Origin: Escherichia phage GADS24
Direction: 5' to 3' (one strand)
Length of the DNA: 64,000 nucleotides
Sequence record: OQ703618.1
Part shown: positions 1 through 64,000 of the stretch, piece by piece
Layout of the letters: every line of letters starts with the position of its first letter
Position numbering within the stretch: the first letter of the stretch is position 1
Notes under the pieces: generated by a model
Databases searched by the model: none
What the model was told of the DNA's origin: nothing
What the model saw: the letters and a program-made list of their open reading frames with translations, nothing else
Position numbers and translations under genes: made by a program

Positions 1-1237
1 TATTATTCCAACTCCACAGAATGCTGGTGAATCAGGTGGTATTTCTAATTTACGTCCGTTCTATATTGCATTAAGTGATGGTAAAGTCAGCATGGGTCAT
101 GATGTTGATATCGGCGGCGGTAGATTTAAAGTAGAAGCGGCTGGGACTACGGTTGGTCAACGCATAACAGTAAATATGGCATCAGATGCTATTAGAATAA
201 ATGCCCCAACACAAGAATCTTCTAACTTCATCCAAGGACGTAAAGCAGATGTTCCAAAATGGTATTTAGGTATTGGCGATGGCGGCAACGTCGTTCGTAT
301 GCACAGTTACACCTACTCCCATGGTATTGCATTAAACTCTGATACGGTTGATATAGCTAAACCTCTTAGAATAGGTTCAACCCAGATTGGTACTGATGGT
401 AATATTACTGGTGGTTCTGGTAATTTTGCTAACTTGAATACCACAATAAATAACCTTAAGACGGATATTGTGTCGAGTTATCCAATTGGTGCTCCGATTC
501 CTTGGCCAACGGATACTCCTCCTGAAGGTTATGCCATAATGGAAGGTCAAACATTTGATGTTGACTTGTATCCTAAATTAGCTGCGGTGTATCCTTCCGG
601 CGCACTGCCTGATATGCGTGGTCAAACTATCAAGGGTAAACCATCTGGGCGTGATGTATTGAGTACAGAAGCAGACGGTGTTAAGTCACATAGCCATAGT
701 GCAAGTGCATCAAGCACAGATTTGGGTACTAAAAATACGTCAAGTTTTGATTATGGTAATAAAACGACTTCAAGCTTTGATTATGGTACTAAGACCAGCA
801 ATACCACAGGTAACCATGCTCATACGGTAAGTGGTACTACGAGTGCAGCTGGTAACCACCAGCACTCACAGACAGGCCCAAGAGGACCTAGTAACCAACC
901 GACCGGGATATTTCCTAATGGGGCTACTCTAATTAGTGGGTCTCAGGTTGTTGGTTTTGGCCTAAGCAACGGTGTCGTGCCTGGTACAAGCCAATATATT
1001 GCAAAGTCGTCAACAGAAGGTAACCATACTCATAGTTGGTCTGGTACTACAAGCACTACAGGTAACCATGCTCATACGGTAGGTATTGGTGCTCATTCTC
1101 ATACTGTGGGTATTGGCGCTCATTCTCATACTGTTGCAATTGGTTCCCATGGACATACAATAACTGTAAATGCCACAGGAAATACAGAAAACACAGTTAA
1201 AAACGTTGCTTTTAACTATATCGTTCGTTTAGCATAA
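1..1237 (+). CDS. 37: Long tail fibre distal subunit gp37, C-terminal part (5' end lies outside the window)
   Basis: Reading frame is open from position 2 with no stop; Gly/Thr-rich with repeated GNHxH and HSHTVxIG motifs like the T4 gp37 tip; sits immediately upstream of gene 38 and t. Confidence 0.75.
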
Positions 1238-1240
1238 GGA

Positions 1241-1263
1241 GAAGGGACTTCTGTCCCTTTTTA
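1241..1263 (+). terminator. Hairpin plus T-run directly after the gene 37 stop (terminator or attenuator-like)
   Basis: GAAGGGAC-TTCT-GTCCCTT followed by TTTTTAT. Confidence 0.4.
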
Positions 1264-1267
1264 TAAT

Positions 1268-1819
1268 ATGAAACTCTATCACTATTATTTTGACACTAAA
1301 GAATTTTACAAAGAAGAAAATTATAAACCATTAAAAGGCGTAGGATTTCCGGCTCATTCAACACCAAAAAAACCTTTAGACCCTAAAGAAGGCTATGCTG
1401 TTATATTTGACGAACGCGAGCAAGAATGGGTATATGTTGAAGACCATCGTGGAAAAACAGTATGGACTTATGATAAGCAAAAAATTGTTATTGACACCCC
1501 AGGTGCTCTTCAAAATGTTACTACAGAAGAACCTGGTGAATTTGACATTTGGACTGGCGACGGGTGGAAGGAAGATGAAGCATATAAACGCGTAGTTCAA
1601 CGTGATAAGAAAATTCATGAACTCTATAAATTATTCAGTGTTTTAAGTTCTCTTATTGACGCAGAGGTTGCTAATAGAGAAGAAAAACGAAAATTTAAAG
1701 AGCTCAAAAAATTCTTTGCCCTTTTAGAAAAACACGAACATCTTGGCGGTGAATTCCCTAAATTCCCTGACCTTGAAAACAAATCTATTGTCAAAGCGAT
1801 TATAAATATCTTTAAGTAA
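1268..1819 (+). CDS. 38: Tail fibre assembly chaperone gp38 (T4 type, 183 aa)
   Basis: N-terminus MKLYHYYFDTKEFYKEENYKP and FALLEKHEHLGGEFP match recalled T4 gp38; same length; position between 37 and t. Confidence 0.85.
   Translation: MKLYHYYFDTKEFYKEENYKPLKGVGFPAHSTPKKPLDPKEGYAVIFDEREQEWVYVEDHRGKTVWTYDKQKIVIDTPGALQNVTTEEPGEFDIWTGDGWKEDEAYKRVVQRDKKIHELYKLFSVLSSLIDAEVANREEKRKFKELKKFFALLEKHEHLGGEFPKFPDLENKSIVKAIINIFK
1801..1808 (+). promoter_or_regulatory. T4-type late promoter (TATAAATA) upstream of holin t
   Basis: Exact TATAAATA about 20 nt upstream of the t start codon. Confidence 0.5.
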
Positions 1820-1828
1820 GGAGGTATT

Positions 1829-2488
1829 ATGGCAACACCAAAAGTATCATTTTCACTTAGTGATATTCTATTTGGGTTGCTAGATCGTATTTTCAAAGAT
1901 AACGCTACTGGAAAGGTTTTAATGTCCCGAGTAGCGGTAATTATTCTTTTGTTCCTAATGGCACTAATATGGTACAAAGGAAGTATTTTGCTGGATTATT
2001 ACGTAAGAGCTAAGTATGATACTTATACTGAAATAATCCAAAAAGAACGAGCTTTACGTTTTGAATCTGCGGCTCTAGAACAACTGCAAATAGTTCATAT
2101 CTCATCTGGTGCAGATTTTAGTGCTGTGTATTCTTTCAGACCTAAAAACTTAAATTATTTTGTCGACCTTATAGCTTATGAAGGCAAACTACCTAGCACA
2201 ATTTCTGAAAAGTCCCTTGGTGGATTCCCGGTGGATAAAACGGCCGATGAATATATAATTCATTTAAGCGGCCGTCATTTCTCATCTAAATCAGAATTTG
2301 CATTTTTGCCTACAAAATCTAAGACTGCCGAACTTTCTTATATGTATAGTTGTCCATACTTTAATTTGGATAACATCTATGCTGGAACTGTGACGATGTA
2401 TTGGTATAAGGGGAATAATATACTTGAGGAGGACCGCTTAGCGGCTATATGCAACCAAGCGGTCCGAATACTAGGAAGGGCTAAATAA
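1829..2488 (+). CDS. t: Holin T
   Basis: 219 aa; near-identical blocks to recalled T4 holin (SDILFG..DRxFKDNATGKVL, FSAVYSFRPKNLNYFVD, YMYSCPYFNLDNIYAGT); SD AAGGAGG upstream. Confidence 0.9.
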   Translation: MATPKVSFSLSDILFGLLDRIFKDNATGKVLMSRVAVIILLFLMALIWYKGSILLDYYVRAKYDTYTEIIQKERALRFESAALEQLQIVHISSGADFSAVYSFRPKNLNYFVDLIAYEGKLPSTISEKSLGGFPVDKTADEYIIHLSGRHFSSKSEFAFLPTKSKTAELSYMYSCPYFNLDNIYAGTVTMYWYKGNNILEEDRLAAICNQAVRILGRAK

Positions 2489-2761
2489 TTAGTTGTTAGA
2501 ATACATCGCTAAATGACGATAAATATTTTCAAAACCTTCATTGAATTCACTAATCAGTGTTTTCTTTTCTTCGGCAGTTAAATTTGTAATTAGTTTTCTG
2601 AACGAATTCTGATTTAACTGCCGACCATCTTTTTTAATTCCAATCTCATTCAAGAATCCGATGAAACTTGCTCGGTCTTCAACAATATCTTCCCTAGAGA
2701 ATTTAATCAAAATAGAAGCAATAGTAATAATTTCACGTACGATTTCAATGTCTTTATTCAT
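2489..2761 (-). CDS. asiA: Anti-sigma70 factor AsiA
   Basis: 90 aa; MNKDIEIVREIITIASILIKFSREDIVE matches recalled T4 AsiA. Confidence 0.9.
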   Translation of the reverse strand: MNKDIEIVREIITIASILIKFSREDIVEDRASFIGFLNEIGIKKDGRQLNQNSFRKLITNLTAEEKKTLISEFNEGFENIYRHLAMYSNN

Positions 2762-2807
2762 AACGTTTTATTCATTCCACTTAGTTGATATGGATATAGT
2801 ACCATTA

Positions 2808-3023
2808 TCAGTGTTGATTGTAAACGGCTTTTTCTACGCTTTTAACGTAATTGGTATAGTCTTCCTGTTCGTACGAGTGTAAGGCCAAGAACGGAACTAA
2901 TAGTTCATTATAGACTAAAGCCTCACGCTCACGTTCGGCCTCTACTACGTTCTGAAGATTATGACTCATATCGTTCCTTATAACTATCAATGTAGTCCTG
3001 TATGTCGAAGAACGACATTTCAT
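2808..3023 (-). CDS. Hypothetical small protein (arn region); likely starts at an internal Met
   Basis: ORF on the gene-dense minus strand between asiA and motA; overlaps the next ORF at its 5' end. Confidence 0.3.
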   Translation of the reverse strand: MKCRSSTYRTTLIVIRNDMSHNLQNVVEAEREREALVYNELLVPFLALHSYEQEDYTNYVKSVEKAVYNQH

Positions 3024-3345
3024 ATTCTAGGGCATTAAGAGCCCGTTCTTCAGTATAGTCAGAACCAAAGACGATAGTGATTTCACCAGGCTTCATGTGA
3101 TTGAAATCAACACTAAAAGGAATACGAGAACATACTTCGTCTGCCATATCTGCAACAACACTACGATACACTTCTCGGTTAACCTGATAAAGCTCTGCGA
3201 GTTCTTCAGAACGAATAACAAGTTCAGTGGCAGGATTTTCTTTGATTTTAGTAAGCATAGTCTTTACCCTTATGTTTTTGTTTACGTTTAGATTGAAGTT
3301 CTGATTTCTTCTTGTCCTTATGGACGGAAGCCTTATTGAAATCAT
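2959..3345 (-). CDS. Hypothetical protein in the asiA-motA interval (arn-like position)
   Basis: ORF on the coding strand; probable true start at internal MLTKIKENP; function not recognised. Confidence 0.45.
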   Translation of the reverse strand: MISIRLPSIRTRRNQNFNLNVNKNIRVKTMLTKIKENPATELVIRSEELAELYQVNREVYRSVVADMADEVCSRIPFSVDFNHMKPGEITIVFGSDYTEERALNALEYEMSFFDIQDYIDSYKERYES

Positions 3346-3557
3346 GTTTTGCTACAAGATTGTTCATAATGCTTTATAACCTCGTTTAAACATTTACTAG
3401 TGAAAGAAAACTTTTTAGCCACTGAACATTCGATAATGTGCTCTTTCAAATCTTTAGAGTCGGTATATCCCATCTCAGTAATAAAGTGGCGAATTAAAGC
3501 TTTATTCTTATCATTAACAGAATTAAAATAATCTGCTTTAGAATCAATTATTCTCAT
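3342..3557 (-). CDS. Hypothetical protein (71 aa)
   Basis: Tightly packed minus-strand ORF with ATGA overlap to neighbour. Confidence 0.5.
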   Translation of the reverse strand: MRIIDSKADYFNSVNDKNKALIRHFITEMGYTDSKDLKEHIIECSVAKKFSFTSKCLNEVIKHYEQSCSKT

Positions 3558-3825
3558 CGTCTAATTTCCTTAATTGATATTGCAACGAGCTAATAATTTC
3601 TTCGTTCATTTTAATATACATGTCACGCAAGAAAGATTTTAACCCGTCACGAATAATTGCTAACGTATCACCTTTACATAAATTAACCAAATAAGGATGG
3701 TCTAAAGCGTCCCAACCAGGCTGATTAGCATACATACCATAGTTTTCTTCCATCATATGATTAAGACGTTTGATATCTTGGATACGTGATTCAATAGCAT
3801 CTTTCTGGAGTTGTTTAATATTCAT
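3544..3825 (-). CDS. Hypothetical protein (93 aa)
   Basis: Minus-strand ORF in the early region, overlapping stop/start with neighbours. Confidence 0.5.
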   Translation of the reverse strand: MNIKQLQKDAIESRIQDIKRLNHMMEENYGMYANQPGWDALDHPYLVNLCKGDTLAIIRDGLKSFLRDMYIKMNEEIISSLQYQLRKLDDENN

Positions 3826-4286
3826 TAATAAAGGTCCTCTGAATAAAGTTCTTTCTCACTTCCGCCACGTTCAATACGTACCTGTCCAGCATACGTTGCA
3901 ATAATCATTGCTTCTTCACGAGTCCAGTAATTAGAGTATTGGTCGATAAAGCCTTGGTCATCACCACAAACTTGTTGCGAGACTAATTGAGGACCAACTA
4001 TATCAAGTACTTCAGCCATATCTTTAGAGTAATGACGAACTCCAGGAATAACCAGAGTTCCACCGCTCTTCAATTTAAATCTATTAGCTGCACATACTAT
4101 AACACGTTGAACTTTTTGGTCATTATTCCAATAACACGTTTGCCAACAGATTTCAGGAACTTCATTCATTACATCATCAGCAGAATAATTATAACCATAG
4201 GACTGAAATTTTTCTGCTAGACTTTCAGGAGTCTCACGAGACAAGGCCAAATCTAATAGCTCTAAACGTTCTTTAAATGATTTCAT
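3825..4286 (-). CDS. Hypothetical protein (153 aa)
   Basis: Minus-strand ORF with start/stop overlap to flanking ORFs. Confidence 0.55.
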
Positions 4287-4612
4287 TTAAACCATTCCTT
4301 AATACGTTGCCAAATAGATTTTTGTGCTTGTTTATTTACACCAATCGAACGAATAACTGGTTGTGACTGCTGATATTCTTTATAATCTTCTTTATAGATT
4401 TCGTAAGCTGCATCAACAAATGAACTGATCGCTGCCATAAAGTTTTTACGAAGGCCAAATGGTGCGTCATTATTTTCACGAATAACCATATATTGGCCTG
4501 CTTTAATCTTTACAATTGTCCCTAAATAAGCCCCGTGGTACCAAATATCCCATCCTTCCTGAGTAGGTTCTGCACATTTACGAAGTTCGTTAATAATATT
4601 CAGCTTATTCAT
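4283..4612 (-). CDS. Hypothetical protein (109 aa), motA.1-like position
   Basis: Minus-strand ORF directly downstream of motA. Confidence 0.55.
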
Positions 4613-4622
4613 TATGTATTCC

Positions 4623-5255
4623 TCACAGTACGTTAGTTACAAGGGTAATGATTTCTTTGGAAACATTAGGGAAGTCGATGTAGGTATATTTACCACCGAT
4701 CTTAATCTTAACATCATTTTCAAGAGAAGTAAACAGCTTTGATTCAGTTTCTGACATGTTGTATGCAAAGATTCTAAGAGAACCATTTCGACGAATTTCG
4801 ATCTGTCGAATACCTAGAACTCGTTTTGCAAATCGAACTTCCAAGTTACTACGGTTTTCACCGATTTCTTTAACTTCAACTTTATCTTTAATATTTTCAA
4901 AAACAAAGTTTGCTAATTCATGCATTTCAGGAGTAACTCCACGTGCTTTTCTGGTGTTACGTTTCTGAAGAAGTTCTGGAGCATTTTCTTGAGCAAATAG
5001 GTCTGCAGCTTTTTGGATAATATCCATTGCTTCACCTGTTGCTATAAGTCCATCACCAGATTTTTCGACTAAACCTTTCTTAATCAATACACCAATGTTA
5101 GAGTTAACAACCGATGCATTGTATTCCGCTTCCAGAGCTTCACGGACATTGGCAGCAGTGGTGAAGTTGTTCTTAATGATATAAACCATTATTGCAGCAG
5201 TTTTTTCATTCAGAGCGTTTTCAGAAGCTTTGATGATGTAAGTAACTTTAGACAT
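4623..5255 (-). CDS. motA: Middle-transcription activator MotA
   Basis: 210 aa; MSKVTYIIKAS..NSNIGVLIKKGLVEKSGDGLI..ENAPELL matches recalled T4 MotA; early promoter and terminator upstream. Confidence 0.9.
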   Translation of the reverse strand: MSKVTYIIKASENALNEKTAAIMVYIIKNNFTTAANVREALEAEYNASVVNSNIGVLIKKGLVEKSGDGLIATGEAMDIIQKAADLFAQENAPELLQKRNTRKARGVTPEMHELANFVFENIKDKVEVKEIGENRSNLEVRFAKRVLGIRQIEIRRNGSLRIFAYNMSETESKLFTSLENDVKIKIGGKYTYIDFPNVSKEIITLVTNVL

Positions 5256-5282
5256 TTTATTTCTCCAATTTGGTTGTTTTGT

Positions 5283-5323
5283 TTTGATAGGTCTATAATA
5301 TCATGTTTGAAGCATATGTAAAC
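5283..5323 (-). promoter_or_regulatory. Early promoter cassette for motA
   Basis: Minus strand GTTTAC-17 nt-TATTAT followed by AGACCTATCAAAAC. Confidence 0.55.
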
Positions 5324-5333
5324 TGTTTTGTGA

Positions 5334-5366
5334 GAAAAAAATGCACAAAAGGGAGCCGAAGCTCCC
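5334..5366 (-). terminator. Rho-independent terminator downstream of gene 52
   Basis: Minus strand GGGAGC-UUCG-GCUCCC followed by TTTTGTGCATTTTTTT. Confidence 0.6.
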
Positions 5367-5442
5367 TAATCATGTTTGTCCAACCAATACAGCCAAATCA
5401 CTAGTGCAGCTATTGCACCGAGAAATCCTAAGGCTAGGGCAC

Positions 5443-6768
5443 TCAAAGTGCCTCCAAGTCTTTAGTGTACTCTGTCACAACATCAGTAGACTTCCAATAC
5501 TCATTTTCTTCTTTCTTAGCTTTAGCTTCTTCTGCTAGTTTACGTGCTTCGTCGGAAGTGATATGGAAGATGTTAAGACCTACCAGTTTATCGACATGTT
5601 CTTTATACATTTCGATTTGTGCTAGCTCTTCAGTCAAAGCTTTACGAGTCTTGCCCTGAATCACAATTTCACCACTGATAACTTTTTTGATGAAGTGTGC
5701 CTTAGCAAAAGCAAGTTTAAATGCTTTTTCAGATTCAAGGATTTTGTTGTCAATACGTTTCTGAACGTAAGTCTTACGGACTTCAACAAAATCTTTGATT
5801 AAGTCCACTACGTTATCGTAGACAGCTAATTTACCCTTTTCATTAATCACTGTGATGTTTTGTGAACGACGTTCGATTAGACTAAAATCTTTCATGATTT
5901 TTTCATGACGTAGCTCTTCGTCATCAGGAAGCGAGTACTCTTTACGGAACTTCACCTTAAACCCAAAGCCGTGTTCACCGCAATCATCTTCCCATGAGAT
6001 TAGACCTTTGTCTTCCAACGGGTCGAGAACCTTACTCACATACGTTTCACGGTCGAATTTATATGGGATTTCAGTTATCTGCATTTGAGTGCGAGATGTG
6101 AACTTATATGTTCCGTGAATCTCATAACGCCCATCAACTTCATGTACTTCACCACGGAATTCCGGGAATTCAACTTTTGGCTTAGTGACATTTTTACCTT
6201 GAAGAGCTTGTAATACAGCCTTTTTGACTGATTTAAAACTATGAGGCAGAATATTTGTTGCGTAACCGGTTGCAATACCAGAGACGCCATTCAAAAGAAC
6301 TGTCGGAATAATAGGAAGATAGAATTTTGGTGGAATGTGTTCTTTATCTTCATGAGCTGGAGCATATTCAGTATCTTTATATACGTTATAGAAATTTTTA
6401 CTTACACGAGCAAAAATATAACGAGATGCTGCAGCTTTTTGGACTGTTCTAGAACCAAAGTTGCCTTGGCCATCTAACAGTGGATAGTTGTTGTTCCATG
6501 TGTTAGCCATCAATGCACCTGCATCTTGTGCAGAAGATTCACCATGGTGATAACCTAAATCTGCAACACCGCCTGCAATTGACGCAAGTTTATGAAATTT
6601 TTCTTTATTACCACGAGCCAAATCTAATGCACGATGAACCACAAAACGTTGAACCGGCTTAAATCCATCAATCATGTTTGGGATTGCACGGTTTTCAACG
6701 GTGTACATCGCATATGCTAAGGCTTCGTTATCAATAATACTTTTTAGATTACGAGAATTCAATTGCAT
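5443..6768 (-). CDS. 52: DNA topoisomerase II medium subunit gp52 (GyrA-like)
   Basis: 441 aa; GyrA-type motifs (RAIPNMIDGFKPVQR, active-site region HHGESSAQDA); T4 gene order. Confidence 0.9.
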   Translation of the reverse strand: MQLNSRNLKSIIDNEALAYAMYTVENRAIPNMIDGFKPVQRFVVHRALDLARGNKEKFHKLASIAGGVADLGYHHGESSAQDAGALMANTWNNNYPLLDGQGNFGSRTVQKAAASRYIFARVSKNFYNVYKDTEYAPAHEDKEHIPPKFYLPIIPTVLLNGVSGIATGYATNILPHSFKSVKKAVLQALQGKNVTKPKVEFPEFRGEVHEVDGRYEIHGTYKFTSRTQMQITEIPYKFDRETYVSKVLDPLEDKGLISWEDDCGEHGFGFKVKFRKEYSLPDDEELRHEKIMKDFSLIERRSQNITVINEKGKLAVYDNVVDLIKDFVEVRKTYVQKRIDNKILESEKAFKLAFAKAHFIKKVISGEIVIQGKTRKALTEELAQIEMYKEHVDKLVGLNIFHITSDEARKLAEEAKAKKEENEYWKSTDVVTEYTKDLEAL

Positions 6769-6772
6769 ATTT

Positions 6773-6913
6773 TCACCATATTAATGAACGAATAGCCATT
6801 ATAACATCTGAAATGAAAAGCACTACTTGGATTAGTCCAAACATCACACCATAGTACAGAACCGTAAGCAACAACAAGAGCCCGAAGGCTCCTGCTAAGA
6901 TTTTCTTAATCAT
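6773..6913 (-). CDS. Small hydrophobic peptide (46 aa), possible ac-like membrane peptide
   Basis: ATG with stop overlapping gene 52 start; translation MIKKILAGAFGLLLLLTVLYYGVMFGL is one transmembrane helix; below the ORF-track length cutoff. Confidence 0.35.
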   Translation of the reverse strand: MIKKILAGAFGLLLLLTVLYYGVMFGLIQVVLFISDVIMAIRSLIW

Positions 6914-7059
6914 TACTCGCCTTTTAATACGTTAAGAAGAGCTAAGACCGCTAAGGTACCTTGTGACACCGCCTGTTGAAATACTGTTGTTTCGCCTGTA
7001 ACTAAAGTGTTAACGAATAAAAACGACCAACACAGCAATGCAATAATCCATGCTACCAT
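6913..7059 (-). CDS. Small hydrophobic peptide (48 aa)
   Basis: ATG-initiated ORF MVAWIIALLCWSFLFVN..; stop overlaps the start of the downstream small ORF. Confidence 0.35.
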   Translation of the reverse strand: MVAWIIALLCWSFLFVNTLVTGETTVFQQAVSQGTLAVLALLNVLKGE

Positions 7060-7111
7060 TTTAATTACCTCAAAAATAAATTAAAGGCCCAACTTAATAG
7101 GCCCGTATAAA

Positions 7112-7558
7112 TTAGTAACTCTGCAGAATGAATTTGAAATTATCTGCCAGAAGACGGTTCATTTCAGTGAGTGTTTGATATTCTGATGTATGATTGCGAG
7201 TGAATGCCAGAGCCAATTGTCCTTTACCATAACCAGTGGTCAGAGGTTTCATGTTCTTAGCTGCAACAAAGATTACATCATATTCAATATTGTTAGTGCC
7301 CATGGTACGGGCTAGTTGCGAACGGCCTTGACGAATGTGAGAAAGAATTGCATCCAACCCTTGTTTAGAACGTTGACGTCCTACAAAGAATCGTGCTGCA
7401 ACTTGACGCCAATCAGATGAACCTTTAACAAAGAAGTAAAAACCTTCACGAGAACGAAACTCTTTAGAAACTTCAGAACCGTACTCGCCATTACGAACTA
7501 CTGCAACAACTTCACCGCCAACTGCCAGAAGGTCTTTACGAGTTAAATATTTGGACAT
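7112..7558 (-). CDS. ndd: Nucleoid disruption protein Ndd
   Basis: 148 aa; [65 protein letters not shown] matches recalled T4 Ndd. Confidence 0.8.
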
Positions 7559-7592
7559 GCTAATTTCCTCAATTGATTAATGTTTTTGTAAT

Positions 7593-7633
7593 CCATGAGA
7601 GCATTATACTCTGCTCTCAAGAGTTTGTACAAT
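7593..7633 (-). promoter_or_regulatory. Early promoter cassette for ndd (near-duplicate of cassette at 52499)
   Basis: Minus strand TTGTACA-AACTCTTGAGAGCAGAG-TATAAT-GCTCTCA. Confidence 0.55.
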
Positions 7634-7634
7634 T

Positions 7635-7835
7635 TTATTCGGCTATATCAGAACGTTCAAAAAGCTCTTCAACAGTTAAACATTCAGTGTCATCTTCAAT
7701 AAAGAATCGAGTCCAACACGTTGGGGCGATACAGTTATGAGTTTGTCCGGCTATAGAAGCTACACGAATAAGCTGTTGGCCATTATTCAGGACAAATTTT
7801 TCGCCAATTTCAACATCTTTAAAAAGCTTAGCCAT
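7635..7835 (-). CDS. Hypothetical protein (66 aa)
   Basis: Minus-strand ORF preceded by an early-promoter cassette. Confidence 0.5.
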   Translation of the reverse strand: MAKLFKDVEIGEKFVLNNGQQLIRVASIAGQTHNCIAPTCWTRFFIEDDTECLTVEELFERSDIAE

Positions 7836-7854
7836 TTTGTGTTCCTCGTGTTTT

Positions 7855-7903
7855 GATAGGACTACTATACCATAATCCTACCTTGATGTAAACAATTAAA
7901 TTA
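7855..7903 (-). promoter_or_regulatory. Early promoter/stem-loop cassette
   Basis: Minus strand GTTTAC-18 nt-TATAGT-AGTCCTATCAAAAC. Confidence 0.5.
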
Positions 7904-8085
7904 CATTAAAGTATGTTAAAGCCAACCATGTTCCAGTGAACGAACATGCGATGTAAAAACCCGTATCACAAATTGTTCTTAGTACAATAATAAGTGCATT
8001 TTTCATAAGTACCTCAACACAATTGAAAATATTATACAAATCATTGGGATACTAAGCAACCATATTCCGATCCACATTTTAGAGC

Positions 8086-8349
8086 TCATATCTCAACTTC
8101 CGCGAGTTCCATATATCCTTTGTTGATAACCTCTTTAAGGTCTTTAGAAAGAATAACACAAAAATGGTCGTTCATATGCCCATTAACCAGACGAGTTATT
8201 TCGGCTTCAGATGACATATAAGGCACGTCTGAGTCCCAATGAGATAGTCCCAAATGGGTATAAATCATCCCTTCGTCATCTGCAGTGTTGTACATTGAAA
8301 CAAATTCGCCTGTTACTTTATGTTTTGCGTAGAAAAATTTAAATTTCAT
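8086..8349 (-). CDS. Hypothetical protein (87 aa)
   Basis: Minus-strand ORF preceded by an early-promoter cassette. Confidence 0.5.
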   Translation of the reverse strand: MKFKFFYAKHKVTGEFVSMYNTADDEGMIYTHLGLSHWDSDVPYMSSEAEITRLVNGHMNDHFCVILSKDLKEVINKGYMELAEVEI

Positions 8350-8365
8350 GATGTTATCCTCTTTT

Positions 8366-8404
8366 AGATAGGACTACTATATCATAGTCCTACTTAGTTG
8401 TAAA
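8366..8404 (-). promoter_or_regulatory. Early promoter/stem-loop cassette
   Basis: Minus strand ATTTAC..GGACTATG-ATATAG-TAGTCCTATC (inverted repeat around -10). Confidence 0.45.
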
Positions 8405-8417
8405 TACTTTTATGAAA

Positions 8418-9038
8418 TTAAAGTTGAAGATACCACCCGTTGTAGTTGCTCTTGCGGACGATTTTCTTTAGGTCTTCATGGTCTCCCACAAACTTTATAG
8501 AATAAGAGAAGACGTCAGGTGAGGTTTCTTTGGCATCTAATATAATAATGCAATCTGCGACTCGATGGTTCAAGAAGGGGCCTATATTGATTCCATTACC
8601 ACCCGGATAATCACCACTGTATCCTGTGGTAACCGAAATCCATTTAGAATCTATCTGATGTGTCTTGACTTCTACACGAATTCCACAATACTTCGGATGG
8701 GCTAACACGTCCCATGCATACGTGTACGGGTCTTCTACGTCTTCAATACCTTTATTAACATATCCGTCTAGCCAATTTGCTACTACATACTCTGCAAAGA
8801 CCGCAACCTTACAACGTCGAACTACATCTTCTTTGTTTTGGTCAGGATTTTGGCTCAGGGAATACCGAGCAGTGTCAGCAATCTTCACCTTCATTTCACT
8901 AGTCAAAAACTCATTCGACAGGATAAATGTCGGAAGATTCTTCAGTCTCAACAGTCCCAAGTTCGTCTTTACCATAGATACCTCTGATGTGTAGTTCGCC
9001 AAAATAAATGCGGTCACCTTCTTCAAGATATTCTGCAT
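8418..9038 (-). CDS. Hypothetical protein (206 aa); occupies the position of denB (endonuclease IV) in T4
   Basis: Assignment by synteny only (between rIIB and ndd); sequence not recognised. Confidence 0.5.
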   Translation of the reverse strand: MQNILKKVTAFILANYTSEVSMVKTNLGLLRLKNLPTFILSNEFLTSEMKVKIADTARYSLSQNPDQNKEDVVRRCKVAVFAEYVVANWLDGYVNKGIEDVEDPYTYAWDVLAHPKYCGIRVEVKTHQIDSKWISVTTGYSGDYPGGNGINIGPFLNHRVADCIIILDAKETSPDVFSYSIKFVGDHEDLKKIVRKSNYNGWYLQL

Positions 9039-9198
9039 CTACAGGCGGAATTTCAATAACAACTTCGTCACATTCTAACCACCCGTAGTGTGCATCGCCA
9101 GGATGTTTTACCAATTTAGCACAATAAACTGATTTACATTTATGATGGCCACGAAGATTAGCGATTTTGGATTCTGATACGTCAAATGGATGAATCAT
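8911..9198 (-). CDS. Hypothetical protein (about 95 aa from internal Met)
   Basis: ORF downstream of rIIB; track start overlaps rIIB so trimmed to internal ATG (MIHPFDV). Confidence 0.4.
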   Translation of the reverse strand: MIHPFDVSESKIANLRGHHKCKSVYCAKLVKHPGDAHYGWLECDEVVIEIPPVDAEYLEEGDRIYFGELHIRGIYGKDELGTVETEESSDIYPVE

Positions 9199-9208
9199 AA
9201 TTACCCCT

Positions 9209-9233
9209 AAAGAAAAAGGGGACCGAAGTCCCC
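9209..9233 (-). terminator. Rho-independent terminator downstream of rIIB
   Basis: GGGGAC-UUCG-GUCCCC followed by TTTTTCTTT. Confidence 0.55.
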
Positions 9234-9238
9234 AATTA

Positions 9239-10174
9239 TTATTCTGCAAATAATTCAGTAACGTCTGAAATTACTTCATAACGACAAGTACGCATCTTAG
9301 CATCGCCGTAGTCAACTGGGATGGACACAACATCACGTGGATGAACTTTAACCTTAACAACTTTATCTGAGCTAGAACCAAAGTAACGAATATATGATTT
9401 AGCACAAACATGTAGACCACGGGAACAAGTTTGTGTATCATCATCGTTAACACGAGTACGAGGCATTGAAACAACTTTACCAGGTGAGTTATCAAATGTA
9501 CCACTATAGCAGTCTAAATAGTCCTTACGAACTACTTTCCACGCATAGAAATGCCCATCTTCAGTGATTTCAATATCGTTTGCAACCAAGAAGTCGAATA
9601 AACGTTGTACAGCTTTTTCGCTTGGGTTTTCTAACAGGTTTTCAAGGAATGGCAGATAGAATTTAAAGTCTTCGCCTTTTTCCATAGAATCAATAATACG
9701 ATTAACCAGCCCTGAACGAATCTCTATACCTTGATAAAATAAACTACCACCTTCAATAGTAACATTACCATCAACAAACTTAGTAATAGCTTTCTTGACG
9801 TTAATAAGTTCGACAGCTTTACTAAGGTTTCCTGCGACCAGATTAGCTTTAATTTCTTCAAAATTTGCATGACTTGATGGAGTCGCATTGTATGCTACGC
9901 GTCCTTCAATAATTGAAATAAATTTAGATGACGCGTTCCATACGATTTCAGGACGATGTCCGCCGATAATAGGTTCATCATTTTCTGGGACCTGTTCTTC
10001 GTCTTCAAATTCAGCTGCTTTCTCTTCAGCTTTAAAATTCTTAACAATCTTACGAAGAGTATCTGTTGAAATGTCGAAGTAATCGGCAATTTCTTTACGG
10101 GTCCATTTGCCTGATTCGACCAGGCCGTAAGCTTCTAACTGTTCTTCTTGGGGCAAGCATTTGATATTGTACAT
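9239..10174 (-). CDS. rIIB: rIIB protein (lysis inhibition / Rex exclusion)
   Basis: 311 aa (T4 rIIB 312 aa); immediately downstream of rIIA. Confidence 0.85.
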   Translation of the reverse strand: MYNIKCLPQEEQLEAYGLVESGKWTRKEIADYFDISTDTLRKIVKNFKAEEKAAEFEDEEQVPENDEPIIGGHRPEIVWNASSKFISIIEGRVAYNATPSSHANFEEIKANLVAGNLSKAVELINVKKAITKFVDGNVTIEGGSLFYQGIEIRSGLVNRIIDSMEKGEDFKFYLPFLENLLENPSEKAVQRLFDFLVANDIEITEDGHFYAWKVVRKDYLDCYSGTFDNSPGKVVSMPRTRVNDDDTQTCSRGLHVCAKSYIRYFGSSSDKVVKVKVHPRDVVSIPVDYGDAKMRTCRYEVISDVTELFAE

Positions 10175-10183
10175 AATGTTTCC

Positions 10184-12397
10184 TTATTTGGCCGCTTCCA
10201 CGGCCTTCATGAATTTAACGATTTGAGCGACCTGTTCTTTAGAAAGAGTACCACGTCGTCCCATGTATTCTGACACAATATGATAATTGGTTTCAAATTC
10301 AATAACCATTTTATCATCATTATCGTAAGCATTATCTTTAAGCTTATCGAAAATTTTAGCACACAGTTCTAACTTCCTGTTCAGGTCTCTGTTATTAGCA
10401 CCTGCGAATCGATTCCATCCCCAACGATTATTTACTGTTGAAAGTTTTGCAAAATCTTTACTGATTTCTTTGTTCTTAGAGCTAAAATACTTACTAAGGA
10501 AGTTAAGCTCTTCATTACGAGTAATATGGTTTAGATAGGGCTGTGCTCTACGACTTGGTGATACATACTCATCATAATCTACTTTATCGATTAGCGTAAT
10601 GTAGTCATTAATTGATTTTTCGAACAAGCATTCTACTTCACCAAGTTTACGAACTTTCTTAGCAATCTGTGGGCGGACCACAGTGAACTCTTTAATACCT
10701 GACAAATCGGCAATACGAGTCAAGAAACCAGAATCATAGTTCAACCAACCTTTATCTGCGTCAAGACATTCAGCATTAGAACGATTACGAACTATAGCAT
10801 AACCTTGGATTTCATCAGCTTCACTCGCCGGAATAAAGAGATCTTCTGATACCCAAACATCGTTTTCGTTCTTAAAGAACCGATGAGCACTTGGGGATTT
10901 AGGACGAGGCCCATTAGAACGAGTCTTGACTTCAATCCATGGCTTAACGATTTGTAAAAGCTCTGAAGTCTTGTACATGTTAATGTTGTCGCCATCAAAG
11001 ATAACTTTAAGGCGTTCCAGAAGTTTCATTGCATCTTCGTCTGTAGGGTCAACGAATAGTACGCTTTTACCAAAACCGCGTGGAACTTTACCGGTTAATT
11101 TAACCTCGTCTTTAGACATTTCAATTGAATTAAGAGCTCGCATTAATGGAACACGTCCCTTAACGTCGTCAATAACAATTTCAACGTTTTTAATGTTAAT
11201 GCCAATCAGACTGTTAATTGAAATAGTTGCAGATGAGCTACCACTTTCACGAATACGACGAAGACGAGGGTCTTCAATGATATCGTATACGACGCCGAGA
11301 TTACACCATTCGGGTCCCATTTTAAAACGTTTGTACAACTCAGAATAAGTTAGTTGTTCTTTAGAATATTTCAGAGATTCAATATTAGTCCCAGCCTTTT
11401 CCATGTATTTGCGAGCGGTATAGCCAAGAGAATCAATTTCACGGAACACATGACGCGGGTATTTACAATCAATCCATTTCTTAGAATCTTCAGCGAACAA
11501 TTTAGCATCGATTTCTGCAACGCGTTTATGGATATTTGCTACTGTACGTTTATCAAATGACAATGCTTCACGAGACGGGGCTACATCTAGTTCACCCATA
11601 GGGAATTTAATATAAGCTGTAGTGCATCGCGTCATCATCCATGTTTGTTCTTTAATAACACTTCCGATTGGATACACAATACCACCATAAACAGCCATGA
11701 TATTACCACGTTCACCCCATGGAGCTTCCTTGGCCAAATATACATCATCAAATTCAGGAAAGTATTTGATATCTTTAACACCACGAACTTCTGCAATATC
11801 ACCTAGAGGACGCATAACATAAGCAATTTCGGATGCGAACTTTTCAAAATCTTCTGGGTTAACAGGCACAACTACTTCAACGCCAGTCCGGTCATCAGGT
11901 CCCATCTTATCTACGAAGGTTGGCTTAATTTGTGGACCACTGTCATCTTGGTAGATTACGTAACCACGAACTTCACCATTGTGATAAGACGTAAGGTTAA
12001 ACGTATCGGTATATGCTAGTGGAGCTTTAGAGCCGAGTCCGAATCCACCAATGAAATCGTTACTCGATGTTTTAGTTGAAGCAAAATATGAGTTATAGAT
12101 TCCTGGCTCTTCGTCATTACCTCGAATGGTGAAATCACTCATACCAGGACCAAAGTCTCTAACTACAAAACGTGGGTCTAAACGACCTGGAGCCTGAACA
12201 ATAAACTTATCAGTGCAACCATTAAGAATTTGTCCATCGATACAGTTTGTGATTAATTCACGTACACAAGCCAATTCTTTGTTTGTATAAAGGTCATTAG
12301 ACAAAATCTTATAAACTTTGCTATTGCCTTGAATAGTAAATGCTGTGCTCTTACCGCCTGAGCCAATAATCGTTTCTTTAGCCGTTTCAATAATCAT
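10184..12397 (-). CDS. rIIA: rIIA protein
   Basis: 737 aa; N-terminus MIIETAKETIIGSGGKS..KVYKILSNDLYTNK resembles recalled T4 rIIA. Confidence 0.9.
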   Translation of the reverse strand: MIIETAKETIIGSGGKSTAFTIQGNSKVYKILSNDLYTNKELACVRELITNCIDGQILNGCTDKFIVQAPGRLDPRFVVRDFGPGMSDFTIRGNDEEPGIYNSYFASTKTSSNDFIGGFGLGSKAPLAYTDTFNLTSYHNGEVRGYVIYQDDSGPQIKPTFVDKMGPDDRTGVEVVVPVNPEDFEKFASEIAYVMRPLGDIAEVRGVKDIKYFPEFDDVYLAKEAPWGERGNIMAVYGGIVYPIGSVIKEQTWMMTRCTTAYIKFPMGELDVAPSREALSFDKRTVANIHKRVAEIDAKLFAEDSKKWIDCKYPRHVFREIDSLGYTARKYMEKAGTNIESLKYSKEQLTYSELYKRFKMGPEWCNLGVVYDIIEDPRLRRIRESGSSSATISINSLIGINIKNVEIVIDDVKGRVPLMRALNSIEMSKDEVKLTGKVPRGFGKSVLFVDPTDEDAMKLLERLKVIFDGDNINMYKTSELLQIVKPWIEVKTRSNGPRPKSPSAHRFFKNENDVWVSEDLFIPASEADEIQGYAIVRNRSNAECLDADKGWLNYDSGFLTRIADLSGIKEFTVVRPQIAKKVRKLGEVECLFEKSINDYITLIDKVDYDEYVSPSRRAQPYLNHITRNEELNFLSKYFSSKNKEISKDFAKLSTVNNRWGWNRFAGANNRDLNRKLELCAKIFDKLKDNAYDNDDKMVIEFETNYHIVSEYMGRRGTLSKEQVAQIVKFMKAVEAAK

Positions 12398-12409
12398 ATT
12401 TTTCTCTCA

Positions 12410-12610
12410 TCACAAGTTACGTTTAAAAATTTCTGCTACTTCAAGAAGTTCTTCTTTAGTAGCTGTATCGGTTTGTATTTTATATCGAATTTCTTTAAAG
12501 CGTTCTTTAAAGGACTCTGCTGACTCGATATCAAAAAATCTTTGGATAAGCCGGAATTCCCGGAGCACCGCTTTATCAAAAAGGTCCAAGTCCACGTTAT
12601 ATGTTCTCAT
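12410..12610 (-). CDS. Hypothetical protein (rIIA.1-like, 66 aa)
   Basis: Small ORF directly upstream of rIIA with SD GAAGAGAA. Confidence 0.5.
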   Translation of the reverse strand: MRTYNVDLDLFDKAVLREFRLIQRFFDIESAESFKERFKEIRYKIQTDTATKEELLEVAEIFKRNL

Positions 12611-12702
12611 AATATTCTCTTCAGTAGATTCCTAGGGCACTATTATTAAAGACCATATAATCTATCATCTTATGTGTAATAGTGCCTCAGGCGATTCAGG
12701 AT

Positions 12703-13803
12703 TTACGCTGTGAAGATTTTATCCCACATCGCAACAACTGCATCTCGGTTATACTTCTTCCATACTGCTTCAGCGCGTTTAACTCGAGCTTCGTATGTGT
12801 CAGTGAATTCTAATACAGCTTTTGTGTAAAGCGCAACTACTTCTTTCTTAGGAGTAGAGGAATCAATTTCTACACGCACAGTATCTGGGTCGTATTCGAA
12901 TGTCGCATGAGGATAATCCTTAAAAACTAACTGGATTACAGGGACACCTTTAGAGATGGCTTCAATAGAACTATTCTCTACTGTACCTGTGTCAGGACAC
13001 GTATTAATAAGTGCTTTAGCTGTTTTAAGACGTTCCATGATTTCACTGTGTGGAGCATCAATAATAACAGGATATTTAGCTGGTGGTGCCCATTTACTAG
13101 GACAGTATCCTACACCATTTTCGCCTAGTGCTTTAATCGCTTCAAGAGCAACATCAGTACGACGCATTTTAGTGTCATAACGTTGTGCACTAATAATCAA
13201 ATCAGTTGCCGGGAGAACTTCTGGTTTTTCAGTCAAACAAATAACCGGATAATCTTCGGCTTCAAACAACGGATTTGCTCGCCAATAATCATAATCAATT
13301 TTGTCAGTCAGACCTGAAGTCATATAACAATATTTGCGTTCAAATTCACGGAAGGCTTTAGTAGGAGCATAACTCTTACCACCATTCTTATGAATTTGAA
13401 TAGTCTGGTCCCAAATTTGAACAATGCCACGAGATACCGGTTCAAATGGTGTTGCCATAAAATTCTTATGAACTTTAGAGAGACCTGCGTCTTTAATTGC
13501 CTGAACGGTTAGTTTAGTCGGTTCCATAGTAACAACAAAATCGTATTCATGTATGCCGGCTAGTTCGACAATCTTACGAGCCATAGTATAACTCATACCT
13601 AGACTGAATTTAGTCAGATGTCCAACAGGGTGGTGTGTAACTTTCCAGTCACCAAACGTGTCATTATCAAAGCCGATATAATCAATATCAGCACCGATGG
13701 ACACAAGATATTTCAACACATTTAAATGTACTGCTTCAAGACCACCTTGTACACGGTCAGGATTAAATGGGACTGCACGAGATGGGATAAACATAACTTT
13801 CAT
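12703..13803 (-). CDS. GT-B fold glycosyltransferase; candidate hmC-DNA sugar transferase (arabinosyltransferase-like)
   Basis: 366 aa; C-terminal GT4-like E-x7-E motif (VENSSIEAISKGVPVI); lies between rIIA.1 and gene 39 where T4 has gene 60; no alpha/beta-gt elsewhere in the window. Confidence 0.75.
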   Translation of the reverse strand: MKVMFIPSRAVPFNPDRVQGGLEAVHLNVLKYLVSIGADIDYIGFDNDTFGDWKVTHHPVGHLTKFSLGMSYTMARKIVELAGIHEYDFVVTMEPTKLTVQAIKDAGLSKVHKNFMATPFEPVSRGIVQIWDQTIQIHKNGGKSYAPTKAFREFERKYCYMTSGLTDKIDYDYWRANPLFEAEDYPVICLTEKPEVLPATDLIISAQRYDTKMRRTDVALEAIKALGENGVGYCPSKWAPPAKYPVIIDAPHSEIMERLKTAKALINTCPDTGTVENSSIEAISKGVPVIQLVFKDYPHATFEYDPDTVRVEIDSSTPKKEVVALYTKAVLEFTDTYEARVKRAEAVWKKYNRDAVVAMWDKIFTA

Positions 13804-13814
13804 AATTAAGCCTT

Positions 13815-13847
13815 ATTAAAATTAAAATGAAGCTCCCGAAGGAGCTT
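13815..13847 (-). terminator. Hairpin at the 3' end of gene 39 (terminator/attenuator-like)
   Basis: AAGCUCC-UUCG-GGAGCUU followed by an A/T-rich run; overlaps the last codons of gene 39. Confidence 0.35.
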
Positions 13848-15663
13848 AGGACATCCATTCTTTACGAAGTTCTGAATCATCACCCAACAACATTTCAAAG
13901 AGTTCTTTCCAGTTTTCAGGAAGTTTAACTACGTCGTACACAGGGTTCTGAATCATTTCACGATATTCTGACTTTTCAAGGGAGCCTAATCCCTTGATGT
14001 ATCGAATACTATGCTTAGGCAGTGTATCTTTAACTTCTTCATACTCAGCTACAGTATAAAACCATTTTTGAGTTTTGCCAATTTGTGCAATAATTACAGG
14101 CGTTTTAACAAAGCGAATACGTCCTTGTTCAAACAATTCAGGCCAATTACTAAAGAAAGCAAGCAAAGCCGGATAAATACTTCCAAGGCCGTCATGATCG
14201 GCATCGGTCATAATTGCAATATTACGATAGTTCGTATTCTCTGCCTTTTCACCAAGAATAAGACCTGTGATAGCACAGATATCAAAGAGCTCTTTGTTCT
14301 TCATCATATCAGCATATGACATACCCCAGCTATTCATCACCTTACCACGTAATGGGAATCCACCGTGTAGTTCACGGTCACGAACATCAATGAGATAACC
14401 AATTGCCGAATCACCTTCTGTTAAGAACAATGTCGTATCTGCATCTTTACCACATTGGTTAGCTTTAATATGCTTATGAACCTTAGCTTTAGTTGCCTTT
14501 TTAGCTGCTTTAGTTTCTGCAGCCTTTTCTGCTGCCAATTTACGAGCTAATGCTGCTTCAACAATAGGCATAATCAAGGCTTCGTTTTTAAGAAGTGCCT
14601 GAGCAATTTTCTTAGCATCTAATTGGATATGATTACGAATATCACCATACGTTGACGTTAATCGTTCTTTAGTCTGAGAATCAAAACGCATGTTGCTCAT
14701 GTCTCTAATAAACATCAACATTGTGAGGCATTCTTTAACACGAGCTTTAGTGACTTCAATACCCTTATATTTCTTTTTAATACCAGGCAAAAGATGTTCG
14801 CAGATATCATCCATTACACATTCAACATGATGACCACCGTTTTTAGTATGGATGTTATTCACATAAGTTAAATGACGGAAGCCGTCTGGTGATGTTGTGA
14901 ATGCTATAGAGACTTTATCATTTTCTTGAATGATGTTATCTTCGCCAAATTGTTTAGCAAATCGTTTAAAATTACCATCAACCTTTTTACCATTAAATGT
15001 GAACTTGATATCAGGATAAACGACTGCCAATGTTTGAAGTCGGTCTAAAGTAATATCTAAATAAATTTGAGATAAATTATGCTCTTCAAACGAAGAGAAA
15101 TCAGGAGTGAAGATTACTTTAGTGCCTTTACCTTTAGATTTCTTAGAAGACCATGATTTGTTTTCCATTCCGTTTGAACAGTTAACAGTGATTTCATTTT
15201 CGCCATCCGACGTGATGCCTGTAAACAACGTGGAGAAGATATTAGTTAAACTACTCCCGACGCCGTTCATACCACCAGTCTTGCGTTCAGAGTCATCACC
15301 AAAGTTACCACCGGCCTTTGGAATAGTCCAGGCTGCTACAGGCCCAGGAATTTGTTCACCTGTTTGGTCGGTAACTAAACCTTGAGGAATACCACGTCCG
15401 TTATCTTCCACCGAAACTTGATTATTTTTAATTTGCACATCAATTTTATTTGCAAACTTAAATGATGTACGAATAGCTTCATCAACCGAGTTGTCAATAA
15501 TCTCATCGATTAATTTAACCAGACCAGGAACATATTCAACTTGTTGATATTTACCAAACAAAAAACGCTCATGGGCTTCTTTAGCAGAAGAACCAATATA
15601 CATACCACTACGTTTCTTAATATGTTCTACATCTGACAATACCTTAATTTCATTTTTAATCAT
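13846..15663 (-). CDS. 39: DNA topoisomerase II large subunit (single 39+60 polypeptide, GyrB-like ATPase)
   Basis: 605 aa; GHKL ATPase and TOPRIM motifs (GLVKLIDEIIDNSVDE, TEGDSA, DADHDG); T4 gene order. Confidence 0.9.
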   Translation of the reverse strand: MIKNEIKVLSDVEHIKKRSGMYIGSSAKEAHERFLFGKYQQVEYVPGLVKLIDEIIDNSVDEAIRTSFKFANKIDVQIKNNQVSVEDNGRGIPQGLVTDQTGEQIPGPVAAWTIPKAGGNFGDDSERKTGGMNGVGSSLTNIFSTLFTGITSDGENEITVNCSNGMENKSWSSKKSKGKGTKVIFTPDFSSFEEHNLSQIYLDITLDRLQTLAVVYPDIKFTFNGKKVDGNFKRFAKQFGEDNIIQENDKVSIAFTTSPDGFRHLTYVNNIHTKNGGHHVECVMDDICEHLLPGIKKKYKGIEVTKARVKECLTMLMFIRDMSNMRFDSQTKERLTSTYGDIRNHIQLDAKKIAQALLKNEALIMPIVEAALARKLAAEKAAETKAAKKATKAKVHKHIKANQCGKDADTTLFLTEGDSAIGYLIDVRDRELHGGFPLRGKVMNSWGMSYADMMKNKELFDICAITGLILGEKAENTNYRNIAIMTDADHDGLGSIYPALLAFFSNWPELFEQGRIRFVKTPVIIAQIGKTQKWFYTVAEYEEVKDTLPKHSIRYIKGLGSLEKSEYREMIQNPVYDVVKLPENWKELFEMLLGDDSELRKEWMS

Positions 15664-15704
15664 GTTGTCTCCTCGTTATGAAGGTATTCTATCATCCGAA
15701 ATCT

Positions 15705-15726
15705 AAAGCAAAAAGGGCCGAAGCCC
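15705..15726 (-). terminator. Rho-independent terminator upstream of gene 39
   Basis: GGGC-UUCG-GCCC followed by TTTTTGCTTT. Confidence 0.5.
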
Positions 15727-16086
15727 TTATTTAAATTTAATTTTCTGAAGTGCATCAATTGCAGCCAAACGCCCTTGTTCACTTTTAACTGTAATGACCA
15801 CATCGCCTGATACGATCACCGAACCATCAACAAATTCTATAGAGCCTTTTTTGAAATCGACCGCTGTATCTGGTTCCGGAACTTCTTCAAAGAATTTAAA
15901 TTCTGCACCATAAAGCAGAATATCACCTTGCATACTATGAATAGTTCGACCATAATCACCTACGGCTTCTACAGCAATAACAGAAACGCCGTAACCAATC
16001 ATCTCTTCCACAATAAAATCTTTGGACAATAAAGTAGTATGCAGATTAGTATTAAGACGTTTACCAGTCGTATTAAGAAGTCTCAA
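15727..16086 (-). CDS. Hypothetical protein (39.1-like); start uncertain (TTG in track)
   Basis: ORF upstream of gene 39 followed by a UUCG-loop terminator; a short ATG ORF in another frame lies just upstream. Confidence 0.45.
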   Translation of the reverse strand: MRLLNTTGKRLNTNLHTTLLSKDFIVEEMIGYGVSVIAVEAVGDYGRTIHSMQGDILLYGAEFKFFEEVPEPDTAVDFKKGSIEFVDGSVIVSGDVVITVKSEQGRLAAIDALQKIKFK

Positions 16087-16338
16087 GAAATTATCTTCTT
16101 GTCCTTTGATAATACGATATATTTCTTACCAATTTCAAAACCTTTAAAAGCCATAATTAACCCTTCTTAAGTAAGTCGTAAAAACCACCATTTACATGTT
16201 TAGGAGCAGAAACCCGACGAGTAGACAGACGATGACATTCAGGGCAAACATCGTTTTCTCGTTCAGAGATCCTTTTAATTTTTTCATATTCATGACCACA
16301 ATCTTCAGATTGACATTTATAGTCGTATAACGGCATTA

Positions 16339-16749
16339 TTATTCCTTAAAATGTGCTTTCAACATTTGATACAAAGACCATGCCTGGTCGGTATTTTCGA
16401 TAGTAATCGTCATCACCGGAAATTCAGACAATTCGTCAAGTTCACCAGAATCTTGCTCTTCAGACGCTTGATACGGATTTCCAACTTCGTCAAAGAACTC
16501 TGCTTCATTCGTAGAGAGCCAGATAAAGTTTTCATCAAGGATATCACCACCTGTTGCGTATCCAACCGCACCAGTAGATGTTAAAATTTTAGTAGGACGT
16601 CCGAGATGGTCAACATCTAAAATTTTAAAAGGTTCCATGCCAAGACGTCGTGCATAAATCCCATTATCAGTGTGGTCTTTAATAAACTCTTCTTGGGCCC
16701 GTTTATCTATAAATTGGTACCATGAGTTAACGCGGAATTTATTAGCCAT
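16339..16749 (-). CDS. Hypothetical acidic protein (about 136 aa)
   Basis: Trimmed to MANKFRVN with SD GGAAGGAAA; TAATG overlap with upstream ORF. Confidence 0.5.
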
Positions 16750-16976
16750 TAGTAAGTTTCCTTCCAATAAGTTGTACCATTTTCAGTGATTTCACGGAAG
16801 ATGCCATAGATAGGCATTTCGTCACCGAGTTTTTCGTAAACGTAAACCACTTCGGTGTAGCATAAAAATTCAGTCCAGCTTTTTTGTACAACAACTAAAT
16901 CAGGATTAAACAGAACATCTTCAAACTCATTGATGTTTGAATCAGTAGTTACGTTTTTAATGATTTGACGTTTCAT
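16749..16976 (-). CDS. Hypothetical protein (about 75 aa)
   Basis: Trimmed to MKRQIIKN with SD AAGAGGAGAA; early-promoter cassette immediately upstream. Confidence 0.45.
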
Positions 16977-16994
16977 AATATTCTCCTCTTGTTT

Positions 16995-17035
16995 TGATAG
17001 GTCTATAGTATCATAGACCATAGTTGTTGTACATC
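16995..17035 (-). promoter_or_regulatory. Early promoter/stem-loop cassette
   Basis: Minus strand TGTACA..GGTCTATG-ATACTA-TAGACCTATCAAAAC. Confidence 0.45.
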
Positions 17036-17558
17036 ATTTTAGCAAAATAAAATCAACTTGTTCTGCCAATGAACGTCTGAACATTAATTGACAACTTCCG
17101 AGGATGAAATCAGGTGCTTCATAGACCGCGATGTAGTATCCTTTAGCTTTCAAGAGTTCAACATCCACCTGGTCATCAAACCATGCATAAACCGCGTCAA
17201 CACTTTCAAATCCAAAATAGAACCCTTGAGCCCAATCTTCGCTCAATTCAAATGCGTGATCAATTCTATAGTATCTTAAGATATTTTGTTCAAGGAGTTT
17301 GTCTTCATTTACTGTAGGACGATTAGGGACATTATAGTTGTCGCCGTGATGGTAGAAGTTACCTGAGAGTATTCCATGCTTATCAAGGAACTCCCATGTT
17401 TCTTCAGAGTTGTCGGTGCCCGACCAACCGTATGGCGAGCGAGGTTCTTTATTCCAAGAGGTTTCCCAAATTCTGACGGCTTTACCGTCTTCGATAGCAA
17501 TTCCAGGTAATGATTCACGTTGAGTACAAAAACTACGTTCTACGCGGTAAACTAACAT
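17034..17558 (-). CDS. Hypothetical protein (174 aa)
   Basis: Minus-strand ORF preceded by an early-promoter cassette with SD. Confidence 0.55.
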   Translation of the reverse strand: MLVYRVERSFCTQRESLPGIAIEDGKAVRIWETSWNKEPRSPYGWSGTDNSEETWEFLDKHGILSGNFYHHGDNYNVPNRPTVNEDKLLEQNILRYYRIDHAFELSEDWAQGFYFGFESVDAVYAWFDDQVDVELLKAKGYYIAVYEAPDFILGSCQLMFRRSLAEQVDFILLK

Positions 17559-17571
17559 ATTATTCTCCTCT

Positions 17572-17612
17572 GGTTGATATGGTTATAATATCAAAACCAG
17601 AGGAGAAGTAAA
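17572..17612 (-). promoter_or_regulatory. Early promoter cassette
   Basis: Minus strand GTTTAC-17 nt-TATTAT upstream of SD AGAGGAGAA. Confidence 0.45.
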
Positions 17613-17617
17613 CAACT

Positions 17618-18037
17618 TTATGCAAAAGCAGCTGGGCTATATTTTTTAATTTGGAATTCAGGAACTACCATGAACTGTCCAGCGAAAACGATGTTATAAA
17701 GCTTGACACCATCTTCTACCCAACGGTCGCTAATAAATCCAGCGATTTGCTTAGTTTTCCACGGCGTTCCATCAGTTGCCGCAGCAATAGTGAATTCATG
17801 GTCTTTTTCAACAGAAACTGATCTGCATAGTCCCCATTTGAACGCTTTTTCTTCTGGTTCAATGAATTGGCTTTTAACGTAGCCAATATTACCATTAGCA
17901 TCACGAACTTTAACTTGGTTACGGCCAAAAACCGGATCACTCACAGAAAGAACTTCAACCAACTTCCCGGCAACTTTAGAGCGAGAAGCAACAGATACAT
18001 ATACGTAATCACCTGTAGAGAGATTTACAATATTCAT
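17618..18037 (-). CDS. Paralog family member A (139 aa), unknown function
   Basis: Shares N-terminal ASRSKxAGxLVEV and C-terminal FISDxWVEDGxKLYNIVFxGxFxVV motifs with the two adjacent ORFs. Confidence 0.55.
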   Translation of the reverse strand: MNIVNLSTGDYVYVSVASRSKVAGKLVEVLSVSDPVFGRNQVKVRDANGNIGYVKSQFIEPEEKAFKWGLCRSVSVEKDHEFTIAAATDGTPWKTKQIAGFISDRWVEDGVKLYNIVFAGQFMVVPEFQIKKYSPAAFA

Positions 18038-18046
18038 AATAATTCC

Positions 18047-18544
18047 TTAAGCTTTACGAGGAGACACATAGCGAGTGATTTCAGATTCTTTAACAACTCG
18101 GAAGTCACCTAAGAATACGATATTGTATAACTTTTCACCATCTTCAACCCATTGGTCACTAATGAAGCCACACATAATATCAGTTTTGCTTGGATATCCG
18201 TATTCGTCGATGTAATCAAATTCTTTATCGGTTATAAATTCAACGCCTTTGCAAAGGGCCCATTTAAACTGTGTAGTAGGCTCAACGATATCGTTTGAAG
18301 CAAAGTGTGCAGGTGCAACTTCTTCGCTTGAAGCAAATTGGACTCGTATATGTTTTTCCAGGAATTTAGGACTTACGTAAGCATACTGGGCATCTTGTCC
18401 GCCAAAACTAGGAATGATTCGAACTTTAACTTCTTTAATACGTCCCATGCCATTTGTGCGAAGTCCGACAACTTCAACCAGACGACCTGCGGCTTTAGAC
18501 CGGGATGCAGTTGATACACGTTTAATTTCACCAATAGTAATCAT
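18047..18544 (-). CDS. Paralog family member B (about 165 aa from internal ATG)
   Basis: Same motifs as 17618-18037; trimmed to MITIGEIKRV with SD; own promoter cassette upstream. Confidence 0.55.
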   Translation of the reverse strand: MITIGEIKRVSTASRSKAAGRLVEVVGLRTNGMGRIKEVKVRIIPSFGGQDAQYAYVSPKFLEKHIRVQFASSEEVAPAHFASNDIVEPTTQFKWALCKGVEFITDKEFDYIDEYGYPSKTDIMCGFISDQWVEDGEKLYNIVFLGDFRVVKESEITRYVSPRKA

Positions 18545-18561
18545 ATTTTTTCTCTCTTTGT

Positions 18562-18604
18562 TTAAGTTGAATTCATTATACTCCATCCATCCTTGGATGT
18601 ACAA
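18562..18604 (-). promoter_or_regulatory. Early promoter cassette (CCAAGGATGG spacer family)
   Basis: Minus strand TTGTAC-ATCCAAGGATGGATGGAG-TATAAT. Confidence 0.5.
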
Positions 18605-18606
18605 CA

Positions 18607-19101
18607 TTAATTTAGAATATTAACTACTGCACTACGTGGAACCACACTAAAGTCACCGGCATGAACAACGTTCAGAAGTTCAACCCCATCTTCAATCCAC
18701 TGGTCAGTTACCCAGCCACTTACCGGTCCAGCGAATGGTCGACGAATTGAAACTGCTTTACACAACAAGTCTGTAGGCTCAATAGGCTTAATCAGAGTAC
18801 CGTACATACAAGCGATATCCATATCAAAGTGGAGACCATCTTTAACAGGTGCTTCTTCAATCAACAGTTCAAAGTCAGTGCTTGGAATGGCGGTAGTAGA
18901 AATTGTACCGTGTGAATTTTTAATTTCTAAGAATAACCAAGGGCCTTCAGCTTGTTTGATGAAGTTAACAATAGTGAAACTATTACCTTGAGTGGCACCT
19001 AAAATTTCACAAAACTTTTCATAAGCTCGCACTGAAGCACCGTACCAGTTGATTTGTTTTTCGTCTTTCAGGATGTAAGTAGCCGTAGTATTGATATTCA
19101 T
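18607..19101 (-). CDS. Paralog family member C (164 aa)
   Basis: C-terminal WIEDGVELLNVVHAGDFSVVP motif shared with members A and B; own promoter cassette. Confidence 0.55.
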   Translation of the reverse strand: MNINTTATYILKDEKQINWYGASVRAYEKFCEILGATQGNSFTIVNFIKQAEGPWLFLEIKNSHGTISTTAIPSTDFELLIEEAPVKDGLHFDMDIACMYGTLIKPIEPTDLLCKAVSIRRPFAGPVSGWVTDQWIEDGVELLNVVHAGDFSVVPRSAVVNILN

Positions 19102-19119
19102 AATGTTTTTCCTGTTTGG

Positions 19120-19162
19120 TTAAGATAGAAAGATTATACTCCAACCATCCTTGGTTGTAAAC
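19120..19162 (-). promoter_or_regulatory. Early promoter cassette (CCAAGGATGG spacer family)
   Basis: Minus strand GTTTAC-AACCAAGGATGGTTGGAG-TATAAT-CTTTCTATC. Confidence 0.55.
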
Positions 19163-19167
19163 TGATT

Positions 19168-19845
19168 TTATCGCTGTTTTACACTTAACGGGTCAGGATT
19201 CTCAGGGACATCTTCAAGGCCAAGCGCATAACGCTGAGCATATTTTAACATCAAAATATCTTTAGCACAATCATGAATACTATCATGGGCAACGAATCCT
19301 TTTAGCGTACCCATCGGTAATGGACACATACTTAATCCTCGTGTCAACGAGTAAGCTTCGATTGCCGTACGAATATCGCGTTGAGCCCAGAATTTAACCG
19401 GTTCTAATTTATCGGTATCAATCTCTGGTTCAAGAACACCTTCATCACGATAGAGGTCACGAATCAAATCGACCAATATCGGGAAGTCAAAGCTCATACC
19501 ACGGCACCACATCTGTGATTTCCATTGGTCAACTTTATTAGCTCGGCAATAATCTAAAAAGATTTTAATGCCTTCAAGCGTAGTGACATCGTCTTCAGAC
19601 GGAGCTAGGTTTTTACGTGCTTCTGCTGATTGTTCTTTCCACCATTTCATAGTGGATTTAGCGAAAACTCGCTTCCCTTTCTGAGAAGCTAAATTAAATT
19701 TAATTCGCTTACCTCGTTGAACAAGTTCTTCAAATGATTCAACAACTTCAGGGTCGGAATTATATGCAATAACCGCAAGGTCAATAACAGCCGCTTTTGA
19801 TGTATTGCCGAATGTTTCAAAATCTATAATAACATCAGTGCTCAT
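19168..19845 (-). CDS. dexA: Exonuclease A (DexA), DnaQ-like 3'-5' exonuclease
   Basis: 225 aa (T4 DexA 227 aa); N-terminal IIDFETFG exonuclease motif; adjacent to dda. Confidence 0.8.
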   Translation of the reverse strand: MSTDVIIDFETFGNTSKAAVIDLAVIAYNSDPEVVESFEELVQRGKRIKFNLASQKGKRVFAKSTMKWWKEQSAEARKNLAPSEDDVTTLEGIKIFLDYCRANKVDQWKSQMWCRGMSFDFPILVDLIRDLYRDEGVLEPEIDTDKLEPVKFWAQRDIRTAIEAYSLTRGLSMCPLPMGTLKGFVAHDSIHDCAKDILMLKYAQRYALGLEDVPENPDPLSVKQR

Positions 19846-19854
19846 AATTTTCTC

Positions 19855-21168
19855 TCAAATAAAATGGACGTCAAACCGACCACGAGTTGTGCCAACATAC
19901 AATAACTGTTTAGCTAATTCTGAATCGGCATAATGGATACACGGTGTATAAACAAAGGCCGTGTCAACAGACATACCCTGGGCCTTATGGAAGGTTGATA
20001 CTGGTAGTGCCTTCACCTTAGTGAACATACGTTTAGCATCCCAGAATTCGCTCCATGGAGCTTTACCACCTTTATTCCAAAATTTGTATGTTTCTGCGGT
20101 TTTAGCCAAAAACAAATTGAATTTATAAAGCTCTTCTTCAGAAGAAATAACCTTTATATCTTCGCGGATGTATTCTTCATCATCCCCATATGTTTCTACT
20201 GTAAGATTCCAGTATCGTATCATATATTCGCCTGAAACACCCCGTGCTTTAACAAATGTAGACGTTTCTACAGCATCTCGAATACGAACGAATTGTCCGT
20301 TATTGAAAAGCATTTCAGTCATATTTTTGCCATCTAACTTATATGTCTTGGTAAACGGCTCTTGTAGAACAATGACTTCATCTTTAATAAATGGCTTTTC
20401 TGTTTCGAGAAGTTTTCGGCGAATAATTGAATTTAACTTGTCTACTGACTTATTTGTGAATGCCATCATTCGATTTTCGAAAAGGTCTTCAGGAGTTTTA
20501 ACGACGTTAAAATAATTCATCATATACGATTTAAGGTCTGTATATCCGTGAACACCGTGCCCATCAACTACTTTATCGTAAATCCATTTGCCATTACGAA
20601 TATCAGTCGCAACATCAATAATTGGTGCATTGCTACGTTTAACTTCTGTAAGGTTGCATTGCACGAAGTCTTTGTGTGTGAAGAAAGGACTTAGATACGC
20701 AGTTGATTCGCCTGGGTCTACCGGACGAATTTGGCATCGGTCGCCGATTCCAATTACTGTACACCATTTAGGGATACTAGCTAACATTATTTTAAACAGA
20801 GAACGGTCGCACATTGACGCTTCATCAAATAACAGCACACGGCACAAGGCTAAGTCTGGAACCTTTTTCTGTTCAAATAATACGTTTTCTTCGTATGTAG
20901 TTGGGTTGATTTTAAGAATGCTATGAATAGTCGATGCTTCTTGACCTGCGAGTTTGCTTAGAACCTTTTTAGCAGCATGTGTAGGGGCTGCTAAAATAAT
21001 ACCTGATTCTCCAGAAGAAATAAGGGCTTCAACGATGAATCTAGTAAGGGTTGTTTTACCTGTACCAGCAGGCCCATTAATAGTTACGTGATGTTTCTTT
21101 TCTTTAATAGCGTTCATAACAACGTTGAAGGCGTTTTTCTGGCCTTCAGTCAAATCATCAAATGTCAT
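19855..21168 (-). CDS. dda: Dda DNA helicase (SF1)
   Basis: 437 aa; Walker A GPAGTGKTT, helicase motifs, MTFDDLTEGQKNAFN matches recalled T4 Dda. Confidence 0.9.
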   Translation of the reverse strand: MTFDDLTEGQKNAFNVVMNAIKEKKHHVTINGPAGTGKTTLTRFIVEALISSGESGIILAAPTHAAKKVLSKLAGQEASTIHSILKINPTTYEENVLFEQKKVPDLALCRVLLFDEASMCDRSLFKIMLASIPKWCTVIGIGDRCQIRPVDPGESTAYLSPFFTHKDFVQCNLTEVKRSNAPIIDVATDIRNGKWIYDKVVDGHGVHGYTDLKSYMMNYFNVVKTPEDLFENRMMAFTNKSVDKLNSIIRRKLLETEKPFIKDEVIVLQEPFTKTYKLDGKNMTEMLFNNGQFVRIRDAVETSTFVKARGVSGEYMIRYWNLTVETYGDDEEYIREDIKVISSEEELYKFNLFLAKTAETYKFWNKGGKAPWSEFWDAKRMFTKVKALPVSTFHKAQGMSVDTAFVYTPCIHYADSELAKQLLYVGTTRGRFDVHFI

Positions 21169-21476
21169 CGTAAAGTCCCTGCAATCGGAATACTAACAAT
21201 ACGGCCTGTGTCCAGGATTCGTTGATACAATTTTTGCGTCTCCGCATCTAGTTTAATGTGTTTCATTTCAAGCTTATTAAACCAGAACTTACGCGGAGTT
21301 TCGACCATTCTTAGAACTCCCATTTTTAAATCTGTTTTATACTGTGTTTTCAAAGTATCGAAAACTTTATCTGCAATATCCTTTCTAAAAAATACTGCAG
21401 GACGATGCTCATCAAGTGGAACCGGGACAGTAAATCCTTCCATATCTCGATAAACTATTGCATATACATAAACCAT
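21165..21476 (-). CDS. Hypothetical protein (dda.1 position, 103 aa)
   Basis: ORF with ATGA overlap to dda. Confidence 0.5.
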   Translation of the reverse strand: MVYVYAIVYRDMEGFTVPVPLDEHRPAVFFRKDIADKVFDTLKTQYKTDLKMGVLRMVETPRKFWFNKLEMKHIKLDAETQKLYQRILDTGRIVSIPIAGTLR

Positions 21477-21478
21477 AA

Positions 21479-22225
21479 TTAACCTTTAATCAGTTGGAAT
21501 AATGATGCGCTAAGTGGTAGGCCACGTTTCAATTTTAATTTACCAATGAAACCGATCTTTTCAAAACGTTGCAGACCTTGGATAACTTTATCATATGTAT
21601 CGAAAAGCGATTCAGCGTCAGTTAATTTAGTTTTAGTTTTCCAGTCAGAGCCTTTAAGAAGAACATTGAGTTTAGTAAGTTCATGGCCTTCTGCTTGATG
21701 TGAGCCATTAATGCGTGCTTTCAAAGCAACAATTCTAAGTTTAGATTCGTTAGATAAAGGTTGATTTTTCATCATGTTCGCCATATGCTTAACACGATTT
21801 TCACGTTTTGCTCGGATTTTTAAAATAGTACCATAAACCTTTTTAATTTGGGCCCATTTCTTCTCGTCGAGATTAAGTTTCTCTACTTTACGGGCAGAAG
21901 GATTAGCAATACGTCTTGCAACAGCGTCACGTTTCTCAATAAGTTCTTCTAATGTTAAATCAGAACGAGCCGTGTTATATTTTTTCTTAACTGGGATAAC
22001 ATTACCTTTAATGTAGCCTATATCATTATTAAAACGTTCTAAGGATAATTTCTCACCTTCAACAGAGTTATTGAAAGATTCACCTGAGTAAGCGCAGACC
22101 TTTTGATCAAGAATGTTTTTAAGGTAATTAAAGTCTAAGTTAAAATCCTTAGAGCGTCTCTTCGCAGAAGCTCTAGTGTGGTCAAGACGACGATTGATTT
22201 TGTTAATTTTATTATTTGATAACAT
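21479..22225 (-). CDS. srd: Srd-like protein (putative sigma-factor mimic), 248 aa
   Basis: Size and position between dda and modA as in T4; basic, helical composition. Confidence 0.6.
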   Translation of the reverse strand: MLSNNKINKINRRLDHTRASAKRRSKDFNLDFNYLKNILDQKVCAYSGESFNNSVEGEKLSLERFNNDIGYIKGNVIPVKKKYNTARSDLTLEELIEKRDAVARRIANPSARKVEKLNLDEKKWAQIKKVYGTILKIRAKRENRVKHMANMMKNQPLSNESKLRIVALKARINGSHQAEGHELTKLNVLLKGSDWKTKTKLTDAESLFDTYDKVIQGLQRFEKIGFIGKLKLKRGLPLSASLFQLIKG

Positions 22226-22263
22226 AATATTTTCCTCTGTCTTACGGACGTTAGGTCATTTAG

Positions 22264-22302
22264 CTGATAGGTCTATAATATCACGCCCTCAGGTAGTGTA
22301 CA
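22264..22302 (-). promoter_or_regulatory. Early promoter cassette for srd
   Basis: Minus strand GTGTAC-17 nt-TATTAT-AGACCTATCAGC. Confidence 0.5.
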
Positions 22303-22377
22303 CTCTTTTTTCGTAAAATGCTTTAATTTTTTATGTGTTATAATGGTTCTGAGTTCCATCCGGTTATTCCAATCCAG

Positions 22378-22986
22378 TCAGTAACTGACAATAGACAGAT
22401 TCCAGATTGTATAACGTCCATCTTGAATAATAGAATCTACACGCAGTGTAGTCCCTATAGGGAGCATAAATTCACATTCGTCAGATATAAGTCTAGCATT
22501 AGACCGTCTTGTCGCTTCAGGGAAAGCTCCATTGAACTCGCAAGATGGTGCAGCCAGAATCATATTAAGCATATGTTCACGGAAGTTGAAAGCAAATGGT
22601 GCATCTTTGATGCAGAACATATTAAATGTTCCATAAAAATTATATGAAGCGAAGTTACGTGCTACACCAAACACCGGACTAAAGCTCATTACTCTATCAA
22701 ATTTAATAATACTACCAACGCCTTTATCGTCGAGTGTGGCCATAGTTTTCTTAGAGATTCCACGATACATTGTCTCAGGAACTGAAGAAGACCAATTTCT
22801 ACGAACGATTGAACTTAACTCCTGTTGAATACAGTCTGGCTTGTTTTCCATACACTGCCAAAGGATGCTTTGTTCATTATCGTTGAATTGACTATCAATT
22901 TCGTACTGCAATACATCTTGATATTCGGGGTTTTGAGCACGACGAACCATTTCTTCAATTTCACACTCGTTATACGGCATAAACAT
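22378..22986 (-). CDS. modA: ADP-ribosyltransferase ModA
   Basis: 202 aa; paralogous to the next ORF (shared QNILW, VPxxLYRG blocks); T4 order srd-modA-modB. Confidence 0.75.
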   Translation of the reverse strand: MFMPYNECEIEEMVRRAQNPEYQDVLQYEIDSQFNDNEQSILWQCMENKPDCIQQELSSIVRRNWSSSVPETMYRGISKKTMATLDDKGVGSIIKFDRVMSFSPVFGVARNFASYNFYGTFNMFCIKDAPFAFNFREHMLNMILAAPSCEFNGAFPEATRRSNARLISDECEFMLPIGTTLRVDSIIQDGRYTIWNLSIVSY

Positions 22987-23002
22987 TTTGGTTTCTCCTC
23001 TG

Positions 23003-23045
23003 GTTGATAGGACTATAGTATCATCGTCCTTGTTGTTTGTACACT
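23003..23045 (-). promoter_or_regulatory. Early promoter cassette for modA
   Basis: Minus strand GTGTAC..GGACGATG-ATACTA-TAGTCCTATCAACC. Confidence 0.5.
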
Positions 23046-23625
23046 AAAAATTCAACATTTTTAAATGAATGATTTTGTATAACCGAGATAAAGGGTCATA
23101 TTCTAAGTCTTCAATTTCCACAATCTCAAATCTAGAGATACCTGAGACCATGTACTCTTGTTCAGATTCAATCATATCTAGGACGTCAACACGTGTTTCT
23201 TCCATAACATGCTTAGGGTTCTTTCCGGCAAGTACAATGTTAACCATGTTTTGGTAGTAATCAAAAACGAATGGAGCATTCCTGAGACTAAGAATAGTGT
23301 ACGTCTGGTATTCCCAACTCCCGGAGAATTGACGAGCTGTACTGAAATCAGTTGTGAACGATGTTACTCGTCCAGGAGACCAATGGCATCCAACAGAAAG
23401 AAGTGAAAGACGTTCTACTTCTTCTGGAGTTACACCACGGTAGAGTTCTACTGGTACTGTAGAAGTCATATGCTTACGAACAAGATGGTCTAATTCATAG
23501 TGGAAATCCGGGTCTTCCTTAGAATCGGTGCAAGCCCAGAGAATGTTTTGTTCTTGGCGGGTGAATTTGCTATCAATCAGATTTGTTAGGTATTCACGTT
23601 CTTGAAGTTCAGATTGACATGTCAT
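23044..23625 (-). CDS. modB: ADP-ribosyltransferase ModB
   Basis: 193 aa; paralog of modA, same motif blocks. Confidence 0.75.
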   Translation of the reverse strand: MTCQSELQEREYLTNLIDSKFTRQEQNILWACTDSKEDPDFHYELDHLVRKHMTSTVPVELYRGVTPEEVERLSLLSVGCHWSPGRVTSFTTDFSTARQFSGSWEYQTYTILSLRNAPFVFDYYQNMVNIVLAGKNPKHVMEETRVDVLDMIESEQEYMVSGISRFEIVEIEDLEYDPLSRLYKIIHLKMLNF

Positions 23626-23647
23626 GATAGACCTCCATTTAAAGATA

Positions 23648-23690
23648 AGCCTATCATAACACGAGAGGAGGGAATGTAAACTACTTTTTA
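23648..23690 (-). promoter_or_regulatory. Early promoter for modB
   Basis: Minus strand GTTTAC-17 nt-TATGAT-AGGCTTATC. Confidence 0.45.
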
Positions 23691-23841
23691 AGCTTTCCTA
23701 CTAAAGGACCATCAGGGCCAGGTTGTTCTAACATGAATAAGGACGCTTTAAAAAGCAATGTCAACCCTTTCACCATTCGATACCATGTCTCAAAGTCTTT
23801 TTCCTTGATTTCTAGTAAGAATTTCTCTTTAAATTTCTCTT

Positions 23842-24033
23842 TCATTTCCATGGACTCCATGGTGGAGGGTCGTCATAATAAGAGGCAAGGTCTTTCAGGG
23901 CTTCAACAGGTAAACTAAAGCCGTGTCGTTGTATAATACTATCTAGTTCATCAACAAGTTCACTACGATGCACTTTAGGAGCCTCAACTTCAGGCTCGTC
24001 AAACATACTCATCAAGTCCATATTATTCACCAA
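23842..24033 (-). CDS. Hypothetical acidic protein (63 aa)
   Basis: Minus-strand ORF with ATGA overlap to upstream ORF. Confidence 0.4.
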   Translation of the reverse strand: MVNNMDLMSMFDEPEVEAPKVHRSELVDELDSIIQRHGFSLPVEALKDLASYYDDPPPWSPWK

Positions 24034-24487
24034 GATAAAAACTAGCAGGTTCAGAGAATGTTTCTAGTGCTACGCCTTTTGTCTTAAAAAATTTCCAAAT
24101 AGCTCGTTGCAAATGGGTTAAATCTGCTAATGATGTAATAAAGTATTTTTTGGCAAAATACTTATGGTCTCGCTTTTCAAATAAGTCTAAACGCTTTTCA
24201 GGATTCACATAAACTGCATTTTCCGTAGATTCATAACCTAAGTCCTTTATGCCTTCTTCAAGACTAAACGGAGAATTTTTAGAATGAGTAATAGCTCCAA
24301 CTCGCTCTACACGAATTTTGTAACCTTTAGGAATCTGCAATTTGCAGAATTCTTCTACGATATATTGCGGATTATTTAGACTTTTGTTAATGAGAATAGC
24401 TATTTCTAGTGGAGTCTTATCTTCTACTGGTATATGTTTAAACGACTTGGCTTCAAGCAAATACATTTTAAATAACATAGCATCCAT
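24023..24487 (-). CDS. Hypothetical protein (154 aa)
   Basis: Minus-strand ORF in the modB-soc hyperplastic region. Confidence 0.5.
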   Translation of the reverse strand: MDAMLFKMYLLEAKSFKHIPVEDKTPLEIAILINKSLNNPQYIVEEFCKLQIPKGYKIRVERVGAITHSKNSPFSLEEGIKDLGYESTENAVYVNPEKRLDLFEKRDHKYFAKKYFITSLADLTHLQRAIWKFFKTKGVALETFSEPASFYLGE

Positions 24488-24693
24488 TATAATTTCCTCG
24501 ATGGTTCACCCATATAAAGTTTTACAATACGTTCGCCTTCATCTTCGACGAGCTTCTCTTCGTGTTTCTGGAATTCTTTAGCCATATTCTCTTCAAGAAC
24601 ATCCAGCCAATCTTCTGGACCGACACCATCGTCCCAGCTTTTAAACCATTTAACTATCTTGTTCATTCGCAGCTCCCTGAGCTTGAACCACAA
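24487..24693 (-). CDS. Hypothetical protein (68 aa)
   Basis: Minus-strand ORF with overlapping stop/start. Confidence 0.45.
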   Translation of the reverse strand: MWFKLRELRMNKIVKWFKSWDDGVGPEDWLDVLEENMAKEFQKHEEKLVEDEGERIVKLYMGEPSRKL

Positions 24694-24911
24694 TCAGAAT
24701 AACTTGACCCGGAATCACCAGGCCAAGACGATACGTATGAATGATTATAACTTGAAGAGCTTGAAGCGTTAACCTGTTTTGTTTTTGGACGAATAACTTC
24801 TTCCATCATGCCGTCACCAATGTATTCCCAACTTTTTTCGTGTGTATCAGGAATAGGCATCATACCTTCGCCTGGTTTAACAGCAAACAACTTCTTCAGC
24901 ATCGTAAGCAT
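24663..24911 (-). CDS. Hypothetical Ser-rich protein (about 82 aa from internal ATG)
   Basis: Trimmed to MLTMLKK with SD GAGGAA. Confidence 0.4.
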   Translation of the reverse strand: MLTMLKKLFAVKPGEGMMPIPDTHEKSWEYIGDGMMEEVIRPKTKQVNASSSSSYNHSYVSSWPGDSGSSYSDCGSSSGSCE

Positions 24912-25104
24912 TAATTGTTCCTCGAACAAAACGAACACCACCATCGTCCCAACGAATTTCGGAATTAAATTTGACGTCTTCACCATCCATCATGAATGAG
25001 TGTACGACTACATCATCATAATATCCAAGACCATATTTCAACGAAACTTCTTGAGCAATCAAAGCACCTAATGTGTTATTAGGTTTAATCCAACGATTTA
25101 ACAT
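24877..25104 (-). CDS. Hypothetical protein (about 75 aa)
   Basis: Trimmed to MLNRWIKP with strong SD AAGAGGAGAA; promoter-like GTTTAC element upstream. Confidence 0.45.
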   Translation of the reverse strand: MLNRWIKPNNTLGALIAQEVSLKYGLGYYDDVVVHSFMMDGEDVKFNSEIRWDDGGVRFVRGTINAYDAEEVVCC

Positions 25105-25167
25105 ATTGTTCTCCTCTTGAGTAAGTAGGAATATCTTAACACAGTTTTTAGTGGTTGTAAACTGTAG

Positions 25168-25200
25168 AAACAAAAAAAAAGGAATCCCGAAGGATTCCTT
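25168..25200 (-). terminator. Rho-independent terminator downstream of soc
   Basis: AAGGAAUCC-UUCG-GGAUUCCUU followed by TTTTTTTTTG. Confidence 0.6.
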
Positions 25201-25207
25201 AAATTAT

Positions 25208-25444
25208 TTAACCACTTACTGGTGTAGGGGTAAACATTGCAGCGTTCTTAGTTTTCCAAGTTGCTGCATCAGAAACTACAGTAGAATATGCTGCCTTTTC
25301 TGACGGAAAGATTTGATAATGAGAATCCGCAATCCGATGTTCGTTTGAATAAATCTCAAACGGTACAGAAACTTCCATACCTTTAACTTCTTTACCTTCA
25401 CCAGCAGGATGCGTAAAGGTTTTGATGTTTACATAACCACCCAT
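25208..25444 (-). CDS. soc: Small outer capsid protein Soc
   Basis: 78 aa; GYVNIKTF..HYQIFPSEKAAYSTV matches recalled T4 Soc; TATAAATA late promoter upstream, terminator downstream. Confidence 0.85.
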   Translation of the reverse strand: MGGYVNIKTFTHPAGEGKEVKGMEVSVPFEIYSNEHRIADSHYQIFPSEKAAYSTVVSDAATWKTKNAAMFTPTPVSG

Positions 25445-25475
25445 AATTAACTCCTTTGTTGTTTAATTACAGGTG

Positions 25476-25483
25476 TATTTATA
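25476..25483 (-). promoter_or_regulatory. T4-type late promoter (TATAAATA) for soc
   Basis: Reverse complement of TATTTATA about 32 nt upstream of the soc start. Confidence 0.55.
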
Positions 25484-25489
25484 ACTTAA

Positions 25490-26011
25490 TCAGTAACCAT
25501 TATCCTGGCGTTCAAAGTTGTGTTGGTTTTTCAAGTAGTAAAGTTTAAAGATTTCTTCAGCGGAAAGACCCAGACCTTGGAACATATTCAGAACAAAGTG
25601 GAGAATATCAATCATCTCAAATTTAATTTCAAGCTGGTCTTCAGGAGACAGTTCATCGATACGACGATTTCGATATTCAGCATGTTGTGCTTTCCATGGC
25701 TTCCATACAGAGCTAGCGGCTTTTTCACCATTGCTCATACCACCGAGTGAAGTCAGCAGTTCACGGAATTCATCATCAATATAATCTTTCTGATTACGCA
25801 GCCAATCAACAACATCACCGGCAGTGGCCAATTCATCAGGATGTTTGTTATGTTCAGGCTTGTCATTTGCCAGACGAACCTGTAAAGATTTCTGCATATC
25901 AAGCATTACCTGAAGTGGGTCTTTATCTTCGTGAATCAGAGCATTAAAATAAGCTTCTTCTGCTTTATCAACACCAGAAATAAGTTGTGAACATTCATTA
26001 AAGTGCGCCAT
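25490..26011 (-). CDS. 56: dCTPase/dUTPase gp56 (MazG-like dCTP pyrophosphatase)
   Basis: About 173 aa from ATG at 26011 (track start is TTG); position between soc and 61; SD AAAGGAAA. Confidence 0.8.
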   Translation of the reverse strand: MAHFNECSQLISGVDKAEEAYFNALIHEDKDPLQVMLDMQKSLQVRLANDKPEHNKHPDELATAGDVVDWLRNQKDYIDDEFRELLTSLGGMSNGEKAASSVWKPWKAQHAEYRNRRIDELSPEDQLEIKFEMIDILHFVLNMFQGLGLSAEEIFKLYYLKNQHNFERQDNGY

Positions 26012-26099
26012 TATTTTTCCTTTCAATTCAGTATAAGAGAGTTAATTCTAACATTAATTTTATAAAGCGTAATAAATAATAGGTAACTAAGGAGATATT

Positions 26100-26297
26100 A
26101 TGTTTAAACTTCCGTCGTTAATCAACGCTATTAAAGGCAATAAAAAGAAAACTGCTATCGCTGCAATAGTTGTAGGTGGCATTATTTCATGGAACTTCGG
26201 GATTGCACCATTGTTAGTTGCTAATGGTATTATAGTTCCTTCTGTTCCATTGGATACTGTAGTTGATTTGGCCTTTGCTATTATAGGGCTTATTTAA
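26100..26297 (+). CDS. Small membrane protein (65 aa), only plus-strand ORF inside the early block
   Basis: Strong SD AAGGAGATATT-ATG; hydrophobic core AIAAIVVGGIISWNFGIAPLLVANGIIVP; fits exactly between gp56 start and gp61 stop. Confidence 0.45.
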   Translation: MFKLPSLINAIKGNKKKTAIAAIVVGGIISWNFGIAPLLVANGIIVPSVPLDTVVDLAFAIIGLI

Positions 26298-27316
26298 ATC
26301 TTTGAATAACGAGATAATCTCATTTTAGCATGCAACCCACTTGAAATATTCTGTTTCATATATTCTAAAATTTCTTGTGGTGTTGCATTTTCTTTCATTA
26401 CCATATCATTCACGTCCTTTGATCTCCACGGAGCTCGGTCCCAGAACATGACACGTTCGCCTGCATCAACTAATCGCTTCATGCGAGCTATAGTGTCCGG
26501 ATGCCTAGGTTCATTATCCATTACCCATACCCGACGTTCTTTAAATGGTACCACATCTAAATCTATTGAGCCGCCTGTAATAGCGATTGCATTGGGTATG
26601 AATAAACTATCAATAGGGCCTTCCATTACCCAGACGTCTCCTTCCTTAACACGTTCAACACCATAAATTTTTGTTGCAGACTCAAACGCTTTAATAGTGA
26701 TATATTTCTGAGGAGCATCTTTACGAAGTGCACGTCCTTGGAATGACTCAGCCTTCCCATCTTTATTAAAAATAGGAATCACTAAACGTGGCTCGGGAAT
26801 CTCTTTCTTATACGTACCAGGTTGAATCTTGTTGACCAATTTAGGCCATTCTAATGTGAACCATAATCTGTTCCATGATTCTTTAGGAATACACCGAGAC
26901 TTAACATATTTCACAATAGGATGCTCTTCAGGCAGCTTGTCCAGACGAGAACAAGACGGCAAAGAATTTATAGTCTTTTTCTCCGGTTCTGGTTTATGTT
27001 CAGGAACCTTTTCAATCTTTGGTTCCATTCTAGCTTTTTCTTTACGAACTTCCATTAGATATTCGCGATAAAGCTCTTCATCATACTCTTTTAAGTATCC
27101 GGAAATTGTATTATGGTATTGACAATTATAGCAATGTACATTACCAGGAGTACCGCCATAATACCATCCGCGAGCTTTCATTGCATCTGTCTGGGAGTCG
27201 CCACAAACTGGACATCGAAATGTTAATTTAAATGTGCTTGAATTATTGATTTGTCTAAAACGAGGTAGGTGAGAAAACGCACGATAAGCAAATTCATTAT
27301 CTATCCATTCAGCCAT
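26294..27316 (-). CDS. 61: DNA primase gp61
   Basis: 340 aa; zinc-ribbon CPVCGDS..CYNCQYH and primase core; T4 order 56-61. Confidence 0.9.
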   Translation of the reverse strand: MAEWIDNEFAYRAFSHLPRFRQINNSSTFKLTFRCPVCGDSQTDAMKARGWYYGGTPGNVHCYNCQYHNTISGYLKEYDEELYREYLMEVRKEKARMEPKIEKVPEHKPEPEKKTINSLPSCSRLDKLPEEHPIVKYVKSRCIPKESWNRLWFTLEWPKLVNKIQPGTYKKEIPEPRLVIPIFNKDGKAESFQGRALRKDAPQKYITIKAFESATKIYGVERVKEGDVWVMEGPIDSLFIPNAIAITGGSIDLDVVPFKERRVWVMDNEPRHPDTIARMKRLVDAGERVMFWDRAPWRSKDVNDMVMKENATPQEILEYMKQNISSGLHAKMRLSRYSKI

Positions 27317-27355
27317 AGTATTCTCCAGAGGCCTTAAATTAATAAGGCCATCATA

Positions 27356-27850
27356 TCACAACTTATTAATATTTACTTTAATTCGCTTTCTTTTCTTGGA
27401 AGGAATTTGTTCTGGACCTTTATTTACGACTGCACCTGTAGTTGTTCCTGATGCAATAGCTTGAGGACTACCGCCTGAATCACCAGCAACCATATCCTCA
27501 AATAAAGGGAGTTCTTTAAATATTTCTTTCTGTTGTTCTTCCGTAATGTTATAGCGTGAAGCTACAGCACTCCAGGCAGACATCATTGAGGCCATTCCAT
27601 TAAGACCTGGAACAGTGCTCATCATTCGCTTCATTGAACGAACTGAAGCATGAAAAGGTGTATACGCCGCTTTCTCTTCGGGAGTAGAAGGACGTTTAAG
27701 AACACTTCCACGTTCATCGATGATTTTGGCTTCGTATGCTTTCCATTCGGTAAAAGGTTTTTGCATTAGTCGAATAAACTTATATGCGTAAACAGAATCT
27801 ATTGCAGTGTTAATAATACCCATAGGTACCTCCTGAGTATATTTAATCAA
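27356..27850 (-). CDS. Hypothetical protein (61.1 position, 164 aa)
   Basis: Minus-strand ORF downstream of primase. Confidence 0.55.
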   Translation of the reverse strand: MIKYTQEVPMGIINTAIDSVYAYKFIRLMQKPFTEWKAYEAKIIDERGSVLKRPSTPEEKAAYTPFHASVRSMKRMMSTVPGLNGMASMMSAWSAVASRYNITEEQQKEIFKELPLFEDMVAGDSGGSPQAIASGTTTGAVVNKGPEQIPSKKRKRIKVNINKL

Positions 27851-28040
27851 TTACAAAGATTGCTTTGTCACCATTTATATCTGTGACTTCATATGTAGTG
27901 CCTTCATACTGTGGAATATTCCAAATTACACCATCATTAGCTTTTACGCTAATATGGCATTGGTGTTTTGAAACAACTTCATAATCTTCAAAACTTGTAA
28001 AAACACTAATTTTAGAACCAGTGCAAATTGCAGTAGTCAT
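27843..28040 (-). CDS. Hypothetical protein (65 aa)
   Basis: Small ORF with overlapping start/stop. Confidence 0.45.
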   Translation of the reverse strand: MTTAICTGSKISVFTSFEDYEVVSKHQCHISVKANDGVIWNIPQYEGTTYEVTDINGDKAIFVID

Positions 28041-28041
28041 T

Positions 28042-28701
28042 TTAACCTCGATTCATAAATGCATTAAATATTTGGTCATCAACAGAAATTTCTAATTCGA
28101 CTTCAATTGTTTCAGCCTTTTCTTCAGGTGGTAATTCGTATCCACACACTACAATTTTTTCATCGATACCAAAATATACAGAAGCAATACGATTAATGTT
28201 ACTTTCAGTTAAGTCTAAATCAACATCAACATCTTTTTGACATACACTTAAAGGATAACTAATACGGGTTATTTTATTATCTTTAACAAAGAGTCCGCCA
28301 ACATACTCTGTACTACGTTTGAAGTTTACACGTTTCCGAATTGAAAGATATGATACATCTTTACCGTGAGCTCGGCTCATAGGACATAATGAATAGCTAG
28401 AATAAGAGATGTCAAATCCTACACCTTCAATATGAGCCAACGCGTCATGATTAAACCAATTATAATCATATGCCAAATCCATTATATTGTAATATGTGAA
28501 AGGCATCGGATTAACATCATACGTTGTACCTTTAAAATCTGCCCAGGCGACGATTTCGTTATCTTTAACAATTACAAAAATTACACCAATATGATATCCG
28601 TTATTATTTTCGTTAGGCGTTATATTATAACATTGTGCATTAGGAAATTTACCATATTTAAATGGCGCATTTTTGTGCATATAATAAATCATATTATTCA
28701 C
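28042..28701 (-). CDS. Hypothetical protein (219 aa)
   Basis: Minus-strand ORF with ATGA overlap to sp. Confidence 0.55.
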   Translation of the reverse strand: MNNMIYYMHKNAPFKYGKFPNAQCYNITPNENNNGYHIGVIFVIVKDNEIVAWADFKGTTYDVNPMPFTYYNIMDLAYDYNWFNHDALAHIEGVGFDISYSSYSLCPMSRAHGKDVSYLSIRKRVNFKRSTEYVGGLFVKDNKITRISYPLSVCQKDVDVDLDLTESNINRIASVYFGIDEKIVVCGYELPPEEKAETIEVELEISVDDQIFNAFMNRG

Positions 28702-28987
28702 CTGTGATTTCGGTTACGATATCTTTGTTATCGAAATTAGGGTCACAATACAAAACATAATTGTACTGCATGATACCGCCAGACTTAAGTTGTTCAACAA
28801 CTTTATTAACCATATTAGGACGGTCTCTTTTAGTGATGTTCATGATATCAGAGAAGATTTGTTGTTCAACATCTTCTTGATTTGCAGTCATTGACCACTC
28901 ACAGAGGTCTTTATCATAACCTGCCGTAACTGGAGCTGGTGCACATGATACTGCAAGTAAGATTGCTGCCAATGATAACTTTTTCAT
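28694..28987 (-). CDS. sp: Spackle-like periplasmic protein (superinfection exclusion / lysozyme inhibitor)
   Basis: 97 aa with N-terminal signal peptide MKKLSLAAILLAVSCAPAPVTA; same length and position as T4 Sp; own promoter. Confidence 0.65.
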   Translation of the reverse strand: MKKLSLAAILLAVSCAPAPVTAGYDKDLCEWSMTANQEDVEQQIFSDIMNITKRDRPNMVNKVVEQLKSGGIMQYNYVLYCDPNFDNKDIVTEITGE

Positions 28988-29002
28988 TTTAACTCCTTAG
29001 TT

Positions 29003-29046
29003 GATTTGATAGGACTACTATACTATAGTCCATCTATAATGTAAAC
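29003..29046 (-). promoter_or_regulatory. Early promoter/stem-loop cassette for sp
   Basis: Minus strand GTTTAC..GGACTATAG-TATAGT-AGTCCTATCAAATC. Confidence 0.5.
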
Positions 29047-29050
29047 AAGT

Positions 29051-29299
29051 TTATTCTTTTTCGCGAATAATAATTACTTGTTGAGGCTGCTGAGCAGATT
29101 TCTTTTCGGCAACGATAGACCAAATTAAAGTTCCAATCCAACCAACCATCGTCCAGTTAAAGAGTAAAGATACAAAGAAGATTGCTGTTGTGCTTTTTGT
29201 GCCACGAATAAGTGCGATTACCCAAGGCAACATGTAAATGATGATTGAACCAATACCTGCGATTAAAACCGCTACTGAACTAGCTACGAATAATTCCAT
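29051..29299 (-). CDS. Small integral membrane protein (82 aa, 2-3 TM helices)
   Basis: Hydrophobic segments VASSVAVLIAGIGSIIIYMLPWVIALI and AIFFVSLLFNWTMVGWIGTLIWSIV. Confidence 0.5.
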   Translation of the reverse strand: MELFVASSVAVLIAGIGSIIIYMLPWVIALIRGTKSTTAIFFVSLLFNWTMVGWIGTLIWSIVAEKKSAQQPQQVIIIREKE

Positions 29300-29360
29300 G
29301 TTAATTTCCTCTTGATTTGTTATGTTTATAATATCTTATTTTAACTTTGGTGTAAACCAA

Positions 29361-29729
29361 TTAGTTAAATTTGTTTAAACGTTCAATACACTGGACGTAG
29401 TTATTTGCGATTTGTTTCTGGGTAGGCTCTTTACCAGTTGTTTCAACATAGCGAATGAATGCGATTTCAGTAGCCTGTAGACAATGTTCTTTAACGCGTT
29501 GTTCTTTTGACATAGCTACAGTATCAGAATCACGATAACGTTGAGCATGTGCATCAGCTTGAATCATTCGATTACCTACAGTAACCGGGTCTTCCACTTC
29601 AACTTTAGGTTGGTCATACTGTTTAACATTTGGATTGTAAATCAGTTGGCCAACGTTATTAGGGATAAAGCCATGGGCACCACATCCGGTTAATCCAAAT
29701 ACCATTGCTAAAGCGATTAATTTTTTCAT
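29361..29729 (-). CDS. Putative lipoprotein (122 aa)
   Basis: Signal peptide with lipobox MKKLIALAMVFGLTGC; early promoter upstream. Confidence 0.55.
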   Translation of the reverse strand: MKKLIALAMVFGLTGCGAHGFIPNNVGQLIYNPNVKQYDQPKVEVEDPVTVGNRMIQADAHAQRYRDSDTVAMSKEQRVKEHCLQATEIAFIRYVETTGKEPTQKQIANNYVQCIERLNKFN

Positions 29730-29745
29730 TTCAATTTCCTCTGTG

Positions 29746-29787
29746 GTTGATAGAAAGATAGTAACACAGTATGCGATGCTTGTAAAC
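29746..29787 (-). promoter_or_regulatory. Early promoter for the lipoprotein gene
   Basis: Minus strand GTTTAC-17 nt-TGTTAC-TATCTTTCTATC. Confidence 0.4.
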
Positions 29788-29789
29788 AG

Positions 29790-30002
29790 CTATTTTAAAC
29801 TTTTGCGAAATTTGCGTTTTTCTTGACGAATCTGTCGTTTAGTCGGACGTACAGCAAATTTAACGAAGTCCACTTTGCCATGTGGAAACTTTTCAGATGC
29901 TTCACAGTCCATCATTAGTTCCCATCCTTCCAGAATAAGAGCTTTCCATTGTGTAGTTGATGCAAATTCGTATGTTGATGGTTTAAACACAGTTGAATAC
30001 AT
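29790..30002 (-). CDS. Small basic protein, member of the RPTK(R/K)Q C-terminal motif family
   Basis: Trimmed to MYSTVFKP with SD GAGGA; C-terminal FAVRPTKRQIRQEKRKFRK shared with ORFs at 57505 and 58109. Confidence 0.45.
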   Translation of the reverse strand: MYSTVFKPSTYEFASTTQWKALILEGWELMMDCEASEKFPHGKVDFVKFAVRPTKRQIRQEKRKFRKSLK

Positions 30003-30003
30003 A

Positions 30004-30195
30004 TTATCCTCTGAAATCAGCTTCAAAAACTTTCTCGTCATTAACAAATGCTTTAACTAATGCTTTGTTCACTTCAGCAAGTTGTACCGTAACCCACTCG
30101 ATTTCTTCGCGATCACCTGATAACATGATATCTTTAGTGAACATCTCACCACTTTTAAACCAACCAATAAAAGTAACTTTAGTTAATTTGCTCAT
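30004..30195 (-). CDS. dmd: Dmd (inhibitor of RnlA/LsoA toxin RNases)
   Basis: 63 aa from ATG; FIGWFKSGEMFTKDIM..AEVNKALVKAFVNDEKVFEADFRG matches recalled T4 Dmd. Confidence 0.8.
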   Translation of the reverse strand: MSKLTKVTFIGWFKSGEMFTKDIMLSGDREEIEWVTVQLAEVNKALVKAFVNDEKVFEADFRG

Positions 30196-30509
30196 ATTTC
30201 CTCGCAAAATGCCCATTCAGCGTGATAAACTGTAGCACCTTTAGTATTATTCATTTGAACTACGTCTACCGGAGAAATTACTCGATAGAGACGTGGTTCA
30301 CCTCCATAAGAGCGTGCTGCTCGTCCTGCATAAATCTTTGCTAAACCAATATCTTCAGTAAAGAATACACGATCCAGGTTTTTCTTACGTCCAGTTTCAG
30401 ACAGAACTCCTGTTTCCTCAGGAGGACAAAGCATGTTTTCGATGTTAGCTGAACTACTTGAACCGTGATAAAAAATCTTAAATTCTGCTTTACAATCGAT
30501 GGTTTTCAT
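30192..30509 (-). CDS. Hypothetical protein (105 aa)
   Basis: Minus-strand ORF with ATGA overlap to dmd; promoter cassette upstream. Confidence 0.5.
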   Translation of the reverse strand: MKTIDCKAEFKIFYHGSSSSANIENMLCPPEETGVLSETGRKKNLDRVFFTEDIGLAKIYAGRAARSYGGEPRLYRVISPVDVVQMNNTKGATVYHAEWAFCEEI

Positions 30510-30523
30510 TTTGTTCTCCAGTA

Positions 30524-30564
30524 GTTGATAAGTCTATAATAACACAACTACTGGAGAAGTAAAC
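30524..30564 (-). promoter_or_regulatory. Early promoter cassette
   Basis: Minus strand GTTTAC-17 nt-TATTAT-AGACTTATCAAC. Confidence 0.45.
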
Positions 30565-30939
30565 TTAAAAACGTAATTTAGATACATCTACGTTGATTTC
30601 GCTTTGGTTTGCGTCGTATGCAATTAAACGAACCGCTTTAGATGGGTCATTCAATGCATAGAAATGATGGAACATTGCTCGAACGATATCACCATTTACG
30701 AGTTCTACCTGGATAGGAGAACCTTTTTCGAGTTGGAAATGTTCATAAGCTTTGATGGTTCGCAGATAATCAAGTTTTTGATTTCCGGCTCCAACAATTT
30801 GTACGATACGTTTGCCCATGTTTTCCATACGAGATACAATAGTTTTAGGAGCAAGAATAACGTAGGTTGCCAGTGGAGAAACTACTTCAACAGTTGTGTT
30901 TTCGGTGATTGCAGTAAAAATTGCTTGAGACATATTCAT
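30565..30939 (-). CDS. Hypothetical protein (124 aa)
   Basis: Minus-strand ORF with SD AAGAGGAAAAC. Confidence 0.5.
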   Translation of the reverse strand: MNMSQAIFTAITENTTVEVVSPLATYVILAPKTIVSRMENMGKRIVQIVGAGNQKLDYLRTIKAYEHFQLEKGSPIQVELVNGDIVRAMFHHFYALNDPSKAVRLIAYDANQSEINVDVSKLRF

Positions 30940-30964
30940 AATGTTTTCCTCTTGGTTGGTGTAA

Positions 30965-30998
30965 GTACATCATATCATGCCTAGAGGAAGATGTAAAC
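30965..30998 (-). promoter_or_regulatory. Early promoter-like element
   Basis: Minus strand GTTTAC-17 nt-TATGAT upstream of SD AAGAGGAAAAC. Confidence 0.4.
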
Positions 30999-31001
30999 CC
31001 C

Positions 31002-31028
31002 GAAAGGAGACCGAAGTCTCCTTTTTAT
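31002..31028 (-). terminator. Hairpin terminator downstream of gene 41
   Basis: GGAGAC-UUCG-GUCUCC followed by TTTCGGGGTTT (and TTTTT on the opposite strand). Confidence 0.4.
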
Positions 31029-32470
31029 TAAAATTTTAACTCATTGGCTAAGCTATCTAGGTCAGCACGTGTTGTTTTGGCTTTACCTACGCGTTCCGTA
31101 CGATTCACCTCTGCCTGACGCATCTGAGCACCTGCGTTTTCATTTACTGTGTTAGGTGTGTTCATGCCTTCTTGCTCAATCTCAATCCATTTCTGGTTGC
31201 CTTTACGTACACCCATCAGGAATTTATTCCACTTATTCTTATCACCGTATCGTGATTTGATTTGTTTGATAAGTTGTTGTTCAGCTTGTGCAAGTTCTTC
31301 TGTTTCAATTACGGCCAACATGAAATCTGCCGTTGCTGGTAAACCTGCTGATTCTGCAATATCACTCATGTTCATATCCGAAGCATCCCATGCTGCACGT
31401 CCTACTTGAGCTGCAGTCCATAGAACTGTTTCAGATTCTACTGCTAATGCACGAAGTTCTTCTGCGATAGCTTTAACTAATGTGTAGCTATTTTCAGTGT
31501 AAACTCTGATACGACAAGACCCACAAATACCTAAGTAATCAACCATGATTACAGATGGCACAAAGTTCTTCTTGAGTTTCAATTCATTAAGCAATGCACG
31601 GAATGTATTAGCATTAGCTCCACCAGTAGGATACTGTTTAACTACTAAACGTCCTAATGTTGTTTTTGAACGCCATTTTTCCATCTTAGCTTTATATTCA
31701 GCATAAGATACGTTACCATCATCGATATCATCGAGTGATACGTCAAGCATGTTTGCATCTATACGCTTAGCGCAAACTTCTTCGGCCATTTCCATGGAAA
31801 TATAAAGAACATTATGACCTGTTTGAAGATAATCTGCAGCAAGTGAACAAAGGCCTAAAGATTTACCGACGTTAACACCAGCCATTAAAACGTTTAGTGT
31901 ACCTGTTTCTGCACCGCCTTTGGTGATTTTATTCAAAATGTTTAATTTGAACGGGACCTTACGTGCTTTATTTAGATAAGAAAGCCAGCGTGCTTCGTAG
32001 TCTTCCATCCAATCATGTCCAACATAACTATCGAACGAAATTGAAAGTGCTTGACGCATAATATCAGGAATAGCTCCTACGTCAGGCATTTTCTTGTTAC
32101 GTTGTTCTGGAGGTAGTTCAGCATTAGACTGAATCTCAATGATTTTGGACGTAGCATTATACATCGCTTTTTGCTGGACGTATTTCTCAGTTTCTTTAAC
32201 CAGCCATTCGTGGTCTTCAGGAGTATCAGCCAATTTTTCAATTAGGTCTGAAGTTCCTTTATATTCTGCTTCAGTTAAAGAACTGTTATCTAAAGCCACC
32301 TTTAACGCATTGATAGATGGCATTGCATTATATTCGTTAACGTGGCTCTTTATAATTTTAAAGACGTTTTTTGCCGGTCCACGCTCAAAGTAATCAGAAT
32401 CCATATAAGGCCAGACCTTAGAAAAATAAGCCTGGTCATATACTAGATGAGACAAAATAATTTCTACCAC
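31028..32470 (-). CDS. 41: Replicative DNA helicase gp41 (DnaB-like)
   Basis: 480 aa; Walker A GVNVGKS, DnaB-family motifs; T4 order 61..41-40-uvsX. Confidence 0.9.
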   Translation of the reverse strand: MVEIILSHLVYDQAYFSKVWPYMDSDYFERGPAKNVFKIIKSHVNEYNAMPSINALKVALDNSSLTEAEYKGTSDLIEKLADTPEDHEWLVKETEKYVQQKAMYNATSKIIEIQSNAELPPEQRNKKMPDVGAIPDIMRQALSISFDSYVGHDWMEDYEARWLSYLNKARKVPFKLNILNKITKGGAETGTLNVLMAGVNVGKSLGLCSLAADYLQTGHNVLYISMEMAEEVCAKRIDANMLDVSLDDIDDGNVSYAEYKAKMEKWRSKTTLGRLVVKQYPTGGANANTFRALLNELKLKKNFVPSVIMVDYLGICGSCRIRVYTENSYTLVKAIAEELRALAVESETVLWTAAQVGRAAWDASDMNMSDIAESAGLPATADFMLAVIETEELAQAEQQLIKQIKSRYGDKNKWNKFLMGVRKGNQKWIEIEQEGMNTPNTVNENAGAQMRQAEVNRTERVGKAKTTRADLDSLANELKF

Positions 32471-32479
32471 GATAACTCC

Positions 32480-32842
32480 TTAAAAGAATTTAAATTTTTT
32501 CTTGGTCCGTTCATTAAAAGCTTGTTGTACTTGCATTGTAACACATTTTTCAACATGTGGTGCAAGTTCTGCTTTTCTGTCCTGGTCAAGAACTGCAAAG
32601 TCCATTACGATTTTACCATCAACCCAGTCTAGTTTTGTAATATAGACTATATGATGAGAACCATCTTCAAGCGTAATCAGAATCTCTTGAATGACATTTT
32701 CCATTGCTGAACGGACGATTTTAAGAGATTCATTAAACACTCGTTCTTTGCGAATGTCTTCCCCTTCCGAAGAAGGGGATTCATCAACGATTTCTAGATT
32801 TAAATCATCGAGATTATTCATCGAAATCTTCCATTTCGTCAA
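32480..32842 (-). CDS. 40: gp40-like protein (head vertex assembly chaperone position)
   Basis: 120 aa; assignment by synteny between uvsX and 41. Confidence 0.5.
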   Translation of the reverse strand: MTKWKISMNNLDDLNLEIVDESPSSEGEDIRKERVFNESLKIVRSAMENVIQEILITLEDGSHHIVYITKLDWVDGKIVMDFAVLDQDRKAELAPHVEKCVTMQVQQAFNERTKKKFKFF

Positions 32843-33986
32843 GGTCGTTTTCTATATCTGCTGCAGAAGGAGCATCAGAAGTTTTAACCGGAACTTTAGT
32901 TGTTGCTTTGCAATTAATAAGGTCATTAACAGCGTCATCAACTTCTTTAATAGAAGAGATAGCACCTAGTTTATATTTAGTTTCAATTGCATCTCGGAAA
33001 GGTTTGTGTTTAAACAATGGTCCCCAGAATTCTACACAATCAGTAGCTTTAGCACGCCATGATTTTTCTTCACGAATCATTTCACCTGTTTCTTCGTCAA
33101 GGAATTCACGAGCATACCAACCAGCTTTAGGCTTAACCACAAAACCGATTTCAGTTGCCATTTCTAACAAGCCGCTGAATGGGTCAATACCGCCATCAAA
33201 ATTAACCGTGATTGGGAAAGTAGATTTCTCTTTAACTGTACGAGATTTTTCTGCTTTCAACGTGAAGTCATAACCGGTCAATTCTGTACCTTCTTTAACC
33301 TGACGTTTAGAGATAAAGAATACAGTGTTAGCAGAGTAAAGAATACCTGTACCACCACCCATAATCTCTTTAGGATATAGACCGCCGATTTCCATTGCTG
33401 TATGGTTGATTGCAACACACGGAATATCTTTAATAGTCAGATAAGGAGTCACAATGCGGAACAGAGATTTAAGTGCCTTAGCACGAGACATATCACCTAC
33501 AACTTTCTCGTTCAACGCATCTTCGGTTTCTTTCTTAGATGCAGTATTACCGATTGAATCGATAAAGATAATAACTTTATCGCCGCGTTCAATCGCGTCA
33601 AGCTGATTAGTCATATCAACTTTAAGTTGTTCTACAGATTGAATCGGAGTATGAACTACACGGTCCAAATCAACACCCATTGAACGGAAGTAAGATTCTG
33701 AAGCACCGAATTCTGAGTCATAAAACAAACAGATTGCATCTTTATATTTCTTCATATATGCTGCAACCATGGTCAGTCCAAACAACGTTTTAAAGTGTTT
33801 AGAAGGAGCAGCAAAAATAGTTAAGCCTGATTGCAACCCAGCATTCAGTGCACCACCTAATGCAATATTCAACATCGGAATACGAGTAGGGACTTCATCA
33901 CGATTATTAAACAGCTTAGACTTAGTCAAGTCTGCAGTCATTTTAGAAGTAGAAGCTTTAATCAGACGAGATTTTAAATCAGACAT
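32814..33986 (-). CDS. uvsX: UvsX recombinase (RecA-like)
   Basis: 390 aa; RecA core; N-terminus MSDLKSRLIKASTSKMTA resembles recalled T4 UvsX. Confidence 0.9.
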   Translation of the reverse strand: MSDLKSRLIKASTSKMTADLTKSKLFNNRDEVPTRIPMLNIALGGALNAGLQSGLTIFAAPSKHFKTLFGLTMVAAYMKKYKDAICLFYDSEFGASESYFRSMGVDLDRVVHTPIQSVEQLKVDMTNQLDAIERGDKVIIFIDSIGNTASKKETEDALNEKVVGDMSRAKALKSLFRIVTPYLTIKDIPCVAINHTAMEIGGLYPKEIMGGGTGILYSANTVFFISKRQVKEGTELTGYDFTLKAEKSRTVKEKSTFPITVNFDGGIDPFSGLLEMATEIGFVVKPKAGWYAREFLDEETGEMIREEKSWRAKATDCVEFWGPLFKHKPFRDAIETKYKLGAISSIKEVDDAVNDLINCKATTKVPVKTSDAPSAADIENDLDEMEDFDE

Positions 33987-34085
33987 TGTATTTTTCCATA
34001 GGCATCATTATATTTTACTCATGTTTAAAAGATAAGACGATTATATACTAAGGGTTATACAGCGTTTAAAACTTTAAACAGGCTC

Positions 34086-34634
34086 TTAACGAGCCCATTT
34101 GATAATTTCTGTAATCAAATTATTACGTTCGCTTGCATTAAATCCTATAACTTTGTTAGCACCATCATGATTAAGTAATTGATATGTTTGGATTTTGTTA
34201 TGAATTGCAAACTCTTCAAAATGTGAAATGACTGTATTAAAACCGAATGAAGACAAAGTAATAAGGTCGTCTTCAAAACTTTCAGTCATTTCGTTACGTG
34301 TTAAAATAATTGTGAACACATCATGGTTTTGGCAAAGACGAACATAATCCTGTTCATAAACATCAAGAACCGAGTCCGCATCTTGTCGAATACGTCCATA
34401 AACCCAGTTACTAATATATCCACGGTCTAACAGATAAATCTTAGTAGGGTCTAAATAATTCAACATCGTTTCGAAACAGCCAACTTCATTTCGAGACTTA
34501 ACATCAAAACGTCCATCAACTGTTCGTTTAGGGAAATCAATTTTTACATATCTTTCACTAATTTCCATTATGTCATTAATGAAAGTTGTTTTACCAGCAT
34601 TATCCGGGCCATCTACTAAAATAATTTTAGCCAT
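34086..34634 (-). CDS. P-loop nucleotide/nucleoside kinase-like protein
   Basis: 182 aa; Walker A VDGPDNAGKTT and LLDRGYIS (DR motif) as in dNMP/thymidylate-type kinases; first gene of the modification cluster. Confidence 0.6.
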   Translation of the reverse strand: MAKIILVDGPDNAGKTTFINDIMEISERYVKIDFPKRTVDGRFDVKSRNEVGCFETMLNYLDPTKIYLLDRGYISNWVYGRIRQDADSVLDVYEQDYVRLCQNHDVFTIILTRNEMTESFEDDLITLSSFGFNTVISHFEEFAIHNKIQTYQLLNHDGANKVIGFNASERNNLITEIIKWAR

Positions 34635-34635
34635 T

Positions 34636-35535
34636 TTATTCCTCGATTACGACATCTTCGTATTTAGGTATATTATACGGTGAAGAAATTAAAGCATTAA
34701 AGTAGATGAACTCGCCAAGACCTGGATGGAATACTTCTTCAGGATTTTCGAAATATTGAATCTTCGGCCGTCCTTTAAGAATTTGATAGTACTCAGTTTT
34801 AGTTGGTTTAAAAATTCGAATCAGCGCTTCTTCAGGATACTTATTTCTATCGAAGCTATTATTTGGATCGGTTACATAAAGCGGTTGACCTAATTGAATT
34901 GCACATTCAACCACTTGTTCAAAACGATAGCACGGGTCACTAATTCGAAATGGATGAAAAATACCATCTAGATGAATAGGAGCCAAATCACCTACAAAAC
35001 GCTGCATGATGGAAGGACGTATAACTTTCTGGGTTACGATAATCTTATTACCATCTGCACCAGCGTTAACCAGCACTTCCTTTTGACGTTCATTCAACAC
35101 AGTAGTTTGAAGTGAACGATTAACCGACAACATGTCGGTTTTTAAGAATTCGTCAATATAAAAACGTGGTTTATTAGGGTCTGCAGTGATATTGAAATTG
35201 AATTCTACATCAAAAGCTCCGTCATATCCAGTGATATCTGTTATTAGAAAATCACAATCATAATAAGCAATTAATGAATCAACCACAAATTCATTTTCAG
35301 ACCAGAAATATTTACGAGTGTTATACGCGTTATCTTTATACCATAACGGAACAAACTTAAATTCTGGGAAAAGACGTTCACATTCTTTAATATCAGATGC
35401 ATTACGTGGATATGTAATAACATCACCCGGATTAGCACGGTGCAAATGAAGTTGGAAGTTGCCATCCTTAAGGATAGCATACTCTCCAGTTTCATAAGAC
35501 CGCATACTCAAGATAGGTACGCGGAAAATAGCCAT
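34636..35535 (-). CDS. Hypothetical protein (299 aa) in the modification cluster; possible transferase
   Basis: Immediately downstream of gene 42 with ATGA overlap; Asp-rich YYDCDF segment; no family recognised. Confidence 0.55.
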   Translation of the reverse strand: MAIFRVPILSMRSYETGEYAILKDGNFQLHLHRANPGDVITYPRNASDIKECERLFPEFKFVPLWYKDNAYNTRKYFWSENEFVVDSLIAYYDCDFLITDITGYDGAFDVEFNFNITADPNKPRFYIDEFLKTDMLSVNRSLQTTVLNERQKEVLVNAGADGNKIIVTQKVIRPSIMQRFVGDLAPIHLDGIFHPFRISDPCYRFEQVVECAIQLGQPLYVTDPNNSFDRNKYPEEALIRIFKPTKTEYYQILKGRPKIQYFENPEEVFHPGLGEFIYFNALISSPYNIPKYEDVVIEE

Positions 35536-36251
35536 TAGTCAAGGAATCCTTTAACATAATCAAAATCACGTTCAAACACATGGGCACTTACCATGGTATG
35601 AGTATAATCACCAACTTCTACACCACATTCGTTAGCGATATAATGAAGTAATTTTCCTTGGAGATAAAAATCCAACTGCATAACAACAGCACAGTTCTGA
35701 GAACGCATATGGCAGTGGGTATAAAGCTTACCATCACGAATATAATAAGTCACTGAGTCAGTACATGGATATTCAAGCGTTTCGTCCGAATCAAGCAAAG
35801 CCTGATCAGAACTTTCTAGAATTTGGAACACAACTCTTCGAGAGTTAGGTTTCTCTTTAAGTTCTTTGAGAAGAGCTGGTAACTGGGCCGCAATTCGTGG
35901 ACCATAGAAAGTGTTGAAGTTTGCAGGCAAAGCATCTGATTTCGGTTTAGAAATAAATTTAGCAACGTTAGGATATGCCTTAAATGCTTCTTCTGCATCA
36001 GTTCCGCCAGAAATCATAAATTTCCAGAAATCTTCGGCATATTCATAAGAGATGCGGTTAATACGTGGGTCGGTCATTTTGAATGATGATGGAGTGTCAA
36101 CAACTACTGTCATAGACCCAATTTCATTACAACGTCCAATACGAGAATCAGTTACGAATTCCGGGTTTTCTAAAATCTCACGATTGACTGCTTTAAATGC
36201 GGATTGAAAATCTGCGGCTTTAATATATTTCATTGTGTTATGTTTTCCCAT
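35535..36251 (-). CDS. 42: dCMP hydroxymethylase (thymidylate synthase family), gene 42
   Basis: 238 aa; TS-family core with nucleophile Cys in YPCTDS, RS dyad 20-21 residues later and Asp at the position of TS Asn177 (cytosine specificity). Confidence 0.75.
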   Translation of the reverse strand: MGKHNTMKYIKAADFQSAFKAVNREILENPEFVTDSRIGRCNEIGSMTVVVDTPSSFKMTDPRINRISYEYAEDFWKFMISGGTDAEEAFKAYPNVAKFISKPKSDALPANFNTFYGPRIAAQLPALLKELKEKPNSRRVVFQILESSDQALLDSDETLEYPCTDSVTYYIRDGKLYTHCHMRSQNCAVVMQLDFYLQGKLLHYIANECGVEVGDYTHTMVSAHVFERDFDYVKGFLD

Positions 36252-36292
36252 GTTTACCTCAATACAGTTATTATATACTCAATTCATAAAGC

Positions 36293-36532
36293 TTATTTGA
36301 ATTTCTTAGCGATGTTGATATAACGTAGAGCTTCGGCATCGATACTTCTAAGGACACTATGAAGGAATGCGTCGGCATAGTATTCTAGTTGAACAGGTTC
36401 TTTAATCGCTTTAGCCGCTTTAGTTTCAAACAGGCCCATAAGGGCCTTTTTAAGAATTTGTTCGTTGCTGGTAATTTTAATAGTCAAAATCTCTTCATTA
36501 AGTTGGTGGTTAAAAGTTTTTCTAGAAATCAT
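36293..36532 (-). CDS. Hypothetical protein (79 aa)
   Basis: Small ORF between the U32-like gene and gene 42. Confidence 0.45.
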   Translation of the reverse strand: MISRKTFNHQLNEEILTIKITSNEQILKKALMGLFETKAAKAIKEPVQLEYYADAFLHSVLRSIDAEALRYINIAKKFK

Positions 36533-37689
36533 TCCGGGTACCTCAAAGCGTCGTCAGAGTTAGTTATATCAATAATAGATATAGAATTTTCTGATAACCC
36601 ATTTTTAGATAACTGACGTTTATAATATCTTTCACAATATGTACACGTCGTCCCGCAGATTTCATTAGCACAATCGAAATCTGGATGTCTGAACCACCTT
36701 TTTTCTAAAAAGCCGTCTAACAAAGAGGTTTCAATATTTACCGTATGTGAAAACTCGGTCTCATTTTCAAGAGTGAAAATGGTCTCTAAAGGCTTCCACA
36801 GTTCTAACAAATTACCTTCAAACTTTTCAGAAGCGTATGCTTCAAGAACTTTCAAAATGTAGTCTGTGCTACCTGTACGTCCTGAAACTTTGAATTGAGT
36901 GATACCAATATCATTATAAAGTTTCAAATCTTGTGGACGAACAAAACGAGTTCTCAACCAGTTAAATGGGTCTGTATCACGAGCTTTAATACAGTGCTGC
37001 ATAGGATATCCATTTAAGGATTTAGCATCATCAGCTGTAACATCAGTACTATGGAAAATATAGCAAGAGTCACGATAGCTACAATGTGTTGTATACCCTT
37101 TACCAGCATTAGAACAGAACTCATTTACAAGAACTTCAAATATTATATTGTTCTTATTGCAAAACTCTGCTGCACGCTTCAGGAAAGAAACTGAACGGTT
37201 CTTATGAATTCCACAGCAGACCTTTTTGATATTATACTGGTCATGTAAGTATTTGATTTGAGTTACAGCATCGACATGTAAAATTGTTGAAACTTCAATC
37301 TCAATGTCTTTATTGACTTCACGAACAATTTCCATAACAACAGGGTTAGCGATAGTAATACGCCATACGCCTATTGACCAAAGATACTGAACATAATCCT
37401 GAATAGCTTTCTTCTTCCACTCAACTAGTTCTCTTTTTGAACCGGGATTTATCGTGTTGAGTGTATAGTTAAAGCAAATACCTAATTCGTTACAACGTTT
37501 AACGTAATCTTCTAACATCTTTTTGTCAACGTCAGGAAGCCTAAAATCAGGTCTGGCTGCTACAAAAGCCATTTCTCTTGTAGAGCCGTATACTTCGTTT
37601 ATCAAGCTATTAGGATAAGTTTTATTGAGCTCTACGATTTTATCAAGAAGAGCTAAATCAAAATTCGTTCCGATTTTAAAAGTATTCAT
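36529..37689 (-). CDS. Cys-rich TIM-barrel-like enzyme, peptidase-U32-like (putative Fe-S protein), about 386 aa
   Basis: N-terminal pattern resembling U32 proteins (..EVYGS..ARPDF..ICFNYTLNT), central EVLVNEFCSNAGKGYTTHCSY, C-terminal CGTTCTYC (CxxxCxxC); trimmed to first ATG. Confidence 0.55.
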   Translation of the reverse strand: MNTFKIGTNFDLALLDKIVELNKTYPNSLINEVYGSTREMAFVAARPDFRLPDVDKKMLEDYVKRCNELGICFNYTLNTINPGSKRELVEWKKKAIQDYVQYLWSIGVWRITIANPVVMEIVREVNKDIEIEVSTILHVDAVTQIKYLHDQYNIKKVCCGIHKNRSVSFLKRAAEFCNKNNIIFEVLVNEFCSNAGKGYTTHCSYRDSCYIFHSTDVTADDAKSLNGYPMQHCIKARDTDPFNWLRTRFVRPQDLKLYNDIGITQFKVSGRTGSTDYILKVLEAYASEKFEGNLLELWKPLETIFTLENETEFSHTVNIETSLLDGFLEKRWFRHPDFDCANEICGTTCTYCERYYKRQLSKNGLSENSISIIDITNSDDALRYPE

Positions 37690-37748
37690 TTTTTTTTTGC
37701 ATCTCACGTTAATTGACGCGATGGTTTTTGCAGGTCTTACTTAAATTA

Positions 37749-38150
37749 TTATAGATTCGGTTTATATGATTTAAATGTTTCGAATTCGCCTTTATTCATA
37801 AGAGCTTTGAATTCGTCGGGACGCATAGCTTTGTCGTCGATAATCCAATCATATACTGGTTTATGTGTTAGCAAATTATGGTACTTCAAGCCAATGTTTG
37901 CCAAGTTCTGAATAAGACTTGGGAGAATGTCAATTGCTATACGACCAGGACCTACTGACTTCATACCGCGAGCAGTGTAAAGCGTTATGGTATGCCCTGC
38001 ATCATACAGGGCATTAATGGCAGACACCATTTCGACGTCTGGTTTGAAGTTCACGTAATCACGATTGTTATTCCACTCTGTTATACAATCATCGACATCA
38101 AAACAAAGATTAAGCATGTTTTCTACACGGTGCATTAGATTCGTTCCCAT
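37749..38150 (-). CDS. HAD-superfamily phosphatase (KdsC-like sugar-phosphate phosphatase)
   Basis: 133 aa; motif I FDVDDCIT (DxDx[T/V]) near the N-terminus; overlaps the upstream gene. Confidence 0.65.
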   Translation of the reverse strand: MGTNLMHRVENMLNLCFDVDDCITEWNNNRDYVNFKPDVEMVSAINALYDAGHTITLYTARGMKSVGPGRIAIDILPSLIQNLANIGLKYHNLLTHKPVYDWIIDDKAMRPDEFKALMNKGEFETFKSYKPNL

Positions 38151-39820
38151 TGATGAGTGATATCGCCACCGATTGGACGATAGGAAACACCAGTTTCTTT
38201 ATCAGTTAGTACCCATTTACCAGGATTTTTTGTAATCAGAGTAGCCGTTACAGGTTCTGCCATGTCATAACTAATAGAGCCGTCCTGAAGTACACGGCCC
38301 ATGTTACGTAATTGCTTAGTCAGAAGTTCCATACCTTTATAATATGCGGCTACCGCTTTAAGTGGATTATTCTTGAAATAACCACCTAATGCAATCCAGA
38401 TAATTGCTACAGCCAAATGATGATACTCGTTAAATGAACTCATCTTTCCATATTTGTAAACTAATGGATTGATGTTAATAGTCACATTACAAGTTGTTTC
38501 ATCAATAGTAAACTGTCCCCAGGTCGGATTAGCGTTGAATTCATCATAACCTGAAACAGCATAAAGCACTTTAGCTTCATCGTACAATTTTGGCCCGTAA
38601 ATCTTGGTTTCGCCAAAATATCCACGAGGGTCGATAAACTTGACTTCGCCGTTATCAGTAATCATAGTATTACTGAAGTTCGGGTCACCGTGAATAACAG
38701 AGTACTGTCCCTGAGAACGGTTATGATAACGAATAAGGTGTTCTAAAGCTTGTTTCAGCATTGGCTTCAGACGCCCAATCTTAGTGTAGTTCACATGTGT
38801 GATTTTACCAAATGAATCAATCAATGGTTGAATACTTTCACAACGATCAATAACTTTCGTATAGAATTCTTTAGTGAAATCACGACGAACAGTTTCAGGA
38901 CTTACAAAATAAGTGTCTGTGCTGAATTTCAGTGCATCTAAAATTGCATCAACAATTTGTGGACGAGCAAGACTCGATTTAGATTTAATATATTCAAATG
39001 CCGGCTTACCTTTAATGCGTTCCATTTCAAAGTTATTTTCATTAACAGAAACTAACTGAGGAACTGAATCTGATTTCACTTTAAGATACCATGAAATCTC
39101 ATCTTTCTGAAGAGCTCGTCCCTGTTCGGTTAATGCGAATTTAGTTACAGTTTCTTCACCAATTTCAACTGCATTAAAACTACGATTAAGTTCACGAACT
39201 TCATGAGCTTTTTCAAGTTTAGGCATATCACCTAAATCAATTAGATTCATAAGCTCTGATTTATTGAATGCGCCGCTGTAAAGGAATTCTACGAAATCAC
39301 GTCCTTTGCAGTATTCATGAATTTCCTCATCAGTAGAACCCATATAGAATTCCCAGTCTTTGAATTGATAAATTCCTACAACATTACCACCTGTTGAACC
39401 TACGTTAGTGATATTTTCACCGTCGAAATTATATCGACATTCGTCACCCTTAACATAGATTGCGTTAACATTCCAAGACCATGAACCAAAATCAGGAATA
39501 ATATCACACCAGTTAACAATTACATTATGGCCGTCTAAATCTTTGTGTAATTTAGCAAGAGCATAAGCGGAACCATATGCTTCATCAACTGTACGAATAG
39601 TCACATTGAACCCTTCTTGCTCACAATAAGCTCGAACAGTTTCAGCAAATTTTGAATGAACTACTACAATAATTTCATCTGCGCCAAGGTCAGAATAAAT
39701 TGTATACAAATTGCTCAGAATAGTGTCTTGTTTATAGTTAACAAGCACCTTAGGAATATGATGCGTTATTGGATACAAACGAGTTGCCAGTCCAGCACCA
39801 AGAATAACAGCTTTTTTCAT
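38135..39820 (-). CDS. Bifunctional sugar-1-phosphate nucleotidyltransferase (N-terminal) / sugar kinase (C-terminal)
   Basis: 561 aa; N-terminal ILGAGLATRLYPIT..PKVLV (RmlA/GlmU-type G-x-G-x-R); C-terminal HGDPNFSNTMI..FIDPRGYFG resembling APH/choline-kinase catalytic loop. Confidence 0.7.
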   Translation of the reverse strand: MKKAVILGAGLATRLYPITHHIPKVLVNYKQDTILSNLYTIYSDLGADEIIVVVHSKFAETVRAYCEQEGFNVTIRTVDEAYGSAYALAKLHKDLDGHNVIVNWCDIIPDFGSWSWNVNAIYVKGDECRYNFDGENITNVGSTGGNVVGIYQFKDWEFYMGSTDEEIHEYCKGRDFVEFLYSGAFNKSELMNLIDLGDMPKLEKAHEVRELNRSFNAVEIGEETVTKFALTEQGRALQKDEISWYLKVKSDSVPQLVSVNENNFEMERIKGKPAFEYIKSKSSLARPQIVDAILDALKFSTDTYFVSPETVRRDFTKEFYTKVIDRCESIQPLIDSFGKITHVNYTKIGRLKPMLKQALEHLIRYHNRSQGQYSVIHGDPNFSNTMITDNGEVKFIDPRGYFGETKIYGPKLYDEAKVLYAVSGYDEFNANPTWGQFTIDETTCNVTININPLVYKYGKMSSFNEYHHLAVAIIWIALGGYFKNNPLKAVAAYYKGMELLTKQLRNMGRVLQDGSISYDMAEPVTATLITKNPGKWVLTDKETGVSYRPIGGDITHQWERI

Positions 39821-39861
39821 GTTGTGGTCCTCATTGGTAAGTAGGAGTATTGTACACTATT

Positions 39862-40005
39862 CTAGTTAAAGCATTCATACTTTGCTTGTAGTCCAATCAT
39901 AATCCATCCAATTACAAGTGTTGGAATCATTACTGGAGCCGTTAAGCTCCAGTAGATAGTCATGACAAGCATCAATAGTAAAAGTCCTATTGTTATTGCT
40001 TTCAT
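39862..40005 (-). CDS. Small hydrophobic peptide (47 aa)
   Basis: ATG overlaps the stop of the isomerase gene (ATGA); translation MKAITIGLLLLMLVMTIYWSLTAPVMIPTLVIGWIMIGL; below ORF-track cutoff. Confidence 0.3.
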   Translation of the reverse strand: MKAITIGLLLLMLVMTIYWSLTAPVMIPTLVIGWIMIGLQAKYECFN

Positions 40006-40637
40006 TGTTCGCCTCGTAACATGGCACCTAGTGCACCACCAGGGTGGAACTTAAGGAAGTCATTAGAGGTAAATCCACGTTCAGACGAAAGGTTGATAGC
40101 GAACGTATCGATAAGCGCTAACAACAATGTAGTAGACATTGTCGGAGCTAAAGAGTTCTCGTCAACTTCTACCGCGATGCCTGTACAGAAAGAGTAATCA
40201 AAAAGGGCTTCATTTTCTTGCGGAATGTCAGGGTTACAATGTAACAGAATCTGTTTAACCTGAGGACGAATCATACGAAGATGTTTAGCAACACCTATCA
40301 TTTCTTCGGTTTTACCAGAACGACTAATATGAATCAACACATCATTAGGCGCAATGAATCCTGCATCACCGTGAGAATAATGCCCAGTGTTCAAGTACAT
40401 ACTCGGGATACCGAGTGAAGCAAATGTCTCAGAAGCTTTAGTTGCAATATTAGCATTCTTACCAACACCTGTAATAATTACTCGGCTTTCATAATTACTA
40501 AGTCCTGGGCGTCGAAGAGTTTCTAGAATAGCATTATAACGAGCAGGGTTTTGACTAATTACTTTGGCCATAGTAGCCAAAGAAGAAGCTTGTTTTACGA
40601 TTGCGTCAATAGCGATAGTAATAGGAGTAGTTTTCAT
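40002..40637 (-). CDS. SIS-domain sugar-phosphate isomerase (KdsD/GutQ-like arabinose-5-phosphate isomerase)
   Basis: 211 aa; SIS motifs ITGVGKNANIA and SRSGKTEE, C-terminal FHPGGALG as in API enzymes. Confidence 0.75.
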   Translation of the reverse strand: MKTTPITIAIDAIVKQASSLATMAKVISQNPARYNAILETLRRPGLSNYESRVIITGVGKNANIATKASETFASLGIPSMYLNTGHYSHGDAGFIAPNDVLIHISRSGKTEEMIGVAKHLRMIRPQVKQILLHCNPDIPQENEALFDYSFCTGIAVEVDENSLAPTMSTTLLLALIDTFAINLSSERGFTSNDFLKFHPGGALGAMLRGEQ

Positions 40638-40677
40638 ATTTCTCTCATTTAATTAGTTTACCGTCCATGGTATTATA

Positions 40678-43389
40678 TCAAAAATCGAACATATCGAACA
40701 GAGATGCTTTCTTCTCGTAATCGAGTTTCGCCGCTGATGTGAATCCTTCAAGTGGTTTAATAAATGTCTTCTCAAGGAGAACAGTGTAGTCCATCCAATG
40801 AAGTACGTCGTCTTTAATTAAATCTGTGATTTCAGTACCAGAAGGCCATGCGATACATTTATCACCGAATGGGTTTCCTTCACGTAAAGGCAGAACATAT
40901 ACTTTTTCACCTTCTACAACTTGCGGTGCATCGATATTACCTTTGATAGCTCTGTTATATGTCAGAATTCCACGAATATGGAACGGACATTTAGGACCAG
41001 GGAATCCACCAACGTCATATTTAGCAATGTTATTCGCAGAAGATACCGACGCGATGCTAATATAATTCAATTGACGGAATTCTTTTTCAAACTCTTTAAA
41101 ATATTCTTGTAATGATTCTTCACCTTCTTGAAGCATACGGCGAATACATTCTTTAAGAGCTTTCTGTACTGCTTTAGGGGTCGAAGATTTCTGAGTCTCT
41201 AGACCCATGATTTTGAGTTTAGGCTCAGCGTAACGAGTACCTTCCATATCCCACACGTTTAATGCATAACGTTTCTTACCAGTCCAGAATCCACCAATAC
41301 CTTTAGAACCGAGTGGAGGACCAGCGATAGCTTCTCGGTCCATGAACATTAAGTGTTGTTTATTGTTCATGTATTCACACATTTCACGGAAACCTCTATC
41401 AATAGCTGGTTCCATACGTTCACGTGCAAACTTATCTAAGAAGTCTACCCAATGGTTGGTATCACGGAATTTAGATTCACCAACCTTATCAATAATTTTA
41501 TCAGCAGATACGTAAATAGAGTCTGTATCACCATAAAGAACGAAAGCTTCACCTTCTGTGCCACAAACTTCATTCAGATATTCATTAACTTTACGTTCAA
41601 TCCACTGTAAAGCCATTTGCCCGAATGTTGTGATTGCAGTAGCATTACGCAAATCATAATAACGGAACCAAACGTTGCCAAGTGCACCATAAAGTGAGTT
41701 GATAAGCAATTTACGGTTAATTTGGGCAGTCATACCTGCAACTTCAGTACGTTGAGCTCTAAACAACATTTCATTAAGAGATTTAGCAGACAACTTTTTA
41801 ATCTTTTCTTTAATCTCATCACTGAAGTCGAAACGATAATCAACATCTAACGGTTCGTCAACAGAAAGATTAGGATTATGCAATGCCTCTTTAATTATTT
41901 CACCGTTACGTTGAGCCGCAAGCATATAACCTTTATGTTCTTTACGTTGATTAAAGACTTTAGTGATTTCAGTTGGAACAACACCGTCACGGTCTTTATA
42001 ATACATCATGCCGTTAGGAGAACAACTGTACACATCAGAAGGTCGTTCAGCAACAGCGTTAATATAATCATGCAATGGAGCTACTTTAAACGTTCCTGCT
42101 ATTGTTTCTGGGCTAATATTCACTTGGCGAATAATACTTGGATACAGAGATGTGAGGTCGAAGCTCATCACATATTTGTATCGATTTGGAATAGGTTCCT
42201 TAACAAAAGCGCCAGGATAAGGTTGAACCGGATGAGAACGACCTTGTGGAATCACCTTGTTCTGCTCTTTAAGGCTATTAAAAATAATAGCATCCCATGT
42301 TTTAATAGGGCTAAACACAGATTGAATCTGTATCTTAGCATAATAACCCATGTCCAAGCTCAAGTTAATGAACTGACGTTTACCATCAATTTGCAATACA
42401 CGATACACGTCGATAATGTTATAAGAAATATATCGTTGGTGATTGCTTTCACGAAGCTTAGAAATAGGGCCGTCATATTTCAGTTTACCAACGTTCAATT
42501 CAAATTCTGAAATGTAATCCAGAGAATACGACGGTTGATTAGTAAAAGAGAATTTTTTGTAAAGGTCAATGTAATCAAGAACAGAGATACCGAACAATGT
42601 AATGATTTCACGAGAACCATACATGTTTTCGATAACTTTAACACGTGTTTTACGATGCGGTGATAAACGTTTCGCAGTAGATTCGCCAAAAATATTCTTG
42701 ATTCGGTTATACACATATGGAATATCAAATGACTCAACGTTCCATCCAGTCAAAATGACAGGAGTTTTCTGTTGCCAGAAGTTGAGATATTCCATCAACA
42801 ATTCTTTTTCATTATCGAACGGCATATAAACGATTTTGTCGATAATTTCGGATGGAACTTCATCACCACCTTGTTCTTGAAGCTTAGCAGCAATTTCGAT
42901 AGACCATTCTTCCACATTACCATATGGAGAATTCAAAAGGTCAAATACGTAGAACCTGTCGTCAATTGAGTCATAATGGGTGATAGCATCAATTGGATGT
43001 TTTGCTTGTGACGGCTCAGGGAACCCGTCTGGAGATGTTACTTCGATGTCGAAGTTAGCCACACGAATTTTTGTATGGTCGTATTTGATTTCATAGTTAT
43101 AAGTGTCAGACAAATACGCCAATTTGAAATCGTCCATGCCAAGTGCTTCAAGTCCGATATCTTCCATGCGTTTAATCCATTGGGAGGCATCACGCATATT
43201 GGCGAACAACTTACGAGTACACGGCTTACCGTAGATATCGAAATATTTCGTAGCCTGACTTTCCGGACAATGAGCAAACAGTGATGGTTTATATTCTACT
43301 TCACGAGTACGTTCACGGCCATTAGAATCGATGTAACGTTCAAAAATTGAATCACCAATCTGTTCAACCGTTAAGTAAAATTCTTTCAT
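40678..43389 (-). CDS. 43: DNA polymerase gp43 (family B)
   Basis: 903 aa; exo motifs FDIEV, pol motifs DTDS and KxxxNSxYG; N-terminus MKEFYLTVEQIGDSIFERYIDSNGRERTREVEYKPSLFAHCPE matches recalled RB69 polymerase. Confidence 0.95.
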   Translation of the reverse strand: MKEFYLTVEQIGDSIFERYIDSNGRERTREVEYKPSLFAHCPESQATKYFDIYGKPCTRKLFANMRDASQWIKRMEDIGLEALGMDDFKLAYLSDTYNYEIKYDHTKIRVANFDIEVTSPDGFPEPSQAKHPIDAITHYDSIDDRFYVFDLLNSPYGNVEEWSIEIAAKLQEQGGDEVPSEIIDKIVYMPFDNEKELLMEYLNFWQQKTPVILTGWNVESFDIPYVYNRIKNIFGESTAKRLSPHRKTRVKVIENMYGSREIITLFGISVLDYIDLYKKFSFTNQPSYSLDYISEFELNVGKLKYDGPISKLRESNHQRYISYNIIDVYRVLQIDGKRQFINLSLDMGYYAKIQIQSVFSPIKTWDAIIFNSLKEQNKVIPQGRSHPVQPYPGAFVKEPIPNRYKYVMSFDLTSLYPSIIRQVNISPETIAGTFKVAPLHDYINAVAERPSDVYSCSPNGMMYYKDRDGVVPTEITKVFNQRKEHKGYMLAAQRNGEIIKEALHNPNLSVDEPLDVDYRFDFSDEIKEKIKKLSAKSLNEMLFRAQRTEVAGMTAQINRKLLINSLYGALGNVWFRYYDLRNATAITTFGQMALQWIERKVNEYLNEVCGTEGEAFVLYGDTDSIYVSADKIIDKVGESKFRDTNHWVDFLDKFARERMEPAIDRGFREMCEYMNNKQHLMFMDREAIAGPPLGSKGIGGFWTGKKRYALNVWDMEGTRYAEPKLKIMGLETQKSSTPKAVQKALKECIRRMLQEGEESLQEYFKEFEKEFRQLNYISIASVSSANNIAKYDVGGFPGPKCPFHIRGILTYNRAIKGNIDAPQVVEGEKVYVLPLREGNPFGDKCIAWPSGTEITDLIKDDVLHWMDYTVLLEKTFIKPLEGFTSAAKLDYEKKASLFDMFDF

Positions 43390-43449
43390 TTAATTTCCTT
43401 TAGACGAGTTATTGTCTTTTGTTTGTTGATGAACTTATTATACTCCAAA

Positions 43450-43465
43450 TGGGACCGAAGTCCCA
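43450..43465 (-). terminator. UUCG-loop hairpin between regA and gene 43 (weak terminator or RNA element)
   Basis: UGGGAC-UUCG-GUCCCA followed only by TTTGG. Confidence 0.3.
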
Positions 43466-43470
43466 TTGCT

Positions 43471-43848
43471 TTAATTACCAATTGTATATTTTGCTTTCAA
43501 AGTCCAGTCATCTTTCTGTTTAAAAGAGATAACACGGAAGTTATTAGTCAGGCCAAACAGATCTTCACGAGCAGAGTCTTCAATAACAATCAATCCCCAG
43601 TCTTCAAGCAACTGAGCAATCGAATCACGTCGCTGATAGTCTTCACCATCAATATCAACCTGACGTCCGTCCATACGCAGCATTTCTTTAAAGTGGACGA
43701 TATAGTACTTACCTTGCTTTTGGAGGATATGACAAGACTGGTAAAGGACTTTATCCTTGTTATTAGCGATGCCCATACGGGTCAAAGTCTCTTTGACTTT
43801 CAGAAAATCTTCAGGGTTCTTCAATTTAATTTCAATCATTTTTACCAT
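43471..43848 (-). CDS. regA: Translational repressor RegA
   Basis: 125 aa; [43 protein letters not shown] matches recalled T4 RegA. Confidence 0.85.
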
Positions 43849-44405
43849 TCCAATGCTAATTTTTTAAATTGTTTTTGTTCTTTCACATTTTTTGTAACTT
43901 CTTTGAGAAACTCATCAGTGACCATGGCCTTCAGTTCTTTAAGGACTATTGGCAACTTGTTATTTTTTTCAAGGAGCCGCTTATACTCAGTAGCATCATT
44001 CATGTTGATTGTGTAACGTTTCATCAACAGTTTGATAACTAGTAACTCTGAAGTGTCTTCGACTAGTTTAGCCCATTTAGAGAATCGACGACCATGCGGA
44101 ATTGCCGCCATCATATAGTTGAAGTGCGCTTCATCACTTAATTCAGAACCGACTAAGTTCATCATGTAAACAGCTGGCATACATTCTGGGAACTGGGATA
44201 ATGAGTTCTCAACCATAAATTTTGAGTAGTCGACCTGAGCAATTGACATAGGTTTCTTTTCATTAATAGCATTAATGATTTTAAAGAATTCATTCTCAGG
44301 TTTTTCTTTAAACATATCAGCACATTTTTGAATCGCATCAGCGTCATTAGACTTCCATGCAATTTGGTGCTCGTTAAGCCGGACGTCATCATCGAATAAG
44401 TTCAT
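43842..44405 (-). CDS. 62: Clamp loader small subunit gp62
   Basis: 187 aa, as T4 gp62; between regA and 44. Confidence 0.8.
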
Positions 44406-44406
44406 A

Positions 44407-45369
44407 TTATTTCCAAGTCAGTTCGCAGGTCAGTTGAAGAAGCATATACATAACATGTAATTCAATATTACTTGCTAATCCATGAAACTTATTGTTTTCG
44501 CCTGCAATTTCATAAAGCGAAATAATACTTTTACCAGGTGCAACTTGGTCATAACATTCTGAAACTAATTTATCGATGAACCACGAATAATCTGCGGCAT
44601 ATTTTGGAGCTAATGCACGAAGCTGTTTGATATCTTTGTTCTTCATTGCTTCGATAACATCAGAGACTGTGCCACGGTCATTAGTTACGATAGACAAAAT
44701 ACCCGCATCAAGAACACCTTTAGACGAGTACTGGTCTAATTGACCAATTGTGCGACGAAAGTCTGGGAAGTTCTTTTTAACCAGAGCTGCAACAACTTTC
44801 ATATCAGCGATTTCGATATTTTCATTCTTACAGATTTCAACCATACGATGAATCATTTTCTTCATCATCGAGATTTTATCTTCTTCGGTTGGACGTCCGA
44901 ATTCGATAACTCGACAACGACTACGTAACGGTTCAATAATTCCATCGATGTTGTTAGCAGTAATAACAATAGAGCAGTTACTAGAGAATTCTTCCATAAA
45001 CGTACGAAGGTGACGTTGTGATTCGGCGAGGCCACTACGGTCAAATTCATCAATAACAATAACTTTAGGCTTACCTTCCATTGAGACTGAACGAGCGAAT
45101 GCGGTTAACGGACCCCGCACAAAATCAATCTTACAATCAGAACCGTTGACGAACATCATTTCGGCGTTGATATCATTACATAATGCTTTTGCTACGGTTG
45201 TTTTACCTGTACCAGGAGAAGGAGAGTGCAAAATAATATGAGGAAGTTTTCCTTTAGATACTAAAGACTTGAATGTTTCATGGTCATACGCAGGCAGAAT
45301 ACATTCGTCAATGGAAGAAGGACGATATTTCTGTTCTAGAATGTGTTCTTTGGAATTGATAGTAATCAT
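44407..45369 (-). CDS. 44: Clamp loader large subunit gp44 (AAA+ ATPase)
   Basis: 320 aa; Walker [11 protein letters not shown], DExD box VIVIDEFD. Confidence 0.9.
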
Positions 45370-45444
45370 GTAATTTTCCTCATTATCATTAAACTGGAGG
45401 ATTTCTCCTCCATAATCGTATCACAATAAACGTAAAGCTTTGAC

Positions 45445-46131
45445 TTAGAAGTCGTGAGTAGAATCGGCTTCCATCGCAATAACATAACTTACTTGAGAGC
45501 TTTCAAACTTGGCTGCAACTTTATCACCAGCTCCCCACAACATTACTTTATAGTTACCTGGCTGGATTTTCATATTAGCCATATTGATTACGAAGTTAAA
45601 GTTGTTAGAACCATCATAATCGGTAAGAGTCAAAGAATACTTAGGACGAGTTAGTCCAGAATCTTCAACTTTATTATAGCCATTGATAACAATTTTACCA
45701 TCTTTATTTGTAATAGCAATTGTATCAATCTGAAGACCACGTGAAACTCGAAGCAATTGTTGAAGGTCTTCAGCTTTAATTTCAGTAATCACAGAAGCCA
45801 CTGGGAATTGAATTGGCTTATTAGGAAAAACAATGGTGCTCTTGTCAGCGGCAGGCCAATAAACTGTGGAACGTGTATCTGCAATTTTAATATTGCCATC
45901 AGTGTGCATTGAAATTTCAGCATCATCAGACACTAGACTCAAAATGCTTAAGAAGCTATTCAAATCATAAAGTGCTACGTCAAAATCAATTTCATCAGAG
46001 ATATTTGCTTCCGCATAAGTGGTGCCATTAACTGCACGAGTCATAATAAATTTACCTTGACTCAGCAGAATGCCAGAGTTAATAGAGGCAAAGTTTTTCA
46101 GAATAGCGATAGTATCTTTAGACAGTTTCAT
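45445..46131 (-). CDS. 45: Sliding clamp gp45
   Basis: 228 aa from ATG (track start is TTG); MKLSKDTIAILKNFASINSGI and C-terminal VIAMEADSTHDF match recalled T4 gp45. Confidence 0.9.
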   Translation of the reverse strand: MKLSKDTIAILKNFASINSGILLSQGKFIMTRAVNGTTYAEANISDEIDFDVALYDLNSFLSILSLVSDDAEISMHTDGNIKIADTRSTVYWPAADKSTIVFPNKPIQFPVASVITEIKAEDLQQLLRVSRGLQIDTIAITNKDGKIVINGYNKVEDSGLTRPKYSLTLTDYDGSNNFNFVINMANMKIQPGNYKVMLWGAGDKVAAKFESSQVSYVIAMEADSTHDF

Positions 46132-46173
46132 TTTATTTCCTTTCAAGACAATTCAAAGTTTATAACAAATTTA

Positions 46174-46590
46174 TTATGCAGCAACCATCTGCTTTTTAAT
46201 AGCTTCAGGCAGTGATTCAATATATTCTGGAATTTTAGAAGCAACAATTTCGCCAGCTGCAATTAGTTGTTCGTCGGCATCAACACAGTAGAGATCTTCC
46301 AGACGCTCAGAACCATCTTTATCAAGAACGATTTTTCCGCCGGCTTCAATAGAATCTTTATAGTGCTTACGCATCAGATGAATCCACATATCAGATACAT
46401 CGTTATCAATAAAACCATAAATCATAAAACGAGTTTCTTGTGGCAAAGATTGGAGTTTTTTAGCACTTGCGTCATCACAATGCAGGACCCATGCTTTACG
46501 AACACGATTATGGTTATGTGGGTTAGCGTCAGTACGGATAGAAGTAACTTTCAGATCAGCAGCAGTGAAACCTTTAGCAGTAGTAAACAT
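46174..46590 (-). CDS. rpbA: RNA polymerase binding protein RpbA-like
   Basis: 138 aa; assignment mainly by synteny (between 45 and 46). Confidence 0.55.
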   Translation of the reverse strand: MFTTAKGFTAADLKVTSIRTDANPHNHNRVRKAWVLHCDDASAKKLQSLPQETRFMIYGFIDNDVSDMWIHLMRKHYKDSIEAGGKIVLDKDGSERLEDLYCVDADEQLIAAGEIVASKIPEYIESLPEAIKKQMVAA

Positions 46591-46602
46591 ATTATTTCTC
46601 TC

Positions 46603-46803
46603 TTATTCGTAGAAGTCGGTAACTGTCCATGCGGAATTGCGATTAGACATTATTTTATTATACTCATCTTTAAAAGCAGATTTGAGCATTTGTTCAGTAA
46701 CAATATGTTCTTCACCTGAAAACGTATTGGTCAAAACATATTTTTTAATTTCAGGGACAACGAGAAGATGTTGACCGGTTGAATACTCCATGTTGTTCTC
46801 CAT
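46603..46803 (-). CDS. Hypothetical protein (66 aa, 45.2 position)
   Basis: Small ORF between rpbA and 46. Confidence 0.45.
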   Translation of the reverse strand: MENNMEYSTGQHLLVVPEIKKYVLTNTFSGEEHIVTEQMLKSAFKDEYNKIMSNRNSAWTVTDFYE

Positions 46804-46845
46804 TTAATTTGATGTGGTCATTATAACCACATCGTGTTAAAGCGT

Positions 46846-48534
46846 TTATGAAACAGTCATTACCGTAAATCGTCCAACTTTGCTCATCTGAAGATGTTGT
46901 CCATAACGTTGAGGGTCATGGTCTCGATGAGAGATAATGAACACGTTAGTATTTTGTAAACTTCCAAGAATGGTATCTATAGCCTTAACAGCCTCAGAAT
47001 CAACAGCACCATCAAAAACCTCATCAAGAATCAGAGTGTTGATTTTAACACCAGAGACCTTTTCAGCAATATCTCGCCATGTAAACAACAACGCGATATC
47101 GATACGTGCTTTTTCACCTTGACTAAATGAAGCATAACTAAAATCTTCACGACCACGTGATTTTATAGATTCATTGAATTCTTCGTCAATAGAAAACACG
47201 TAATCAGCTTCCATAATTTTAAGATAATGATTAATCTGTTTGTTGAACAGAGGCACATATTTTTTAATGATAGCACCTTTAATACCAGAATCTTTTAACA
47301 TATCTGTGATAATACCACGATGGTATTTTTCAAGAACGATATCTGATTTTGTTTTAATGATTTTATCAAGTTCTTTTTGAAGCAAAGCTATCTCATCGGC
47401 ATGGTCGATAAATTCAGCCGAGGCTTGTTCTATTGCAGCTTTAACTTTCTTAGCTTTATCAATAGTGGCAATCATTGCTTGTTTCTTGGTACGAATATCA
47501 GATGCAAGGTCCTGTTTAGTCTTAACATTAGCTCTATATTCGTCCACTAGGACACTCAGATTATCTCTGTGACATGTAAGTTGCTCGAATGAGTGATTAC
47601 ATTCGTGAAGCTTATCGGTAATCTTAGAGACAATAGGATCACCCTGGTGCAACTGTGATGCACAAGTAGGACATGTGCCACCATCATGATACATCTTAAT
47701 AACTTTGTTATATGAGTCGATTTTAGATTTAATCAAGAATGCTTCTTGTCCGATCTTGTTGAATGCCTCAGTAGGGTCTTCGTCAAGAACGATATTAAGT
47801 AGACGCTCGTTAGCTTCTTCAATTTCTGCTTTTAATGAACGAGCTTCTTTGGCTAGGTCGTCATACATATTCTGTAGACGCGCTACATTATCACCAGATA
47901 ATTTCTTTTGACGTTCGATATTCTCGTTATAAATCTTAATTTGTTGGATAACACCATCTTTCTTGGCATCGAGAACTTGTCCCTGGGAATTAAGTTCTCG
48001 AACTTGAGACTTATTGATTTTATCCATTTCAGCGAGTGTGCCGACTTCTAAAAGGTCTTCGACAAGTTTTCTACGAGCAGGGGTGCTAAGAGCCATGAAA
48101 GGGGTATACCCTGCCGTCCCAAGCACAACGATTTGTTTAAAAGACGCGTATGACATTCCGATGCTACGTTCAAATTCTTCTTGGAAGTCACGACTGCTGG
48201 CAGATTCATCAAGACGAACACCGTCAACGGAGATTTCGAAAATATTGGGTTTTTGGCCGCGTTTAATGAAGTATTTTTTATCATCGAATTCCATCCAAAG
48301 CTCAACTAAGAGCTCTTTCTTGTTCGTGCTATTAATGATTTGCCCTTTCTTAACATCACGAAATGGTTTACCGAAAAGTCCGAAAGTAATGGCTTCTAAC
48401 ATCGTAGATTTACCACCGCCATTTTTACCAGTGATTAATGTCTTTTGGACTTTATCTAATTGGATATCAATAGGATTCCCGCCTACCGACATGATATTTT
48501 GATAACGAACACGATTTAATTTAAATGATTTCAT
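46846..48534 (-). CDS. 46: Recombination endonuclease subunit gp46 (SbcC/Rad50-like ATPase)
   Basis: 562 aa; Walker A GKNGGGKST, coiled-coil middle with CPTC zinc hook, Walker B LILDE. Confidence 0.9.
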   Translation of the reverse strand: MKSFKLNRVRYQNIMSVGGNPIDIQLDKVQKTLITGKNGGGKSTMLEAITFGLFGKPFRDVKKGQIINSTNKKELLVELWMEFDDKKYFIKRGQKPNIFEISVDGVRLDESASSRDFQEEFERSIGMSYASFKQIVVLGTAGYTPFMALSTPARRKLVEDLLEVGTLAEMDKINKSQVRELNSQGQVLDAKKDGVIQQIKIYNENIERQKKLSGDNVARLQNMYDDLAKEARSLKAEIEEANERLLNIVLDEDPTEAFNKIGQEAFLIKSKIDSYNKVIKMYHDGGTCPTCASQLHQGDPIVSKITDKLHECNHSFEQLTCHRDNLSVLVDEYRANVKTKQDLASDIRTKKQAMIATIDKAKKVKAAIEQASAEFIDHADEIALLQKELDKIIKTKSDIVLEKYHRGIITDMLKDSGIKGAIIKKYVPLFNKQINHYLKIMEADYVFSIDEEFNESIKSRGREDFSYASFSQGEKARIDIALLFTWRDIAEKVSGVKINTLILDEVFDGAVDSEAVKAIDTILGSLQNTNVFIISHRDHDPQRYGQHLQMSKVGRFTVMTVS

Positions 48535-48785
48535 ATGTATTCTCTTCGAATGAAGTCCTCTACATATTTTAACATGTCATCTCTATCAGCAAAATATTCA
48601 TCTAGTTCTGCGTACATAACAACACCCGGTGCGTACTCACAGGTAACATACATTGTTCCAAAGAAACGAGGAGTTGATTCCTCGTAATTCTCAGTCCATT
48701 CAACAATACCAATATAACCGTCGCCAATACTAAATTCATGGCGATGGATTTCATAGTTAGTCTTCGTCATTATACGCATCCTCAA
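48531..48785 (-). CDS. Hypothetical protein (84 aa, 46.1 position)
   Basis: ORF with ATGA overlap to gp46. Confidence 0.5.
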   Translation of the reverse strand: MRMRIMTKTNYEIHRHEFSIGDGYIGIVEWTENYEESTPRFFGTMYVTCEYAPGVVMYAELDEYFADRDDMLKYVEDFIRREYI

Positions 48786-49014
48786 TACACGCTTCAGCCA
48801 TTTTAAGAATAGAGCCAGGAGTATCGTTGTCCATTATATTAAAGCTAAATTCAATAGCCCAGTCAGTGCAGACATGAACTGCTTTAACTTCATTGCCTTC
48901 AACGCGTAATGGCTCAATCCAATACTTGATAGTGTTCTCGAATCCATCATCATCTTTAACGTCCATTTCAACTTCAAGCCTGAGTCCAGCATTGTTAAAT
49001 TCATCTAAAGTCAT
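48757..49014 (-). CDS. Hypothetical protein (85 aa)
   Basis: ORF with ATGA overlap to gp47. Confidence 0.5.
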   Translation of the reverse strand: MTLDEFNNAGLRLEVEMDVKDDDGFENTIKYWIEPLRVEGNEVKAVHVCTDWAIEFSFNIMDNDTPGSILKMAEACIEDAYNDED

Positions 49015-50030
49015 TGTGTTGCCTCAACATAAAGTTCGTTGGAATATTTGACCAGCGCTTCTCTGTCTTCATCTGAGATATCTGGAATCGCGTCAATATA
49101 TTCTTTAATGATATCTTGAAGTGATTTAATCTCGATTTCCTGGTCGTCATCAGATTCAACACTGTTATCAACTTTAGAAACCATACGAAGAGAGTGAACT
49201 ACTTTTTCAAGTTCAGATTCAAACTTAGTCAACTCTGAATCAATTTCTGATACTATAACACGTACGGCTAGATTAGTATAATCAGAATAATTGATTTTGC
49301 CTTTAAACGGATAAGTGATTCGTCGGTGCCATGTTGTTTCATTAGGAATAAATTCCATACGTTCAACATCAGTGTCAAATACCCAGAATCCTCGAGGGTC
49401 GTTCTCATCACCTGCAGTAAGGGTCCATGGTGTCCCAATATATTTGACGTTAGCAGCTTCAGAGATTGTGTGGAAGTGGCCAGAACAGACTTGTTTATAG
49501 GTCTTTAAGAAATCAGGTTCAAGCCCATGAGACTTCATTCCTTTATAGAAATAAAAGCCATTCAGTTCCCAGTGCCCAACACAATACTCTGCGGAAGAAG
49601 TCTTGATGTGCTCTAAGATTTCACCTGTATTTTCTTCACACATCCATGGAACGATATCAATCAGACATCCATCAAAATCTACAGTAGTTGGATGCTCATA
49701 AATAGTAAAGTTTTCAAATTGAGTTAACAATTCAGAAACAGTGTTAGGTGTTATTGTATTCTTAAACGCCATGTCATGGTTTCCTACCGTGACATGAACG
49801 TGAATGCCTGCTTTAGAAATCATATCAACGATTTCACGATTGAATTCCATCGTACGATGTGTTATTGCTTTACGGACGTCAAACCAATCACCGCACTGAA
49901 TCCAAGTTTTAATCCCATGTTTCTTAGAGTATTCAATTGCTTGACGAATACCATCACGTTGAATGTCTTGAACCCATGGGTCGTCTTGTTTGACTCCGAT
50001 ATGGAAGTCGCCTAAGTACAAAATTTTCAT
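49011..50030 (-). CDS. 47: Recombination nuclease gp47 (SbcD/Mre11-like phosphoesterase)
   Basis: 339 aa; calcineurin-like motifs DFH, GDWFD, GNHD. Confidence 0.9.
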   Translation of the reverse strand: MKILYLGDFHIGVKQDDPWVQDIQRDGIRQAIEYSKKHGIKTWIQCGDWFDVRKAITHRTMEFNREIVDMISKAGIHVHVTVGNHDMAFKNTITPNTVSELLTQFENFTIYEHPTTVDFDGCLIDIVPWMCEENTGEILEHIKTSSAEYCVGHWELNGFYFYKGMKSHGLEPDFLKTYKQVCSGHFHTISEAANVKYIGTPWTLTAGDENDPRGFWVFDTDVERMEFIPNETTWHRRITYPFKGKINYSDYTNLAVRVIVSEIDSELTKFESELEKVVHSLRMVSKVDNSVESDDDQEIEIKSLQDIIKEYIDAIPDISDEDREALVKYSNELYVEATQ

Positions 50031-50070
50031 ATTATTTCCTCATTAGTTAATTCATTCTATCATCCGTTTA

Positions 50071-50101
50071 TAAAGCAAAAAAGGAACTCCGAAGAGTTCC
50101 T
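50071..50101 (-). terminator. Rho-independent terminator upstream of gene 47
   Basis: GGAACUC-UUCG-GAGUUCC followed by TTTTTTGCTTT. Confidence 0.5.
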
Positions 50102-50271
50102 ATCCACATAGTACACCGTACAGAGGCTCATTTGAACTTTTAAATCGAATGGGCTTGTATGTAATAGTTCCTTCGGCTTTAGCTTTATCATAAGACTCTT
50201 TAAAACGTCTCATTCTTTCTGCTTTGCCTTTACGGATTTTATCGAAATTTTCAGAAGTCGGGATGTTCGTC
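50098..50271 (-). CDS. Small basic protein (57 aa)
   Basis: ATG-initiated ORF MTNIPTSENFDKIRKGKAERMRRFKESYDKAKAEG, flanked by a terminator; below ORF-track cutoff. Confidence 0.3.
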
Positions 50272-50312
50272 ATGCATAAGCACCTCTCAGAAAATACCTA
50301 AATCGATTTCTC

Positions 50313-50534
50313 TCATCGTTTCCACCATTTCTTAACTTGAAATGAATCAACCCACACGAGTTGTTTTGGGTCTGCCTTTACAATAGGCGGACAAATTTCT
50401 GTAATAGAACCGTCGTGATATTCCTTTTCAGAGATTTTAACACAAAGAGGACCTCCCAATTTAAGGGTGAACCCTGCATTCAGCTTCAGACGTTTAAACT
50501 TTGTTTGAACTAGCGCCATTAATGATGTCCTCAA
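50313..50534 (-). CDS. Hypothetical protein (73 aa or shorter)
   Basis: Minus-strand ORF in the 47-55 interval. Confidence 0.4.
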   Translation of the reverse strand: MRTSLMALVQTKFKRLKLNAGFTLKLGGPLCVKISEKEYHDGSITEICPPIVKADPKQLVWVDSFQVKKWWKR

Positions 50535-50817
50535 TAGCCTGACGAGTAGTAATCCACTGGATTTTAATTAACTTGTCATTGTATGGTTGTCGTAGAATAT
50601 CCCGAGATTTCTTAATAGCATATTCGTAAGCTTCGAAGTTATTTTGAATTGCTGCTTCTTGAGCATGAGCATAAAGACGGTTTAGTTCAAAACGATTCTT
50701 TTTAAGAATCTTTTCGGATTTTTTACGTGCTTCAGCTTCATTTTTCTTTTGGATTTCTTGTAGCATTTTAGCTACTGCATCTTCTGCTTCTTTATTTTCA
50801 ATAATCTCGGTAGTCAT
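50494..50817 (-). CDS. Hypothetical protein (107 aa)
   Basis: Minus-strand ORF in the 47-55 interval. Confidence 0.5.
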   Translation of the reverse strand: MTTEIIENKEAEDAVAKMLQEIQKKNEAEARKKSEKILKKNRFELNRLYAHAQEAAIQNNFEAYEYAIKKSRDILRQPYNDKLIKIQWITTRQAIEDIINGASSNKV

Positions 50818-50818
50818 A

Positions 50819-51031
50819 TTATCTCATTAAATTAAAATAAAAACGTCCATCCTCTTCAATACAGAACTCGTACTCAACCGGAGTCCCATTTATTGAAAAT
50901 GACACGTCATGTGGGTTCAAAGGGTCGATGTCAAAATTAATTTTAAATTCACGACCCAACAGTTTTACCAAATAAGGGATTGCTTCGTCAAAAGGTTCTT
51001 CTAAGTAGTTAGAGATGTCAATTGTCATCCT
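50819..51031 (-). CDS. Hypothetical protein (about 70 aa from internal Met)
   Basis: Track ORF overlaps gene 55 in another frame; trimmed to MRMTIDIS. Confidence 0.4.
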
Positions 51032-51575
51032 CATATAAAAAATCCAAACTAGGCGAATCGCTAACAACTTCCTTCTTTTCAGCCCCAGGAGCTTTATAAG
51101 CGGATTCTTCATAATGCGTCATTTTATCGTAGATGTCTTGAATAAACGTTTCATCTACCAACGCTACCATATCATCGTCATGACTGTCGTAGACATTATG
51201 AACGAAGTAACTATATTTCTTTGCAACTTCCTTACGTTCTTTTTTGATACGTTGGACAAAAGCATTAAAACAAGCTCGAGTTATGTATGCATGTGGGTTA
51301 TTGTACTTAGTTTCGTCGAAATTATGAAGTCCCTTAATAGAGGCTTCAATCCCATCTGCAATCATCTCTTGCTTCCAAGACTGGGTATATCCTGAAAAGT
51401 TGAAACGTTTGGACAGGCCTTCGGCGATAAGCATAATTGCTAAACCGATGGTATCATTCTGACGAATAATTTTGTTTGGGTCTTTATTATTTAAGAGCTC
51501 CTTTTTCCACTCGATTATAGCGGCGAGAAGCTCTTTATTATTCACATAGTTATTTTTAGGTTTTTGTTCAGTCAT
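51018..51575 (-). CDS. 55: Late-transcription sigma factor gp55
   Basis: 185 aa; [63 protein letters not shown] near-identical to recalled T4 gp55. Confidence 0.9.
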
Positions 51576-51595
51576 AAGTACCTCTTAGCTCAATT

Positions 51596-51640
51596 CATAG
51601 GTCTATTATATCATAATATTTAGAGACCTATCTTAAAGCA
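51596..51640 (-). promoter_or_regulatory. Promoter-like palindromic cassette upstream of gene 55
   Basis: Minus strand GATAGGTCTCT..TATGATATAAT-AGACCTATG; lacks a GTTTAC -35. Confidence 0.4.
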
Positions 51641-51647
51641 CGAGATA

Positions 51648-51917
51648 TTATCGGAGCAAACAATAAGCCTGAAATACTTTTTCCATTAAACGTTTGAACT
51701 CATGGATATCGATATAAAGCTCAGTAAGTCCGGCATTATAAAGAAAATCTAAAAAGTTCTCATGTGTTTCGTTATAGTCGCCTTCGTTTAATTTAGATAC
51801 ATGAGTTTCCCAAAAACCAACACCTTTAACGAATGGAAAATACGTGACTTTCATGTATTCGTCAACATAAAATTCGCCCAGCTTTTCTTCAGTTATACTG
51901 ATTCGAGTTAATTTCAT
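51648..51917 (-). CDS. Hypothetical protein (89 aa)
   Basis: Minus-strand ORF with ATGA overlap. Confidence 0.5.
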   Translation of the reverse strand: MKLTRISITEEKLGEFYVDEYMKVTYFPFVKGVGFWETHVSKLNEGDYNETHENFLDFLYNAGLTELYIDIHEFKRLMEKVFQAYCLLR

Positions 51918-52141
51918 TCTAGTTCCTTTGCTGCTTCAAGAGCAGCATCCAGCGAATCAAATTGGTCAACGAAATCAATATTCAATGCATCGTCAACCGT
52001 AGCATATAACCACCATTGTTTGAATTCATATTCTAGGATAAATCCAGGCCCTTCAATCTGAGGAAGACCTAGACTATTTGTACCAACTTCGTAACCAGCT
52101 AGACGCAAGTCATTAATCAAAGTTTCTGTTAATACGCTCAT
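51914..52141 (-). CDS. Hypothetical acidic protein (75 aa)
   Basis: Minus-strand ORF with ATGA overlap. Confidence 0.5.
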   Translation of the reverse strand: MSVLTETLINDLRLAGYEVGTNSLGLPQIEGPGFILEYEFKQWWLYATVDDALNIDFVDQFDSLDAALEAAKELE

Positions 52142-52469
52142 TTTACCGCCTTAACAATTTTCAGATCAACGAATTTTTTCTTACGTTGATTTTTCATACG
52201 ACGGATAGTCTTTTCAGAGATTTCATGTTTCTGATAAGCTTTAGATTCAACACCAAATGCAGCAACGTCAAATTCAGAAAGAATATATTGTACTAGAATT
52301 TCACGAATAGAATTACGTCCAATTTTCTGGTCGTGTTTTTGCATGATTTCATAAAGACGGAATTCCCACGCATCAAGAACTTGAGGAGTAACAATATTGC
52401 CGGATTCCAGAAGAGCAACAACTTTATCGAAAGCGAAAGAATTAACTACGTTTTTGATTTTAGTAGACA
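52138..52469 (-). CDS. Hypothetical protein (about 110 aa)
   Basis: Trimmed to MSTKIKN with SD GAGGAAAATAAT; promoter cassette upstream. Confidence 0.5.
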
Positions 52470-52498
52470 TATTATTTTCCTCGGTTATTTTATTATCC

Positions 52499-52538
52499 AA
52501 TGAGAGCATTATACTCCGCTCTCAAGAGTTTGTACACT
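52499..52538 (-). promoter_or_regulatory. Early promoter cassette (near-duplicate of cassette at 7593)
   Basis: Minus strand TGTACA-AACTCTTGAGAGCGGAG-TATAAT-GCTCTCA. Confidence 0.5.
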
Positions 52539-52776
52539 ATTTTTTAAGCATGAAAAGTAAGTAATTTGTATCACGTGGAGTAATATCAACACCCATATCA
52601 AAGATGCCTTTATAGATTGGGTATTTGTTTTCGGTTGTATCGAAGCTGAAACTATTTCCATCACAACTAACAGTAATAGCATCTGTTAAAATGTCATACT
52701 CAATCCTAACAATTGAATCCCCAATTTTAACGTCGAGGTGTTTTTTGAATTTGATAAAATCTAACTCTTGGGCCAT
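52537..52776 (-). CDS. Hypothetical protein (79 aa)
   Basis: Minus-strand ORF. Confidence 0.5.
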   Translation of the reverse strand: MAQELDFIKFKKHLDVKIGDSIVRIEYDILTDAITVSCDGNSFSFDTTENKYPIYKGIFDMGVDITPRDTNYLLFMLKK

Positions 52777-52839
52777 GATATTTTCCTCATTTTAAGACGA
52801 TAGGAAGATAATAACATGTCTTCCTATCGTTGTACATTA

Positions 52840-53052
52840 TTAACCGAACTTTTTAGCGCCTTTCCAGCCTTCATACATAGCTGCACAAGTCAGTAGTACA
52901 GCGTGCTGACATTCTTTGTATTTGTAAATCCAGAACCAGCGTAAGAAGTCTTCGTCCTCAACGCCGTTGAGTTTCATATTGGCAAAGAATTCGGCACGTT
53001 CTTCACGAAGTTGCCATGACACAATATTTTCAGGATTCATTTTGTGTTCCAC
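52840..53052 (-). CDS. Hypothetical protein (70 aa)
   Basis: Minus-strand ORF. Confidence 0.45.
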   Translation of the reverse strand: MEHKMNPENIVSWQLREERAEFFANMKLNGVEDEDFLRWFWIYKYKECQHAVLLTCAAMYEGWKGAKKFG

Positions 53053-53171
53053 GCCCCATTTTCATCGATGAACTTAATCCAGTCATTTACAGACCATTTA
53101 GTTGTATCACCCTTTGGATTAACATTTAAAGTATATAATCCCTGCTTAAAAAGCATTCGTTTGATATTCAT
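53037..53171 (-). CDS. Small hypothetical protein (about 44 aa)
   Basis: Trimmed to MNIKRMLF with SD GAGGAAATT; track version overlaps the upstream ORF. Confidence 0.3.
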   Translation of the reverse strand: MNIKRMLFKQGLYTLNVNPKGDTTKWSVNDWIKFIDENGAWNTK

Positions 53172-53178
53172 AATTTCC

Positions 53179-53499
53179 TCAACTGTAACGATAACATTCG
53201 TTAGCTTTACGTTTGGCTTCAGTATGAGAAGTATTATAATCATAATCTTCTTTACTGTAAACATCTTTTTTCAACTTACGAACTTCTTTGCGAAGTTGTC
53301 GATTCATTTCGTTCTTAACTTCAGAGTCAACGCCTTTCATACGTTTCCATTTATCTGAGCGGAAAATGTTTTCAACCATGTCTTTGTGGCTAACACCGTC
53401 AGGAGCTTTACGTTTACCAAAATAGTCGTAATCACGAACTTTCAAATCTTTACGACGATACGTTTTACCCATAAGTACCTCAGAGGTTGATTGATACAA
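53179..53499 (-). CDS. Hypothetical basic protein (106 aa)
   Basis: Minus-strand ORF. Confidence 0.5.
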   Translation of the reverse strand: MYQSTSEVLMGKTYRRKDLKVRDYDYFGKRKAPDGVSHKDMVENIFRSDKWKRMKGVDSEVKNEMNRQLRKEVRKLKKDVYSKEDYDYNTSHTEAKRKANECYRYS

Positions 53500-53728
53500 T
53501 GCGTTTGATAAAATTCACTTCACTTACTGAAAGGTCTTTAAGACCGATTGATTCTAAACGCTGAGTAAGAGTCAACATTGGGATATAGTCCCATTGTGTT
53601 TTAGACGTTTGATAAGTACGGACGCCATTAGCAATTTCAACGTTCAAATCGGAAATGGTAATGAATATCGTACGTTCGTTGTTTACATTAAGAGTTAAAA
53701 CAACTTTCTTTGAATCTAAACTAATCAT
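53480..53728 (-). CDS. Hypothetical protein (82 aa)
   Basis: Minus-strand ORF. Confidence 0.45.
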   Translation of the reverse strand: MISLDSKKVVLTLNVNNERTIFITISDLNVEIANGVRTYQTSKTQWDYIPMLTLTQRLESIGLKDLSVSEVNFIKRIVSINL

Positions 53729-53907
53729 GGCTTAATTTCCTTCGCAATTGAACAGAAGATACCACGGTCACAAAGCATTTCACCAATTTCTGGATATTTG
53801 ATCGAACGGTACCAAACATCCAGGCTTGAAACTCTGGTTATCTGTACTGCATTACCGTTGACAGAATAGTACTGGTCGACCTTAATTTCTTTATCTTCAA
53901 TTGTCAT
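53725..53907 (-). CDS. Hypothetical protein (about 61 aa)
   Basis: Trimmed to MTIEDKEIK with SD GAGGAAAATAAA. Confidence 0.4.
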   Translation of the reverse strand: MTIEDKEIKVDQYYSVNGNAVQITRVSSLDVWYRSIKYPEIGEMLCDRGIFCSIAKEIKP

Positions 53908-54072
53908 TTTATTTTCCTCTATAGTAGATGGTTTAATCTTAACACATCTATTGAGGATGTAAACTGTTTTATGAAAATATTTTCGATTTGAGAGGGGCAC
54001 AAGGAGATAGTGAAGTGAAGATTCCAATGGATTATATTAGAAATGAGATAAAGAAGACCAGGCGGCACCTGG

Positions 54073-54381
54073 TCAATCTTCTATGATATCAGAGTCATAT
54101 CCTAATGAAATCAAGGACTTTTTAAACTCTGCAATATTCTTTTGTTTCTTATCATTTAAAAATATGACAGGATAACGAATATTAAGTGAAGTGAATCCTG
54201 CACGTTTAGCAAGAGATACGATTAAAGGACGGTCGTATTCAATCTTACCATTATTAGTGAGGACTTTATAAAATGTATAAGGAGCATTGAGCTCCTTTAA
54301 AAGTTTTGTAACAGTATAACATCCCGGACAACGTCCTACTTCTTCAGGGATGCCATAGATTTCAATCTTGTTGTGTTCCAC
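54073..54381 (-). CDS. nrdH: NrdH-like glutaredoxin
   Basis: 102 aa; CPGC redox motif near N-terminus; adjacent to nrdG/nrdD. Confidence 0.65.
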   Translation of the reverse strand: MEHNKIEIYGIPEEVGRCPGCYTVTKLLKELNAPYTFYKVLTNNGKIEYDRPLIVSLAKRAGFTSLNIRYPVIFLNDKKQKNIAEFKKSLISLGYDSDIIED

Positions 54382-54383
54382 AA

Positions 54384-54620
54384 TTATTCCTTGCCAAGAA
54401 CAGAATTCAGTTTATTAGTAATTTTGTCCAAACGTTCATTGAATTCGTTGGAGGATAAACCCTTTTCCGGAGAAATTAAACTAATCACGAAAAATACAAC
54501 AGTAAAAGGAATAAGAAAAATAGCTCCAACTGCCATAAACAAAAAGAACGTTACAGTTGTAAAAAAATCAGCTAAACCTTTACGAAATTTATACATATTT
54601 ACCCTTAATTGATTAACCAA
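54384..54620 (-). CDS. Small membrane protein (78 aa)
   Basis: Hydrophobic segment FFTTVTFFLFMAVGAIFLIPFTVVFFVISLI. Confidence 0.45.
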   Translation of the reverse strand: MVNQLRVNMYKFRKGLADFFTTVTFFLFMAVGAIFLIPFTVVFFVISLISPEKGLSSNEFNERLDKITNKLNSVLGKE

Positions 54621-54710
54621 GCATTGATAAACACTAAACTATATTGTGAATAAAATTCTGGACCAAAATGAAAAATCATATCATTTATAGTATCTATAAT
54701 GTAATTCAAT

Positions 54711-55181
54711 TTAATCATGTTTCCACACCCCATCGGTATTTGACCAAAGTCGCTGATTATCTGATCCTCGCCACAGTTTTTTGGTCGGAAGATTTTTCTC
54801 ATACTTCCCATCAATAATAACATCAACATATTTAAGCATTTCTAGTTGTTTAATATCTTCAAATTTATATCCTGTCCACAACCAAATGCTTTTATTGGGA
54901 TAAAGATTTTTTACTGTTTGAACAATGCAATGAATAACATCTCGGTTATCAGGATAGAGAGGGTCTCCTCCAGTTATAGTCAATCCTTCTATATAATCAT
55001 TATTCAAACATTCAATTAATTGTTCCAGTGTTTCACCAGTGAATGGAACGCCATTTCTAGCGTTCCATGTTGATTTATTATAACACCCTTCGCATTTATG
55101 CAAACAACCTGTAACGAAAAGAACGACCCTGCATCCAGGGCCATTCACAAAATCGCAAGGATAAAATCTATCATAATTCAT
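54711..55181 (-). CDS. nrdG: Anaerobic ribonucleotide reductase activating protein NrdG (radical SAM)
   Basis: 156 aa; radical-SAM CxxxCxxC (CLHKCEGCYN); immediately downstream of nrdD. Confidence 0.9.
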   Translation of the reverse strand: MNYDRFYPCDFVNGPGCRVVLFVTGCLHKCEGCYNKSTWNARNGVPFTGETLEQLIECLNNDYIEGLTITGGDPLYPDNRDVIHCIVQTVKNLYPNKSIWLWTGYKFEDIKQLEMLKYVDVIIDGKYEKNLPTKKLWRGSDNQRLWSNTDGVWKHD

Positions 55182-56995
55182 TGGTGTTTAACCCTATGCA
55201 TGATTTCTTTATTTTTGCCTAGATTAAATCCGCGTTCGTTCGGATTTCCCAAATAACCACAAGTTCTTCTTATTGTGTTCATCTTTTTAGGATCAGTTTC
55301 TCCACAAATAGAACAAACAAATCCATTTTCGGTAGGAGTCATTTCATGGGTACTTCCACACGTAAAACATTTATCTACTGGCATATTAACACCAAAATAA
55401 TCTAAATGTTGCGCAGCATAATCCCAGACAGCCTCAAGACCTTTTAAGTTATTTTTCATATCAGGAAGTTCAACATAAGAAATGTGACCGCCTGTCGCAA
55501 TGAAATGATATGGTGCTTCGCGAGAAATCTTTTCAAACGGAGTGATATTTTCTTCTACTGAAACATGGAAACTATTAGTGTACCAGCCTTTATCAGTAAC
55601 ATCTTTTACACTTCCATATTTTTTGGTATCAAGTTTACAGAAGCGATAACAAAGGTTTTCAGCAGGAGTAGAATACAAGCTAAAAGCAAAACCGGTTCTT
55701 TCGGTCCACTGCTTAAGACGAGCATTCATTTTAGTTAAAATTTCTTGCCCAATATCACGTCCGACAAGAATATTCAATTCGTGAATTCCAATGTATCCCA
55801 AAGACACTGAACTTCTGCCGTTTTTAAATAACTCAATTATATCGTCATCAGGTTTAAGACGAACCCCGAATGCACCTTCTTGGTAAAGAATAGGAGCAAC
55901 AGTTGCTTTAACACCCTTTAAAGAACTAATTCTACACATCAAGGCTTCAAAACATAAATCCATTCGTTCATTAAATAGCTCAACAAATTTCTGTTCATTG
56001 AACTGTGTTCCAATATAAGAATCTAGTGCAATACGAGGAAGATTCAGTGTTACAACACCAAGATTATTACGTCCATCAAGAATTTCATTACCAGTCGAAT
56101 CTTTCCATACGCCCAAGAAACTACGGCAACCCATTGGAGAAACAGGAATAGATGAACCAGTGATAGCTTTATTGTTCTTAGCTGAAATAATATCAGGATA
56201 CATTCTTTTGCTTGCACACTCTAGAGCAAGCTGCTTAATATCATAGTTCGGGTCGTCTTTATAAAGATTGACACCTTCTTCAACGAACATAACAAGTTTA
56301 GGGAAAATAGGAGTTATTCCATCACGACCAAGGCCTTTAATGCGGTTTTTAAGAATTGCCTTCTGAATAATTCGTTCAGTCCAGTCAGTTCCAGTACCAA
56401 ATGTAATTGTTACAAAAGGCGTTTGTCCGTTTGAACTAAAGAGAGTATTTACTTCATATTCATAAGCTTGGAATGCATCGTATACGTCTTTTTCTGTTTT
56501 AGATTGGGCATAATTCAACGCATCAGCGATTTGCCATTTTTCTGCATCCTCAATATGTTTTGCATAGGTGCGTTTAACATAAGGAGAAAGTACTTTATCT
56601 ACATTAGCAAAAGTCGTTCCGCCGTACTGATGTGAAGCAACCTGTGCGGTAATTTGTGCCATAATTGCAGTAGCAACACCAATCGATTTAGGCGTTTCAA
56701 TTTGAGCATTGCCGAGCTTAAATCCGTTTTCAAGCATCCCCTTTAAATCGACTAAACAACAATTAGTAAACGGAAGAGCAGGGGAATAATCAATATCATG
56801 GAAATGAATAATTCCGCTTTCATGCGCTTTCATAATAAAAGACGGGACCATATTTTTGGCAATGTGCTTAGACACAATACCAGCCATAAGGTCCCGTTGA
56901 GTTGGAAAAACACGAGAATCTTTATTAGCATTCTCGTTCAAAAGATCTTTATTAGTTTTATGAATTAATCCTTCAATTTCTTTTTCAATTTTCAT
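55178..56995 (-). CDS. nrdD: Anaerobic ribonucleoside-triphosphate reductase NrdD
   Basis: 605 aa; C-terminal glycyl-radical motif RTCGYLG and Zn-ribbon CFTCG..CSICG. Confidence 0.9.
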   Translation of the reverse strand: MKIEKEIEGLIHKTNKDLLNENANKDSRVFPTQRDLMAGIVSKHIAKNMVPSFIMKAHESGIIHFHDIDYSPALPFTNCCLVDLKGMLENGFKLGNAQIETPKSIGVATAIMAQITAQVASHQYGGTTFANVDKVLSPYVKRTYAKHIEDAEKWQIADALNYAQSKTEKDVYDAFQAYEYEVNTLFSSNGQTPFVTITFGTGTDWTERIIQKAILKNRIKGLGRDGITPIFPKLVMFVEEGVNLYKDDPNYDIKQLALECASKRMYPDIISAKNNKAITGSSIPVSPMGCRSFLGVWKDSTGNEILDGRNNLGVVTLNLPRIALDSYIGTQFNEQKFVELFNERMDLCFEALMCRISSLKGVKATVAPILYQEGAFGVRLKPDDDIIELFKNGRSSVSLGYIGIHELNILVGRDIGQEILTKMNARLKQWTERTGFAFSLYSTPAENLCYRFCKLDTKKYGSVKDVTDKGWYTNSFHVSVEENITPFEKISREAPYHFIATGGHISYVELPDMKNNLKGLEAVWDYAAQHLDYFGVNMPVDKCFTCGSTHEMTPTENGFVCSICGETDPKKMNTIRRTCGYLGNPNERGFNLGKNKEIMHRVKHQ

Positions 56996-57465
56996 TTTAA
57001 ACTCTTTCTAAGCTGCTTTTTGAATGAAGCTATTAATTGTGTTTTGGTATCAGATTCATTATATTCAAATCCTCTTTGAAGCATCTCAGCCACCATTTCC
57101 TCTTTACCTAGTCTTGAGAACTCTTTAGTTTTGTCTGGAACAAAATTAGGATGGATATTATTATCAGAATAATCTTGTTTCAAATAAGCGAGAAGAGCTT
57201 CAAGCCATTCGAGGTAGTCGACATCACGGCCTTTAAGACCAGAACGGTTGAACTTATGCTTCATTTGGCCTTCTGCTGCGTTGCACAGATTACAGAGTAA
57301 CCCACGAACTCTACCTGCTTTTGGCCCGTTTAATTCGTGGTCGTGGTCAAGATGGTTACCTTGAACATCAGGGTCTAATTCACGGTGGCAAATAGGACAC
57401 TTACCATTCTGTGCATCATAAAATTTTTGTTTTTCTTCTTTATATTTTGCGCCTGATAATAACAT
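56992..57465 (-). CDS. 49: Endonuclease VII (Holliday junction resolvase) gp49
   Basis: 157 aa; near-identical to recalled T4 EndoVII (MLLxGxKYKEEKQKFYDAQNGKC..HLDHDHELNGPKAG..LCNLCNAAEGQMKHKFNRSGLKG). Confidence 0.9.
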   Translation of the reverse strand: MLLSGAKYKEEKQKFYDAQNGKCPICHRELDPDVQGNHLDHDHELNGPKAGRVRGLLCNLCNAAEGQMKHKFNRSGLKGRDVDYLEWLEALLAYLKQDYSDNNIHPNFVPDKTKEFSRLGKEEMVAEMLQRGFEYNESDTKTQLIASFKKQLRKSLK

Positions 57466-57494
57466 GTTAAACCCTTACCTTAAATAGATAAGGG

Positions 57495-57502
57495 TATTTA
57501 TA
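57495..57502 (-). promoter_or_regulatory. T4-type late promoter (TATAAATA) upstream of gene 49
   Basis: Reverse complement of TATTTATA about 30 nt upstream of the gp49 start. Confidence 0.5.
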
Positions 57503-57504
57503 AT

Positions 57505-57684
57505 TTAGTAAACGTTATAAAAGTCTCGATGAAAACGTTTATATTGACGAATCATTTTCTTAGTAGGACGTGTTACTGAAATAATTGAAGTAGTCATAGT
57601 CGGATTGTTTGGAGCGCCAGTCATAACAAATTTCCAGGATTTTTGTCCATTTTTTCTTTCACCATAAAATAATTCAGTTTTCAT
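57505..57684 (-). CDS. Small basic protein (59 aa), RPTK(R/K) motif family
   Basis: ATG ORF MKTELFYGERKNGQKSW..VTRPTKKMIRQYKRFHRDFYNVY; below track cutoff; paralogous to 58109-58279 and 29790-30002. Confidence 0.4.
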   Translation of the reverse strand: MKTELFYGERKNGQKSWKFVMTGAPNNPTMTTSIISVTRPTKKMIRQYKRFHRDFYNVY

Positions 57685-57693
57685 AATAAACCT

Positions 57694-58107
57694 TTAACTT
57701 AAACGTCTTTCTAAATATTCAATGTATTCCGCTGCGGCTTGCATCAGATTACCTTCATAACCATCATTATTTTCTTGGGCGGCTAATTTAGCTAAAGCAT
57801 AAGAAATACGTTCACCTTCGAATTCGCCAAGTCCACCATCACAAACTACTTGGTCAATTTCTTCGAGTTCATCTATTGAATGGGATTCCCAGAAGCACCA
57901 AAGAGAAGTATCACGGTCATAGATGCAAAGTTTCTCACCTGTGTTCAACATCACTTCGATAATGCCATGGTCACCATAACCATCTTCGGTAGTAGTACCA
58001 ATTACCTTGATGATCGTATCTTTCTTTAATTCAGGAAACTTGTCTTGTAGTTCTTCGTCTTCTTTAACAATCTTGAACCATTTACCGCGAGTTTCAGAAA
58101 TATTCAT
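57694..58107 (-). CDS. Hypothetical acidic protein (about 137 aa from internal ATG)
   Basis: Trimmed to MNISETRGKWF; track version overlaps the adjacent small ORF in another frame. Confidence 0.5.
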   Translation of the reverse strand: MNISETRGKWFKIVKEDEELQDKFPELKKDTIIKVIGTTTEDGYGDHGIIEVMLNTGEKLCIYDRDTSLWCFWESHSIDELEEIDQVVCDGGLGEFEGERISYALAKLAAQENNDGYEGNLMQAAAEYIEYLERRLS

Positions 58108-58108
58108 A

Positions 58109-58279
58109 TCAATATCCTCTATAAAAGTTACGATGAGAACGTTTAGCTTTGCGAAGCTGACGTTTAGTAGGACGAACTGTAAATGGTTGTCCAGAGAAAA
58201 AATTCGGATCGGTTTTAATAAGCAAATACCAATCATGCTCGCCATTTTTTAATAAACGGTACAATAATTTAACTTGCAT
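58109..58279 (-). CDS. Small basic protein (about 56 aa), RPTKRQ motif family
   Basis: Trimmed to MQVKLLYRLLKNGEHDW..FTVRPTKRQLRKAKRSHRNFYRGY; track start is TTG. Confidence 0.4.
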   Translation of the reverse strand: MQVKLLYRLLKNGEHDWYLLIKTDPNFFSGQPFTVRPTKRQLRKAKRSHRNFYRGY

Positions 58280-58407
58280 AATAATCTCTTCCCATTTCCA
58301 TATCAATTAATTCATTTATTGAAGGTTCATCATAACATGGTTCTTCGTCGTTGTAAACCGTTTCGACGTCTGGCTCGACAGTCTCCCATCGAGCAGAATA
58401 CCACGGT

Positions 58408-58764
58408 TTAACCCCGGAGTTTATTGAGCTCTTCATAATCAATCCAGGATTCTAGCCCTGATGGCAGGTCACATTCAATGTTCCACAGAAGCTCTTCAAT
58501 GGCTTGCAGGCGATTATATTCTTCAATGGTAATGGTAACCATTGGTGCAACCGGTTCTGCCTTTTTAACCATCATATCGTTCATCAGGACGTAAAGGTCA
58601 TCACGAACGACAGTGTCGTTCCAACCCCATGATTTGGCTTCGTAAGCTAATGATGAAGGGAGCACATTTAAAACTTCAATAATAGTTGGAGCATCAGGAC
58701 CAAGTTCATTGGCACAAACTTCGTATACATCTTGGAAATCTTTAAGATTTAATGAATATGTCAT
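58408..58764 (-). CDS. Hypothetical protein (118 aa)
   Basis: ORF with ATGA overlap to nrdC. Confidence 0.5.
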   Translation of the reverse strand: MTYSLNLKDFQDVYEVCANELGPDAPTIIEVLNVLPSSLAYEAKSWGWNDTVVRDDLYVLMNDMMVKKAEPVAPMVTITIEEYNRLQAIEELLWNIECDLPSGLESWIDYEELNKLRG

Positions 58765-59024
58765 TTAAAATATTCTCGTAGTTGGTCAAATCCACCAATG
58801 TGACTTCCATCAGGAGCAAACACTTGAGGCATAGTCAATCCGACTTGTGATTCACGTCCAAGCTTAGCCAGAAGCTCAGCAATTTTTTCTTCATCGAATA
58901 TACCTTTTTCTGGCATAACATTAATGAATTCGAATGGCTGTTTCTTAACAGTCAGCAATCGTTTCGCATTATCGCAATAAATGCATTTATGAATAGTAGA
59001 GTCATACCCGTACACTTTAAACAT
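58761..59024 (-). CDS. nrdC: NrdC thioredoxin/glutaredoxin
   Basis: 87 aa from ATG; MFKVYGYDSTIHKCIYCDNAKRLLTVKKQPFEF..MPQVFAPDGSHIGGFDQLREYFK matches recalled T4 NrdC. Confidence 0.8.
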   Translation of the reverse strand: MFKVYGYDSTIHKCIYCDNAKRLLTVKKQPFEFINVMPEKGIFDEEKIAELLAKLGRESQVGLTMPQVFAPDGSHIGGFDQLREYFK

Positions 59025-59430
59025 TATTTTTCCTTTCATCAATTAAATATGCAACGCCAAATACAATACATGTAATAAAACCTGTGATACAGATAGAAAC
59101 CAATAACACTGTACCAAAGAACCAAATCAGGTTATCTTTAGTAGTTTGTTTGATATCCATCTCACGAATTTCTATAGCTATCGTATCACCTTTATTCAGA
59201 AGCGTATAAAACGACGGTGATACACGCCTGTCAAAAACTCGTCCTTGCTCATCTTTATAGACGGCAATAAATTCTAATTTAGAATATTTTCCTGTAGATT
59301 GACCTGAAATTAATTCCACTACCTCCACAGGAATTACTTTAGTTTCCATGTAAGTATTCTGGCTGTTCCAAATGAACGGAACGATGGCAAAAACTAAAGC
59401 TGCGATAAAACAACGAAGGCTATATCTCAT
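59017..59430 (-). CDS. Membrane protein (137 aa, TM helices at both ends)
   Basis: N-terminal FIAALVFAIVPFIW and C-terminal FFGTVLLVSICITGFITCIVFGVAYLI hydrophobic segments. Confidence 0.5.
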   Translation of the reverse strand: MRYSLRCFIAALVFAIVPFIWNSQNTYMETKVIPVEVVELISGQSTGKYSKLEFIAVYKDEQGRVFDRRVSPSFYTLLNKGDTIAIEIREMDIKQTTKDNLIWFFGTVLLVSICITGFITCIVFGVAYLIDERKNNV

Positions 59431-59735
59431 TATAATGTTCTCTCAAATTTGTGGAAGCATTTACGGCATTTCAATTTCAAGTTATCAGTAGTCCAGTTAA
59501 CAAGTTGGACTTGGATAGTTCCACATTCTGGGCATGGATGTTTTGCTGCCGATTTGGCAGCATTTTCACGCCGTTCAACCATTTTCATGATTTCGTTCCA
59601 TGCCGGAGGAACGAACTCTTCTTCACCGTGGATTTTATCTCGCTGAACAAATTCAATCTTTGAACTATCGTCAATAAACTTAACCAAGCTATGATTAGTG
59701 CTCATATCAATATCCTCTAAAAGACGTAGTTTCAT
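59430..59735 (-). CDS. Small zinc-ribbon protein (101 aa)
   Basis: CPEC..(18)..CRKC four-cysteine arrangement. Confidence 0.5.
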   Translation of the reverse strand: MKLRLLEDIDMSTNHSLVKFIDDSSKIEFVQRDKIHGEEEFVPPAWNEIMKMVERRENAAKSAAKHPCPECGTIQVQLVNWTTDNLKLKCRKCFHKFERTL

Positions 59736-60685
59736 TATAAAACCTCAATGGCATTTCGTAAACCGTCCGCTTTCGCATTCAGAGCTTTTAACGATTTAGT
59801 TTGTTCTGCAATCTGGGCTTCGACTTCTTTCAGACGAGATTTGAGGTATTCGCGTTCTTCTCTTAAATTATCAACTTTTTCTGCTTTAGGTTCTTTAATA
59901 GACTTAGGTTTATACGTATTAGGGTTCTTCAGCTTAATTTGAATACGAGAACTGAATAACATTGAACCGTTATCTTCGGTTTCGCTGAACATTTCAACAA
60001 CATCCATAGTCTGTAGTATCATACGAAGTTTATAAGACAATGAACGAACGGTTTTGTTATGCTTATTAATTTCTTCAGCTTTCATGGTACCGAGATTACG
60101 TGAGTAGTAATAAGGAACCTGGATATCAATTGATAATGATGCGTTACCATTACCGGTTGGTTTGAATACTGCAGTAACCCAATCTTTAACATGAACTTTA
60201 TTTGTACGACCATCACCGCCCGTGAATAATTTACGAGAATGTTTAAAAAGCATATTCACTTGGTTATTGAATTCACAAGCAAATTTATCAGCAAATTTAG
60301 TTTCAGGAATGGTAGATAACCAATCAGCCAAATGAGTCTTTTTAACATCATTAACAATAGTGAATTCAACCAAATCAGTTTTAGATGTCACAGATTTAAT
60401 AAAGCTTGGCTTCATAAAGTTTTTAATGTTATCACGAGCCACAGTAGAAGATAATAAACGAGAACGTTTGAACCATTGAAGCAGTGTCCCTAATGAATGA
60501 GAATACGCATTCTGAGTATCTTTACAGATATGATTTTCTTGACCTGTGTATGTACCAAAATCTCGAAGAATACCACTTACTACATCTCGGTGTGGAACAT
60601 CAAATCCTAATGAACCGGAAGCACGTTGGGCATGAACGTTAGCGATAAGACCTGCAAAATAATCAATGTAATGTGAACGTGTCAT
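59735..60685 (-). CDS. Hypothetical protein (316 aa) with C-terminal coiled coil
   Basis: Long ORF with own promoter cassette; C-terminal heptad-like region EEREYLKSRLKEVEAQIAEQTKSLKALNAK. Confidence 0.6.
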   Translation of the reverse strand: MTRSHYIDYFAGLIANVHAQRASGSLGFDVPHRDVVSGILRDFGTYTGQENHICKDTQNAYSHSLGTLLQWFKRSRLLSSTVARDNIKNFMKPSFIKSVTSKTDLVEFTIVNDVKKTHLADWLSTIPETKFADKFACEFNNQVNMLFKHSRKLFTGGDGRTNKVHVKDWVTAVFKPTGNGNASLSIDIQVPYYYSRNLGTMKAEEINKHNKTVRSLSYKLRMILQTMDVVEMFSETEDNGSMLFSSRIQIKLKNPNTYKPKSIKEPKAEKVDNLREEREYLKSRLKEVEAQIAEQTKSLKALNAKADGLRNAIEVL

Positions 60686-60699
60686 AATATTTTCCTCTC

Positions 60700-60743
60700 G
60701 TTAAGATAGAAAGATTATACTCCAACCGTCCTTGGTTGTAAAC
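60700..60743 (-). promoter_or_regulatory. Early promoter cassette (CCAAGGACGG spacer family)
   Basis: Minus strand GTTTAC-AACCAAGGACGGTTGGAG-TATAAT-CTTTCTATC. Confidence 0.5.
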
Positions 60744-60747
60744 TGAT

Positions 60748-61683
60748 TTATGGTTTTAATGCATTCATTGCGTTAAAAAGTTTAGAGTACTGCAACTGGA
60801 GCTTGGTAACTACTTGTTGAGCATCACGAAGCTTAGCTTGTGCTTTATCAAGTTCAACAGACAGTTGGTCCATAGTGCCCTTGATTTGATTATAATAGTA
60901 ATCTTCGGCAGGAAGAAGACCATTAGATATTTCCAGTTTAGTCGACGGTGAAGTGTATATAGATGGAGCAGTAGAATATGCACCTAGAACTTCAGCATTG
61001 CCAATTGGGGTTGCAGTAATTGACGCTTCGAACGTCGCATTTTCCTTTTTAAGATTTTGATAGTATTCAGAGTCTTTGTGCCACCATGGCGCAGGAACCT
61101 TTTTACCAATAGATACACGAGCCTGGATAGCGATATGGCCCTTATTCTTGATAGGGTTGATAATATTAAGCTCGCGAGAATAAATTGCTTTAATCTGGTG
61201 GATATTATCACCTAACACTTCCAACGCTTGGTGGAATACACGAGCAACGTTATCATTCTTAGGTTTATACGTAAGAGTGAATTCGTTCTCACTGATAACC
61301 ATAATTTCCAACTTATCGTAAGTATATTTCAAATGTTTCATGTTAATTGCTTGAGGACGAATACGAGAAGCAATGGCCATCAGATTGTTAAGGTTATTCC
61401 GGAACTGCTTAGCGAAATATTGTCCTTCACCACCAATACAAAAATTACGAAGTTTCTGTTTAGCTAATAAACGGCTGAACTCACCATTTTTAATGAACTC
61501 TTTAACGGGTGTGTTAGTAACGCATTCAAATTGAGTAAACTTACGAGAAGTAATCCCATAATATGAACAGACTTCCTCAATCTCTTCAGGAGTCTTTACA
61601 GGCATACGGATAGGATTAGGTCCTGGAGTATATGCGTTCGAGGTAAATTCTTTGATAAGTTCTCTACGTGTAATAAAAGCCAT
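60748..61683 (-). CDS. Hypothetical protein (311 aa) with C-terminal coiled coil
   Basis: Long ORF with own promoter cassette; C-terminal LDKAQAKLRDAQQVVTKLQLQYSKL. Confidence 0.6.
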   Translation of the reverse strand: MAFITRRELIKEFTSNAYTPGPNPIRMPVKTPEEIEEVCSYYGITSRKFTQFECVTNTPVKEFIKNGEFSRLLAKQKLRNFCIGGEGQYFAKQFRNNLNNLMAIASRIRPQAINMKHLKYTYDKLEIMVISENEFTLTYKPKNDNVARVFHQALEVLGDNIHQIKAIYSRELNIINPIKNKGHIAIQARVSIGKKVPAPWWHKDSEYYQNLKKENATFEASITATPIGNAEVLGAYSTAPSIYTSPSTKLEISNGLLPAEDYYYNQIKGTMDQLSVELDKAQAKLRDAQQVVTKLQLQYSKLFNAMNALKP

Positions 61684-61697
61684 TTTATATTCCTCGT

Positions 61698-61738
61698 GTT
61701 GAAAAATTTATTATACTCCAACCGTCCTTGGTTGTACA
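61698..61738 (-). promoter_or_regulatory. Early promoter cassette (CCAAGGACGG spacer family)
   Basis: Minus strand TGTACA-ACCAAGGACGGTTGGAG-TATAAT. Confidence 0.5.
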
Positions 61739-62734
61739 TCATTCCTTAAGAAGTTTTACTACTTGAATAAGATTAGCTCGTTCTGTTTTATTTTTACCGT
61801 TTAAGCCTGCTAATCGTGAGATTTCATCGTCAGTCTGTTGAATAGTTACATTAAGTTCGTTAATCAAAGCTTCAAAGTATTTGATTTGCTCAGCATGTTT
61901 TGATTCAAATTTCTGAACCGGAATAACGTCTTGGTTCAGTTCATCAATAAGGTCTTTAAGAGCATCTTCTTGGTTGATATCATATTCAACTTCTTTTATT
62001 TCTTCAACGAGCTCGTCTTTATATCTAACGTCTTTTAGTCCTGGAGCTGGTCCTGAAATCTCTTCTTTAAGAGTACAAACATATACATTACGGTATCTAA
62101 TGCCGTCTCGCTTGATATCAACTTCGTCAATAAATCCACAATGTTTAAGTCCAGAGCCGATTATGTCAAAATATCCTTGACGTTGTCCTTCAAACGTTAC
62201 ACGAACTACTAAGACAGTTTTGCCACCAACCTTTTGAAGCTCACATTTATAAAAGTCTGTTGAACCTGAATAACGCGGATGAGTTTTAAAGTTCATCTGA
62301 CGATCTAGGCCCATTTGTAAGCGTGCTGATACGGCCATAAAACGTGTTTGGTTCTCGTTAAGATGAGCAACAATCCGTTTCAAAGGCATTTTACCCTGTT
62401 CACGACCGAACAAATCAGTACGTCCTAGATTACGCAGAATGTTGTTAGAGTTAATCATCGACAGAACGTTAAGTTTATTCAGCGCGCTGAAGATTCCATC
62501 GGCCATTGATTTTCCGTAACCTTTACACGCTTTAATAAGCGCTCGCGGGAGATTAGTATAGATTTCAGACGGCATATGAAAATCAAATTTACTAGTCAGT
62601 AATTGATGAACTTGGATAGCAATTTGCTCATAATTAAGTGCTCTGCGATCGTTATGGTCTTTAAACCACACTTTAATCTGTGAAGCACATAAACCGTTAA
62701 TTTCATGTTTTACCGCATCAGATGTAATGCTCAT
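61739..62734 (-). CDS. Hypothetical protein (331 aa) with C-terminal coiled coil
   Basis: Long ORF with own promoter-like element; acidic/coiled C-terminus. Confidence 0.6.
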   Translation of the reverse strand: MSITSDAVKHEINGLCASQIKVWFKDHNDRRALNYEQIAIQVHQLLTSKFDFHMPSEIYTNLPRALIKACKGYGKSMADGIFSALNKLNVLSMINSNNILRNLGRTDLFGREQGKMPLKRIVAHLNENQTRFMAVSARLQMGLDRQMNFKTHPRYSGSTDFYKCELQKVGGKTVLVVRVTFEGQRQGYFDIIGSGLKHCGFIDEVDIKRDGIRYRNVYVCTLKEEISGPAPGLKDVRYKDELVEEIKEVEYDINQEDALKDLIDELNQDVIPVQKFESKHAEQIKYFEALINELNVTIQQTDDEISRLAGLNGKNKTERANLIQVVKLLKE

Positions 62735-62757
62735 AACTATTTCCTCAGATTGAATTG

Positions 62758-62792
62758 GAACTCAGAACCATTATAACCCGTCCTTGGGTAAA
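62758..62792 (-). promoter_or_regulatory. Degenerate promoter cassette of the same family
   Basis: Minus strand CTTTACCCAAGGACGGG-TTATAAT; -35 and spacer diverged. Confidence 0.35.
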
Positions 62793-62796
62793 GCGT

Positions 62797-63324
62797 TTAT
62801 GCGTGAACCGTCTTTAAACGTTCTTCAAATTTCCGAAGAGTACTAATACGTTCTGCTTTCTGTTTTGTATAGTTTGCAATACGTTCTGAAGTGAGAGCGT
62901 ATCGTTCGTTTACTGTTTCTTTCATGAAGTCAGGGATTTCACGAGAAGCTTTAATTTCATCAAACTTATCGAGTACTGCCTGGTCTTCAGCGATTAAATT
63001 TTCGTACATCTCGATATCTTTCTTGATAAACTCGATATCTTCCTGGGTTACTTTGGATAAACGAGATGCTTTATCCTTTTTGTACTGCTCGTTAGTTTCA
63101 CGAGACCAGAATAATGTACGTTTTTTGTTAGTATTTTTGTAGACTTCCACAATTCCAACTGAATCGATGATAGCAATCCAATTCCAGCGAGATTTGAAAA
63201 TCTGACCTCCGTCCACGGTAATCTCATTACCATAAGCAACGTCATTAAAGAACTTGCTTTGTGCTTCAGATTTAAATTTACCGTCGTTATAATTTACCAG
63301 GTTGAAAATATCTTTAGCGTTCAT
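62797..63324 (-). CDS. Hypothetical protein (175 aa)
   Basis: Minus-strand ORF with promoter cassette upstream. Confidence 0.55.
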   Translation of the reverse strand: MNAKDIFNLVNYNDGKFKSEAQSKFFNDVAYGNEITVDGGQIFKSRWNWIAIIDSVGIVEVYKNTNKKRTLFWSRETNEQYKKDKASRLSKVTQEDIEFIKKDIEMYENLIAEDQAVLDKFDEIKASREIPDFMKETVNERYALTSERIANYTKQKAERISTLRKFEERLKTVHA

Positions 63325-63340
63325 GTTTTACCTCCAGTAG

Positions 63341-63380
63341 TTGATAGGTCTATAATAACATAACCATAGACCTTGTAAAC
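63341..63380 (-). promoter_or_regulatory. Early promoter/stem-loop cassette
   Basis: Minus strand GTTTAC-AAGGTCTATGGTTATGT-TATTAT-AGACCTATCAA. Confidence 0.5.
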
Positions 63381-63382
63381 AA

Positions 63383-63670
63383 CTAAAAGAAACTTTTTTC
63401 GGTATTTTTTCCACTGAACCAAACCGACTTCGGGACTTTCTGTAATTTTTCGGATTTAAGTTTCTCTTCCTGTTCTTTCTTATATGCATCCTTGTCGTAC
63501 TGGAACAACTCTAGGGCATTCTTTTGTAGACGGTCTAAGGTAATTAAGGCTTTAGTTTTTCCTTTCAAGGAAGAGTCCTGGCGAACCTCCTCGCTATATT
63601 GCATTGTAGAACTAACCATACGATGAGCATACAGTTCGACTGCGGCTTTAATTTTTTGCATAAAATCCAT
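63383..63670 (-). CDS. Hypothetical protein (95 aa)
   Basis: Minus-strand ORF. Confidence 0.45.
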   Translation of the reverse strand: MDFMQKIKAAVELYAHRMVSSTMQYSEEVRQDSSLKGKTKALITLDRLQKNALELFQYDKDAYKKEQEEKLKSEKLQKVPKSVWFSGKNTEKSFF

Positions 63671-63808
63671 AACATATCCTCTTTGATTTGTACATCATTA
63701 TTTTTAAATATTTCTATGCCCTCAGTAGGTTCCTGGTGTCCTTCTTTGAGGTAAGCCATATGATTATTCATCTTTATGGCTTTTGTTACCTCAGAACTTC
63801 CTATAAGC

Positions 63809-64000
63809 TTATTTCAGTAAAGTTACTTCAGAGATTTCCTCCCAACCATCTTTATCAGTTGAAATAAAATCTGCTACATAAAGAGCCGTACGTAATGATA
63901 CGTTGCGAAGACGAGATACGTTAGCCTTCATCCAGGACAATGCTTTATACGTTTCTGCATCTGTCAGACCACGTTTCTGCATCATGTCAGTAGATAATAT
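63809..64000 (-). CDS. Hypothetical protein, 3' end; frame is open to the window edge (an in-frame ATG-ATG at about 63955 could also start a 48 aa product)
   Basis: Minus-strand frame ending TAA at 63809-63811, no stop up to the window end. Confidence 0.3.
   Translation of the reverse strand: MLSTDMMQKRGLTDAETYKALSWMKANVSRLRNVSLRTALYVADFISTDKDGWEEISEVTLLK

Follow-up and report, generated by a model that had tools for sequence, protein, structure and literature searches.

The closest described relatives of the locus analyzed here are the DNA modification genes of phage RB69, whose DNA contains mono- and di-arabinosylated 5-hydroxycytosine (Lee et al., NAR 2026, PMC13326640). Arabinosyl-5-hydroxycytosine has been shown in the literature for the phages RB69, NP, Bas46, and Bas47. 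For RB69, it was demonstrated experimentally that gp48 produces 5-hydroxy-dCMP (5hodCMP) with O2 and flavin, that gp159, a dNMP kinase of the T4 gp1 type, converts 5hodCMP to 5hodCDP, and that 5hodC enters DNA when gp48 and gp159 alone are expressed (PMC13326640). Two further proteins of RB69 and DLP3 were named “nucleotide kinase” and “arabinosyltransferase 1” by structure prediction only (PMC13326640). The DLP3 proteins gp76 and gp77 act on DNA, and single DLP3 transferases, including arabinosyltransferase 1, did not arabinosylate 5hoC-DNA in vitro; the authors could not tell whether a mononucleotide or DNA accepts the first arabinose (PMC13326640). The Afh enzymes of phage HY126 are reported to have been characterized by He et al. 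(Nat Chem Biol 2026).

The DNA examined in the present study, hereafter the window, is a stretch of 64,000 nucleotides from Escherichia phage GADS24 (OQ703618.1). It belongs to an RB69-like Mosigvirus that is 98% identical to RB69, and the 2.4 kb around the two genes of interest showed 97.7–98.5% nucleotide identity with RB69 and some 150 further Mosigvirus genomes. Both genes lie on the minus strand, with the coordinates, sizes, and motifs given in a preliminary description of the locus: a 182 aa protein is encoded at 34086–34634 (orthologs RB69 ORF045c/gp45, DLP3 gp78, and Thanatos TH1_064), and a 299 aa protein at 34636–35535 (orthologs RB69 ORF046c+ORF047c, DLP3 gp79, and Thanatos TH1_063). 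The RB69 reference record has the latter gene in two ORFs, which represent a single gene split through a sequencing error (PMC13326640), whereas in the GADS24 window the ORF is intact, at 299 aa. Both genes, with the roles predicted for them, are already known from the literature, and our own models of both proteins independently reproduced the structure-based assignments of Lee et al.

The two genes are flanked by uvsX (390 aa; 32814–33986), directly downstream of the 182 aa kinase gene, and by a gene for a 238 aa thymidylate-synthase homolog (35535–36251, minus strand), the counterpart of T4 gene 42. The order synthase-transferase-kinase-uvsX is the same in RB69. The corresponding T4 segment has the order gene 42, beta-gt, segA, and uvsX, so that the two ORFs occupy the place of segA and beta-gt, and the proposal that beta-glucosyltransferase is replaced next to uvsX was borne out by position. 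The synthase stop and the transferase start overlap in the sequence TAATG, and the kinase ATG lies 1 nt from the transferase stop, with a GAGG Shine-Dalgarno sequence within the end of the transferase gene. The synthase-transferase-kinase trio is thus translationally coupled. Scans of the cluster for promoters and terminators gave results no better than shuffled sequences.

The 238 aa protein matched PF00303 (E = 2e-15), is an ortholog of RB69 gp48, and is nearly identical to the flavin-dependent hydroxylase homolog of HY126 in PDB 9iqc/9ir2 (E = 1.8e-162), which identifies it as a 5-hydroxy-dCMP synthase and not as a hydroxymethylase. Since the gp48 enzyme makes 5hodCMP (PMC13326640), the modified nucleotide at this locus is 5-hydroxy-dCMP instead of the hm-dCMP considered in the preliminary description. 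The remainder of the RB69 gp45–55 cluster was found upstream, also on the minus strand. It consists of a conserved 79 aa ORF (RB69 ORF049c; 36293–36532; phrog_8601, E = 1e-47), which also occurs in Marfavirus MY02; a 392 aa peptidase-U32-family protein (RB69 gp50; 36529–37707; PF01136, E = 7.7e-11), an accessory member of the cluster whose gene stop overlaps the 79 aa ORF by 4 nt; a 133 aa HAD-type phosphatase (RB69 gp51; 37749–38150; phrog_1238, E = 5e-43); a 561 aa bifunctional protein (RB69 gp52:53; 38135–39820), with a nucleotidyltransferase domain at its N-terminus (PF00483, E = 8e-10) and APH/fructosamine-kinase-like matches at its C-terminus; and a 211 aa arabinose-5-phosphate isomerase (RB69 gp55; 40002–40637), which matched the SIS domain PF01380 and phrog_5670, “arabinose 5-phosphate isomerase” (E = 3e-116). 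The phosphatase resembles HY126 AfhF, an arabinose-1,5-bisphosphate 5-phosphatase, and its function was assigned through that homology; the 561 aa protein is AfhE-like, which points to UDP-arabinofuranose synthesis, and AfhE is reported to be a UDP-arabinose pyrophosphorylase (PMC13326640). A second glycosyltransferase of 366 aa, the ortholog of RB69 ORF003c/gp3, is encoded at a distance of 21 kb, in the interval from rIIA to gene 39 (12703–13803, minus strand), and matched the “phage HY126 glycosyltransferase” of PDB 9iqz/9ir0 (E = 3.6e-250). By orthology, and by the co-location of the synthase and UDP-arabinofuranose genes, the two genes belong to the cassette represented by RB69 gp45–55, HY126 Afh, and DLP3 gp76–83. 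We consider it likely that both serve arabinosyl-5-hydroxycytosine formation, the 182 aa protein as a kinase acting on the modified monophosphate and the 299 aa protein as the first arabinofuranosyltransferase.

The U32-family neighbor deserves a separate remark. It is 79% identical to TH1_065 of the Shewanella phage Thanatos, compared with 44% for the kinase and 48% for the transferase, and the gene is not present in the clusters of JS98 or of the Acinetobacter phages. Hydroxylases that work independently of O2 belong to the U32 family: RlhA, which forms 5-hydroxycytidine in rRNA, TrhP, and UbiU/V. Pairwise comparison of the neighbor with E. coli RlhA and UbiU gave weak local matches only. 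That this protein might provide an anaerobic route to 5-hydroxycytosine is a speculation of ours and does not appear in the text of Lee et al. (PMC13326640).

Both ORFs are real genes and not chance ORFs, as judged from their PHROG matches, their occurrence in hundreds of phage records, their invariant motif columns, and their high-confidence folds. The 182 aa protein (PHROG match, E = 2e-45) contains the Walker A motif GPDNAGKTT at residues 9–17, within VDGPDNAGKTT (residues 7–17), and DRG at residues 70–72, within LDRG (residues 69–72). Its P-loop conforms to the TMPK pattern, (D/E)G-x-D-x-x-GK-T-T, and the D-R motif after strand 3 is present. Residues G9, D11, G14, K15, T16, D70, and R71 were invariant among 20 homologs and were kept in distant members, and the family has invariant motifs of its own, FPKRT, GRF, SRNEV, and FEDDLI. 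In an hhalign comparison, the family profile aligned over 156 columns with that of 82 distant relatives (probability 99.9, E = 2e-36); of these relatives, 54 are matches to PF02223 (Thymidylate_kin). The protein folded with high confidence into a P-loop NMP-kinase structure closest to thymidylate kinases. It is a divergent member of the thymidylate-kinase superfamily, in agreement with its initial description as dNMP/thymidylate-kinase-like.

The distance from thymidylate kinases proper is considerable. No match of the 182 aa protein to PF02223 was obtained at E ≤ 0.1, its score against TIGR00041 was 16.7 bits, below the cut-off of 83.25 that defines a dTMP kinase proper, its alignment to E. 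coli Tmk was limited to residues 1–24, that is, the P-loop, and sequence and profile searches of the PDB with the kinase returned P-loop matches alone. The window kinase is also 20–30 residues shorter than thymidylate kinases such as vaccinia A48R (2v54) and E. coli Tmk, in which DR is usually followed by Y, H, or F, whereas G or A follows in the window kinase family. The failed dTMP-kinase thresholds and the P-loop-only alignment speak against the view that the protein is a general pyrimidine dNMP/thymidylate kinase that boosts nucleotide supply and is only loosely linked to modification, as does its position: the gene adjoins the dCMP-modifying thymidylate-synthase homolog at at least 15 independent loci, including loci of non-T4-like phages, and a gp1-type dNMP kinase is already present in the phages and Tmk in the host. 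The thymidylate-kinase fold and superfamily membership, the annotation “thymidylate kinase” in many GenBank records, and a fully conserved orphan copy in the pathway-less phage MP1, described below, are consistent with such a general role, but we judge it quite unlikely.

Thymidylate kinases use dTMP, whereas the likely substrate of the window kinase is 5-hydroxy-dCMP or a derivative. In thymidylate kinases, the acidic P-loop residue (here D11) and the DR pair (here D70–R71) bind the dNMP through its 3'-OH and its phosphate, which favors a dNMP over a sugar as the substrate. A role as a sugar kinase, one of two possibilities raised in the preliminary description, is moreover unlikely because the 561 aa neighbor already has sugar kinase and nucleotidyltransferase domains. 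The other possibility, phosphorylation of a modified deoxynucleotide, is the most plausible one.

Among other small kinases, the DNA base kinase 5-HMUDK (phage M6 gp54; PMC8989533) is likewise a P-loop protein encoded beside a thymidylate-synthase homolog in a hypermodification cluster. An identity of the window kinase with this type was rejected, since M6 gp54 shares the P-loop only and has no D-R motif; the hhalign comparison of the two (probability 81) was confined to the P-loop and the generic core. Furthermore, once phosphorylated in a 5-HMUDK-like manner, the 5-OH would be closed to glycosylation and not prepared for it. The T4 gp1 dNMP kinase, RB69 gp159, is also a phage kinase for modified dCMP. 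As gp159 already phosphorylates 5hodCMP, the 182 aa kinase looks redundant at that step.

The 299 aa protein, which had been described as having no recognizable family, proved to be a member of phrog_3891 (E = 1e-156) with 109 homologs, all from phages or metagenomes. The YYDCDF segment (residues 91–96), previously singled out, falls where the family alignment is variable, and it is the ITDITGY motif following it that is conserved. No Pfam or NCBIfam match was found for the 299 aa protein, so that membership in GT4/Glycos_transf_1 was not indicated, and sequence and profile searches of the PDB (with a profile of 48 sequences) returned nothing, which made structure prediction necessary. The model (pLDDT 94.7) consists of two Rossmann-like halves, the two-domain arrangement of GT-B enzymes. 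The best fold match was sucrose-phosphate synthase (6kih; score 17.6), the same top match as in Lee et al., followed by BshA (16.5), PimA (16.2), the HY126 glycosyltransferase 9iqz (14.2), and T4 alpha-gt (13.6). By its predicted structure, the protein is a compact GT-B glycosyltransferase. The remote-homology and structure-prediction checks proposed in the preliminary description have thus placed the two proteins in the thymidylate-kinase superfamily and the GT-B fold, respectively.

The invariant residues of the transferase family are grouped at three places: S10-M11-R12-S13 in the N-terminal loop after strand 1; F193-x-P-F-R197-I-S-D200 after the strand at residues 192–194; and T222-D-P-N225, K246, and H270-P-G272, the last of which, together with a near-invariant E275, stands at the start of the helix at residues 271–278. 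By their positions in the model, these residues are plausible candidates for binding of the donor nucleotide-sugar.

The 299 aa gene and T4 beta-gt have genomic position alone in common. No homology between the 299 aa family and T4 beta-gt was detected (hhalign probability 0.1), so that this is a non-orthologous replacement in the beta-gt slot and not divergence of beta-gt itself. At 299 aa the window transferase is smaller than T4 beta-gt (GT63; 351 aa) and alpha-gt (GT72; 400 aa), and it is acidic (pI 5.07; family median 5.1), whereas beta-gt has a pI of 9.05. The T4 glucosyltransferases use a hydroxymethyl acceptor, whereas the predicted acceptor of the window transferase is the 5-OH on the ring and its predicted donor UDP-arabinofuranose. 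There was also no sequence similarity between the 299 aa family and the 366 aa transferase of the window.

The suggestion that the 299 aa protein could act as the second of two transferases and attach a further sugar agrees with the GT-B fold as regards sugar transfer, but the order probably does not hold. The 299 aa protein is probably the first, base-proximal transferase, and the 366 aa protein the second: Thanatos, which has only the 299 aa type of transferase, is mono-arabinosylated, on which grounds that type was argued to act first (PMC13326640). The Thanatos protein TH1_063 shares 48% identity with the 299 aa protein and is encoded between a synthase homolog and a kinase homolog. A different activity has been claimed for TH1_063, namely that of a sugar-activating UDP-pentose pyrophosphorylase, on the basis of UDP-xylose detected by LC-MS/MS from UTP, xylose-1-phosphate, and purified TH1_063 (PMC12838424), and given this degree of identity the claim would extend to the window protein. 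The predicted fold is, however, GT-B and not that of a nucleotidyltransferase, and the cluster already has a nucleotidyltransferase domain (PF00483) in the ortholog of AfhE, the UDP-arabinose pyrophosphorylase reported for HY126 (PMC13326640). A trace product could also be explained by a co-purifying host pyrophosphorylase or by reverse glycosyltransferase chemistry. We therefore hold this activity to be highly improbable for the 299 aa protein and retain its assignment as an arabinosyltransferase.

The distribution of the genes across phages was examined by tblastn. Kinase matches came from 343 phage records and transferase matches from 348, and the tallies by genus were almost the same. In IMG/VR, 16 loci with a true kinase homolog were identified. 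The synthase, transferase, and kinase genes lie within 6 kb at 14 of them; at another, where the contig is truncated, the transferase adjoins the kinase. The trio is common to JS98, Marfavirus, Thanatos, and two distant metagenomic phages, in varying arrangements: bifunctional-HAD-kinase-synthase-transferase-uvsX in JS98, kinase-U32-79aa-synthase-transferase in Marfavirus, and synthase-transferase-kinase in the two metagenomic phages, whose kinases are 28–31% identical to the window kinase (hhalign probability 99) and which both have a flavin reductase gene beside the cluster.

An exception was found in Morganella phage MP1 (Gualtarvirus), whose kinase, 54% identical and with all of the signature motifs preserved, is encoded at the same location, between gene 43 and uvsX. 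The entire 163 kb MP1 genome, scanned with a positive control included, revealed no homolog of the 5hodCMP synthase or gp42, no 299 aa or 366 aa transferase, no alpha-gt or beta-gt, and no sugar-activation genes. The MP1 kinase is either a remnant or a kinase useful outside the pathway, and its presence lowers confidence in models that tie the kinase strictly to the transferase.

Fused forms of the kinase were observed as well. About 8 of roughly 45 cluster representatives of the kinase family (E ≤ 1e-10) are fusions of 314–357 aa, the C-terminal half of which is an MBD4-type mismatch glycosylase domain with a helix-hairpin-helix, whose profile matched MBD4 structures with E = 3.7e-20. Invariant in the fusions are the hairpin GxGK and the Asp aligned to MBD4 Asp560. 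The fusions adjoin synthase homologs, a flavin reductase, and an isomerase (locus L010), and in a PolA phage one of them has a distant homolog of the 299 aa protein as its neighbor (locus L012). A search of the window found neither an MBD4-like domain nor paralogs of either gene. The pairing of a kinase with a glycosylase-like protein echoes the 5-HMUDK/aGPT-Pplase system, although the partner there is aGPT-Pplase, whereas the domain fused to the relatives of the window kinase is of the MBD4 type.

The coupling of the trio and its co-inheritance across very different phages bear on when the first sugar is added. Conceivably, the 299 aa transferase attaches arabinose at the mononucleotide stage, to 5hodCMP, the gp1-type dNMP kinase cannot accept the resulting bulky arabinosyl-5hodCMP, and the 182 aa protein serves as the kinase dedicated to this compound, so that arabinosyl-5hodCTP is polymerized directly. 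With gp159 covering the conversion of 5hodCMP to 5hodCDP, the second kinase would then have a non-redundant job. The inactivity of the DLP3 homolog on 5hoC-DNA in vitro also fits, and arabinosylation of a mononucleotide was left open by the authors (PMC13326640). The acidity of the transferase family, with a median pI of 5.1 against 9.05 for beta-gt, points weakly in the same direction; pI is a poor discriminator between DNA and nucleotide acceptors, because T4 alpha-gt, with a pI of 6.1, acts on DNA. Such a pre-replicative order, the main rival of our preferred model, is, on the other hand, at variance with the post-replicative timing of every phage DNA glycosylation characterized so far (T4 alpha-gt and beta-gt; DLP3 gp76 and gp77), with the incorporation of 5hodC into DNA by gp48 and gp159 alone, and with the occurrence in MP1 of the kinase without any transferase, and the MBD4-type DNA glycosylase fusions of the kinase relatives point to a DNA-linked context. 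We give it only a small chance. If true, it would have no known precedent as a glycosylation of DNA precursors before replication, and it would explain why a second kinase is co-inherited despite a gp1-type kinase that handles 5hodCMP.

From the cassette membership, the folds, and the gene order, we infer the substrates of the two enzymes and the order of the steps in our preferred model, in which the 182 aa kinase acts on the modified monophosphate and the 299 aa protein is the first transferase, as follows. The synthase homolog would hydroxylate dCMP to 5-hydroxy-dCMP, as shown for its RB69 and HY126 orthologs. The 182 aa kinase would then phosphorylate 5hodCMP to the diphosphate in an ATP-dependent manner, towards 5hodCTP and its incorporation by the phage polymerase. 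UDP-arabinofuranose would be supplied by the isomerase, the bifunctional enzyme, and the phosphatase encoded just upstream, and the 299 aa GT-B enzyme would transfer the first, base-proximal D-arabinofuranose from it to the 5-OH of the base. The 366 aa transferase (12703–13803) may subsequently add the second arabinose. In this model, the 182 aa protein is probably the native kinase of a mobile synthase-transferase-kinase module, functional also in phages without a gp1-type kinase.

The substrate of the kinase and the acceptor of the first transferase, nucleotide or DNA, are the two steps of the pathway that have so far been predicted only, and the coupled trio, the orphan kinase of MP1, and the MBD4-type fusions sharpen both questions. 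According to the cited literature, the cassette protects phage DNA from many restriction enzymes, from the Brig1 glycosylase, and from some CRISPR-Cas systems; it is thus relevant to phage-host arms races and to the choice of therapeutic phages.

The transferases of the arabinosyl-5-hydroxycytosine pathway were examined in the window and in related phages. The 366 aa ORF located between rIIA and gene 39 (window 12703-13803, minus strand) is the second arabinosyltransferase of the RB69 ORF003c type; it is virtually identical to the protein crystallised as "phage HY126 glycosyltransferase" (PDB 9iqz/9ir0), and had no match in Pfam or NCBIfam. In the RB69 reference record (AY303349), the 299 aa transferase is represented by two ORFs (ORF046c/047c), as is the bifunctional nucleotidyltransferase-kinase (ORF052c/053c). 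Each of the two genes is one intact ORF in the window (34636-35535 and 38135-39820, respectively), as would be expected if sequencing errors in the older record had produced the RB69 splits.

In Serratia phage PS2 (NC_024121), a gene beside the gp42 homolog (L009 6001-6927) encodes a hypothetical protein of 308 aa. Its sequence weakly resembles that of the 299 aa transferase family in the family's N-terminal half (24.6% over 180 aa, E 3e-7); this phage also carries beta-gt and a beta-glucosyl-HMC alpha-glucosyltransferase. Published findings disagree on TH1_063 of Shewanella phage Thanatos (L018 35460-36362), which is orthologous to the 299 aa GT-B protein. TH1_063 was reported as a UDP-xylose pyrophosphorylase, and the true nucleotidyltransferase homolog, TH1_060, was inactive in the same assay (PMC12838424). 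The fold evidence argues against this assignment of TH1_063.

The cluster further contains a gene for a peptidase-U32-family protein (window 36529-37707, minus strand), accompanied by a 79 aa ORF (window 36293-36532, minus strand). The U32-family protein shares 79% identity with TH1_065 of Thanatos, and the identities of the kinase (44%) and the transferase (48%) between the same two phages are well below this value. A Cys cluster, CANEICGTTCTYC, was found at its C-terminus. The clusters of JS98 and the Acinetobacter phages are without a U32-family gene. Since the U32 family includes O2-independent hydroxylases, namely RlhA (responsible for ho5C in 23S rRNA), TrhP, and UbiU/V, the window protein could conceivably act as an anaerobic C5-hydroxylase, as a backup to the O2/flavin-dependent thymidylate-synthase homolog. 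In distant metagenomic versions of the cluster, the synthase homolog is adjoined by a flavin reductase gene of the Pfam Flavodoxin_2 or FMN_red family (L004 1-523, L005 6739-7293, and L010 9068-9613), which fits its flavin-dependent hydroxylation chemistry. No flavin reductase gene is present in the window's cluster, which presumably depends on a host reductase.

An orphan homolog of the 182 aa kinase was found in Morganella phage vB_MmoM_MP1 (KX078569; L037 13995-14525), between gene 43 and uvsX, with 54% identity to the window kinase and every motif intact. Across the whole MP1 genome (L037-L041), no 5hodCMP synthase or gp42 homolog, 299 aa or 366 aa transferase, alpha-gt, beta-gt, or arabinose-activation gene was detectable; a dCTP pyrophosphatase is annotated.

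Other kinase relatives carry a fused DNA mismatch glycosylase domain of the MBD4 type (profile E 3.7e-20 against MBD4 structures), as encoded at L010 8001-9074, L012 127-1092, and L015 1446-2390 (fusion proteins P0168, P0169, P0174, P0176, P0178, P0183, P0185, and P0225). The Asp aligning with MBD4 Asp560, the catalytic residue of MBD4, is invariant in the kinase fusions. Their gene neighbours include thymidylate-synthase homologs, a flavin reductase, and an SIS isomerase, and in the L012 locus a gene distantly homologous to that of the 299 aa transferase lies directly downstream. The MBD4-type domain may serve in the repair of deaminated 5-hydroxyuracil:G mispairs, or in base flipping for modification.

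Follow-up and report, generated by a model that had tools for sequence, protein, structure and literature searches.

A thymidylate synthase-fold protein in the arabinosylation cluster of Escherichia phage GADS24 is a highly probable 5-hydroxy-dCMP synthase

The question raised by this locus of Escherichia phage GADS24 (OQ703618.1) is which modified pyrimidine carries the sugar made by the surrounding gene cluster. The stretch of DNA analyzed here, 64,000 nucleotides in length (the window), contains a gene that an initial annotation, made from the nucleotide sequence, had assigned to a dCMP hydroxymethylase with a thymidylate synthase (TS) active-site layout; hydroxymethylcytosine (hmC) rather than hmU was accordingly proposed as the glycosylated base. 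A single open reading frame fills exactly the following interval:

35535..36251, minus strand: TS-fold ORF, 238 amino acids, ATG to stop

This ORF is real and its product is a member of the TS superfamily; a Pfam profile search with the 238-aa protein returned Thymidylat_synt (PF00303) with an E-value of 2.4e-15 and 56.9 bits, against a cut-off of 24.3. Three motifs were located, YPCTDS (Cys163), MRSQN (Arg183 and Ser184), and QLDFY (Asp194). The protein was aligned with T4 gp42 and Escherichia coli ThyA, both taken from annotated records. Cys163 precedes Arg183/Ser184 by 20/21 residues and Asp194 by 31, and the spacing is equal in ThyA (C146, R166/S167, N177) and in T4 gp42 (C148, R168/S169, D179). 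Cys163 and Arg183/Ser184 share alignment columns with their counterparts in both proteins, so that the proposed TS-family layout was borne out. The same alignments place Asp194 in the column of ThyA Asn177 and T4 gp42 Asp179, as the initial annotation had predicted for the specificity position. Among the best 120 database homologs (54-98% identity), Cys163, Arg138/139, Arg183, Ser184, Asp194, and His224 were invariant in 120/120; Arg138/139 align with the phosphate-binding R126/127 of ThyA. Invariance of the Cys, Arg, Ser, and Asp residues across these homologs indicates that the motif is not due to chance. Glu160, Asn186, and Val190, which correspond to L143E, D169N, and G173V in ThyA numbering, were likewise found in all 120. 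An AF2 model of the ORF (pLDDT 85.9, built on 41 homologs) matched TS and MilA structures with a Foldseek probability of 1.00.

These features define the substrate. Asp at the N177 position marks dCMP as the nucleotide used; it does not mark the product. Since both Asp194 and Glu160 are also present in T4 gp42, the Cys/RS/Asp signature is unable to tell a hydroxymethylase from a hydroxylase.

The identity of the enzyme is indicated by its closest relatives. The ORF is identical to gp48 of phage RB69 at 237 of 238 positions (99.6%), with S17T as the sole difference, and to AfhB of phage HY126 at 236 of 238 (99.2%), with differences E30Q/E88K. None of the three substitutions falls at a conserved or active-site position. 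A search of PDB sequences retrieved entries 9IQC, 9IR2, and 9IQU, which differ from the ORF by the same two residues as HY126; the entries were tied to this phage by the E30Q/E88K pattern together with the titles returned by Foldseek. The AF2 model superimposes on 9IQC ("Monooxygenase dependent on riboflavin with dCMP and FAD") with a TM score of 0.94 and on 9IQU ("phage HY126 dCMP hydroxylase-AfhB with substrate dCMP") with 0.87. The next structural matches were the CMP hydroxymethylase MilA (TM 0.79) and then thymidylate synthases.

The activity of these proteins has been established. Expression of RB69 gp48 with a phage dNMP kinase in E. coli led to 5-hydroxydeoxycytidine (5hodC) in DNA, while T4 gp42 in the same assay gave 5-hydroxymethyldeoxycytidine (5hmdC), distinct in both retention time and mass (Lee et al., Nucleic Acids Res 2026, PMC13326640). 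Growth under 18O2 shifted the product by +2 Da, showing incorporation of 18O from O2, and the purified enzyme was yellow and released an FMN-like flavin (PMC13326640). Nine further D169N homologs likewise gave 5hodC (PMC13326640). For the HY126 enzyme, PMC13326640 cites a flavin-bound structure and an in vitro reconstitution (He et al., Nat Chem Biol 2026). Sources differ on which flavin is bound, an FMN-like one according to PMC13326640 and riboflavin/FAD according to the PDB titles. DNA of RB69 and of Acinetobacter phage DLP3 contains mono- and poly-arabinosylated cytosine in which the sugar is ether-linked to an oxygen directly on C5 (PMC13326640), and the same direct C5 ether linkage of arabinose has been described for RB69 and NP virion DNA (PMC13326640, PMC13390438). 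It has been stated that the RB69 base was "erroneously identified" as arabosyl-hmC, and 5-ara-dC was reported in another Mosigvirus (PMC13390438).

We assign the ORF, with a probability of roughly 0.93, as a 5-hydroxy-dCMP synthase (dCMP 5-hydroxylase) that retains the TS fold and would use flavin and O2 in place of methylene-tetrahydrofolate. The assignment rests on near-identity to characterized orthologs that differ by one or two residues. Because 5-hydroxy-dCMP formation is published for RB69 gp48 and HY126 AfhB, the sugar-bearing base of GADS24 is predicted to be 5-hydroxycytosine, with arabinose ether-linked directly at C5. The earlier choice of hmC over hmU thus holds in so far as N177D points to a cytosine derivative and away from hmU; the predicted base is nevertheless 5-hydroxycytosine, not hmC. 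Publications of 2025-2026 already describe the enzyme together with its structure and pathway, to which the gene itself adds nothing new.

Residues around the former folate pocket separate the two activities. The replacement D169N (ThyA numbering) has been proposed as diagnostic of 5-hydroxy-dCMP synthases (Lee et al., PMC13326640), and in ThyA the residues found within a 6 A radius of C5 of the nucleotide include W80, D169, and G173 (PMC13326640). The ORF carries D169N (Asn186, in RSQN) along with N177D (Asp194) and the catalytic Cys163, and our own alignment further revealed W80A and G173V (Val190). In a second alignment, comprising the query and phage TS homologs over the whole range of similarity, W80A, D169N, and G173V occurred together in the query, in an Acinetobacter homolog (71% identity), and in a Rhizobium homolog (33%), the last of which also shares N177D and the catalytic Cys. 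Trp, Asp, and Gly were retained in the folate enzymes ThyA and T4 gp42 and in four further phage TS homologs whose annotation is thymidylate synthase or dCMP hydroxymethylase; among these are homologs from Yersinia phage MHG19 (T4-like), from Xanthomonas phage Xp15, and from Bacteroides phage. MilA aligns with Asp and Gly at ThyA positions 169 and 173. Given the proximity of the three positions to C5 and the confinement of the changes to one clade, co-varying W80A/D169N/G173V mark the hydroxylases and fit a remodelled cofactor pocket. The reading of the gene as a dCMP hydroxymethylase was not upheld, as the near-identical RB69 gp48 and HY126 AfhB make 5-hydroxy-dCMP and Asp169, Gly173, and Trp80 are gone. 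The Cys/RS/Asp combination, long read as a signature of dCMP hydroxymethylases, gives the substrate alone, and the product would be set elsewhere in the pocket, by D169N and here possibly also by W80A and G173V. Caution is needed with database names, as many GenBank records of this gene still read "thymidylate synthase" or "dCMP hydroxymethylase."

The genomic setting is that of an RB69-like phage. At the DNA level, RB69 and some 150 further Mosigvirus genomes are 97.7-98.5% identical to the 6 kb around the gene, and the window is on this basis assigned to a Mosigvirus. Identity to RB69 is 97-99% for the whole arabinosylation cluster as well as for the dCTPase and the second arabinosyltransferase, and orthologs of Aat1, AfhE, AfhF, the arabinose-5-phosphate isomerase, Aat2, and gp56 all lie within the window. 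The relevant features are the following:

34086..34634, minus strand: putative thymidylate-kinase-like P-loop nucleotide kinase, RB69 gp45 ortholog (98.9% identity to RB69p045)
34636..35535, minus strand: predicted DNA arabinosyltransferase 1, RB69 gp46:47 ortholog, here a single 299-aa ORF
36293..36532, minus strand: small ORF of 79 aa, RB69 ORF049c ortholog
36529..37707, minus strand: Peptidase_U32-family protein with nine invariant Cys, RB69 gp50 ortholog
37749..38150, minus strand: HAD-type sugar phosphatase, Araf-1,5-P2 to Araf-1-P, analog of RB69 gp51 and HY126 AfhF (TIGR01689, 4.3e-13; PMC13326640)
38135..39820, minus strand: bifunctional nucleotidyltransferase (N-terminal) and kinase (C-terminal), analog of RB69 gp52:53 and HY126 AfhE
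40002..40637, minus strand: arabinose-5-phosphate isomerase, RB69 gp55 ortholog
12703..13803, minus strand: predicted second arabinosyltransferase, RB69 gp3 ortholog, between rIIA.1 and gene 39 (PMC13326640, Table 1)
25490..26011, minus strand: gp56 dCTPase/dUTPase, for dCMP supply and dCTP removal

The gene order is uvsX, thymidylate-kinase-like gene, 299-aa ORF, TS-fold ORF, 79-aa ORF, U32 ORF, HAD phosphatase, nucleotidyltransferase/kinase (a single 561-aa ORF here), 47-aa ORF, arabinose-5-phosphate isomerase, and DNA polymerase. The same place in T4 holds uvsX, segA, beta-gt, gene 42, imm, imm.1, and gene 43; by position, the TS-fold ORF corresponds to T4 gene 42 and the 299-aa ORF to beta-gt. 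It had been held that the enzyme sits among the sugar genes rather than next to a glucosyltransferase. This has to be corrected, since the stop of the TS-fold ORF overlaps by one base (TAATG) the start of the 299-aa ORF, a predicted arabinosyltransferase. A Pfam search with the 299-aa ORF gave no match, which would explain why the neighboring glycosyltransferase was overlooked; for RB69 gp46:47 the assignment as a glycosyltransferase is a prediction from structure comparison (PMC13326640, Table 1). In the putative kinase at 34086..34634 the match to dTMP kinase was weak, and the gene is conserved in Acinetobacter and Dhakavirus clusters. The U32 ORF, whose true start is probably the ATG at 37689, overlaps at its end the start of the 79-aa ORF by four bases. 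The AfhE-type nucleotidyltransferase/kinase produces UDP-arabinofuranose (PMC13326640). The published assay employed a gene-1-type dNMP kinase, the gene for which falls outside the window. A separate gene 42 or beta-glucosyltransferase of the T4 type was also considered and rejected: tblastn of the window with T4 gp42 and ThyA found the TS-fold ORF only and no second TS-family gene, and tblastn with T4 beta-gt found no homolog.

For proteins that differ from the ORF by one or two residues, it has been published that dCMP enters, 5-hydroxy-dCMP leaves, the oxygen derives from O2, and flavin is bound (PMC13326640). From TS chemistry and the conserved residues, Cys163 would add to C6 of dCMP as in TS, with Asp194 reading the N3/N4 face of cytosine. 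A flavin C4a-hydroperoxide, bound in what was the folate pocket and is now reshaped by W80A, D169N, and G173V, could then be attacked by the resulting C5 nucleophile, and elimination of the thiol would restore the ring to give 5-hydroxy-dCMP. The steps that follow have in part been shown and are in part deduced. A phage dNMP kinase of the gene-1 type, together with the NDP kinase of the host, would form 5hodCTP, dCTP would be removed by the gp56 dCTPase, and 5-hydroxycytosine would be incorporated by the polymerase. One or two arabinofuranoses may then be added from UDP-Araf by the arabinosyltransferases at 34636..35535 and 12703..13803, the donor presumably being supplied by the isomerase, the kinase/uridylyltransferase, and the phosphatase encoded just upstream.

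Other activities were weighed against this assignment. A folate-dependent dCMP hydroxymethylase of the T4 gp42 type, whose product hmdCMP would then be glycosylated, corresponds to the original 2018 reading of RB69; it agrees with the TS fold, the Cys, the Asp at N177, and an acidic residue at L143, with the location in the genomic slot of T4 gene 42, in the interval from uvsX to gene 43 with a glycosyltransferase as neighbor, and with the annotation in many GenBank records. However, identity to T4 gp42 is only 25%, Asp169, Gly173, and Trp80 are replaced throughout the clade, and RB69 and NP virion DNA have arabinose ether-linked directly on C5. The RB69 protein, one residue away, yields 5hodC and not the 5hmdC of T4 gp42; for that ortholog the hydroxymethylase has already been refuted by the product (PMC13326640), and for the present ORF we consider it very unlikely. 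A related proposal is that of a promiscuous enzyme forming both 5-hydroxy- and 5-hydroxymethyl-dCMP depending on the cofactor available, for example by folate chemistry without O2. The changed and invariant state of three former folate-pocket positions argues against it, as does the fact that no hmC species was reported for RB69 and NP DNA. The catalytic core of TS (Cys, phosphate-binding Arg, His224) is intact, however, and phage replication has to proceed in the anoxic gut as well, an environment that does not permit an O2-dependent reaction; even so, we give dual activity a very low probability.

An ordinary thymidylate synthase converting dUMP to dTMP can be practically dismissed. Matches to PF00303 and to NCBIfam thymidylate synthase models, and the product names in GenBank, would favor it, but every NCBIfam score was far under its cut-off (e.g., 69 vs 174.55 and 50 vs 325). 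Asp replaces Asn177, Glu replaces Leu143, and Asn replaces Asp169; the C-terminal segment of ThyA is also absent (238 vs 264 aa), with the alignment stopping early.

The U32-family ORF at 36529..37707, two genes upstream of the TS-fold ORF, was noted as a separate lead. Among the members of the U32 family are hydroxylases that depend on Fe-S but not on O2: RlhA (23S rRNA 5-hydroxycytidine), TrhP (tRNA 5-hydroxyuridine), and UbiU/UbiV. RefSeq names E. coli RlhA "23S rRNA 5-hydroxycytidine C2501 synthase" and TrhP a tRNA wobble base hydroxylation protein. Nine Cys, including a C-terminal C-x4-C-x3-C-x2-C group, were invariant in 121 U32 homologs. An HMM of the family gave only weak local matches, the best to TrhP and RlhA, and aligned C215 with the latter of the two Cys in the C-x6-C motif of RlhA; this correspondence is no more than suggestive. 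A MAFFT alignment of the protein with E. coli UbiU, UbiV, RlhA, and TrhP was ragged and the Cys could not be placed, and phmmer against PDB sequences gave no match. In the phage collection the U32 protein was found in 221 records; all listed host genera are Enterobacterales or Shewanella, that is, facultative anaerobes only. The TS-fold enzyme has matches in 64 Acinetobacter and 22 Rhizobium phage records, none of which was among the U32 hits; from these records one Acinetobacter and one Rhizobium homolog were aligned, both with the hydroxylase signature. Metagenomic phage contigs that encode a DnaE-type polymerase contain U32 homologs of about 55% identity. These homologs adjoin dCMP deaminase, kinase, and UDG-family genes in two loci (L010, L012) and Aat1-like, SIS, AfhE-like, KdsA-like, and epimerase genes in another (L011); no TS homolog was present within 8 kb of these metagenomic genes.

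It is conceivable, if rather doubtful, that the cluster holds two routes to 5-hydroxycytosine, the TS-fold enzyme acting with O2 and flavin and the U32 protein serving as an O2-independent C5 pyrimidine hydroxylase during infection in the anoxic gut. Against a hydroxylase role stand Dhakavirus coliphages (IME281), which have an arabinosylation cluster without a U32 gene; the idea that the U32 gene is obligatory for enterobacterial phages was rejected on the same ground. The U32 protein may instead act in sugar synthesis. In PMC13326640 the phage protein of this family is named only "sugar or heterocycle reductase." The U32 gene is unmentioned in the 2018 RB69 paper and in the Thanatos paper, and a literature search combining U32 with arabinose, phage, and cytosine returned nothing relevant. 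If the two-route proposal were true, it would account for the production by gut phages of an O2-derived base in the absence of O2, and the U32 hydroxylases would be extended from RNA and quinones to DNA precursors.

Among known systems, RB69 gp48 and HY126 AfhB (9IQC, 9IR2, 9IQU) are practically the same protein as the ORF, with the same gene neighborhood and the same D169N/N177D/L143E replacements. T4 gp42 shares with it the TS fold, the Cys, the Asp at N177, the acidic residue at the L143 position, and the dCMP substrate, but keeps Trp, Asp171, and Gly175 where the clade of the ORF has Ala, Asn, and Val. T4 gp42 uses methylene-THF and water to install CH2OH, whereas enzymes of the RB69 gp48 type use flavin and O2 to install OH (PMC13326640). 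Among structures other than those of the protein itself, the CMP 5-hydroxymethylase MilA (5JNH, 5B6D) matches best (TM 0.79, ~24% identity). It is likewise cytosine-specific with Asp at the N177 position, but it acts on a ribonucleotide, is folate-dependent, keeps Asp169 and Gly173, and is about 320 aa long. E. coli ThyA has the fold, Cys146, Arg126/127, Arg166, Ser167, and His207 in common with the ORF; the identity of 30% covers the C-terminal half only, the ORF is without the C-terminal tail, and the changes from ThyA to the ORF are N177D, L143E, D169N, G173V, W80A, and H147T.

Successive genes of the minus-strand arabinosylation cluster overlap at 35533..35537, 36529..36532 and 38135..38150. 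The first overlap is a TAATG in which the stop codon of the hydroxylase gene (afhB) meets the start of the gene for Aat1, the predicted first DNA arabinosyltransferase. The second consists of 4 bases common to the end of a Peptidase_U32-family ORF and the start of the 79-aa ORF49, and the third is a 16-nt overlap between the HAD phosphatase gene and the AfhE-like nucleotidyltransferase/kinase gene. This arrangement suggests that the cluster is a single translationally coupled operon. The Aat1 gene (34636..35535, minus strand) and the AfhE-like gene (38135..39820, minus strand) are each one intact ORF, of 299 and 561 aa, respectively; the RB69 reference annotates the pairs ORF046c/047c and ORF052c/053c instead. 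It has been stated in the literature that both RB69 splits are sequencing errors, and the intact ORFs agree with this.

Two further cluster genes were considered:

36529..37707, minus strand: Peptidase_U32-family ORF (Pfam 7.7e-11; weak match to UbiU as well)
34086..34634, minus strand: thymidylate-kinase-like P-loop protein, below every Pfam and NCBIfam threshold

Nine cysteines of the U32 protein are invariant across 121 homologs: C164, C198, C209, C215, C239 and the group C346-x4-C351-x3-C355-x2-C358. The U32 relatives RlhA, TrhP and UbiU/V are O2-independent hydroxylases; the phage protein may have the same type of activity. Within the phage collection it was limited to phages of facultative anaerobes (Enterobacterales, Shewanella), and it was not found in the Acinetobacter and Rhizobium phages having a homolog of the 5hodCMP synthase. 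In the mechanical ORF list the U32 ORF opens at GTG, giving 392 aa, versus annotated lengths of 389 aa in RB69 and 386 aa in HY126. Because of these lengths, and because alignments of homologs start at residues 4-7, the ATG at 37689 (Met7, MNTFKIG) is the likelier true start.

Homologs of the U32 protein (about 55% identical) were also detected on phage contigs from metagenomes that encode a DnaE-type polymerase:

L010, 8001-9086, and L012, 8001-9083: neighbors are dCMP deaminase, thymidylate-kinase-like and UDG-family genes
L011, 8001-9086: cluster of Aat1-like glycosyltransferase, SIS, AfhE-like, U32, DAHP_synth_1 (KdsA-like) and epimerase genes

At all three loci a TS-family gene was absent within 8 kb of the U32 homolog. 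Thymidylate_kin-family genes occur close to metagenomic U32 homologs. The kinase-like gene at 34086..34634 has a conserved counterpart beside the hydroxylase both in the Acinetobacter cluster (46% identical) and in that of Dhakavirus (38% identical). The dNMP kinase used in the published 5hodC assay was gene-1-type (PMC13326640); this putative kinase would be a second one.

Most GenBank/RefSeq records name the hydroxylase gene (35535..36251) 'thymidylate synthase', 'dCMP hydroxymethylase', 'deoxycytidylate 5-hydroxymethyltransferase' or 'hypothetical protein'; 5-hydroxy-dCMP synthase, an activity already demonstrated, was the product name in none of the matches listed.

The cluster of Dhakavirus vB_EcoM_IME281 (L014, 5853-10589) comprises genes for an AfhE-like protein, a HAD protein, the kinase, the hydroxylase (80% identical) and Aat1 (68% identical). 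It is a reduced form of the GADS24 cluster, without the U32 gene and without an arabinose-5-phosphate isomerase, so that arabinose-5-phosphate is presumably supplied by host KdsD/GutQ.

Follow-up and report, generated by a model that had tools for sequence, protein, structure and literature searches.

We propose that the gp50 homologue of Escherichia phage GADS24 is an O2-independent, prephenate-dependent C5 hydroxylase of a deoxycytidine nucleotide and the anaerobic partner of gp48, the O2-dependent 5-hydroxy-dCMP synthase encoded close by. This reading is inferred, with no biochemistry behind it, and we assign it a probability of roughly 0.6. The substrate, whose identity is likewise inferred, would most simply be dCMP, converted to 5-hydroxy-dCMP when O2 is absent or scarce. 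A broader proposal, for which we regard the case as evenly poised, is that phages carry a prephenate-fuelled, O2-independent deoxynucleotide hydroxylase, as a backup in T4-like phages and as the sole route to 5-hydroxypyrimidines in many phages and MAG contigs assigned to anaerobic lineages, with phage-encoded chorismate mutase or DAHP synthase rerouting the host shikimate pathway. The window analyzed here is a 64,000-nucleotide (64-kb) stretch of sequence record OQ703618.1, to which all coordinates refer.

Genomic context of gp50

The gp50 gene lies in a DNA modification cluster (Table 1) whose gp48 homologue is 99.6% identical to RB69 gp48. The 5-hydroxy-dCMP synthase function of gp48 is experimentally established, with the oxygen traced to O2 by 18O2 labelling and 5hodC made in E. 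coli by gp48 alone (PMC13326640). The cluster product is arabinosyl-5-hydroxycytosine and not hmC (PMC13326640), which sets aside the T-even hmC-type modification assumed in the preliminary description of this region; the neighbour called gene 42 there is a gp48-type 5-hydroxy-dCMP synthase. The gp52:53 homologue has a Pfam NTP_transferase match (E = 8.4e-10) in addition to weak kinase matches. A scan of positions 34000-40800 for promoters and terminators found matches no more numerous than in shuffled sequence.

Table 1. Features of the GADS24 modification cluster and of the gp50 homologue
Feature	Coordinates	Strand	Assignment	Basis or remark
gp45 homologue	34086..34634	-	Thymidylate-kinase-like nucleotide kinase	RB69 annotation; PMC13326640 Table 1
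gp46:47 homologue	34636..35535	-	DNA arabinosyltransferase 1, arabinose onto 5hoC in DNA	PMC13326640 Table 1
gp48 homologue	35535..36251	-	Thymidylate-synthase-like, flavin- and O2-dependent 5-hydroxy-dCMP synthase	Pfam Thymidylat_synt, E = 2.4e-15
gp49 homologue	36293..36532	-	79 aa, function unknown	ATG overlaps the U32 stop codon (ATGA)
gp50 homologue	36529..37689	-	U32-family protein, 386 aa	Predicted [4Fe-4S], prephenate-dependent, O2-independent pyrimidine C5 hydroxylase (function inferred)
gp50, C-terminal CX4CX3CX2C motif (CANEICGTTCTYC)	36634..36672	-	Predicted second metal or Fe-S site	Subfamily-specific
gp50, central Cys stretch C192-x10-C203-x5-C209-x23-C233	36991..37116	-	Predicted ligands of the catalytic Fe-S cluster	From translation
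gp51 homologue	37749..38150	-	HAD phosphatase (AfhF-like), Araf-1,5-P2 to Araf-1-P	ORF; PMC13326640
gp52:53 homologue	38135..39820	-	Bifunctional sugar kinase and nucleotidyltransferase (AfhE-like), makes UDP-arabinofuranose	Pfam; PMC13326640
gp55 homologue	40002..40637	-	SIS-domain arabinose-5-phosphate isomerase	Pfam SIS, E = 2.6e-10; RB69 annotation

gp50 is a gene of RB69-like phages that GenBank and PHROGs label "peptidase" or "collagenase-like protease". The published pathway reaches its final product without gp50, which Table 1 of the same work labels "Sugar or heterocycle reductase" (PMC13326640). The available literature offers no role past this label, which comes without accompanying text, in agreement with the earlier statement that no role of such an enzyme had been described. 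The Thomas 2018, Thanatos, Durham and Tn-seq papers are silent on the gene, and a literature search for any connection of U32, chorismate mutase or prephenate with phage DNA modification returned nothing of relevance.

gp50 is a member of a separate U32 subfamily

The preliminary description had tentatively placed gp50 in the U32 family, an assignment borne out by profile matching, fold searches and conserved residues. Residues 100-292 match positions 2-192 of the 233-position Pfam profile PF01136 (Peptidase_U32) with an E-value of 7.7e-11 and 42.2 bits, against a gathering score of 22.4. Fold comparison supports a U32 TIM-barrel-like fold for gp50, whose top match in fold searches was a U32 protein, Mk0906 of Methanopyrus kandleri (PDB 5D88), which has no known function and is 14% identical to gp50; at 247 aa, Mk0906 is shorter than gp50 and lacks its C-terminal Cys-rich extension. 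Weaker matches were to generic TIM barrels, including aldolases, sugar isomerases and methylenetetrahydrofolate reductase. Residues E185, C203 and C209 of gp50 align with E162, C170 and C177 of TrhP and with E161, C169 and C176 of RlhA, all of which are essential by mutagenesis (PMC6599085). Both cysteines are conserved in 18 of 18 aligned family members, and the position of E185 is held by Glu, with a single sequence having Asp instead. Counting against the proposed function, Ser or Thr replaces the Glu of the KIEGR motif in the gp50 family. The dN/dS of gp50 is 0-0.016, equally low as that of gp48.

These comparisons with E. coli U32 proteins are based on Pfam, a MAFFT alignment and fold comparison. 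Aligning the gp50 family alignment with single E. coli UbiU or TrhP sequences in hhalign gave probabilities of 4-7%, too weak for use, and searches of PDB chain sequences with gp50 or the family profile returned no U32 match and only one spurious match. Among 1.84 billion cluster representatives, the gp50-subfamily profile retrieves only 1631 at E<=1e-3 (426 at E<=1e-30), and the gp50 group is thus considered a separate U32 subfamily. gp50 falls below the NCBIfam equivalog cut-offs for the RlhA, TrhP, UbiU and UbiV groups, so it is not assigned to any of these orthologous groups, and neither Pfam nor alignment revealed C-terminal RNA-binding or barrel domains.

The sole NCBIfam match of gp50 is to UbiU (E = 9e-4, 18.5 bits), and UbiU-V are likewise prephenate-dependent, which leaves room for gp50 to hydroxylate a quinone precursor, as UbiU/UbiV do, in the service of host energy in anoxic infection, or to act on some other aromatic metabolite. 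We consider this very improbable, as the score is far below the cut-off of 440, there is no UbiT or UbiV partner, and the gene neighbourhood is consistently one of DNA modification or nucleotide metabolism. Still less credence can be given to gp50 being the peptidase or collagenase of the GenBank and PHROGs annotations: database labels are all that support it, these are inherited from the family name, the U32 members characterized so far are Fe-S proteins with roles in hydroxylation, and nothing in the gene context hints at proteolysis.

Cysteine motifs

The central Cys stretch is invariant in the 18 family members, and its C203, C209 and C233 align with C169/C176/C193 of UbiU, C169/C176/C192 of RlhA and C170/C177/C193 of TrhP. 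The spacing of CX10CX5CX23C departs from the canonical CX6CX15CX3/4C [4Fe-4S] motif, in that the fourth canonical Cys position is Phe in gp50 and an extra invariant cysteine, C192, lies upstream; UbiV provides a precedent for a relocated Fe-S ligand. In distant representatives, C192 is retained by 125/126 sequences and C233 by 126/126, and only ~60% retain C203 and C209.

The C-terminal CxxxCxxC that had suggested an Fe-S enzyme in the preliminary description is not the canonical U32 cluster site. It is part of a CX4CX3CX2C motif that is invariant in the 18-member alignment, is kept in about 85-90% of the 126 distant representatives and is absent, by alignment, from E. coli UbiU, UbiV, TrhP and the N-terminal U32 domain of RlhA. 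Reading CX3CX2C as a radical SAM motif was rejected, since gp50 has no Radical_SAM Pfam match at E<=1 and the motif sits in the C-terminal tail with a fourth Cys ahead of it, not in the core. Both Fe-S binding and prephenate dependence of gp50 are inferred on an indirect basis only, namely conserved cysteines in the translated sequence and gene linkage in relatives.

Linkage of the U32 gene to prephenate supply

U32 hydroxylases draw their oxygen from prephenate, the product of chorismate mutase. In the T4-like lineages examined, a chorismate mutase gene directly follows the U32 gene except in Mosigvirus and in locus L021. The pair is present in 18 of the 23 U32-bearing T4-like sequences (the window and 22 fetched loci, among which some phages are represented twice), those without it being L021 and the Mosigvirus sequences, comprising the window, L001, L004 and L020. 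Pfam and NCBIfam identify a genuine chorismate mutase in the gene that overlaps the U32 stop codon of Entb_45 and LC53, with CM_2 E-values of 2.4e-10 and 1.7e-11, respectively. Phage chorismate mutase was found in 56 phage records spanning at least 12 host genera and adjoins the U32 gene at every locus inspected; the two remain adjacent in Thanatos-2 despite a rearranged cluster order.

No chorismate mutase homologue was detected by tblastn anywhere in the 64-kb window, where gp49 fills the slot held by chorismate mutase in most relatives. The possibility that gp49 is a diverged AroQ chorismate mutase was rejected: it has no Pfam (CM_2) or NCBIfam match even at E<=10, an hhalign probability of 0.3% against phage chorismate mutases and 10-20% identity to them, and TG1 and 92A1 carry gp49 alongside a true chorismate mutase. 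gp49 is frameshifted in HY126 and has a dN/dS of 0.11.

A second, independent line of linkage to prephenate is provided by phage or MAG contigs unrelated to T4. Two of these (L011 and L034) carry a U32 gene 45-55% identical to gp50 next to a gene for DAHP synthase, identified as such by NCBIfam scores of 221-237 bits versus ~60 bits for KDO8P synthase. In another (L060) the U32 gene adjoins a DAHP synthase-chorismate mutase fusion, and in a fourth (L057) it is close to chorismate mutase. Most of the non-T4 loci gave no match to an HMM built from phage chorismate mutases, and 14 of the 40 have no link to DAHP synthase, glycosyltransferase or chorismate mutase; linkage otherwise is to DAHP synthase or a glycosyltransferase. 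Hydroxylation demand during a burst is roughly estimated, from general knowledge of cell composition, at 3e6-1.3e7 events per cell, or about 6-25% of cellular Phe+Tyr flux, a demand that fits a dedicated prephenate supply better than a role in RNA modification.

Substrate of the predicted hydroxylase

The 40 non-T4 loci, a redundant set fetched with flanks of 6-8 kb, also tie the U32 gene to DNA glycosylation. A gp46:47 homologue lies within the flanks in 24 of them and is directly adjacent to the U32 gene in about half of these 24; the match between this non-T4 glycosyltransferase and gp46:47 is strong (hhalign probability 99.94%, E = 7e-37; BLASTP E = 1e-16). Other genes near the non-T4 U32 gene encode TAGT-type glycosyltransferases, dUTPase/DCD, dCMP deaminase and thymidylate-kinase-like proteins, and NT5C and dNK genes are likewise among the neighbours of U32 homologues. 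Within these flanks, a gp48-like hydroxylase is missing save for one weak case, versus a gp48-like gene within about 1.5 kb of the U32 gene in 23 of 23 T4-like sequences. The modified base in the metagenomic loci could be uracil and not cytosine.

The preliminary description had allowed for action on either the base or the sugar of the modification. Action on the base, in the manner of RlhA and TrhP, gains strong comparative support from the linkage to chorismate mutase or DAHP synthase and to a 5hoC glycosyltransferase, while the function itself is still inferred; no support was found for the sugar as target. A TIM-barrel enzyme acting on a sugar or reducing a heterocycle, for instance one tailoring the arabinose donor as the label in Table 1 of PMC13326640 might imply, appears improbable. 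The gene does lie between sugar-activation genes and a base-modifying gene, its fold matches below 5D88 are generic TIM barrels, and epimerases, SIS isomerases and sugar kinases are often found near its homologues. However, the published route from Ru5P to UDP-Araf is complete without gp50, and the same cluster lacks this gene in Acinetobacter phages and in Dhakaviruses; DNA of DLP3 has been shown, and that of Maestro reported, to carry arabinosylated 5hoC, and no DNA data were found for a Dhakavirus. Such a role would also leave the chorismate mutase and DAHP synthase linkage unexplained, and would sit poorly with best profile and fold matches to U32 proteins and with the retention of the Glu and Cys essential to the hydroxylases.

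Another possibility is that gp50 is indeed a prephenate-dependent U32 hydroxylase with a polymeric substrate, either phage or host RNA (as in tRNA ho5U34 or rRNA ho5C) or DNA cytosines after replication. The only characterized pyrimidine-hydroxylating U32 proteins act on RNA polymers, and the family features and chorismate mutase linkage would fit any prephenate-dependent hydroxylation. We nonetheless think this unlikely, if worth keeping in mind. RlhA (653 aa) and TrhP (453 aa), both already encoded by the host, have additional C-terminal domains that gp50 lacks. The U32 gene is found only within 5hoC-type DNA modification clusters, and its homologues sit among dNMP-level enzymes and DNA glycosyltransferases. 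The presence of a dedicated chorismate mutase or DAHP synthase points to a bulk flux, as opposed to the roughly 1e4-1e5 RNA sites per cell.

Host distribution and oxygen

Homologues of the U32 gene occur in 221 phage records, whose hosts are Enterobacterales or Shewanella among the genera listed. Those of gp48 extend to 57 Acinetobacter and 20 Rhizobium phage records, and neither genus is among the ten listed for the U32 homologue, with seven further first words (12 records in total, averaging fewer than two apiece) not named. Acinetobacter and Rhizobium are strict aerobes. The HAD and ThyA-like genes of Acinetobacter phage Maestro directly adjoin each other, at exactly the site where a U32 module would be expected. 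All ten U32 matches among GTDB species genomes are MAGs assigned to typically anaerobic lineages. Dhakaviruses (e.g., JS98), which also infect E. coli, carry the cluster without U32, so enteric phages can do without the module, and the correlation with host lifestyle rests on few independent lineages.

Proposed mechanism and comparison with known systems

The hydroxylase reaction that we favor would begin with the conversion of chorismate to prephenate, by host PheA/TyrA in GADS24 and by the chorismate mutase encoded beside the U32 gene in most related genera. The U32 enzyme would then carry out a two-electron oxidation of the pyrimidine, with its Fe-S cluster or clusters relaying electrons, as prephenate decarboxylates and its hydroxyl is delivered to C5, leaving phenylpyruvate and CO2; this chemistry has been proposed for U32 enzymes (PMC10990095). 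The resulting 5-hydroxy-dCMP would be phosphorylated and incorporated into DNA, which gp46:47 and gp3 would arabinosylate with UDP-arabinofuranose supplied by gp55, gp52:53 and gp51. These last two stages correspond to published experimental or computational results (PMC13326640), while the first two, and the substrate, are inferred from homology and gene neighbourhood. As of PMC10990095, direct hydroxylation had yet to be reconstituted in vitro, even with RlhA, TrhP or UbiU-V.

The closest parallel in chemistry is RlhA (E. coli YdcP), which forms 5-hydroxycytidine at C2501 of 23S rRNA in a prephenate-dependent reaction linked to iron and Fe-S, the same C5 hydroxylation of cytosine that is predicted for gp50. 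A U32 domain with the essential Glu and both Cys is common to the two proteins, a similarity detectable only at the Pfam or fold level. RlhA, however, modifies one rRNA residue and has additional domains and CX6CX15CX3C spacing, whereas gp50 has a single U32 domain and the C-terminal Cys4 motif and would act on a free deoxynucleotide in bulk.

A parallel for the pairing of gp50 with gp48 is found in TrhP and TrhO, two non-homologous enzymes making one hydroxypyrimidine, ho5U34 of tRNA. TrhP is a prephenate-dependent, O2-independent U32 protein and TrhO requires O2, both being kept where both conditions are met (PMC6599085). That system differs in its tRNA uridine substrate and in its O2-dependent partner, a rhodanese protein, as opposed to the flavin-bound thymidylate synthase homologue of the gp50/gp48 pairing, which is itself only inferred. 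UbiU-UbiV, acting with UbiT in ubiquinone synthesis, are U32 [4Fe-4S] proteins for which 18O labelling identified prephenate as the oxygen donor. Their aerobic counterparts UbiI/H/F belong to the flavin monooxygenases, as gp48 also seems to. UbiU and UbiV differ from gp50 in working as a heterodimer on hydrophobic substrates, with the help of a lipid-binding accessory protein. RB69 gp48 and DLP3 gp80, of the thymidylate synthase superfamily, have the same product and place in the pathway as predicted for gp50, from which gp48 is separated in the window by one small gene, but differ in their unrelated fold, flavin binding and use of O2 as the oxygen source. gp48 also occurs in phages of strict aerobes, a host group missing from the genera listed for U32 matches.

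Making arabinosyl-5-hydroxycytosine DNA by the published route needs O2, yet these phages prey on gut Enterobacterales and, being T-even relatives, presumably cannot replicate with unmodified cytosine. An O2-independent hydroxylase would resolve this conflict between O2 need and replication in the anoxic gut. If our proposal is correct, gp50 would be the first U32 enzyme with a free nucleotide as its substrate, and likewise the first to modify a DNA precursor. The prephenate-dependent chemistry of the family would then reach beyond RNA and quinones to the precursors of DNA, and gp50 would offer a tractable soluble-substrate system for a family unreconstituted in vitro as of 2024 (PMC10990095). 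It would also explain phage chorismate mutase and DAHP synthase as auxiliary metabolic genes that feed DNA hypermodification. The combination of a U32 gene, a gp46:47-like glycosyltransferase and chorismate mutase or DAHP synthase could then serve as a marker set for locating glycosylated hydroxypyrimidine DNA in uncultured phages of anaerobes. The proposal bears on phage therapy as well, because behaviour in aerated culture may not predict DNA modification, and hence restriction or CRISPR evasion, in the gut.

Identity and catalytic signature of gp50

The preliminary description had tentatively taken the gp50 product for a Cys-rich, U32-like protein, and this assignment is confirmed, with E185, C203, C209, and C233 aligning with catalytic or ligand positions of RlhA and TrhP. 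Against the U32 proteins of E. coli MG1655, C203/C209/C233 match the first three Fe-S ligands (UbiU C169/C176/C193, RlhA C169/C176/C192, TrhP C170/C177/C193), E185 matches the Glu required in TrhP and RlhA together with the first two Cys, and the K..GR motif is retained. Ten Cys are invariant in an 18-member family alignment spanning 46-100% identity (C158, C177, C192, C203, C209, C233, C340, C345, C349, and C352). The fourth canonical U32 Cys is missing from gp50; the invariant C192, located upstream, is a plausible substitute for this ligand, and UbiV provides a precedent for a relocated Fe-S ligand. The C-terminal CX4CX3CX2C is particular to the gp50 subfamily and could, we infer, bind a further cluster used in electron transfer. 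Across 126 cluster representatives at greater distance, C192, C233, K267, and R271 are near-universal, the C-terminal Cys are found in ~85-90%, and C203 and C209 in ~60%. With 426 clusters at E<=1e-30 among 1.84 billion representatives, the subfamily is small and distinct. The protein, a divergent U32 superfamily member, falls outside the UbiU, UbiV, RlhA, and TrhP groups and is orthologous to none of them.

Locus and published assignments

Over positions 34000-40700 the window shares 97.5% identity with Escherichia phage RB69 and 98.4% with phage JN02, which identifies it as a T4-like phage of the Mosigvirus group. The modification cluster lies entirely on the minus strand between the DNA polymerase and uvsX.

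Genes of the modification cluster and its borders
Feature	Window coordinates	Strand
DNA polymerase, cluster border	40678-43389	-
SIS arabinose-5-phosphate isomerase	40002-40637	-
Nucleotidyltransferase/kinase, 561 aa, one intact ORF	38135-39820	-
HAD phosphatase	37749-38150	-
U32 gene (gp50)	36529-37689	-
79-aa ORF (gp49)	36293-36532	-
Thymidylate-synthase-like gene (gp48)	35535-36251	-
Glycosyltransferase (gp46:47), 299 aa, one intact ORF	34636-35535	-
Thymidylate-kinase-like gene	34086-34634	-
uvsX, cluster border	32814-33986	-

In the RB69 reference (NC_004928) the glycosyltransferase is split into p046/p047 and the kinase/nucleotidyltransferase into p052/p053, and the window aligns with both split genes across a 1-nt gap. 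These splits have been attributed to sequencing errors (PMC13326640), in agreement with the intact window ORFs. A nine-A run directly precedes the U32 ATG (GTGAGATGCAAAAAAAAAATG, 37690-37707, minus strand); this gene also has an in-frame GTG 18 nt upstream of the ATG, a weak Shine-Dalgarno, and an upstream sigma-70-like match (37775-37748, minus strand). The 41-nt gp49-gp48 gap contains TATATAATA (36269-36277, minus strand), similar to the T4 late-promoter box TATAAATA. Promoter-like matches across the region show no excess over shuffled sequence.

RB69 DNA has been shown to contain mono- and di-arabinosylated 5-hydroxycytosine (5hoC), not hydroxymethylcytosine (Lee et al., NAR 2026, PMC13326640). 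In that study 5-hydroxy-dCMP is made by RB69 gp48, a thymidylate synthase homologue that binds an FMN-like flavin and takes its hydroxyl oxygen from 18O2; the UDP-arabinofuranose route is assigned to gp55, gp52:53, and gp51, and arabinosyl transfer to gp46:47 and gp3. As cited there, He et al. 2026 obtained a flavin-bound crystal structure of the HY126 homologue of gp48 and proved in vitro that O2 is its oxygen source. The only appearance of gp50 is in Table 1 of PMC13326640, as "Sugar or heterocycle reductase" with structural hit 5D88; the text of the paper does not contain U32, gp50, or peptidase as the start of a word, and "collagenase" occurs in that table row only. Its Discussion names RlhA and TrhP as belonging to other, unrelated routes to hydroxylated pyrimidines; the kinship of gp50 to them is not remarked upon. 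The other papers examined on these phages are silent about gp50, and nothing relevant was found joining U32, chorismate mutase, prephenate, and phage DNA modification, with He et al. 2026 and Mahler et al. 2025 outside the scope of both searches; these two papers may address the gene. Within that scope, the earlier impression that no role in DNA modification had been described stands, the literature offering the Table 1 label alone. In the HY126 GenBank record, a protein 100% identical to gp50 is labelled "hypothetical".

Linkage to prephenate supply

Homologues of gp50 were found by tblastn in 221 phage records, all at least 80% identical; every host belongs to either Enterobacterales or Shewanella. 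The U32 stop codon is overlapped, in Enterobacter phage Entb_45 and Serratia phage LC53, by a gene for an AroQ chorismate mutase (CM_2 in Pfam, E 2.4e-10 and 1.7e-11, respectively, over the gathering score, with matches to many NCBIfam chorismate mutase models). The phage enzyme was found in 56 phage records, with hosts including Klebsiella, Serratia, Yersinia, Enterobacter, Edwardsiella, Erwinia, Proteus, Pectobacterium, Providencia, Morganella, Kosakonia, Shewanella, E. coli (EcS1), and Shigella (vB_SdyM_006). It adjoins the U32 gene at all loci inspected; Shewanella phage Thanatos-2 has an altered cluster order, yet the two genes remain an overlapping pair. No chorismate mutase is present anywhere in the 64-kb window. 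Prephenate, the product of chorismate mutase, is the oxygen donor of the UbiU-V pathway, as determined by genetics and 18O labelling, and is needed for RlhA and TrhP function.

We propose, with a probability of roughly 0.6 and without biochemical proof, that gp50 is an O2-independent, prephenate-dependent C5 hydroxylase yielding 5-hydroxy-dCMP or a close nucleotide alongside the O2-dependent gp48. Most relatives would draw prephenate from their own chorismate mutase beside U32. If this reading is true, gp50 would extend U32 enzymes to a substrate class and a biological setting that are both new for them.

The slot between U32 and gp48 is occupied in the window by gp49 (PHROG 8601), which has a conserved YYxDAFxHS motif and is distinct from chorismate mutase. 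It is translationally coupled to the U32 gene via an ATGA overlap and, with a dN/dS of 0.11, evolves faster than neighbouring genes. In TG1, 92A1, PM2, and related loci gp49 is placed between U32 and chorismate mutase, and in LC53 its N-terminus, including the N-terminal motif, is fused to chorismate mutase; a frameshift disrupts it in HY126 and, apparently, in several further Mosigvirus records. An accessory role and gradual decay of the gene are both possible. The most parsimonious scenario has U32-gp49-chorismate mutase-ThyA-like as the ancestral order, with chorismate mutase lost in Mosigvirus, which would then rely on prephenate from host PheA/TyrA, like the host's own RlhA, TrhP, and UbiU-V.

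Distribution, selection, and demand

For gp48, homologues were found in 373 phage records, of which 57 are from Acinetobacter phages, 20 from Rhizobium phages, and some from Agrobacterium phages. None of these three host genera is among the ten genera named for U32 matches, although a stray record cannot be fully excluded, as 12 further records of that search, spread over seven other first words, lie outside those named. In Acinetobacter phage Maestro a HAD gene abuts the ThyA-like gene at the U32-gp49-chorismate mutase slot, and the DLP3 cluster likewise lacks U32. The correlation with host lifestyle is imperfect, since Dhakaviruses (JS98 and relatives) infect E. coli yet lack the U32 module, and few independent lineages lie behind it. 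The U32 gene has a dN/dS of 0.016 against RB69 and 0 against HY126 (22 synonymous, no non-synonymous differences), and purifying selection on it equals in strength that on gp48. An anaerobic ribonucleotide reductase carried by these phages, mentioned in the literature, fits O2-free replication. By a rough estimate, hydroxylation demand is 3e6-1.3e7 per infected cell, equal to ~6-25% of the prephenate flux that goes into the Phe and Tyr of one cell and roughly 100-fold above RNA hydroxylation needs; the cell-composition figures used are assumed values. Demand on this scale would give phages a reason to encode chorismate mutase and DAHP synthase themselves.

Metagenomic homologues

A large metagenomic family, 45-58% identical to gp50, occurs on phage-like contigs (one of 466 kb, several of 194-294 kb) and on ten MAG contigs (assigned to Erysipelotrichales, Bacillota, Oscillospiraceae, Gastranaerophilaceae, two Romboutsia, BRC1, Lachnospiraceae, Eubacteriaceae, and Clostridium), whose lineages are typically anaerobic. 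Among the fetched loci, U32 lies beside a DAHP synthase in L011 and L034 (NCBIfam 221-237 bits, versus ~60 bits for KDO8P synthase), directly downstream of a DAHP synthase-chorismate mutase fusion in L060 (Pfam E 2e-32 and 1.4e-18), and ~2 kb from a downstream chorismate mutase in L057 (E 8e-19). The fetched flanks of 24 of the 40 non-T4 loci, a redundant set, contain a ~330-400-aa protein without a Pfam match, directly adjacent in about half of these, that is homologous to the arabinosyltransferase gp46:47 (hhalign probability 99.94%, E 7e-37, 261 columns; BLASTP E 1e-16). Other non-T4 neighbours are TAGT-type glycosyltransferases, dUTPase/dCTP deaminase, dCMP deaminase, thymidylate-kinase-like kinases, uracil-DNA-glycosylase-family proteins, SIS isomerases, bifunctional kinase/nucleotidyltransferases, UDP-galactopyranose mutase, and epimerases. 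These neighbourhoods suggest a unit recurring across unrelated phages, in which U32 is accompanied by a glycosyltransferase, sugar activation, and often a prephenate-supplying enzyme. A gp48-like gene is within ~1.5 kb of U32 in 23/23 T4-like sequences (the window plus 22 fetched loci), whereas none was detected within +/-6-8 kb of non-T4 U32 genes save one weak match (L035), suggesting, for flanks of this length, that only the T4-like lineage has added the flavin enzyme.

The main rival explanations are that gp50 applies the same U32 chemistry to another substrate, an RNA or DNA polymer; that it is a sugar or heterocycle reductase, as labelled in PMC13326640; that its role is quinone-related, as for UbiU and UbiV; or that it is a peptidase, as annotated. 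All four leave unexplained the joint linkage to chorismate mutase/DAHP synthase and a 5hoC glycosyltransferase. The earlier suggestion of a U32 hydroxylase acting in DNA modification is supported and sharpened by this linkage, by inference rather than biochemistry.

On jumbo-phage contigs of 194-294 kb and a Romboutsia MAG contig of the same gene arrangement (L045, L047, L049, L050, L052, L055, and L062; 6640-6893 or equivalent), an 82-aa ORF without a family match, not detectably a chorismate mutase, lies directly upstream of U32, and a 399-aa gp46:47-like glycosyltransferase lies downstream. Radical SAM/SPASM genes that recur on several metagenomic phage contigs within a few kb of U32 (L006 1-249, L007 12160-13185, L013 5972-7000) could encode a maturase or further modification enzyme. 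A Bacillota MAG contig (L007/L008/L058) carries U32 with a 5'(3')-deoxyribonucleotidase, NMN-type transporter, deoxynucleoside kinase, AlaRS-like protein, radical SAM/SPASM protein, second, very distant U32 (22% identity), and nucleoside 2-deoxyribosyltransferase; the set resembles a salvage-based cluster for nucleoside modification that lacks a gp46:47-like glycosyltransferase. In a Clostridium MAG (L066 3114-7152), a U32 homologue at 30% identity adjoins a thioesterase near a DAHP synthase, and may belong to a secondary-metabolite cluster using the same prephenate-dependent chemistry.
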